Shown: positions 1 through 8,048 of the stretch, piece after piece | Layout of the letters: the number at the start of each line of letters is the position of its first letter | Numbering within the stretch: the stretch's first letter is position 1 | Virus record (IMG/VR): IMGVR_UViG_2681813273_000001 | Source of the DNA: a virus | Lineage: Duplodnaviria > Heunggongvirae > Uroviricota > Caudoviricetes | Length of the DNA: 8,048 nt | Direction: 5' to 3' (one strand) | The notes under the pieces: generated by a model | Databases searched by the model: none | Told to the model about the DNA's origin: nothing | The model's input: only the letters and a program-made list of their open reading frames with translations | Made by a program: the position numbers and the translations under genes

Positions 1-63
1 CCTCAAAAACACCATCATACACTAAATCAGTAAGTTGGCAGCATCACCTCATTCGTCTGTTCC

Positions 64-570
64 TTAAATCTTCCAGGAAATTTCTGCATTGCCGTCAGCA
101 TCACCGGCACCTGTGAATTCAGCGTTGGTCAGCACCACGTTTTTGCCACTGACTGACGTGGACATGAATCCACCCAGCGGCACTTTGATGGATTCATCAG
201 TGGAGACGACAACGTATACCGGATCGCCTTTTTTGATAGTGCTGGCATCAAAATCAGAACCGAGATTAACGGTCACGTAGCCACGCTTCATGGCGTCGCC
301 CGGGAAGTTCTTGCCTGTTCCCACCTGGCGAACCATGTCCGGCTGCGACGTGGTCGGATAAGGGCGCACGTAGATCCCCTTCACCTTGTCTGCGGTATCA
401 CCATCTGCCAGCGGCACGAAAAAACCGTCATCATCGTATTTACCAGCCAGGCCATAGGCAGCGAAGGCGTTATCGGATTTAAGGACCACCGGTTCGACGG
501 TTAAGTCCTGCGGGCGAGAGACAGCCCCGGCAATGCCAACAGGCATCCGGTACAGAAATACATTATTCAT
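64..570 (-). CDS. Hypothetical phage head-module protein (168 aa); possibly a small capsid-associated or decoration-type protein
   Basis: Seen: complete ORF, ATG at 570..568, TAA at 66..64, AAGGG-like RBS just upstream, start 4 nt downstream of the preceding gene's stop (574). Inference: its position after the scaffold-like gene in an SPP1-like head module suggests a structural role; the major capsid gene is presumably off-window to the left. I do not recognise the family with certainty. Confidence 0.5.
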   Translation of the reverse strand: MNNVFLYRMPVGIAGAVSRPQDLTVEPVVLKSDNAFAAYGLAGKYDDDGFFVPLADGDTADKVKGIYVRPYPTTSQPDMVRQVGTGKNFPGDAMKRGYVTVNLGSDFDASTIKKGDPVYVVVSTDESIKVPLGGFMSTSVSGKNVVLTNAEFTGAGDADGNAEISWKI

Positions 571-573
571 TTT

Positions 574-1794
574 TTACCCTTTACGGTTTGCCCAGAATTC
601 AGCGTTTTGTTTGTTCAGGGAAGCGATACTGGTCATGCCCATGTTTAGGCGCTGTGCATCGCCGGTGGTGGCGCGGGTGTTTCGCCCTTTGGCAACCTCA
701 GACACGGCATTAAACGCCATGTCGACCGATTGTTTCGGTAATTTGCGGATATCCGCATCACCGACTATCTGGCGAACCAGCGTTTTGTCAGCAGAAGCCA
801 GAACCTCGCGTTTGAACGCGGTCGGTTTCATCTTACGGCTCAGATCGATACCCGGAACGATAACTTCGGCACGCCAGGCTGAGTCACCAGTAATCGTGGT
901 TTCCTCTTCATCGTCCTCGCCGTCACCGGTCGGATTATCGTCAGGCTTATTATCGTTATCGCCCGTGGCATTTCTTTCCAGCTTAGCCAGCAGGGCTTTC
1001 AGTAATGTTTTGAGGTCATCATCACTGTCGCCGGTTGGATCTCCGCCCATCTCTGGTGCTTTGTCCGGTAGTGGTTGCTGCGGGGACAGGTTGATGTTGA
1101 GATTAACGCCCTGCGGCAAATCCCCCTCATCTCCTGTAACCGATGCGGGAGCCGACTCCACCAGTTCGTTCATGGTGTCGGCATCTCCTGTCTTGATGGC
1201 CGCACGCATGCGGTTCCACCAGTTTTTCTTTTGATTTGCCATTGTGTCTCTGTCTCCAATTGCACAACGATTTCCGGCTCTGCCTTTAGGGACAAGAGCC
1301 ACATGGTTTCCGGTAATATCGACCTGCTCGGCTTTACCTGGCTCGGTCTGCTCGTACTCCGCGTCATAGCCGCACGACACTTCGCGCAGGCCATCTTCGA
1401 TAAGCTGAATGGCGCTTTCGTCTTTGACGATAAGGTCAGCCAGCATCAAATCAGACTGCTCACCCGTCCCGCGCCGGACATTCTGGAGGTGCCCGACAGC
1501 AAGCTCTTTCCAGTTCTCGGGATTTACCAGCCGCACATTCCCGTTTTCATCTTCAGGATGCAGGATCGTGATGCTCATCCCTTCGAATGAGGCAAGCGTG
1601 GCCGGATGGAATACCTGCTCAGGAGAACGCGTGACGACTATTTCACCGAACTTATCGGGTTTCAGTTTTGGCAGGTCATCAGCACCATAGAGCTGCTTAC
1701 CTGTTCGTCCTATCGGCACGTCTTTGCACAGCAACGAGCCGTCAGCCAGGCGGTATCGGGTTTCCCCGAGCCTGGTCTCAAAAAAGTATTTCAT
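574..1794 (-). CDS. Putative head scaffolding / prohead-maturation protein (406 aa) with a highly acidic low-complexity central region
   Basis: Seen: complete ORF, ATG at 1794..1792 only 4 nt after the upstream gene's TAA (1798..1800), TAA at 576..574. N-terminal ~185 aa look globular; residues ~200-300 are D/E/G/T/P-rich with recurring TGD tripeptides. Inference: an acidic, flexible protein between the head-morphogenesis gene and the structural genes is typical of scaffolding proteins; my recollection that the N-terminal domain resembles DUF2213-type phage proteins is weak. Confidence 0.55.
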   Translation of the reverse strand: MKYFFETRLGETRYRLADGSLLCKDVPIGRTGKQLYGADDLPKLKPDKFGEIVVTRSPEQVFHPATLASFEGMSITILHPEDENGNVRLVNPENWKELAVGHLQNVRRGTGEQSDLMLADLIVKDESAIQLIEDGLREVSCGYDAEYEQTEPGKAEQVDITGNHVALVPKGRAGNRCAIGDRDTMANQKKNWWNRMRAAIKTGDADTMNELVESAPASVTGDEGDLPQGVNLNINLSPQQPLPDKAPEMGGDPTGDSDDDLKTLLKALLAKLERNATGDNDNKPDDNPTGDGEDDEEETTITGDSAWRAEVIVPGIDLSRKMKPTAFKREVLASADKTLVRQIVGDADIRKLPKQSVDMAFNAVSEVAKGRNTRATTGDAQRLNMGMTSIASLNKQNAEFWANRKG

Positions 1795-1797
1795 GGG

Positions 1798-2580
1798 TTA
1801 TGCTGCCCTTTTCATTGCGAATGGAACGCGAACAAACACGATCTCTTTATAGCAGCGGCAGTTTGGCAGCTCGCCCGCGTGGCCGGTCATGCCGTCCAAA
1901 GTTGGAGGTGAATCCCAGCGGACGAATTTACCTTTCATGTGATCGTGGGAATCTCGGACATCGCCATCATCGGCTGTACGCCAAATATAACCATCCGAGC
2001 CAATAGCTATCGCTCGGGCCATATCCAGCGCGCCCGTTGCTCTTCCCAGTTCCGTTCGGGCAATCAGATCGGCCCTAGACTTAGCAACATCGCCGGTAGA
2101 TGCAATCTCTTTAGCAAACTGCTCCGCCCGACCACCGGTGACAACAGCCTCTATCGCTTTGTTCTGGATGTCGTACACCCTGTCTGCGGCCTCGAGAGGC
2201 AGAGATTTGATGTACTTGACCTGTTCGGCGATGATGGATTGCATCACCTGGCCCACAGGAGCGCTTTCCACAAGATTGCGGAGCTCGCGACTGATGTTCT
2301 TGCTGTGTTGCCGCCAAACTTTCTCGTTCTGCCGGGTTAGGTCCGCAGTAAAGTTTTCCGCGACCTTTGTCGCCCAGGGGGTGATGATTTCACTGTAACG
2401 CTCCAGCGCCGCAATAATTTCCGTGATACTGTCATTTGAACCATCGTAGCGACCATTTACGATGTCTCCGACCGCCCTCGCTATCCTGCGTAGGCTGGTT
2501 CGATACCGGATTTCCGCCTGACGGCTCCTGCGGTTCGTCATCAGGTTCGCCGATGCCGGGCGGCGCTTCATCTTCGGCAT
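1798..2580 (-). CDS. Phage head morphogenesis protein, SPP1 gp7 / Mu F-like minor head protein (260 aa)
   Basis: Seen: ORF with ATG at 2580..2578 preceded by GAGGA about 8 nt upstream; TAA at 1800..1798. The motif region (ARTELGRA ... NCRC) and the position directly after the portal gene match the Mu F / SPP1 gp7 family (established family knowledge, recalled not searched). The start is uncertain: ATG also at 2571 and 2541, and no ATG/GTG/TTG exists in this frame between 2541 and 2435, so the gene overlaps the portal 3' end by at least 110 nt. Confidence 0.75.
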   Translation of the reverse strand: MPKMKRRPASANLMTNRRSRQAEIRYRTSLRRIARAVGDIVNGRYDGSNDSITEIIAALERYSEIITPWATKVAENFTADLTRQNEKVWRQHSKNISRELRNLVESAPVGQVMQSIIAEQVKYIKSLPLEAADRVYDIQNKAIEAVVTGGRAEQFAKEIASTGDVAKSRADLIARTELGRATGALDMARAIAIGSDGYIWRTADDGDVRDSHDHMKGKFVRWDSPPTLDGMTGHAGELPNCRCYKEIVFVRVPFAMKRAA

Positions 2581-3514
2581 TCTCGATGTCCTCGTCGGTA
2601 ATGGATGCCCCGATGCCGGTTACGTCAGAATTTTCTCGCAAATCAGTCATAGCGGCTTTCAGTGTCATCAGACCATCACCCAGCGCCGTACTGATTGCGT
2701 TGGTGGTGTTTAACGCCACCGTTGAGCGATCGACATCAGACATTTGCCAGAGCGGGTTAAACTCAAACGTGAAATCGTCCGGCAGCGGCTTGCCAAGTTC
2801 CGAACGATGCATGATGTCCAGTATCCGCCGCACCGGAAGACGTAAACGCCTCTCCTGCAACGAACTGATGCGATCGTAATAGTTGGCAAGGTCTGCATCA
2901 CCGGTAGAAAATCCTTTCGGGGACTGTCCGAACAACCGCACCAGTGGGATACCAACAGCGCCACTAATCTGTTCTACAAACTGCGAAAGGATGTCATCCA
3001 GACCACTGAAGCTGTACTGATGGGTTTCAAACTTATCCCGCGAGTCCATGAGCGTCATGCCTTCATTACTCTGGAACTGTCGAATCAGGTCGATATTCTT
3101 CAGCAACGCTTCATACGCAGGACCACCAAGTGCGATAAGCTCGCGTAGCTTCTCCACGCTGTAGGTACGCAAATGCGCCTTGTAGACCAGCTGCGCCGCG
3201 CCGACAGTAGCGCTGTCGAACGCGGTAAGACGATCCCAGATACGCTCTACAACCGACATTCCCCATTCGTTCTCGGTCATCTTCTGCTGAAATGGCAACG
3301 TGACGCCATCAAAGCGAATCAGGCGACTGTGATGAATGCGCCAGGCAGGAATTCCCGTTGCTGTGGTCACCACATCGTAAAACTCAGGTTTACCCAGGTC
3401 CGGCCCCATATCTTTAATGCGGCGGGTCAGTGCCGGGTCGACCATCCAGCGGTCGAGCGGGAGAATCCCCTTAAACTTGCCCTTACCGATGGTTTCGGGT
3501 CGCAGCGGGGTCAT
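2432..3514 (-). CDS. Phage portal protein (SPP1 gp6-like), longest uninterrupted segment of the portal reading frame (360 codons)
   Basis: Seen: ORF from ATG 3514..3512 to TGA 2434..2432, with an acidic C-terminal tail (DEDIENAEDEAPPGIGEPDDEPQEP...) typical of portal proteins. Position immediately downstream of the large terminase. The same frame continues upstream to an ATG at 3898 but crosses two TAG codons (see next feature). Confidence 0.75.
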   Translation of the reverse strand: MTPLRPETIGKGKFKGILPLDRWMVDPALTRRIKDMGPDLGKPEFYDVVTTATGIPAWRIHHSRLIRFDGVTLPFQQKMTENEWGMSVVERIWDRLTAFDSATVGAAQLVYKAHLRTYSVEKLRELIALGGPAYEALLKNIDLIRQFQSNEGMTLMDSRDKFETHQYSFSGLDDILSQFVEQISGAVGIPLVRLFGQSPKGFSTGDADLANYYDRISSLQERRLRLPVRRILDIMHRSELGKPLPDDFTFEFNPLWQMSDVDRSTVALNTTNAISTALGDGLMTLKAAMTDLRENSDVTGIGASITDEDIENAEDEAPPGIGEPDDEPQEPSGGNPVSNQPTQDSEGGRRHRKWSLRWFK

Positions 3515-3898
3515 TGGTGCCTACCCCTCAATCATGATGAAACCCACCGCGCCGCCGTAGAGGCGCGACCATTTCAGCACGTCATTCAGCGCATCCCAGA
3601 TTTGCAACTCATCCAGTTGTGATTCGAGAATGCCACGATCTTTTGCATCAATTTCCGAAGTGATGCGAATGCCTTTGCGGGTCATATCATCCGGGATAGC
3701 ATCGACTGCTTCGCCGATGATCTAGGATGAACGATAGGACCATTCCACCAGCATGCGGTTACGACTGGTGAAATTAGCCCGGTAGGTGGATGCTGAGTGC
3801 TGGTTAGGTGTCTGCATCCCTACGCGGGCAATAAAATTCTCATAACCATCAGCTGTGGCCTGCACAGTTCGCCGCAGGGCTTGTTTGTTTCGTGCCAT
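3515..3898 (-). pseudogene. N-terminal part of the portal reading frame, separated from the rest by two in-frame TAG (amber) codons at 3724..3722 and 3523..3521
   Basis: Seen by hand translation: ATG at 3898..3896 overlaps the large-terminase TGA (ATGA); frame reads MARNKQ...EWSYRSS-TAG-IIGEAVDAIPDDMTRKG...GFIMIEG-TAG-APMTPLRPE... and is the same frame as the 2432..3514 ORF, with no frameshift. Full frame 3898..2432 is 489 codons, which fits portal proteins of this type (~500 aa). Inference: either a genuinely disrupted portal gene, amber mutations, or base-call errors. Confidence 0.65.
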
Positions 3899-5307
3899 CA
3901 GGCCTGTCTCCCCAGCTGTTCCCAGATATCCAGCGATGTATCGATTGGCGCGAAGGCCATAATGAATGCATCAGCAACGTTTGGTGACGGTATCTCGCGT
4001 TTTGCGAGGTCTTTTTTACTTTCGACCATCACACGTCCGTTACGGTCGAAATCACGATGAGGTGTTGTCAGTTCCAGTTTCAGCTTTTCAAGCAACGGAC
4101 AACGAGAATCTATGCTGATCAGCTCATCCACAGGATACTGTTCTCCGTTGTTAATGGCGTTAAACGTATTTCTGAAACGGTCAGCCACCAGCCACCATGC
4201 CTGAGCCTTAAGATTTGCGAAAAAGTCTTTGTTGGGGATGCCGTTGTACTCGTCATCTGGCTCATGCACACCAGCACCGGCGTTAAACCTCTGGTAATTC
4301 ACACGTCGCGCGTATGCGTTCTCGCTCTTCNTCTTCCGGTCAGCGTTAATTTCAGAGAATTTAGCACCGGCAGACGCACCAACACCGATAGAGTCGTAAA
4401 CAATATCTGCTTCACGCTCCAGCGCCGCCTGATAAGTACGCTGGCAGCTCTTCAGTAATTCATCTTCTTTGGCCTTCCATTCGTCGGCCCAGAAAACAAC
4501 GGATCCGTGACGGTAAACGTTAGCGCACTTATCTGTACCACTGTCAGCCACGTCAAAGCCAATACGCTTTCTTCCACTGGGTTCGAAATTTAACGTTTTG
4601 TGCGCATCCACTGCGGCTTCTATCCAAGACAGTTTGATGATTGCCGCATCATCATCAGACTCCGGAACGCCCTCATACACATGTTTAAAACCATCCGGAT
4701 CACGGCGTCGCGCCGCGTCGATAACCTTAAGCATGGTGTCAGACAGAAACGGATTTTCGTCATAGTTAATTTTGCGGATGAGAGTGCCTTCGGGCGGATC
4801 AACAACGAAGTTGCGCCAGACGAAATCAGTAACAAGTCCGGGGTTGAATATGAACCAGCATTCCGAACCCTCTTTACGGATCGTTGGCTCCAGAATTTTC
4901 CACTGGTATTCCGTCAGTGCGTGGGCTTCTTCCAGCCACAACACATCGATCCCCTCCAGTGACTTAATTTCTTCGATGTTGCGCCATAATCCATAAAAAA
5001 CAAATTCCGAGCCAGTAACCCGGTTAATGATTTTGTTGTTCAGAATACGGAAACGGTGCCGCAGACCAAACCTGTCTATCTGAATTTTGAGCAGGGTATA
5101 CACCGACTCTTCGATTTTATTCTGGATCTGACGGGCACAACAAAAACGCAGGGTGTATTTATTCGACAGAAATATGGCAATGCCAGCGGCATCCCATGAT
5201 TTTGACGATGACCGACCACCATAAAGCACTTTGTTACGTGCCCGCATAGTCCAGAAACTACGTAAAGCCGGATTCAGCGTCGGTTTGGATGTCAGAGTAG
5301 AAGTCAT
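3898..5307 (-). CDS. Terminase large subunit (PBSX/SPP1-type, Terminase_3-like ATPase-nuclease)
   Basis: Seen: long ORF ending TGA 3900..3898. Walker-A-like VLYGGRSSSKSWD near the N-terminus, Walker-B-like IDVLWLEEAH, and a C-terminal acidic nuclease-like region (GFDVADSG, DAFIMAF). Start chosen at ATG 5307..5305 (MTSTLTSKP...) with GGAGAG about 10 nt upstream; alternative ATGs at 5334, 5331, 5325 and 5247 cannot be excluded. Contains an ambiguous base (n at 4321). Confidence 0.85.
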   Translation of the reverse strand: MTSTLTSKPTLNPALRSFWTMRARNKVLYGGRSSSKSWDAAGIAIFLSNKYTLRFCCARQIQNKIEESVYTLLKIQIDRFGLRHRFRILNNKIINRVTGSEFVFYGLWRNIEEIKSLEGIDVLWLEEAHALTEYQWKILEPTIRKEGSECWFIFNPGLVTDFVWRNFVVDPPEGTLIRKINYDENPFLSDTMLKVIDAARRRDPDGFKHVYEGVPESDDDAAIIKLSWIEAAVDAHKTLNFEPSGRKRIGFDVADSGTDKCANVYRHGSVVFWADEWKAKEDELLKSCQRTYQAALEREADIVYDSIGVGASAGAKFSEINADRKXKSENAYARRVNYQRFNAGAGVHEPDDEYNGIPNKDFFANLKAQAWWLVADRFRNTFNAINNGEQYPVDELISIDSRCPLLEKLKLELTTPHRDFDRNGRVMVESKKDLAKREIPSPNVADAFIMAFAPIDTSLDIWEQLGRQA

Positions 5308-6022
5308 TGAGGTCACGCTCTCCATTGCCATCATCAATACCTGCATCACGGCGAAGACGATCAGCCTCCAGAGACACCTTATCAGTGGCGGCCTTGCGGT
5401 AGGCTGTATCAGCAAATATTTTTCCTACCGTCGCAAGCGTGCCAACGATGGACTCAATACGAACTGTATTGCGCATCATTGCTTTCTCGGCGGCGCTGAT
5501 ATTTTCAATCAGCATCTTCCTTTCCTGGTCCCCATTAGCATCTTCCAGCGACACCAACCACCGACCAATATTCTCTGCAGCGACAAGGTTGTTAGCACGA
5601 AGGCGAAATAATTCGTCCTCGAGCGTCAACGCTTTAGCGTCCTCTATCACCTCATCTTTGAGCAGAAGGCGACGGGCATAACCACCGTGTTTTAATGCCT
5701 GCTGGTTACCGGGTTGGAATGGGTTAGTCGGGGGATCGGTACGCATTCCGCGTATCGGTTTCGTATCCGGTGTAGATTCTGTTTTTAGTTGCGTACTTTT
5801 TTGTGTAAGGCCAGTAATGGCAGGCTTTCTGCTGGTACGCACTTTCCTTTTTTGCGTACCATTTTTGCAAACCTGCGTACCGCCACTGCGTGCCCAACCA
5901 AGCTTTTTGGCCCTCTTCCTGATAGCCCCTTCTGTAACGCCGTATTTCTCGCCTATATCACGGAGGCTAAGGACTCCGGCCCGGTATGCCGATTCGATGG
6001 CCTCCCAGTCCGGTTTTGCCAT
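5258..6022 (-). CDS. Terminase small subunit with N-terminal helix-turn-helix (254 aa)
   Basis: Seen: ATG at 6022..6020 with AGGAAG 6-7 nt upstream; TAG at 5260..5258. N-terminus MAKPDWEAIESAYRAGVLSLRDIGEKYGVTEGAIRKRAKKLGW matches the HTH-type N-terminal pattern common to small terminase subunits (recalled). Located immediately upstream of, and overlapping, the large terminase gene. Confidence 0.75.
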   Translation of the reverse strand: MAKPDWEAIESAYRAGVLSLRDIGEKYGVTEGAIRKRAKKLGWARSGGTQVCKNGTQKRKVRTSRKPAITGLTQKSTQLKTESTPDTKPIRGMRTDPPTNPFQPGNQQALKHGGYARRLLLKDEVIEDAKALTLEDELFRLRANNLVAAENIGRWLVSLEDANGDQERKMLIENISAAEKAMMRNTVRIESIVGTLATVGKIFADTAYRKAATDKVSLEADRLRRDAGIDDGNGERDLNDFYSDIQTDAESGFT

Positions 6023-6219
6023 GATTATGCTTCCTGTGATTTACTGTTATCGCTGCCTGTCACAATAGGTTGCTTTAATTCTTCCTCATCACTCACTCCT
6101 GCGACGCTCCGTGGCAGGGCCCCCCACAGGAGTACCTTGTAAATGTAAGGTGTTTAAGCCTAAATTAAGTCGTATCACGGTTAAATAGCAAAGAAAAATT
6201 CACAGAAGGAAAGACATTG

Positions 6220-6729
6220 ATGGAGTGGATAAATGCTTTGATGAACTATTTTGTACTTCATCCATATCGCCTATGGGGGCTTCTTTTTATAATAGCGTTC
6301 ACAAAATCCACTTTACTCATTTCGGCGATATTGCCACCAGCATCAATTATGATGGCCACTGTAATTACAGTCAGCAAGACGACTCTTTCACCATGGGAAG
6401 CTGGAATCACGGTCATGAGTGGCGCATGGTGCGGTACTATCGTTAATTACCATCTTGGTATAATAATTGGGCATATCCCTCAACTTGCATGTATAATATC
6501 AAGCCGTTCCAATACAATAGAACGGGTTCGCCTTCAGTTGCAAAATAACTCTGTGTCAATACTTTTCACTTCGCGCTTTATCGCCGTGCTGCGTTATATT
6601 GCTCCTTTGGTGGCAGGAATGTTGCAACTTCATCCAGTGAAAGTGTATACAGTGAGTCTGATTTCAGCTGCTAGCTGGTCAGCACTTTATGTTGGTAGTT
6701 TTAGCTTCGTGTTGCCTTTTTTTAGCTAA
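6220..6729 (+). CDS. DedA-family (SNARE-associated/TVP38-like) small inner-membrane protein; prophage moron (169 aa from ATG 6220)
   Basis: Seen: ATG at 6220 (the ORF track starts at an in-frame TTG at 6217), GAAGGA RBS about 10 nt upstream, TAA at 6727..6729. About four hydrophobic segments. Motifs GTIVNYHLGIIIG and SRFIAVLRYIAPLVAGM closely resemble the E. coli DedA signature motifs (G.AVNY..GR and RF.P..R...P.VAGM), recalled from memory. Visibly AT-richer than flanking phage genes and on the opposite strand to the late operon. Confidence 0.6.
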   Translation: MEWINALMNYFVLHPYRLWGLLFIIAFTKSTLLISAILPPASIMMATVITVSKTTLSPWEAGITVMSGAWCGTIVNYHLGIIIGHIPQLACIISSRSNTIERVRLQLQNNSVSILFTSRFIAVLRYIAPLVAGMLQLHPVKVYTVSLISAASWSALYVGSFSFVLPFFS

Positions 6730-6817
6730 ACTGCCCATAAAAAGCTCTTGCGAATCCAGCTTCCCCCATTCCTCTGACAACAGAATCTGATTTGAAGGAT
6801 AATGAGTAAAATTACCG

Positions 6818-7288
6818 CTACCCCCCAAGGCATTGGATCCTGATGTACTCCTGAAGCATTCTCAATGCTGTCTGGTCGCTGATGATTCCGTCCCGGATAC
6901 CGAGAACGTTTCGTCCAGCAACTGGAGAGAGTTCGACGGTGGCATCATTGCCCATGCCGGAGGCGCTGGAGGTTTCGGCTGAGGATGGCACAGGGCATTT
7001 TCCTTTGACGAGCACCCGACCACCATTATCAAGCTTGCGCCGAAGAGCATCATTTTCAGCTTTCGCATCAGCTAACTCCTTCGTGTATTTAGCATCGAGT
7101 GCATCAGCATCACGCTGGCGCTGCTGCATGTCAGTAATGGTTGCGTTCGCCAGCTTCAGTTCTCTTGCGTTTTTGTCGCGCTGCTCTTTGTAGGTAATGG
7201 CGTTATCACGGTAATGATTAACAGCCCATGACAGGCGGACGATGATGCAGATAACCAGAGCGGAGATAATCGCGGTGACTCTGCTCAT
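6818..7288 (-). CDS. Rz: Rz-type i-spanin (inner-membrane spanin subunit)
   Basis: Seen: ATG at 7288..7286 overlaps the endolysin TGA (ATGA); the ORF track starts at an in-frame GTG at 7300. N-terminal TM segment ([20 protein letters not shown]) followed by a charged, coiled-coil-like periplasmic domain; TAG at 6820..6818. Position and architecture match lambdoid Rz. Confidence 0.85.
6862..7068 (-). CDS. Rz1: Rz1-type o-spanin (outer-membrane lipoprotein), embedded in the +1 frame of Rz
   Basis: Seen: ATG at 7068..7066, TGA at 6864..6862, lying entirely inside Rz in another frame. Product [19 protein letters not shown]|SS... has a lipoprotein signal peptide with lipobox VVGC, followed by a Pro-rich mature region ([11 protein letters not shown]), the hallmark of Rz1. 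Confidence 0.8.
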
Positions 7289-7782
7289 TGCTGCCCCCAC
7301 AAACAGACTTCACGCTCAATCTCACGACGGGTCATCAGCCCTTTCCATTGCTTACCGCCAGCATATGTCCAGCGACGTAGCTGGTCACATGCGCCTTTGA
7401 TATCGCCCTGGTTTATTTTGCGAAGAAGCGTCGATGTTCTGAAATTGCCAGCGCCCACGTTGTAAACGAACGAGTAAAGAGCGCCGCGCGTTGTTTCCGG
7501 TATATCGACTTTGATGTACGGGTTAATTTGTCTGGCGACAGTGGCAAGGTCTTTATTCAGGAGGGCTTTGCATTCTGCTTCGGTATACGTTTTACCGAGC
7601 ATGATGTCTTTTCCGGTGTGTCCGTGACATACAGTCCATACACCAATGATATCTTTGTATGGTATGTAGCTGACACCTTCCAGACCATCGTTACCACCTG
7701 GGCCAGTGATTAACACAGATGCTATAGCAACAGCCCCGCCACCAATAGCAACTGCAACAGCCTTGCGTAATGATGGCGACAT
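7285..7782 (-). CDS. R: SAR endolysin (T4-lysozyme-type muramidase with signal-anchor-release N-terminus), phage 21 R-like
   Basis: Seen: ATG at 7782..7780 overlaps the holin TAA by one base (TAATG); TGA at 7287..7285. N-terminal Gly/Ala-rich weakly hydrophobic segment ([20 protein letters not shown]) typical of SAR domains; catalytic triad spacing E-x8-D-x5-T present ([17 protein letters not shown]). Near-identical by recollection to the phage 21 R endolysin / DLP12 rrrD family. Confidence 0.9.
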
Positions 7783-8048
7783 TATTCACCTCTCGCAGCC
7801 TTACGCTTGTCTTCTCTTATTTTGAAATACAGATTNNNNNNNNNNNNNNNNNNNNNNNNNNNNNNNNNNNNNNNNNNNNNNNNNNNNNNNNNNNNNGTCA
7901 GATAAGTCAGAAGCCCCAGAAGCAGACTTCCCAGCACACCAATCGCAGCCCACTGTGATGGACTGACCTGATCCAACCACTGCAAAAACCAGTAGCCGGC
8001 ACTGCCGGCGGAGGTGCCGTAGGCAATGCCTGTTGATATTTTTTCCAT
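7782..8048 (-). CDS. S: Class II holin (pinholin), phage 21 S-like; reading frame spans a 61-nt N-run; a possible upstream alternative start would lie beyond the window edge
   Basis: Seen: ATG at 8048..8046 (last bases of the window), TAA at 7784..7782. Translation [50 protein letters not shown]-(N-run)[17 protein letters not shown] matches the S21 pinholin as I recall it ([68 protein letters not shown]). S21 is known to have dual translational starts a few codons apart, so the longer form may start off-window. Confidence 0.85.
7836..7896. other. Run of 61 ambiguous bases (assembly gap or masked segment) inside the holin gene
   Basis: Seen directly: n at every position 7836..7896. The flanks are in frame with each other across the run (2 + 61 = 63 nt = 21 codons). 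Confidence 0.95.

Follow-up and report, generated by a model that had tools for sequence, protein, structure and literature searches.

Probable fusion of a capsid-maturation serine protease and an internal head scaffold in a phage gene with recurrent TGD motifs

A single reading frame encodes both protease and scaffold in lambda (C/Nu3), Mu (I/Z), and P2 (gpO), and in lambda and Mu the shorter scaffold arises by internal initiation of translation. Lambda C is a ClpP/S49-type protease. In T4, the protease gp21 and the scaffold gp22 are separate genes, and gp21 sites consist of a chosen residue, any residue, and then an acidic residue, with Glu directly before the cut. The herpesvirus protease assemblin cuts Ala|Ser at two sites, and the shorter herpesvirus product comes from a separate transcript, not from a Shine-Dalgarno site within the message. 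The catalytic triad of assemblin is described as Ser-His-His (PMC4498786). A review of T4 did not give the catalytic residues of gp21.

Phages that carry a gene of the DUF2213 family have been described in other terms. Pa193 gp24 was published as a putative scaffolding protein only, with no protease role proposed, and its residues 286 to 326 are bound under the five-fold vertices of the capsid (PMC11456595). The XM1 structure paper did not identify the scaffold gene and proposed gp46 as the protease, the E217 paper left undecided whether the missing capsid N terminus is cleaved or disordered, and the T1 structure paper mentions neither a protease nor a capsid scaffold. Literature naming DUF2213 yielded nothing on function. 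One paper calls a DUF2213 gene "essential" in Burkholderia, which is probably an effect of the surrounding prophage.

We analyzed a window of 8,048 nucleotides, the whole stretch of DNA from IMG/VR virus record IMGVR_UViG_2681813273_000001. It contains a minus-strand open reading frame of 406 amino acids, as an earlier reading from the sequence alone (the sequence-only reading) had described. We consider it probable that this gene encodes a capsid-maturation serine protease fused to an internal head scaffold, with cuts at TGD sites and a nested scaffold product; that protease and scaffold are fused is very likely in itself. The identity of the domain, its fold, the invariant residues, the motif enrichment, and the conservation of an internal Met and of a Shine-Dalgarno-like sequence were all computed. 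The gene and its neighbors are as follows.

64..570, minus strand: capsid cement/decoration protein gene, downstream (Pfam XM1_gp53_minor_capsid, E = 4.4e-30; Phage_cement, E = 2.8e-21)
574..1794, minus strand: full-length coding sequence, 406 aa, 44.4 kDa, very likely a prohead protease fused to a scaffold (open reading frame list and sequence)
1798..2580, minus strand: Mu F-like head morphogenesis gene, upstream (Pfam Phage_Mu_F, E = 1.5e-18)

The true start of the Mu F-like gene is probably internal to this frame; relatives of its protein are annotated at 176 to 202 aa. Portal and Mu F genes are followed by the 574-1794 gene and then by the cement and capsid genes, and the gene occupies the same position in SEN34, vB_EcoM-689R2, PB1, T1, and TLS. 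PHROG 1961 matches the 406-aa product over its full length (E = 1.8e-198), and PHROGs 12864, 530, 2229, and 3778 bear the name "head maturation protease." Homologues with 97 to 98% identity to the product are common in enterobacterial prophages. In the present genome the head module is probably a relic in a decayed prophage, because IS1 interrupts the capsid gene and the portal gene has two stop codons.

The N-terminal part of the product carries the following features.

1252..1794, minus strand: predicted N-terminal protease domain, residues 1 to 181 (Pfam DUF2213/PF09979)
1558..1560, minus strand: codon of His79, candidate catalytic residue (invariant in 114 diverse homologues)
1375..1377, minus strand: codon of Ser140, motif VSCGY, candidate nucleophile (invariant in the 114, as are Gly142 and Tyr143)
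1303..1305, minus strand: codon of His164, motif GNHVALV, candidate third catalytic residue (invariant in the 114, as is Asn163)

The Pfam DUF2213 (PF09979) match spans residues 16 to 181 (145 bits against a cutoff of 22; E = 2.8e-42); precomputed Pfam matches display PF09979 as "Pa193_gp24." With phmmer, 6,418 of 1.84 billion representative proteins were matched at E ≤ 0.001. The 114 homologues in the alignment were of 33 to 88% identity. In the predicted model, pLDDT was approximately 97 over residues 1 to 180, and the BFVD matches of the model were named prohead serine protease, HK97 proheadase, and T4-type core protease. As modeled, the fold of residues 1 to 181 is that of a prohead protease of the T4 gp21/herpesvirus assemblin type. 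His79, Ser140, and His164 are likely the catalytic residues, and we take their order and spacing to resemble those of His63, Ser132, and His157 in HCMV. We infer that the N-terminal domain is catalytic. Other searches were negative: Foldseek of the model against the PDB gave nothing significant (best E = 0.011, MCE domains), a Pfam scan of residues 1 to 185 at E values of up to 10 gave DUF2213 alone (Peptidase_S77, S78, and S21 unmatched), a lenient Pfam scan of each half separately found no protease or scaffold family, and NCBIfam had no match for the protein. No PDB sequence was matched by phmmer with the 406-aa protein; Pa193 gp24 was reached by the family profile only.

The sequence-only reading had likened the gene to the protease-scaffold or nested-scaffold arrangements of lambda C/Nu3 and P2 gpO. 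A protease with a nested scaffold fits the protease fold, the invariant His/Ser/His, the acidic scaffold half, the binding of the homologue Pa193 gp24 inside its capsid, and the conserved Met and Shine-Dalgarno-like sequence. The nested architecture of that parallel is supported, but lambda C, Mu I, and P2 gpO belong to other protease families, none of them among the fold matches here. The closest architectural parallel is instead herpesvirus UL26/UL26.5, because the predicted fold is of the T4 gp21/assemblin type. Sequence similarity to UL26/UL26.5 was not detectable, and about seven T-x-D sites are proposed here, versus two sites for assemblin. T4 gp21 differs in having Glu before the cut, where we propose Asp, and the T4-type Pfam model was unmatched here.

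Three features make up most of the C-terminal half, residues 185 to 406.

883..1188, minus strand: acidic central scaffold region, residues 203 to 304, largely disordered as predicted from composition and model
973..1023, minus strand: amphipathic helix, residues 258 to 274, DLKTLLKALLAKLERNA, a helix in the model with TGD sites 3 and 4 on its flanks
577..882, minus strand: C-terminal basic helical domain, residues 305 to 406, pI 10.5 (model and composition)

Asp and Glu make up 26% of residues 203 to 304 and Lys and Arg 6% (pI 4.05), and pLDDT falls below 50 at residues 223 to 257 and 275 to 290. Across residues 300 to 370, in contrast, it is 94 to 97, with a long helix at residues 354 to 377; Pro314, Gly315, Leu332, Phe361, and Asn394 are nearly invariant among the 114 homologues. 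The model and the composition support a scaffold-like character (acidic, disordered, and helical) for this half. Adjacency to head genes and the predicted structure both fit a scaffold, and the family profile finds the Pa193 gp24 "scaffolding protein" (PDB 9b40; E = 6e-12), with which the C-terminal half has no significant alignment. A single domain running uninterrupted through the protein, which the sequence-only reading had named as contrary evidence, was not found: the Pfam match is confined to residues 16 to 181, and the model has two folded modules joined by disordered segments.

The Pbunavirus proteins Pa193 gp24 (PDB 9B40) and PB1 gp22, with E217, share with the window's protein an N-terminal domain of the same Pfam family (profile E = 6e-12; hhalign probability, 97.3%), a gene preceding the cement and capsid genes, an acidic C-terminal half that includes an amphipathic helix, and a linker Met, theirs preceded by GAGGG. 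They differ in that no alignment extends into the C-terminal halves, A-x-D-[SA] is repeated in place of TGD, the protein is longer (465 to 478 aa), and the capsid is T = 9. Helix 258-274 is a possible counterpart of the capsid-bound Pa193 gp24 helix. Its likeness to the Pa193/PB1 sequence VAELISQVKAILARLEG is one of position and pattern only, the alignment being not significant; in hhalign of the family against PB1 gp22 the N-terminal domain alone aligned, so the equation is only an analogy.

The tripeptide TGD occurs seven times in the product, on the minus strand in every case.

1183..1191, minus strand: TGD site 1, residues 202 to 204, KTGDA (aligned column Asp in 99/114)
1129..1137, minus strand: TGD site 2, residues 220 to 222, VTGDE (kept in close homologues; gapped region in distant ones)
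1027..1035, minus strand: TGD site 3, residues 254 to 256, PTGDS (aligned column Asp in 93/114)
958..966, minus strand: TGD site 4, residues 277 to 279, ATGDN (aligned column Asp in 88/114)
922..930, minus strand: TGD site 5, residues 289 to 291, PTGDG (aligned column Asp in 93/114)
883..891, minus strand: TGD site 6, residues 302 to 304, ITGDSA, the best conserved, at the entry to the C-terminal domain (Thr in 73/114, Gly in 50/114, Asp in 100/114, then Ser/Ala)
658..666, minus strand: TGD site 7, residues 377 to 379, TTGDA, at the end of helix 354-377 (kept in close homologues only)

The recurrence noticed earlier was thus real, although the number given, about eight, was one too many (the sites listed with it were also seven), and the stretch assigned to it, roughly 880 to 1200, holds six sites (883-1191) and leaves out the seventh (658-666). 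Composition-preserving shuffles gave an expectation of 0.13 to 0.21 TGD and a maximum of 3 to 4. None of the 20,000 shuffles reached seven, which excludes compositional bias, the explanation that the sequence-only reading had kept in reserve. Over the seven sites, the codons comprise four kinds for Thr, three for Gly, and two for Asp, and no DNA repeats lie under the sites (the repeat search gave only chance pairs of 12 to 14 nt); the recurrence is maintained at the peptide level. A T-x-D motif runs through the whole family, and TGD is the form it takes here. In the C-terminal halves of 125 diverse homologues, no gapped pair was as enriched as T.D (763 versus 198 expected; z = 40), and five of the seven sites lie in alignment columns with Asp in 88 to 100 of 114 sequences. 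In the model, all seven lie at helix ends, in loops, or in disordered segments. TGD also occurs once in the Mu F-like protein and once in a conserved part of the portal, and one close homologue has a 40-residue insertion that duplicates EPTGDGE.

TGD likely marks cleavage after Asp, because the same kind of motif marks the mature capsid end in related phages. Capsid protein N termini are missing in TLS, T1, E217, Pa193, and XM1, all of which carry a DUF2213 gene; in XM1 the boundary lies at residue 30/31. The TLS capsid protein has the Edman N terminus ASDMGIW, for which the authors' own estimate was the removal of 45 residues (PMC11447400); in the RefSeq open reading frame, by contrast, this sequence maps to residue 33, directly after A-K-N-D32. 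The T1 capsid model begins at Ala27, directly after V-K-Q-D26, and the E217 and Pa193 models begin at residue 66, after S-A-M-D64-S65 and one residue past the proposed bond; in these three phages the mature end is the first residue modeled by cryo-EM, which is not proof of a cut. In T1 gp50 and TLS gp33, the scaffold halves contain the pattern K.D[AS] six times (0.5 to 0.6 expected; P < 5e-5), and the pattern occurs exactly once in each whole capsid protein of T1 and TLS, at the mature-end boundary. Similarly, A.D[AS] occurs four times in PB1 gp22 (P = 0.003, the patterns for PB1, CP-T1, and PLPE having been chosen after sequence inspection) and once in the capsid protein, at the S-A-M-D64 spot. 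In the clade of the window, the capsid protein has T-[VIF]-D at residues 8 to 10 in 28/28 distinct full-length N termini; ATVD|S, with the proposed bond, lies at residues 7 to 11, and the exact scissile bond in this clade is putative. We propose a rule of cutting after Asp with a clade-specific residue (Thr, Ala, or Lys) two positions before. Its predicted bond coincides with the Edman N terminus in TLS, lies directly before the first modeled residue in T1, and lies one residue earlier in E217 and Pa193. The Glu120|Ser121 cleavage in P1 by an HK97-like Pro involves a different protease and was set aside.

T1 gp50 and TLS gp33 (Drexlerviridae; "head maturation protease" in RefSeq) resemble the window's protein in their DUF2213 N-terminal domain, for which tblastn found matches in the T1-like phages Rtp and Jk06, in gene order, and in a linker Met, theirs with GAGG upstream. 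Their repeated motif, x-x-D-[AS], agrees with the site of capsid maturation. They differ in having Lys, not Thr, two positions before the cut (K-x-D), in their length (369 to 370 aa), and in belonging to siphoviruses.

The boundary between the two halves holds the candidate internal start.

1222..1251, minus strand: predicted disordered linker between protease and scaffold, residues 182 to 191 (pLDDT < 50 at 184 to 188; Pfam domain ends at 181)
1254..1257, minus strand: GGAG, Shine-Dalgarno-like, from the Gly180-Asp181 codons (GGA GAC), 11 nt before the internal ATG
1240..1242, minus strand: internal in-frame ATG, Met185, probable scaffold-only start (conservation of the linker Met and of the next residue)
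574..1242, minus strand: nested frame for a predicted scaffold-only protein, residues 185 to 406, 24.0 kDa (from Met and Shine-Dalgarno conservation and composition)

An internal ATG at 1242-1240 on the domain boundary, with GGAG upstream, had been pointed out in the sequence-only reading. Both were borne out: Met185 lies between the Pfam domain (16-181) and the rest of the protein, in a disordered linker whose residues 184 to 188 are the sole low-confidence stretch in that part of the model, and GGAG is at 1257-1254. Its duplex energy (−6.4 kcal/mol) is in the top 8% of the gene's codon positions, and the gene's own start is weaker (−4.4); the 11-nt spacer is longer than optimal. A Met lies within 14 residues after the invariant Asp181 in 106/114 homologues, versus 24% expected (binomial P = 7e-55). 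In 86 of these 106 (81%) it is followed by Ala, Lys, Thr, or Ser, compared with 313/876 (36%) for internal Met residues elsewhere (P = 2e-19). At Gly180, all 72 distinct sequences use GGA or GGG, although 65% of the Gly codons in these genes are GGT or GGC. Every clade having the linker Met among those with DNA examined (the window clade, Mulock, T1, TLS, PB1, CP-T1 [AAGGAG], and PLPE [AGGAGG]) had a Shine-Dalgarno-like sequence upstream of it, with energies in the top 1 to 14% of each gene's codon positions (combined P = 4e-7, the values being not fully independent). PhiEcoM-GJ1 gp51 is without the linker Met. In one metagenomic contig the gene is in two parts, which proved to result from a frameshift or deletion after the linker and is uninformative. 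These patterns suggest that the internal start at Met185 is used, which we hold to be somewhat probable, and that a shorter, scaffold-only product is made.

In the explanation that we prefer, residues 1 to 181 would form the protease, with His79, Ser140, and His164 as its likely catalytic residues, and residues 185 to 406 would form the scaffold: a short helical segment, an acidic and largely disordered stretch that includes an amphipathic helix, and a C-terminal domain, basic and helical, for which contact with the capsid protein is probable. Translation would probably begin at Met185 as well, making the scaffold alone, and a procapsid would then hold many copies of the scaffold, a few of them still attached to a protease. 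After closure of the shell, every T-x-D site would be cleaved by the protease on the C-terminal side of its Asp. Cutting at the seven TGD sites would leave scaffold pieces of 12 to 75 residues, which could exit before DNA packaging. The capsid protein would be trimmed by the same enzyme at ATVD|S near its N terminus.

The meaning of the TGD sites could be different even if the fusion is right. They may be helix N-caps, capsid-docking linear motifs, or cation-binding sites and not cleavage sites, an alternative that we regard as unlikely. Thr and Asp are common helix-capping residues, so a T-x-D ahead of a helix could be a cap, the model places all seven sites in loops or at the boundaries of helices, and the single TGDs of the Mu F-like and portal proteins would suit a structural role. 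Yet the sites at residues 220, 254, 277, and 289 lie within or beside stretches of pLDDT below 50 rather than ahead of stable helices, and capping leaves unexplained the single clade-specific motif at the mature capsid end in T1, TLS, and PB1; the pattern of chosen residue, any residue, and acidic residue is also the logic of T4 gp21 sites. That the recurrence arose by chance from a Thr/Gly/Asp-rich composition or by recent internal duplication is scarcely credible: Asp, Gly, Pro, and Thr abound in the region, and one close homologue has the insertion that duplicates EPTGDGE, but the shuffles, the lack of DNA repeats, the varied codons, and the family-wide z value all speak against it.

For the products of the gene, it is conceivable, though we lean against it, that the full-length 406-aa protein alone is made and that the linker Met and the purine-rich sequence are kept for reasons other than translation, such as the Gly-Asp that ends the protease domain. 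GGAG falls within the Gly180 codon and that of the invariant Asp181 and is thus partly fixed by the protein, the spacer in the window is 11 nt, and phiEcoM-GJ1 lacks the Met. Protein constraint does not, however, explain a Gly180 restricted to GGA and GGG, a Met kept at variable offsets in an unconserved disordered linker, the N-terminus-like residue after it, or the strong AGGAGG of PLPE and AAGGAG of CP-T1 despite a different local protein sequence. Much less probable is a pure scaffold whose N-terminal domain is an inactive protease-like fold, with the protease supplied by another gene or no proteolysis at all. The published accounts of Pa193 gp24 as a putative scaffolding protein only and of XM1 gp46 as the protease lean that way, as does the failure to match curated protease families at the sequence level. 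Strict invariance of His/Ser/His in 114 diverse homologues would be unexpected for a dead enzyme, though, neither the window nor SEN34 showed another protease-like gene in its head module, and capsid proteins lose their N termini in phages carrying a DUF2213 gene.

Fusing a protease to a scaffold that is also made from a nested start is a classic design, and the gene itself is ordinary; the useful part lies at the level of the family, which extends through T1-like, PB1-like, XM1-like, and many temperate phages. We give about even chances to the whole DUF2213 family being the phage counterpart of herpesvirus UL26/UL26.5, that is, an assemblin-fold protease cutting after Asp with a clade-specific residue two positions earlier, its own sites along the fused scaffold, and a nested scaffold-only product. 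We found no paper proposing this. If true, it would supply the "missing" protease and scaffold for several phages with recently solved structures and give a rule for predicting mature capsid N termini. The present analysis reconciles the label of "head maturation protease," assigned to DUF2213 proteins in some databases by homology, with the "scaffolding protein" of a recent cryo-EM paper. For hundreds of phage genomes it further predicts an additional product that is not annotated, which would improve both annotation and the reading of density inside capsids.

The window belongs to a temperate enterobacterial myovirus and holds its lysis cassette and head module, with all genes on the minus strand:
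Gene order, minus strand: holin, endolysin, Rz, small and large terminase, DUF1073 portal, Mu F-like protein, target gene, cement/decoration protein
574-1794, minus strand: target gene, encoding the 406-aa product
64-570, minus strand: cement/decoration protein

The closest phage records were those of the vB_EcoM-689R2 group of Escherichia phages (94.5% DNA identity over 49-3951) and of Salmonella phage SEN34 (Brunovirus; 83% DNA identity); in both, the major capsid gene lies directly after the cement gene. A mosaic junction at about 3900-3950 separates this side from 3903-7728, which resembles Klebsiella prophages such as ST16-OXA48phi5.2, and the large terminase shares only 36% identity, over its C-terminal half, with its vB_EcoM-689R2 counterpart.

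Residues 16 to 181 of the target protein match Pfam DUF2213 (E = 2.8e-42), making it a member of PF09979; there are also matches to PHROG families labeled "head maturation protease." When 1.84 billion representative proteins were searched with phmmer, 6,418 had E <= 0.001. Aligning 114 homologues (33-88% identity) showed that the residues that never vary include His79, Ser140 (in VSCGY), and His164 (in GNHVALV); this set matches the Ser-His-His triad of assemblins (PMC4498786). The AlphaFold model built from this alignment had a pLDDT of about 97 over residues 1 to 180. Foldseek comparison of the model with predicted viral structures gave many matches named prohead serine protease, HK97 proheadase, or T4-type core protease; comparison with the PDB gave no significant match. 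As curated protease models did not match the N-terminal domain at the sequence level, the assignment as a protease depends on the predicted fold and the unvarying residues, and on that basis we regard the domain as a putative prohead protease.

The C-terminal half is modeled by AlphaFold as follows:
Residues 184-188: disordered linker
Residues 192-220: short helices
Residues 223-257 and 275-290: disordered acidic stretches
Residues 258-274: amphipathic helix, flanked by the acidic stretches
Residues 300-406: confident helical domain

Through the N-terminal domain, the family profile reaches PDB entry 9b40, the "scaffolding protein" gp24 of phage Pa193 (E = 6e-12), and PB1 gp22 aligns likewise. 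Residues 286 to 326 of Pa193 gp24 form a helix-turn-helix pentamer under each five-fold vertex of the capsid; the protease domain of this protein was not noted by its authors (PMC11456595). Given the scaffolding relative and the PB1 alignment, the target gene is very probably a protease-scaffold fusion. The sequence-only reading had proposed such an architecture, which DUF2213, the prohead-protease-like predicted fold, and the Pa193 homologue now support. For phage XM1, the authors state that the scaffold gene is yet to be identified and propose another gene as the protease. In one JGI metagenome relative (contig 3001-4166), the gene occupies two open reading frames (ORFs) in different frames, a 199-aa one for the protease and a 198-aa one for the scaffold. 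The junction lacks about 12 residues, including the first TGD, and we consider a frameshift or deletion, not a natural two-gene version, most likely.

The tripeptide TGD recurs in the product as had been claimed from the sequence, seven times (residues 202, 220, 254, 277, 289, 302, and 377) and not about eight; the tripeptides listed with that claim also number seven. Compositional bias had been offered as a simple explanation. Residues 203 to 304 contain 26% Asp plus Glu (pI 4.05), and residues 305 to 406 are basic (pI 10.5). Composition-preserving shuffles gave an expectation of 0.13 to 0.21 copies and a maximum of 3 to 4, with none of 20,000 reaching seven, which excludes bias. Because the sites use varied codons (four for Thr, three for Gly, two for Asp) and no DNA repeat was found beneath them, selection acts at the level of the peptide. 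Close homologues keep TGD (3 to 10 copies in 120 proteins). Among 125 representatives with a mutual identity of <=50%, T.D was by far the most enriched gapped pair in the C-terminal half (763 observed versus 198 expected; z = 40). In the alignment columns of five of the seven sites, Asp occurs in 88 to 100 and Thr in 37 to 73 of the 114 sequences, followed mostly by Ala, Ser, or Glu. In the AlphaFold model, each of the seven falls at the end of a helix or within a disordered segment.

We consider the TGD sites probable cleavage sites, the link to proteolysis being drawn from relatives (TLS, T1, E217, Pa193, and PB1). Edman sequencing of the mature TLS capsid protein gave the N terminus ASDMGIW, and the loss of 45 residues was surmised (PMC11447400). 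This peptide begins at residue 33 of the RefSeq ORF (15072-16061), straight after A-K-N-D, so 32 residues would be removed by a cut after Asp32. The T1 capsid model starts at Ala27 (PMC11945409), directly after V-K-Q-D, and those of E217 and Pa193 start at residue 66, after S-A-M-D64-S65; an N-terminal sequence is stronger evidence than a first modeled residue. The pattern K-x-D-[A/S] has six copies in each scaffold half of T1 gp50 and TLS gp33 (expected, 0.5 to 0.6; P < 5e-5) and exactly one in each whole capsid protein, at the mature-end boundary. A-x-D-[A/S] has four copies in PB1 gp22 (P = 0.003) and one in the capsid protein, at S-A-M-D64-S65; the PB1, CP-T1, and PLPE patterns were picked after the sequences had been inspected. 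In the window clade (close relatives including SEN34 and vB_EcoM-689R2), the capsid protein begins MITFDQATVD/SSGAF (slash, proposed cut), with T-[V/I/F]-D at residues 8 to 10 in all 28 distinct full-length N termini. From these sequences we infer a rule in which the protease would cleave on the C-terminal side of Asp, the residue two positions before this Asp differing by clade: Thr in the window clade, Lys in T1-like phages, and Ala in PB1-like phages. The sites of T4 gp21, Leu/Ile-x-Glu, follow the same logic. Cuts at all seven TGD sites would leave scaffold pieces of 12 to 75 residues.

Two further proteins should be located inside the prohead, and both contain the motif: the Mu F-like protein (1798-2580) as IASTGDVA and at three other T-x-D sites, and the portal (2432-3514) as FSTGDADL and, within the acidic C-terminal tail, as PTQDS. 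The motif was absent from the large terminase, Rz, and endolysin. The Mu F-like protein and portal might also be trimmed, the numbers being too small to judge.

A nested scaffold starting inside the gene had also been suggested, at the in-frame ATG at 1242-1240 (Met185), and this codon does follow a GGAG (1257-1254, 11 nt before the ATG). A Met lies within 14 residues after the invariant Asp181 in 106 of 114 homologues (24% expected; binomial P = 7e-55); its exact position varies, and the linker is not otherwise conserved. This Met is followed by Ala, Lys, Thr, or Ser in 81% of these homologues, versus 36% for other Met residues within the proteins (P = 2e-19), a resemblance to real N termini. 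Every case with a linker Met and DNA examined had a Shine-Dalgarno-like sequence before it:
Window clade and Mulock: GGAG or GGGGA
T1: GAGGA
TLS: GAGG
PB1: GAGGG
CP-T1: AAGGAG
PLPE: AGGAGG

By pairing energy, these sequences rank in the top 1 to 14% of codon positions in each gene, and they often pair more strongly than the sequence at the annotated start. For the window clade, GGAG is formed by the Gly180-Asp181 codons; of 72 distinct sequences, all 72 have GGA or GGG for Gly180, whereas GGT and GGC account for 65% of the Gly codons of these genes. Against internal initiation stand the 11-nt spacer here and phage phiEcoM-GJ1, which lacks the linker Met. The conserved Met, its N-terminus-like next residue, the Shine-Dalgarno-like sequences, and the Gly180 codons nevertheless lend support to the nested start, and we moderately favor a predicted scaffold-only product from Met185.

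This prophage copy shows decay. Window positions 1 to 48 are the end (terminal inverted repeat) of an IS1 element, with 72,293 matches in E. coli genomes, and adjoin an IS1A transposase gene in one annotated genome. The IS1 insertion point (junction 48/49) follows the first four nucleotides (ATGA) of the major capsid gene, which is intact at this spot in relatives; the prophage is therefore unable to make its capsid protein. Compared with the intact 488-aa portal of vB_EcoM-689R2, the portal gene (2435-3898) shows 98% identity and has two in-frame TAG stops on the minus strand at 3521-3523 (for Gln125) and 3722-3724 (for Trp59; numbering of the intact relative), which are either a further sign of decay or sequence errors. 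The target ORF is intact and 97 to 98% identical to copies common in public data; in this prophage it is probably no longer in use.

The small-terminase ORF (5258-6022) encodes 254 aa, compared with 190 to 209 aa in relatives, and overlaps the large-terminase ORF (3898-5415; TTG start in the mechanical ORF list) by 158 nt, leaving the true starts or integrity of both genes uncertain. The window has a single N at 4331, in the large terminase gene, and a stretch of 61 N at 7836-7896, in the holin gene. The IMG/VR contig UViG_2648501245_000003 is otherwise 99% identical to the window, with length differences of 6 nt (4331-4336, at the single N), 7 nt, and 17 nt, and its large terminase gene has about 1.3 kb of extra DNA.

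The target gene is an unremarkable example of a known design. Herpesvirus UL26/UL26.5 shares its fold class, N-terminal protease, C-terminal scaffold, and the nested scaffold product predicted here. Lambda C/Nu3 and Mu I/Z have a similar arrangement but different protease folds, and T4 gp21 works similarly on gp22, although there protease and scaffold are separate genes. Our literature search found no publication with a family-wide cleavage rule or nested start; both would be directly testable.

Follow-up and report, generated by a model that had tools for sequence, protein, structure and literature searches.

The window analysed here, the whole 8,048-nt stretch of a Caudoviricetes record (IMGVR_UViG_2681813273_000001), carries a phage head module that lies entirely on the minus strand (Table 1). 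The portal gene was identified through its intact homologue, which matched the Pfam profile PF06381 with 355 bits against a cut-off of 33.8 (E = 3e-106); RefSeq annotates it as a DUF1073 CDS, and its product is related to Pam3, E217 and other solved portals. The gene directly downstream matched PF04233, the MuF family, with 68 bits against a cut-off of 29.6 (E = 1.5e-18). Embedded Rz/Rz1 spanin genes occur in the same window, which also contains Ns (4331; 7836–7896), and in intact homologues the TerL/portal junction is a 1-nt overlap.

Table 1. Genes and sequence features of the head module, in positions of the window.
Feature	Position	Strand	Remarks
Small terminase candidate	5258–6022	–	Head module
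Large terminase	3898–5415	–	PF04466
Portal gene	2432..3898	–	PF06381 Phage_portal_3/DUF1073, 488 codons; this copy broken by two amber codons
MuF-like minor head/head-morphogenesis gene	1798..2580	–	PF04233; 260 codons from the conserved start
DUF2213 protein	574–1794	–	Head module
Cement/decoration-like protein	64–570	–	Head module
Putative dual-coding region, 149 nt	2432..2580	–	Last 49 portal codons plus stop; MuF codons 1–50 in the +1 frame
MuF start ATG (favoured)	2578..2580	–	Within portal codons AAT-GCC (N440-A441); conserved in 38/38 loci
MuF Shine-Dalgarno GAGGA	2589..2593	–	Written in portal codons GAC-GAG-GAC (D-E-D); lies 8 nt ahead of the ATG
Portal stop TGA	2432..2434	–	Spans MuF codons AAT-GAC of the invariant YDGSNDS motif
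MuF codons 22–44 (AEIRYRTSLRRIARAVGDIVNGR)	2449..2517	–	Conserved first helix of the MuF fold (predicted); overprinted by the portal tail
Alternative in-frame MuF ATG	2539..2541	–	PGAP's start, 110-nt overlap; not conserved
Amber W59* (TGG>TAG) in portal	3722..3724	–	Private to this copy
Amber Q126* (CAG>TAG) in portal	3521..3523	–	Private to this copy

The 3′ end of the portal gene and the 5′ end of the MuF gene interpenetrate, the MuF frame being +1 relative to the portal frame. The portal translation ends in ...ENAEDEAPPGIGEPDDEPQEPSGGNPVSNQPTQDSEGGRRHRKWSLRWFK* (in another excerpt, ...ITDEDIENAEDEAPPGIGEPDDEPQEPSGGNPVSNQPTQDSEGGRRHRKWSLRWFK) at TGA 2434..2432. A preliminary description of this DNA had called the tail acidic; this holds for its first part, which is proline-rich as well, but not for the last 14 residues (GRRHRKWSLRWFK), which are basic and aromatic. 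The MuF frame is open from position 2610 and offers in-frame ATGs at 2580, 2571 and 2541. Counted from ATG 2580 the overlap measures 149 nt, and with the latest possible start it still measures at least 110 nt. The coordinates and frames of the portal stop and of the 149-nt out-of-frame overlap given in the preliminary description are correct, and its observation that the MuF frame holds no ATG, GTG or TTG between 2541 and 2435 was confirmed.

For comparative analysis, 80 genome loci were fetched, and 35 Enterobacterales genome loci were combined with three annotated records into a set of 38 loci, from ~15 Enterobacterales genera, all of which held the overlap architecture. The MuF start codon (ATG, or GTG in Yersinia) occupied the same alignment position in every locus, and 33 of the 38, including all 32 in which this start lies inside the portal DEDI motif, carried GAGGA or AAGGA 8 nt upstream; the remaining five are Xenorhabdus loci with a portal insertion, which use GGAG at –8. 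The preliminary proposal of ATG 2580 as the MuF start, served by a GAGGA ribosome-binding site, was thus borne out. The portal codon lying over the start was always NNT followed by G, while its amino acid varied between N, D and S; as a control, in lineages with the MuF start elsewhere the same portal position carried T in only 3 of 27 cases. Likewise, the Glu codon that forms the Shine-Dalgarno (SD) sequence was GAG in 32 of 33 Enterobacterales loci, compared with 13 GAG to 9 GAA in lineages that start MuF elsewhere. Portal codon choices preserve both MuF start signals.

Equivalents of the ATGs at 2571 and 2541 were found in a minority of loci only: a start codon at MuF residues 10–16 was missing from ~20 of the 35 genome loci, and ATG, TTG or GTG occurred at residues 10–14 in 15. 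Gene callers nevertheless differ, PGAP choosing 2541 and others 2571 or ATGs further downstream; the records of Salmonella phage SEN34 and phage vB_EcoM-689R2 likewise use downstream MuF ATGs, by which the overlap is avoided. The choice among 2580, 2571 and 2541 rests on conservation, and since the start codon, the SD sequence, the portal codon choice and the MuF N-terminal homology (see below) are all conserved, we infer 2580 to be the conserved MuF start and the overlap to be 149 nt long.

At its C-terminus, the portal was conserved in every lineage up to the motif ITDEDIxxAExE-PPPP. Distant portals stop 10–25 residues past this motif, and the solved 444-residue portal 9jlf aligns to residue 452 of the protein studied here and ends five residues further. 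Because distant portals end ~30–36 residues earlier, the last 30–36 portal residues are best read as a lineage-specific extension, not an indel artefact. A scenario raised in the preliminary description, with homologous portals ending upstream and an indel at this site, does not fit the alignments, in which the portal stop site is conserved in close relatives. The stop fell at MuF residue 49–51 in 33 of 38 loci; the five deviating loci have it at MuF residue 32 (L034), 54 (L024, L038) or 61 (L032), so the length of the tail is not strictly fixed. In Enterobacterales, the stop is built within the invariant MuF motif YDGSNDS, either as TGA from AAT-GAC or as TAG from GAT-AGC, which accounts for the constancy of its position. 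The conserved-looking portal ending LRWFK is an echo of MuF YDGSN.

Selection in the two frames was assessed by pN/pS, averaged over all pairs of the 38 loci. Outside the overlap, the ratio was 0.23–0.46 for MuF and 0.24–0.33 for the portal. Within its proximal part it was 0.87 for MuF codons 2–20 and 0.68 for the first 20 overlapping portal codons, and within its distal part 0.35 for MuF codons 21–49 and 0.89 for the last 29 portal codons; standard pN/pS is unreliable in overlapping frames, and by this measure the portal tail has no constraint of its own. Apparent synonymous divergence was lowered in both frames (0.28–0.59 within the overlap vs. 0.71–0.74 outside), and the codon-position diversity profile was flattened in both. 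Dual coding with a division of labour would be expected to leave such a signature, the portal motif apparently being dominant in the proximal part and the MuF helix in the distal part.

A further line of evidence comes from stop codons that might have arisen in the portal frame. When MuF codons were resampled synonymously with local codon usage, the portal frame stayed open in ~7% of cases (range 1.5–37%); elsewhere in MuF, the same off-frame contains 0.063 stops per codon. At the stop-prone third positions of A22, G38 and V41, parsimony counted at least 26 changes among G, C and A and none to T, and the Y45 codon was TAC in 38 of 38 loci. All 16 control columns downstream contained T (37% of states; 173 changes). 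That T was never seen at stop-prone sites otherwise changing freely is suggestive of selection against premature portal termination, given that the sequences are related and that only four stop-prone columns are fully conserved. Together, these patterns suggest that the openness of the portal frame across the overlap is non-random and that truncation of the tail is selected against.

The alternative that fares best accepts the overlap as real and questions only the portal extension, which would have no function of its own: a read-through tail that arose by stop loss or a frame change, is tolerated, perhaps trimmed after assembly, and kept by phylogenetic inertia. The portal ratio of 0.89 in the last 29 codons is consistent with such a tail, as are the LRWFK ending that echoes MuF YDGSND, the different tail lengths of some lineages, and the homologous solved portals that end ~30–36 residues earlier. 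It leaves unexplained, however, why ~49 codons stay open in 38 diverged loci despite a probability of ~0.07 per sequence, and why a stop-creating T never appears at synonymous sites otherwise free to change. We consider a functionless tail possible, though less likely than not.

For the MuF side, an exhaustive HMMER search returned 6807 hits. Most of the best 150 of the 6807 representatives align from query residue ~17–20 and have 6–50 more residues upstream, and residues 17–50, whose codons belong to the overlap, have homologous counterparts in thousands of MuF proteins, those of relatives with only a 4-nt overlap among them. Conservation of the MuF-frame peptide SRQAEIRYRTSLRRIARAVGDIVNGRYDGSNDS extends to Xenorhabdus, Arsenophonus, Morganella, Providencia and Pantoea (60–70% overall identity). 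A PDB sequence search with the MuF profile returned no solved relative; AlphaFold predicted a long helix for residues 10–44 (block-mean pLDDT of 81 and 85 for residues 21–40) and disorder for residues 1–15. In relatives without the overlap, too, MuF has a basic N-terminus. The contrast drawn earlier, of a basic MuF N-terminus and an acidic portal segment read from the same DNA, was upheld for the proximal part. By the alignment of both proteins to homologues that the preliminary description had proposed, the portal extension is lineage-specific, and MuF homology begins upstream of 2435, against the scenario, also considered there, of a family start downstream of that position.

These data bear directly on a second alternative, in which there is no dual coding at all: MuF would start only past the portal stop, the part of its ORF ahead of that start being fortuitous. 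Databases do hold MuF forms of 202–205 aa and 176 aa with hundreds of members, and SEN34 gp4 and the head-morphogenesis protein of 689R2 are annotated accordingly. Yet the next in-frame start after 2541 is Met residue 113, and beginning there would remove more than 100 conserved residues; the ATG that SEN34 uses (residue 56) is missing from the window. Moreover, the residues at stake are conserved family-wide, non-overlapping relatives included, show a pN/pS of 0.35 and form a confidently predicted helix. A downstream start is therefore highly improbable. Gene callers penalise long overlaps, leaving thousands of N-terminally shortened MuF proteins of this phage group in public databases, in forms of 244–248, 202–205 and 176 aa, the latter two without the conserved helix.

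A third alternative takes up the fusion by ribosomal frameshifting that the preliminary description had voiced: the overlap would exist for programmed +1 ribosomal frameshifting, or for bypass at the portal stop AAA-UGA-C, yielding a portal–MuF fusion. A +1 slip at AAA_TGA_C would enter the MuF frame at D50; portal/MuF fusion architectures have been reported in some phages (PMC5512222); and a rare fusion could mimic the stoichiometry of SPP1 gp7, a MuF homologue bound to the portal in 1–2 copies (PMC5576092). However, a sequence scan of the overlap, of the kind called for earlier, found no X_XXY_YYZ heptamer and no homopolymer of four or more nucleotides; +1 contexts were scanned as well, which left AAA_TGA_C as the only, weak, slip candidate. 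RNA folding of the overlap and of the MuF initiation region gave z-scores of +0.84 and –0.37 relative to shuffled sequences, i.e. no significant structure. Folding no different from shuffled controls also excluded both a frameshift stimulator and an SD-sequestering hairpin as candidate elements. Stop contexts are not conserved either (11 variants in 38 loci, with AAA_TGA in 14), MuF possesses its own conserved SD sequence and ATG, and a fusion at the stop would miss the conserved first helix of MuF. Among the best 150 of the 6807 MuF representatives, there was no N-terminal portal fusion, at most ~130 residues preceding the domain; long homologues in this set extend C-terminally, in the way described for MuF toxins (PMC5576092).

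Given that a +1 shift would be needed and that neither slippery site, structure nor fusion was found, the frameshifting proposal finds little to stand on, and we judge it very improbable. The same slim chance attaches to a functional read-through of the portal C-terminus, which in its boldest form would have a low-frequency +1 slip or bypass at AAA-UGA-C generate a fusion by which the portal dodecamer would receive one or two copies of MuF; were a fusion of this kind formed by a slip at the portal stop, the overlap would be a stoichiometry device.

The remaining proposal of the preliminary description, an artefact, is readily tested by comparison with finished genomes. The region shares 99.9% identity with complete E. 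coli genomes, where the RefSeq/PGAP annotation has a DUF1073 protein of 488 aa, uninterrupted, and a MuF gene that overlaps it; matches to the region were found in 382 of 5426 complete E. coli genomes and in seven phage records. An alignment of the window with two E. coli prophages, phage 689R2 and SEN34 was gap-free across the overlap, which was better conserved than its flanks. SEN34, an isolated, viable temperate myovirus seen by electron microscopy (PMC5261728), is 82% identical overall and has the same 149-nt overlap. The Ns of the window, together with the two nonsense codons that only this portal copy carries, do point to flaws in sequence quality or in the integrity of its genes. Still, a frameshift introduced in sequencing or assembly, or an indel that this genome acquired recently, is next to inconceivable as the origin of an overlap whose sequence is identical in complete genomes and whose architecture recurs in isolated phages and in independent assemblies of 38 loci from ~15 genera, and the artefact reading is rejected on these comparative data.

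The nonsense codons themselves concern this copy alone. Relative to the intact 488-aa gene of E. coli FDAARGOS_944 (99.9% identical), the portal differs by W59*, Q126* and one missense change, so that the window holds no intact portal reading frame. The two ambers were absent from all of the 358 complete E. coli genomes that carry the segment, and the best identity among these, 99.2%, corresponds exactly to both nonsense mismatches. Unless the ambers are sequencing errors, the portal of this copy is probably a pseudogene and the prophage, carrying two amber codons in this gene, probably defective; here, the overlap would be an inherited architecture, and dual translation may not occur.

Comparison with more distant relatives revealed a graded series of overlap lengths. 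Portal and MuF genes meet in a 4-nt ATGA junction, in the other relative frame, in Bosea, Rhizobiales and Desulfovibrio; they overlap by 11–41 nt in Bryobacteraceae and Chelatococcus-like genomes, by 59–77 nt in Pseudomonas and Acinetobacter, by 92 nt in Chitiniphilus and Arsenophonus, by 152–167 nt in Burkholderiales and by 134–179 nt in Enterobacterales (Arsenophonus, with its 92 nt, excepted). ATGA junctions were confined to distant relatives (L055, L056, L068, L075 and L081). On the MuF tree, deep overlaps, in which the portal frame reads 83–119 nt into the MuF helix, formed a single derived clade. Judging from these relatives, the ancestral state was a 4-nt ATGA junction, or a portal ending upstream of the MuF helix, and the deep overlap is a derived trait common to a clade of Burkholderiales and Enterobacterales prophages.

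Taken together, the comparative sequence data make it highly probable that the two neighbouring head-assembly genes genuinely share this DNA in different frames and that the arrangement has been conserved in evolution. Of the readings first offered, genuine dual coding is the one that gains support, from the conserved start and SD sequence, the MuF helix encoded within the overlap, the portal frame kept open across genera, and a viable phage with this arrangement. Ribosomes on the portal frame would run to TGA 2434..2432, and others would begin MuF independently at ATG 2580, using the GAGGA within the portal codons for D-E-D-I-E-N-A. Over the proximal ~20 codons, the DNA would serve the portal as the acidic, proline-rich motif AEDE-PP and, in the +1 reading (KMKRRP...), MuF as its disordered basic N-terminus; over the distal ~29 codons, it would specify the first helix of MuF, the –1 reading giving the lineage-specific portal tail, which is of low complexity and probably disordered. 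Such sharing may be tolerated because what one frame requires suits the other: portal codons that are acidic and rich in GAN turn basic in +1, the portal triplets GAA GAT GAA, for example, being read as AAG ATG AAG. As they cross the initiation site of MuF, ribosomes translating the portal would probably lower MuF initiation by transient occlusion, which would suit a low-copy, portal-associated MuF protein such as SPP1 gp7, and the overlap would link the two genes tightly. Termination–reinitiation is implausible, since the portal stop sits 149 nt downstream of the MuF start.

As a kind, the overlap is ordinary. Overlaps of more than 50 nt are annotated, at least one per genome, in about 61% of dsDNA virus reference genomes (PMC7017920), and out-of-phase terminal overlaps are known to arise by stop loss, by an upstream shift of the start or by overprinting (review, PMC8227390; survey, PMC7017920). 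The initial impression of an unusually long overlap hence stands relative to coupling overlaps of 1–4 nt but not relative to dsDNA viruses in general. The portal/MuF case resembles other out-of-phase phage and virus overlaps in that the frames lie on the same strand, one of them dominates in each part, the encoded peptides are compositionally biased and disordered, and synonymous divergence is depressed. It differs from the typical case, in which one partner is a novel accessory ORF, in that portal and MuF are both ancient, well-known structural genes and that each covers a conserved element of the other: the N-terminus of MuF is superimposed on a portal motif and the tail of the portal on a MuF helix, which makes the overlap reciprocal.

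One of the closest individual systems is SPP1, where muf directly follows the portal gene and the minor head protein gp7 (MuF, PF04233) binds the portal, with 1–2 copies per capsid (PMC5576092). Here, too, muf adjoins the portal gene in the packaging module; unlike SPP1 gp6/gp7, described in the literature consulted only as adjacent, portal and MuF have 149 nt in common, and the portal is of another Pfam family (PF06381/DUF1073); portal binding by this MuF protein is putative. Micro-overlaps for translational coupling (ATGA, TAATG) are found in the Bosea, Rhizobiales and Desulfovibrio relatives of this very gene pair; in contrast to these, a 149-nt overlap requires MuF to have an SD sequence of its own, which is conserved. 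As in the lambda G/GT tail chaperones, late-gene frames overlap and a fusion is conceivable, but there is no slippery sequence, stimulatory structure or conserved shift site here, the required shift would be +1 instead of –1, and MuF, as the downstream gene, starts on its own. With Rz/Rz1, finally, the pair shares the reading of one stretch of DNA into two phage proteins in two frames, but Rz1 lies wholly inside Rz, whereas portal and MuF are otherwise separate genes with a terminal overlap.

Our literature search found no description of a portal/MuF overlap, only general overlap surveys and papers on MuF/portal synteny. The kind of overlap and the 110-nt RefSeq annotation are thus known, and what is specific here is the gene pair, the reciprocal overprinting and the graded series among relatives; no new mechanism is revealed. 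The main practical value lies in correcting MuF annotations, for which the comparative data fix the likely true start. Beyond annotation, the locus shows cleanly how two old structural genes have slid into each other in nature, with relatives forming a graded series from 4 nt to ~160 nt, and it would lend itself well to work on the growth of overlaps and on the sharing of sequence by two proteins, an acidic portal linker being read here as a basic MuF N-terminus.

Public entries for the MuF-like head protein of this phage group proved in many cases to be N-terminally truncated, in forms of 202–205 aa and 176 aa that number in the hundreds of cluster members. These entries lack the conserved first helix or helices of the protein, because annotators picked downstream ATGs that avoid the overlap with the portal gene. 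At the opposite end of MuF, the window and the Shigella/E. coli loci L005 and L006 have in common a C-terminal tail (…VFVRVPFAMKRAA; window 1798–1860), unlike other close relatives, whose tail reads …VFPNPHSYLA. The differing tails suggest a recombination or indel boundary immediately ahead of the DUF2213 gene.

Coordinates of features in the window and in compared phage records, with the proteins and loci concerned
Feature	Source	Position	Strand
Truncated MuF	SEN34 (L003)	1107–1715	
Truncated MuF	689R2 (L004)	1110–1640	
Truncated MuF proteins	P0060, P0064, P0114, P0116		
Portals with extra C-terminal segment	Xenorhabdus L021, L023–L025, L029; Pseudodesulfovibrio L075		
Portal amber nonsense codon W59*	window	3722–3724	minus
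Portal amber nonsense codon Q126*	window	3521–3523	minus
Single N, large terminase gene	window	4331	
61-nt N run, putative holin gene (7782–8048)	window	7836–7896	
170-aa membrane protein, VTT/DedA-type domain (PF09335)	window	6217–6729	plus
Rz (PF03245)	window	6818–7300	minus
Rz1 lipoprotein (PF06085), in another frame inside Rz	window	6862–7068	minus

The portal gene of the window is interrupted by two amber codons, neither of which occurs in any of the 358 complete E. coli genomes holding the segment; the prophage is probably defective, or else the codons reflect sequence errors. The N positions in the terminase and putative holin genes are either assembly gaps or masked sequence.

Rz and Rz1 form a classical embedded pair and thereby a second, well-known dual-coding region of the window. 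Between the terminase genes and this lysis cassette lies the membrane-protein gene, on the strand opposite to every phage late gene, which may represent a moron or cargo gene.

Among MuF homologues, the 388-aa metagenomic protein P0113 combines PF04233 (MuF) with PF09950 and could be either a fusion of MuF to another protein or the product of a frameshifted assembly. Some portals, from very distant hosts, share an extra ~60–80 residues (…NGAQISSMVEIVSSVAAGLLPRDTGIQMLISSY…) between the PP motif and the MuF start; this segment resembles a mobile domain at the portal C-terminus.

Follow-up and report, generated by a model that had tools for sequence, protein, structure and literature searches.

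Shigella genomes are rich in pseudogenes. Hawkey et al. (2020) counted no fewer than 199 pseudogenes in each Shigella reference genome; half of those of S. sonnei were attributable to insertion sequences (IS), and some genes combined an IS with other lesions (PMC7373316). A 2026 resource paper gave approximately 660-710 PGAP pseudogenes and approximately 480-500 IS copies per S. sonnei genome, the lineages sampled being separated by only hundreds of SNVs (PMC12795559). Among the prophages described in this species, 75/02pp10 of S. sonnei 75/02 received the PHAST label 'Intact', with SEN34 as the suggested homologue (PMC5447701, Table 3).

SEN34 is a Salmonella phage with an annotated full-length portal gene. 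In SEN34-like elements (the prophage of E. coli FDAARGOS_944, phage vB_EcoM-606R2 and SEN34 itself), the portal gene has 488 codons and directly follows the gene for the large terminase subunit (TerL). The window, by which we mean the whole stretch of 8,048 nucleotides analysed here (IMG/VR virus record IMGVR_UViG_2681813273_000001), likewise encodes a portal after TerL. The DNA of this portal gene is 85% identical to that of the SEN34 gene, and the frame is interrupted by two amber (TAG) codons. The explanation we favour, and hold to be very probable, is that two independent spontaneous amber mutations accumulated in the portal gene of a dead SEN34-like prophage of S. sonnei by neutral or near-neutral decay.

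The portal reading frame and its two amber codons

The portal pseudogene (2432..3898, minus strand) was delineated by translation, profile match and comparison with homologues. Reading and translating the minus strand confirmed the frame described in the first-pass annotation: it runs from ATG 3898 to TGA 2434..2432 (translation 3898..2432), comprises 488 sense positions plus the terminal TGA, and contains exactly two internal stops, a TAG at 3724..3722 (codon 59, after ...EWSYRSS) and a TAG at 3523..3521 (codon 126, after ...GFIMIEG). Both are in phase with ATG 3898 (offsets of 174 and 375, multiples of 3). Listing of the open reading frames showed that the ambers leave three pieces of 58 aa (3722..3898), 54 aa (3521..3685) and 360 aa (2432..3514). 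Since approximately 23 stops are expected in a random frame of 489 codons, against two here, and since each of the two lies at a sense codon in near-identical homologues, the frame is a real gene with two point lesions, not a chance ORF.

The gene is preceded by a PBSX-type large terminase gene (3898..5307, minus strand), annotated as PF04466 (Terminase_3) with a product of 467 aa in complete genomes, and followed by genes for a Mu-F-like head morphogenesis protein, a DUF2213 protein and a cement protein. The TerL stop (TGA, 3900..3898) and the portal start (ATG, 3898..3896) form the motif TGATG and share a single base; the four-base ATGA overlap proposed earlier was incorrect. At its 3' end (2432..2541), approximately 110-150 nt of the portal gene are also covered, in another frame, by the Mu-F-like ORF (1798..2580), which encodes 247 aa in the E. 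coli relatives and is called as either 247 aa or 152 aa across S. sonnei assemblies.

Profile searches assigned the gene to the portal family PF06381 (Phage_portal_3, DUF1073). With the curated cut-off at 33.8 bits, the intact homologue reached 355.4. Of the pieces in the window, the 360-aa one scored 274.5 bits and matched positions 84-355 of the 357-position profile, and the 54-aa one scored 40 bits and matched positions 24-76. Relatives in the PDB were portal proteins, including the Pam3 portal (8hds, E=2e-37), in whose alignment W59 lies opposite a tryptophan and Q126 opposite a glutamine. With its full-length frame broken by two in-frame TAGs, the gene in the window is a pseudogene of the PF06381 family and not a functional member.

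The 360-aa downstream ORF (2432..3514, minus strand), recognised by ORF listing and profile search, opens at ATG 3514, 6 nt after the second amber, with a GAGGGG motif 9 nt upstream of the ATG. This start context raises the question of whether a restart product was domesticated, for example as a dominant-negative portal fragment acting against related superinfecting phages; the 360-aa frame is also intact and identical across assemblies. Such identity is however uninformative on constraint, the sampled S. sonnei lineages being only hundreds of SNVs apart. The fragment furthermore lacks the first 83 or so of the 357 profile positions, and IS insertions precede the late operon. We therefore regard a domesticated fragment as extremely unlikely. 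The first-pass annotation had also pointed out that its interpretation would fall if homologous portals began at the position equivalent to 3514; the intact homologues are instead proteins of 488 aa.

We also considered a phage that recodes TAG. In agreement with the earlier proposal that TAG is an ordinary stop here, this codon ends both Rz (6818..7300) and a 254-aa small-terminase-like gene (5258..6022). Internal TAGs occur in one gene only, the ancestral residues at the two positions differ (W and Q), and the window encodes no tRNA; recoding was rejected.

Ancestral codons and occurrence in Shigella sonnei

By megablast, 382 of 5426 complete E. coli genomes and 7 phage records contain the portal gene. 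The best three matches, each with 99.8% DNA identity, were prophages of E. coli FDAARGOS_944, FDAARGOS_943 and VL40, and all three loci are annotated with an intact 488-aa DUF1073 protein (WP_000113499.1). Only 3 of 1467 bases distinguish the window portal from these genes, and all three changes are G:C>A:T transitions. Comparison with the intact homologues showed that the first amber (3722..3724, minus strand) replaces TGG (W59) through a G>A change at 3723, and the second (3521..3523, minus strand) replaces CAG (Q126) through a C>T change at 3523. The third, also specific to S. sonnei and identified by base-by-base comparison, is a C>T change at 2976 (minus strand) that turns GCA into GTA (A308V). 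The portal of phage vB_EcoM-606R2 (URC08706.1; 98.0% DNA identity) has TGG and CAG where the window has TAG, and its deposited phage relatives also encode intact 488-aa portals with TGG and CAG. The check suggested in the first-pass annotation, to look up the sense residues in intact homologues, thus returned tryptophan at codon 59 and glutamine at codon 126, and each stop is one transition removed from a conserved sense codon.

Both TAGs (codons 59 and 126) were read cleanly in 9 of the 10 complete S. sonnei chromosomes fetched. In the tenth (L014), which is noisy with indels, the second TAG was seen and the 58-aa and 360-aa fragments were called. In an index of public assemblies, 2576 blocks contain the exact 360-aa product and 2737 contain its 58-aa counterpart, again as an exact match. 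Wherever the locus was read, the two pieces lay side by side, and look-ups of the two fragments revealed no genome with one amber alone among the places read. Most blocks holding the fragments have a longest contig of 5-10 kb, which fits a unique segment of approximately 7.8 kb between IS copies that break short-read assemblies. The lesions are common to S. sonnei 53G (HE616528.1) and S. sonnei 75/02 (CP019689), which belong to lineage II and lineage IIIc, respectively, according to PMC5447701; no locus read was recognised as coming from lineage I or V.

These data bear directly on the proposal, made in the first-pass annotation, that the stops are sequencing or assembly errors of a draft containing Ns. 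The window does contain draft artefacts, namely 61 Ns, a GAAGAN insertion and six odd bases in the lysozyme gene, but these lie elsewhere in the window. Since both TAGs are present in nine clean, independently assembled complete chromosomes, and the fragments in about 2,600-2,700 blocks, the stops are real mutations and not sequencing errors. The probability that we leave to the error reading is vanishingly small.

The GAAGAN insertion is a 6-base in-frame insertion in TerL (4331..4336, minus strand) that duplicates the following GAAGAG; it occurs in none of the 10 complete S. sonnei chromosomes and in none of the three E. coli relatives, and is probably a draft-assembly artefact. In the lysozyme gene rrrD (7377..7661), six positions set the window apart from all 10 complete S. 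sonnei genomes. Three of them (7661, 7404 and 7377) retain the E. coli-like state, and the other three (7598, 7597 and 7564) show states found in none of the genomes compared. The window may come from another S. sonnei lineage, gene conversion may have acted on the gene, or paralogous lambdoid lysis cassettes may have been collapsed into one consensus.

Other lesions of the prophage

The window covers the lysis, packaging and head genes that remain of a SEN34-like myovirus prophage adjoining pgl in the S. sonnei chromosome. Its first 48 bases (1..48, minus strand) are the terminal 48 bases of IS1 and abut base 4 (ATGA) of a DUF2184 gene at the major-capsid position. When the S. sonnei 53G locus was aligned to that of E. 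coli FDAARGOS_944, whose sister prophage has the same pgl junction, IS1 (L008 13467..14234) was found to stand in place of 19,075 bp (L015 87..19161). The lost block encodes the major capsid protein, head-tail connectors, a DUF3383 protein, which we take to be the tail sheath, the tape measure protein, baseplate, spike and tail fibres, as well as ipaHb. No capsid-to-tail remnants were detected within 10 kb of IS1 in three complete S. sonnei genomes; beyond IS1, the complete genomes continue with what is left of a truncated DNA-invertase gene and then with pgl and ybhD. The neighbouring head genes for TerL, the Mu-F-like protein, the DUF2213 protein and the cement protein are still intact in the remnant, a point against the decay reading.

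A second insertion lies among the lysis genes. The run of 61 Ns (7836..7896) is a scaffold gap for an IS3-family, IS2-type element located in a class II holin gene. In complete S. sonnei genomes, the element that splits the holin gene is approximately 1.34 kb long and contains ORFs of 121 aa and 301 aa. Window positions 8048..7897 correspond to L005 4197..4348, one of the complete S. sonnei loci, and homology picks up again at L005 ~5686-5717.

Set against the orthologous sister prophage, the S. sonnei element is a decayed one, with IS1 in place of 19,075 bp, a holin gene split by an IS, and a portal gene with two ambers. The option of a defective prophage carrying nonsense mutations, one of three offered in the first-pass annotation, proved correct. 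IS1 has displaced both the major capsid gene and the complete tail module, and the IS2-type element has broken the holin gene. Since both regions are affected in this way, with the capsid and tail genes absent from the locus, the prophage cannot form particles, whatever happens at the ambers. The ambers are one set of lesions among several, and nothing marks them as the inactivating event.

The same observations are hard to reconcile with an amber (sus) conditional-lethal phage propagated on a suppressor host, in which read-through of TAG would give a full-length portal. In favour of this proposal, both stops are amber, and their ancestral codons, TGG and CAG, are classic sources of amber mutations. 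The locus does not amount to a complete phage genome, however, and lacks the major capsid, neck, tail and fibre genes; TAG terminates neighbouring genes; and the allele is found in thousands of assemblies of the clinical pathogen S. sonnei, not in one laboratory stock. A scan of the window and of three S. sonnei loci (L005, L008 and L011), reaching 10 kb to either side, yielded no suppressor tRNA, and the only tRNA gene in the sequences scanned was a tRNA-Met in L008. We consider a viable amber mutant next to impossible. The first-pass interpretation as a whole was partly supported.

The published prophage 75/02pp10 is the same locus: the region that we read in S. sonnei 75/02 (CP019689.1 3470417-3491499, L013) lies inside its reported span (3461614-3492646) and shares with the window both the double-amber portal and the IS1 junction. 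On this reading of the locus, the 'Intact' label of 75/02pp10 is contradicted by the lesions found.

Several observations concern the surroundings of the remnant. A gene for a DedA/VTT-domain membrane protein (6217..6729, plus strand) separates the lysis module from the packaging module and is read from the opposite strand, in a moron-like placement; it is intact in S. sonnei, and its single change is synonymous. In S. sonnei, a further IS1 stands in place of ybhH, ybhI and the beginning of ybhJ. Along the chromosomal flank (invertase remnant, pgl, ybhD, ybhJ and ybhC; L008 14235..16839 and 17599..21083), S. sonnei 53G and E. coli FDAARGOS_944 share only 98.0-98.5% identity, whereas the prophage packaging and head genes are approximately 99.9% identical, with 7 differences in about 6.5 kb. 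This contrast suggests that the prophage segment was shared or exchanged more recently than the divergence of the backbones.

Substitutions, selection and comparison with known systems

Substitutions from the DedA gene to the cement gene (about 6.5 kb) were polarised with the three E. coli relatives. Seven are fixed in S. sonnei, and six of these are G:C>A:T, the commonest class of spontaneous mutation in E. coli. Three of the seven are synonymous (DedA S95S, terS-like G153G and TerL I94I) and four are non-synonymous or nonsense (DUF2213 S403N and portal A308V, W59* and Q126*). Chemical mutagenesis or a DNA-damage artefact as the source of these transitions was rejected in view of the thousands of assemblies with the allele and the commonness of G:C>A:T changes.

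Changes of the G:C>A:T type that create a stop make up 5.0% of those possible across these genes and 6.2% of those possible in the portal gene. The probability of two or more nonsense changes among seven is 0.045, and 0.15 over 14 changes when the lysis genes are included. The portal gene represents 19% of the coding sequence, and placement of both stops in the same gene adds a factor of approximately 0.2. Two nonsense changes among seven, both in one gene, are therefore mildly unusual and above the neutral expectation. This excess carries little weight, as the feature was chosen for looking odd and the host has several hundred pseudogenes.

The mild excess is nonetheless what could be cited for positive selection of the portal nonsense mutations, according to which a knock-out of packaging and virion formation helped the host while the lysis and cargo genes (DedA and, formerly, ipaHb) were kept. 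The portal gene also accounts for three of the four non-synonymous lineage-specific changes between the DedA and cement genes, and for no synonymous one. Several points argue against selection. After one nonsense mutation has inactivated the gene, selection cannot favour another; the IS in the holin gene and the deletion of the capsid and tail genes make a selective target unnecessary; the statistics are weak (n=7) and apply to a feature picked for its oddness; and different genes are broken in sister lineages.

The sister prophages themselves illustrate this last point. In that of FDAARGOS_943 (L002), IS2 interrupts TerL and the Mu-F-like gene contains an internal stop; in that of FDAARGOS_944 (L015), a head-tail gene is frameshifted and the tail-fibre genes are truncated. 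Independent and different lesions of this kind are the pattern expected of parallel neutral decay. We consider positive selection on the portal mutations very unlikely. The broader possibility, that a portal knock-out was selected in the S. sonnei ancestor or that a re-initiated 360-aa fragment serves as a decoy against superinfecting SEN34-like phages, is in our view similarly doubtful, and its probability very low.

Neutral or near-neutral decay remains the reading that we prefer. According to this model, W59 (TGG) and Q126 (CAG) would have become ambers through two independent spontaneous G:C>A:T transitions. Both mutations presumably arose on the branch leading to S. sonnei, and they are common to the lineages sampled. 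As the prophage has no particle-forming ability in any case, the stops would carry no function and would reflect the neutral or near-neutral decay of a gene no longer under selection. The mutations, the codons from which they derive, their presence in many independent assemblies and the other lesions are all shown; it is the spontaneous origin and the neutrality of the ambers that we infer here.

The significance of the locus is small: it adds one more fixed pseudogene to a pathogen in which gene loss and the spread of IS elements are already well known. It does illustrate the limits of labels such as the PHAST 'Intact' call, given here to a prophage with a double-nonsense portal, a split holin gene and no capsid or tail genes. 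The sister prophage carries the type III secretion system effector gene ipaHb, so that the S. sonnei remnant also records the loss of one chromosomal ipaH copy via the IS1 deletion.

Among systems that are generally known, the classical sus mutants (for example lambda Sam7 or P22 amber stocks) likewise have a morphogenesis gene that is essential and in which TGG or CAG has become amber. Unlike these, the element in the window is no viable conditional mutant: the virion module is deleted at the locus, and no suppressor context was found. The double-amber portal is instead a case of ordinary gene decay of an already known kind, a fixed pseudogene in an IS-rich cryptic Shigella prophage. As in the Shigella pseudogenes and IS-associated deletions described by Hawkey et al., nonsense inactivation, IS insertion, IS1/IS2-driven deletion and fixation in the sampled lineages are all represented, and there is no difference of substance; the window provides one instance of that decay, in a prophage gene.

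Follow-up and report, generated by a model that had tools for sequence, protein, structure and literature searches.

In recent work, the long-sought flippases for undecaprenyl phosphate and phospholipids have turned out to be DedA proteins, which also determine resistance to polymyxin; the mechanism by which they act is still argued mainly from four charged residues. The roles of individual residues considered here are those described for YqjA of E. coli and UptA of B. subtilis (bioRxiv 10.64898/2026.09.20.752871, PMC7818093, PMC11474028). According to these reports, E39 is essential to YqjA, such that its loss inactivates the protein. YqjA is a dimer, and E39 and D51 as well as R130 and R136 are located at the dimer centre (bioRxiv 10.64898/2026.09.20.752871). 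In UptA, E32 aids the binding of C55-P, and the loop-2 arginines R112 and R118, together with W146, contribute to the binding of undecaprenyl phosphate (PMC11474028).

Here, we describe a gene for a DedA-family protein that is carried in a stretch of Shigella prophage DNA of 8,048 nucleotides (IMG/VR record IMGVR_UViG_2681813273_000001), which is referred to in its entirety as the window. The gene is already annotated as DedA family by RefSeq, and the features that make it a member of an atypical subfamily were missed in a preliminary description of the window, as were the Mg2+-transporter neighbours and PhoP boxes of its chromosomal relatives, the degenerate state of its own promoter and the defects of the prophage. 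The product, a protein of 169 amino acids, is very probably an atypical DedA, and the gene is very probably a cargo gene. The gene and the features that surround it are as follows.

2432..3898, minus strand: portal (DUF1073) pseudogene, interrupted in frame by two TAG codons, at 3722-3724 and 3521-3523
5258..6022, minus strand: small terminase subunit gene (terS; phrog_370, E = 7.5e-95), the left flank of the slot
6147..6740, plus strand: mobile cassette of approximately 590 bp (promoter block, ORF and approximately 10 nt past the stop codon), common to homologues in other contexts
6206..6210, plus strand: ribosome-binding site AAGGA, 9 nt before the ATG, read from the sequence
6220..6729, plus strand: DedA/VTT gene, encoding a short "K-type", predicted inner-membrane protein of 169 aa with key residues K29, A41, S42, R119, R125 and W153
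6818..7300, minus strand: Rz i-spanin gene (PF03245, E = 1e-29; phrog_13), which closes the lysis cassette and bounds the slot on the right
6862-7068: Rz1 (PF06085), embedded in Rz

The slot between the lysis and packaging genes

The ORF begins with an ATG at 6220 and ends with a TAA at 6727-6729. RefSeq places the start at a TTG at 6217, as opposed to the ATG that is common to all homologues; a TTG at that position is absent from two Kosakonia-type copies, one in Kosakonia oryziphila and one in a soil MAG. The preliminary description had called this the only plus-strand gene in the window, and we find the same, since the other long plus-strand ORFs are all antisense to minus-strand phage genes. 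Its further observations on the ORF hold as well. The gene is richer in A+T than its neighbours, with a G+C content of 0.418 (GC3 0.382) versus 0.520 for the remainder of the window and 0.53, 0.51 and 0.49 for Rz, terS and terL, respectively. It has a ribosome-binding site of its own, and the divergent intergenic region that it shares with the small terminase gene, which had been put at about 200 nt, measures 197 nt from the terS start at 6022.

The bounds of the cassette were taken from alignments with a Citrobacter youngae prophage copy and with the chromosomal copies of C. meridianamericanus and C. amalonaticus. The part of the cassette that lies upstream of the ORF (6147-6219) has a G+C content of 0.33. 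Homology of the flanks to other phages and prophages stops at approximately 6029-6110 on the left and resumes at approximately 6771-6789 on the right, and on the terS side homology to Klebsiella and Salmonella phages stops at approximately 6022-6029. The cassette was inserted into a SEN34-like/lambdoid prophage, with Rz/Rz1 on one side and the small terminase gene on the other; lysozyme and terL were also identified among the flanking genes. Two properties of a moron are found at this site: the gene lies between genes that are adjacent in related phages, and its composition is distinct from that of the phage. Thus, the proposed bor-like slot, with its occupant in the opposite orientation, is empty in Klebsiella phage ST16-OXA48phi5.2, where the gap between Rz and terS is 208 nt and holds no DedA gene. 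In an unrelated C. youngae prophage, by comparison, a 78%-identical copy is found on the opposite strand upstream of the terminase genes, either within the lysis cassette or immediately behind it. A copy in another IMG/VR record (L099) was considered as a third phage context and rejected, because it lies approximately 900 nt beyond the repressor end of a Mu-like prophage and is probably host flank.

The preliminary description knew of no characterized phage-borne DedA in this position, and our searches agree with that statement. A DNA search of 50,697 phage records with the gene gave no match, tblastn against phage records gave only matches of at most 30% identity, and nothing relevant was found in the literature on phage-borne DedA genes or on the RefSeq accession. 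Several of the tblastn matches were in short unannotated records or in large bacterial-named contigs that resemble host DNA.

The prophage itself is defective, given that its portal gene carries two nonsense codons and that sister copies of the prophage are riddled with IS elements. This bears on an earlier argument that readthrough of the late operon would be antisense to the gene: the geometry is correct, but the argument is largely moot in the window because the prophage is defective.

Family membership and key residues of the protein

The only Pfam match of the 169-aa protein is the one that had been predicted, PF09335 (VTT_dom), with an E value of 9e-14 and 52.4 bits against a curated cut-off of 33.9; the match covers profile positions 3-121 (119 of 123). 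Likewise, hhalign comparison with canonical DedA proteins gave a probability of 99.3% over 164 columns. The earlier assignment to the DedA family is therefore right as far as VTT/DedA membership is concerned, but the protein is atypical as a DedA paralogue. Against the E. coli DedA equivalog (NF008102) it reaches 31 bits, where the cut-off is 236; it has Lys in place of the essential Glu, and it ends approximately 45-50 residues early relative to canonical DedA proteins, such that the C-terminal transmembrane helix is missing.

In the alignment with YqjA, K29 is equivalent to E39, A41 to D51, S42 to S52, and R119 and R125 to R130 and R136; K29 also occupies the position of UptA E32. The acidic residue that is nearly universal in re-entrant loop 1 is thus replaced by K29, and the replacement is invariant in the subfamily: Lys is present at this position in all of approximately 30 members, versus Glu or Asp in nearly all of approximately 130 other DedA matches. 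Residues 3-59 contain no Asp or Glu, hence loop 1, as read from the sequence, is without an acid, and there are no conserved acidic residues anywhere in the subfamily. The LPGDS motif that includes D51 in the YqjA/YghB/DedA clade is LPPAS here. Both loop-2 arginines (R119 and R125) and the conserved Trp (W153) are kept, and these correspond to R112, R118 and W146 of UptA. The change from Glu to Lys affects a residue that YqjA needs, and it would therefore be premature to assign the protein a transporter role on the model of YqjA or UptA.

A search of the PDB by sequence found no relative with a solved structure. AlphaFold2, run with an alignment of 19 sequences, predicted helices at residues 2-12, 15-29, 40-53, 58-84, 87-109, 120-134 and 139-168, with a mean pLDDT of 58 and values below 50 in the loops. 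The helix pattern of this low-confidence model is consistent with two successive units of amphipathic helix, re-entrant loop and transmembrane helix, and with the lack of a flanking C-terminal helix.

The subfamily is small and restricted to the Enterobacterales, and its members are minimal-core proteins of 167-180 aa. It is sharply delimited, since only 583 of 1.84 billion representative proteins match at E < 1e-3. The genome scan was run with an alignment of nine sequences; an alignment of 17 sequences contained no stretch that was conserved enough to search with. The best matches of the window protein are Citrobacter/Kosakonia copies, at 57-78% protein identity. The chromosomal copies in Enterobacter, Morganella and Arsenophonus have a G+C content that agrees with that of their own genomes, and one member of the subfamily is kept in the 575-kb genome of Riesia.

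Upstream region and probable PhoPQ regulation in Enterobacter

Three features of the region upstream of the ORF enter into the discussion of its expression.

6137..6166, plus strand: earlier promoter candidate, TTGTAA (6137-6142), 18 nt, TAAATT (6161-6166); 8/12 to consensus
6151..6168, plus strand: degenerate PhoP-box-like direct repeat TGTTTA, AGCCTA, AATTAA; 9/12, with a spacer of 6 nt instead of 5
6181..6186, plus strand: -10-like hexamer TTAAAT, separated by 12 nt from the repeat upstream; predicted transcription start at approximately 6193

A scan for promoters found no consensus sigma-70 site upstream of the ORF. The weak sigma70-like candidate that had been put forward has its hexamers and its 18-nt spacer where they were said to be, but at 8/12 it falls below the threshold of the scan and it is not conserved in the homologous cassettes: TTGTAA lies outside of the conserved cassette, and TAAATT aligns to GATTGA in the homologues. 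It could be a junction promoter that is specific to the Shigella copy. The block that is conserved spans 6151-6186 and consists of the PhoP-box-like repeat, 12 nt, and TTAAAT. The repeat in the window is positionally homologous to TGTTGA-N5-TATTTA in Enterobacter and to TGTTTA-GGCTC-GATTGA in the C. youngae prophage, and the invariant columns of the upstream alignment are the cores of the half-sites. The TTAAAT hexamer is present in 12 of 12 aligned sequences, with two of its six columns invariant and four of the six at least 90% conserved.

In PhoP promoters of architecture I, a direct box lies approximately 12 nt upstream of the -10 element (PMC3335776). We took as such a promoter any (T/G)GTTTA-N5-(T/G)GTTTA with at most two mismatches, in direct orientation, approximately 12 nt upstream of a -10. 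The window copy falls short of this with a 9/12 match, which is at background level, and a 1-nt insertion that breaks the 5-nt spacing; the distance of 12 nt to TTAAAT is kept. The orthologues come closer: in Enterobacter a perfect distal box accompanies a proximal one of 10/12, and the box of the C. youngae prophage copy matches at 10/12. PhoP boxes at approximately -104 comprised 22 perfect and 5 near-perfect (11/12) ones, versus 4 in 1320 background windows.

Published RNA-seq of an mgrB-deleted strain of E. hormaechei shows the MgtE gene N5F16_08425 to be up 19.6-fold and the DedA gene N5F16_08430 to be up 23.1-fold (PMC10434160 supplements). The DedA gene is co-induced with the arn operon, pagP, mgtE, mgtA and virK/ybjX under PhoPQ derepression (PMC10434160). 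Sequence and expression together indicate that the Enterobacter orthologue is probably under PhoPQ control, and membership in the PhoPQ regulon of Enterobacter is the closest experimental context that we found. For Shigella, the 117 genes regulated in a microarray study of S. flexneri 301 delta-phoPQ include none tagged in the expected range SF06xx-SF08xx (a range rather than an exact tag), and the gene is not among the 38 PhoP boxes predicted in the same study.

No terminator was found by the scan after the ORF, and the segment 6715-6835 folds no better than shuffled sequence (z = 0.79). A minus-strand hairpin at 6525-6504 was considered as a terminator and discarded, as it is no better than expected by chance and peculiar to the window. 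The folding of the 5' UTR is indistinguishable from that of shuffled sequence. An Rfam search around the gene returned nothing, so the conserved 5' block does not correspond to any known riboswitch or leader.

Possible functions and comparison with known systems

The explanation that we find best, and to which we give somewhat better than even chances as a whole, is that the gene is host-derived cargo (a moron), residing in the Rz-terminase slot of a prophage that is now defective and is widespread in S. flexneri. The gene would have been captured from a Citrobacter/Kosakonia-like chromosome and would be transcribed in the lysogen from a remnant of its own promoter, independently of the late operon and opposite to it. 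The protein would insert in the inner membrane, where the all-cationic site formed by K29, R119 and R125 may handle an anionic lipid head group, most likely that of undecaprenyl phosphate or a phospholipid, and may do so without the usual acid-based proton coupling. Such handling of lipids would support envelope remodelling commanded by PhoPQ and adaptation to low Mg2+, and would thereby benefit the fitness of the host. The specific lipid-phosphate mechanism is a tentative part of this proposal, less likely than not to be correct. Bolder still, and on balance improbable, is the generalization that short DedA proteins with Lys for Glu constitute a distinct class of lipid-phosphate handlers. Such proteins would flip or hold undecaprenyl phosphate, a sugar linked to it, or a phospholipid without acid-based proton coupling. 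Deployed by PhoPQ together with arn, they would aid Ara4N modification of lipid A, polymyxin (hetero)resistance and survival in low Mg2+, and prophages would have captured the gene and carried it into Shigella, to the benefit of virulence or fitness.

Alternatively, the protein might be a canonical, UptA-like recycler of undecaprenyl phosphate, driven in the lysogen by TTGTAA/TAAATT and altering carrier flux, surface polysaccharide, receptor presentation or superinfection resistance. The VTT domain, the conservation of the three C55-P-binding residues of UptA, the position in the bor slot and the fact that the nearest relatives outside of the subfamily are DedA-PAP2 fusions all agree with such a role. 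Nevertheless, we consider it unlikely. The protein scores 19.9 bits against one UptA equivalog profile (NF052604, cut-off 250) and 16.3 against the other (NF052605, cut-off 300), it has Lys at the position of E32/E39 and no C-terminal helix, and the promoter in question is unconserved. PADLOC gave no match to a defence system, and no evidence was found for an effect on a receptor.

A second alternative is suggested by the neighbours of the chromosomal copies. MgtE adjoins the gene in approximately 27 Enterobacter/Lelliottia loci, in which the Enterobacter gene is divergent from mgtE, and in 5 Arsenophonus loci, while CorA adjoins it in 8 Morganella loci; the order MgtE-DedA-SDR of the E. hormaechei loci is the same as in the mgrB-deleted strain. 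[quoted passage not shown] The protein could accordingly be a factor in divalent-cation (Mg2+) homeostasis that acts with, or replaces, channels of the MgtE/CorA type through membrane potential or Mg2+ movement, and the phage would then spread a low-Mg2+ survival gene for intracellular Shigella. This is doubtful, since a cation would be unlikely to pass through a site that has three cationic residues and lacks a conserved acid, and the mobile clade moves without mgtE. Adjacency to mgtE is absent from the Serratia, Proteus hauseri, Kosakonia and Citrobacter loci (those of Serratia and Proteus as judged from protein-cluster representatives). The pairing, where it occurs, may be due to shared PhoP control or inherited synteny and need not mean a joint function: a shared PhoP-controlled intergenic region and inherited synteny explain it largely, and in Hafnia, where MgtE is nearby, TetR and MFS genes are inserted between the two.

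A third alternative, about as improbable as the second, is that of a silent passenger in a decaying prophage, merely unhit by mutation so far and silenced by H-NS and a broken promoter. In favour of this are the defects of the prophage, the degenerate box, the AT-rich cassette with no terminator and the absence of the gene from the PhoP-regulated list of S. flexneri. We also set aside one argument for selection: an unbroken ORF persists in 18 sister loci amid varied surrounding lesions with at least 9 distinct breakpoints, but only approximately 0.6 hits would be expected by chance, which makes its survival statistically non-significant, and the loci were found by a match to the ORF. Against silence stand dN/dS values of 0.15-0.24 versus relatives, and of 0.24 even for the window versus the C. 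youngae prophage copy. The 169-aa membrane protein is intact and, as these ratios show, has been under purifying selection. In addition, an identical protein is found on at least 1000 contigs, mostly of S. flexneri, and the family is clearly functional elsewhere, with 23-fold induction in Enterobacter and retention in Riesia. If the Shigella copy were silent, the finding would come down to a cargo gene, already annotated, in a prophage that is dead. Finally, DedA proteins form dimers by way of their re-entrant hairpins, and the short Lys-bearing protein might be a modulatory subunit that pairs with host YqjA, YghB or DedA and changes or blocks what they do. The charge reversal at the E39 position, which lies at the dimer centre in YqjA, would complement a host subunit. 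We regard this as highly unlikely, for the idea is purely inferential, and the family is kept in tiny-genome endosymbionts, which argues for an autonomous function.

In this naturally occurring subfamily the essential Glu is always Lys, and yet the proteins are conserved, strongly induced by PhoPQ and kept in a 575-kb endosymbiont. The subfamily thus offers a ready-made test of whether the acid is needed for transport or only for coupling. The analysis also points to genes of the N5F16_08430 type as members of the Enterobacter colistin-response regulon that have been overlooked, and a prophage that carries the gene into Shigella would extend the short list of functions for lysogenic conversion by an inner-membrane protein that handles lipids.

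Of the known systems, lambda bor (and lom) is closest in position: it follows Rz immediately and precedes the packaging end. Like the window gene, bor is transcribed against the late operon and has a composition foreign to the phage, and both are presumably expressed from the prophage. The two are unrelated in sequence and resemble each other in position alone. Bor is a lipoprotein of the outer membrane, whereas the window protein is predicted to be polytopic and to lie in the inner membrane, and no terminator was found after the window gene.

YqjA, YghB and DedA of E. coli and UptA of B. subtilis share the PF09335 domain with the window protein, as well as the loop-2 motif R-F-x4-R-x3-P-x2-A-G and the conserved Trp. 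The window protein differs in being approximately 50 residues shorter, without the C-terminal transmembrane helix, and in having Lys for Glu (YqjA E39, UptA E32), Ala for D51 and no conserved acid. Its subfamily is limited to the Enterobacterales and lies far below the NCBIfam equivalog cut-offs.

Acquired envelope genes under PhoP control include pagC, pagK, ugtL and virK of Salmonella and the phage-borne sodCI, some of which are named in PMC3335776. The likeness lies in high A+T content, acquisition from elsewhere, a membrane or envelope product and a PhoP-box promoter; in the window copy, by contrast, the box is degenerate and dependence on PhoP is putative. With Burkholderia DbcA, Klebsiella DkcA and Enterobacter DedA(Ecl), which are required for polymyxin resistance, the window protein shares both the superfamily and the setting, namely PhoPQ, Ara4N modification of lipid A and colistin. 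DbcA and DkcA are canonical Glu-bearing proteins of approximately 220 aa.

A DedA-like gene among phage late genes

The minus strand of the window is a phage late region of lysis, terminase and head genes, and the DedA-like ORF lies on the plus strand between Rz and terS.

Genes of the window
7782-8048, minus strand: holin, broken by a run of N
7285-7782, minus strand: lysozyme
6818-7300, minus strand: Rz, with Rz1 embedded at 6862-7068
6220-6729, plus strand: DedA-like ORF, ATG 6220 to TAA 6727-6729, 169 aa
5258-6022, minus strand: small terminase (terS)
Minus strand: large terminase, portal, head-morphogenesis protein and two more head proteins

Every factual point observed in the preliminary description was confirmed, including the coordinates of both promoter hexamers. 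The ORF has its own RBS (AAGGA at 6206-6210), and its reported AT-richness is reflected in a G+C content of 0.418 (GC3 0.382), versus 0.520 in the remaining window. The expected DedA/VTT family assignment was obtained with Pfam PF09335 (E = 9e-14), a match that exceeds the curated cut-off and covers nearly the whole profile. RefSeq places the start at a TTG 3 bases upstream of ATG 6220, the start common to all homologues.

The longest large-terminase ORF begins at TTG 5415, which puts its first 158 nt (5258-5415) inside terS. Since the RefSeq start in a sister copy corresponds to approximately position 5307, this mechanically called start is probably too far upstream. Assembly gaps, namely a single N at 4331 (large terminase) and a 61-base run at 7836-7896 (holin), suggest that the window is a draft assembly.

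A short subfamily with Lys for Glu

We compared the window protein with E. coli YqjA, YghB, DedA, YohD and YabI in a multiple alignment, with 170 matches aligned on the query HMM, and by profile-profile comparison, which matched it to canonical DedA proteins with 99.3% probability over 164 columns. The residue correspondences agree in all three alignments: YqjA FLENG aligns with FTKST (E39 to K29), LPGDS with LPPAS (D51 to A41, S52 to S42), and GRFIAFVRT with SRFIAVLRY (R130 to R119, R136 to R125), and W153 of the window protein is the conserved Trp. Published work has established that YqjA function requires E39, D51, R130, R136 and S52, and C55-P binding by UptA is aided by R112, R118, E32 and W146 (PMC11474028). 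The window protein has no acidic residue between positions 3 and 59 and no Asp anywhere and, unlike canonical DedA proteins, it lacks the last ~45 residues, a transmembrane helix. These residue comparisons bear on one rival reading, namely that the protein is a canonical Und-P recycler affecting phage receptors.

The Lys is present in every member of the close family; these proteins have 167-180 residues and the common motifs x-K-S-T, LPPAS and SRF(I/L)A(V/I)LRY. Among the other ~130 DedA matches, almost all have Glu, occasionally Asp, at the Lys position. When 1.84 billion representatives were searched exhaustively with phmmer, just 583 proteins reached E < 1e-3 and 15 reached E < 1e-10, indicating that the window protein is distant from the bulk of the very large DedA superfamily, and it falls far below the NCBIfam cut-offs for both DedA and UptA. 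A low-confidence AlphaFold model (pLDDT 58) has a helix pattern compatible with a minimal DedA core. The closest relatives beyond the subfamily are DedA-PAP2-LssY_C fusion proteins of 650-690 aa (P0035, P0038, P0040 and many more), which carry an N-terminal VTT domain, a PAP2 lipid phosphatase and LssY_C. That the cargo gene falls within a distinct minimal-core subfamily with Lys for Glu, here called K-type, is firmly supported.

K-type members occur in many Enterobacter species (~30 species-representative genomes in the scan), in Lelliottia, Kosakonia, Citrobacter and Entomohabitans, in Serratia, Hafnia/Obesumbacterium, Proteus hauseri and Morganella, and in Arsenophonus and the louse endosymbiont Candidatus Riesia (575-kb genome). 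Across the 66 loci of the neighbourhood analysis, the gene directly adjoins a divergently oriented MgtE-family transporter gene (MgtE plus CBS domains) at ~27 Enterobacter/Lelliottia loci; MgtE is the downstream neighbour at 5 Arsenophonus loci and lies two genes away in Hafnia, and rarD and corA flank the gene at 8 Morganella loci. A Mg2+ transporter neighbour is absent at the Serratia, P. hauseri, Kosakonia and Citrobacter loci examined. A second rival reading makes the protein a Mg2+ homeostasis factor.

Other arrangements were also observed. Hafnia paralvei (L052) has two convergent K-type paralogues ~460 nt apart, at 8001-8519 (plus strand) and 8979-9554 (minus strand). An operon is suggested in Hafnia alvei and Serratia by an MFS transporter gene lying immediately ahead of the K-type gene, at distances of 23 and 75 nt. 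In Candidatus Riesia pediculicola (L081/L082) it lies at 6001-6516, immediately after rpsU-dnaG-rpoD, and reduced Arsenophonus genomes keep it near rpoD.

PhoP control in Enterobacter and the upstream element of the window copy

A perfect PhoP box, TGTTTA-N5-GGTTTA, is present on the gene's strand approximately 104 nt upstream of the ATG at 22 Enterobacter loci, and an 11/12 match is seen at 5 more loci, from Enterobacter, Lelliottia and an unclassified Enterobacteriaceae isolate; a score this high was reached by only 4 of 1320 random 250-nt windows drawn from these loci. This distal box (TGTTTAAGAACGGTTTA) lies in the divergent mgtE/DedA-like intergenic region (L023-L053), is conserved over ~27 species, and probably serves mgtE too at the Enterobacter/Lelliottia loci. 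A proximal element, TGTTGA-N5-TATTTA followed after 12 nt by TTAAAT, is conserved in Enterobacter, Citrobacter and the window alike, and the invariant columns of a 12-sequence alignment are mostly the half-site cores and the TTAAAT hexamer. Architecture I PhoP-activated promoters (mgtA, phoP, slyB) have a direct PhoP box ~12 nt upstream of the -10 (PMC3335776).

Published RNA-seq of a colistin-selected, mgrB-deleted E. hormaechei strain independently supports PhoP control of the Enterobacter orthologue: N5F16_08425 (MgtE) is up 19.6-fold, N5F16_08430 (DedA family) 23.1-fold and N5F16_08435 (SDR) 3.1-fold, with co-induction of arnBCADT (35-56-fold), pagP, virK/ybjX, yfaZ, slyB and mgtA (PMC10434160). 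The MgtE-DedA-SDR order in that strain exactly matches the E. hormaechei loci analysed here, and by this gene order alone N5F16_08430 is identified as the K-type orthologue. Control of the Enterobacter orthologue by PhoPQ is firmly supported.

The window cassette starts with the proximal element itself and leaves out the distal perfect box.

Proximal element in the window
6151-6156, plus strand: TGTTTA
6157-6162, plus strand: AGCCTA
6163-6168, plus strand: AATTAA
6169-6180, plus strand: 12 nt
6181-6186, plus strand: TTAAAT

Its PhoP-box-like part matches 9/12 positions, the spacer having gained 1 nt, and taken alone this is background level; the copy in a Citrobacter youngae prophage has a 10/12 match with correct spacing. 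The preliminary description had proposed a promoter made of TTGTAA (6137-6142) and TAAATT (6161-6166) separated by 18 nt. These junction hexamers stand where described, but they match the consensus at just 8 of 12 positions and are unlisted by the promoter scan; they might drive the window copy, which may be PhoP-responsive, constitutive or silent. TAAATT, their -10, arose from the same substitutions that degrade the second PhoP half-site. No terminator was found after the ORF, and transcription continuing past its end would be antisense into Rz.

A third rival reading makes the gene a silent passenger. A delta-phoPQ microarray study of S. flexneri 301 listed 117 genes as regulated and predicted 38 boxes (PMC5775216), none of which is apparently the window gene, whose locus tag is unmapped. 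The dN/dS against relatives is 0.15-0.24 (0.24 against the C. youngae prophage copy). The ORF varies by 1-2 nt in sister loci and is never broken, a survival that is statistically uninformative given how small the ORF is and how the loci were identified. The last rival reading makes the protein a modulatory partner of host DedA proteins. That Riesia and reduced Arsenophonus genomes have kept the family argues for an autonomous and important function of the K-type protein. We tentatively propose a different role, one that is possible though far from assured: the protein might handle an anionic lipid head group (Und-P or phospholipid) via an all-cationic site without acidic-residue proton coupling, thereby aiding PhoPQ-driven envelope remodelling.

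The cassette, its prophage and the bor-like slot

Homology of the window to other phages ends at ~6029-6110 on the left and restarts at ~6771-6789 on the right, and the segment common to homologues in other contexts (~6147-6740) comprises ~70 nt upstream, the ORF and ~10 nt downstream. In Klebsiella phage ST16-OXA48phi5.2, which has homologous lysis and terminase genes, the Rz-terS gap is just 208 nt with a 45-codon ORF inside. The C. youngae prophage, a lambda-like element unrelated to the Shigella one, has a 78%-identical copy on the opposite strand, in or just after its lysis cassette and upstream of its terminase genes; it encodes a GpA terminase and a GH19 endolysin, and its holins differ from those of the window. 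Other close copies, on chromosomes, adjoin dinI in C. meridianamericanus, lie between chemoreceptor and porin genes in C. amalonaticus, and are flanked by an EF-G paralogue and an L,D-transpeptidase in Kosakonia. Within this mobile clade the G+C of the gene is usually below that of its flanks, clearly so in the Shigella/E. coli prophage and Kosakonia and marginally in the C. youngae prophage, but not in C. amalonaticus; the Enterobacter, Morganella and Arsenophonus copies are near their flanks. A 73%-identical copy on an IMG/VR contig (L099 2179-5101) was rejected as phage cargo: it lies ~900 nt past the repressor end of a Mu-like prophage (with MuA transposase and a Mu c-like repressor) and is probably a host flank within the viral contig.

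Among 5,426 complete E. coli genomes, 6 contain prophages that match the window region at 99.4-99.9% identity. The bare finding was already known, since RefSeq names the gene 'DedA family protein' in all 6. The exact protein is found on at least 1000 contigs, mostly of S. flexneri, and IMG/VR holds 14 copies. Escherichia phages of the vB_EcoM-689R2 type share 94.5% identity with the structural module, which also has a relative in Salmonella phage SEN34. Two in-frame TAG codons (3722-3724 and 3521-3523) interrupt the portal (DUF1073) gene (2432-3898, minus strand), indicating that the prophage is not fully functional in the window strain; the portal gene of FDAARGOS_943, whose prophage adjoins ybhA/modC and is full of IS1, IS2 and IS600, is intact according to RefSeq. 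Lesions around the cassette vary by strain (sister copies L001, L002, L015, L016 and L084-L097) and include IS2 in terL at ~4854, a 1.3-kb insertion at ~4640 and breakpoints at 5983, 6011, 6030, 6818-6822, 6880 and 7063. A copy with IS911 at 6170 has all leftward sequence replaced, including the PhoP-like repeat, and keeps the -10 and ORF. The portal TAG codons, together with the differing IS insertions and breakpoints, mark the prophage as defective. Just upstream of the lysis cassette, the sister prophages also have four clustered tRNA genes, for Ile, Arg, Thr and either Gly or Val (L001 22655-22965; L002 10118-10424), and the early-right region of L001 has hokD and a queH gene besides.

In the literature searched we found no description of a Lys-type DedA subfamily, of the PhoP box and mgtE/corA synteny of its genes, or of K-type gene capture by two unrelated prophages, and no assignment to the subfamily of the 'DedA' gene that is induced in colistin-resistant E. 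hormaechei.

It is firmly supported that a host-derived DedA-superfamily cargo gene occupies the bor-like slot of a defective Shigella prophage. While the window protein has no homology to lambda Bor, the previously drawn positional analogy is apt, since in lambda, bor is the next gene after Rz and is read in the direction opposite to the late operon.
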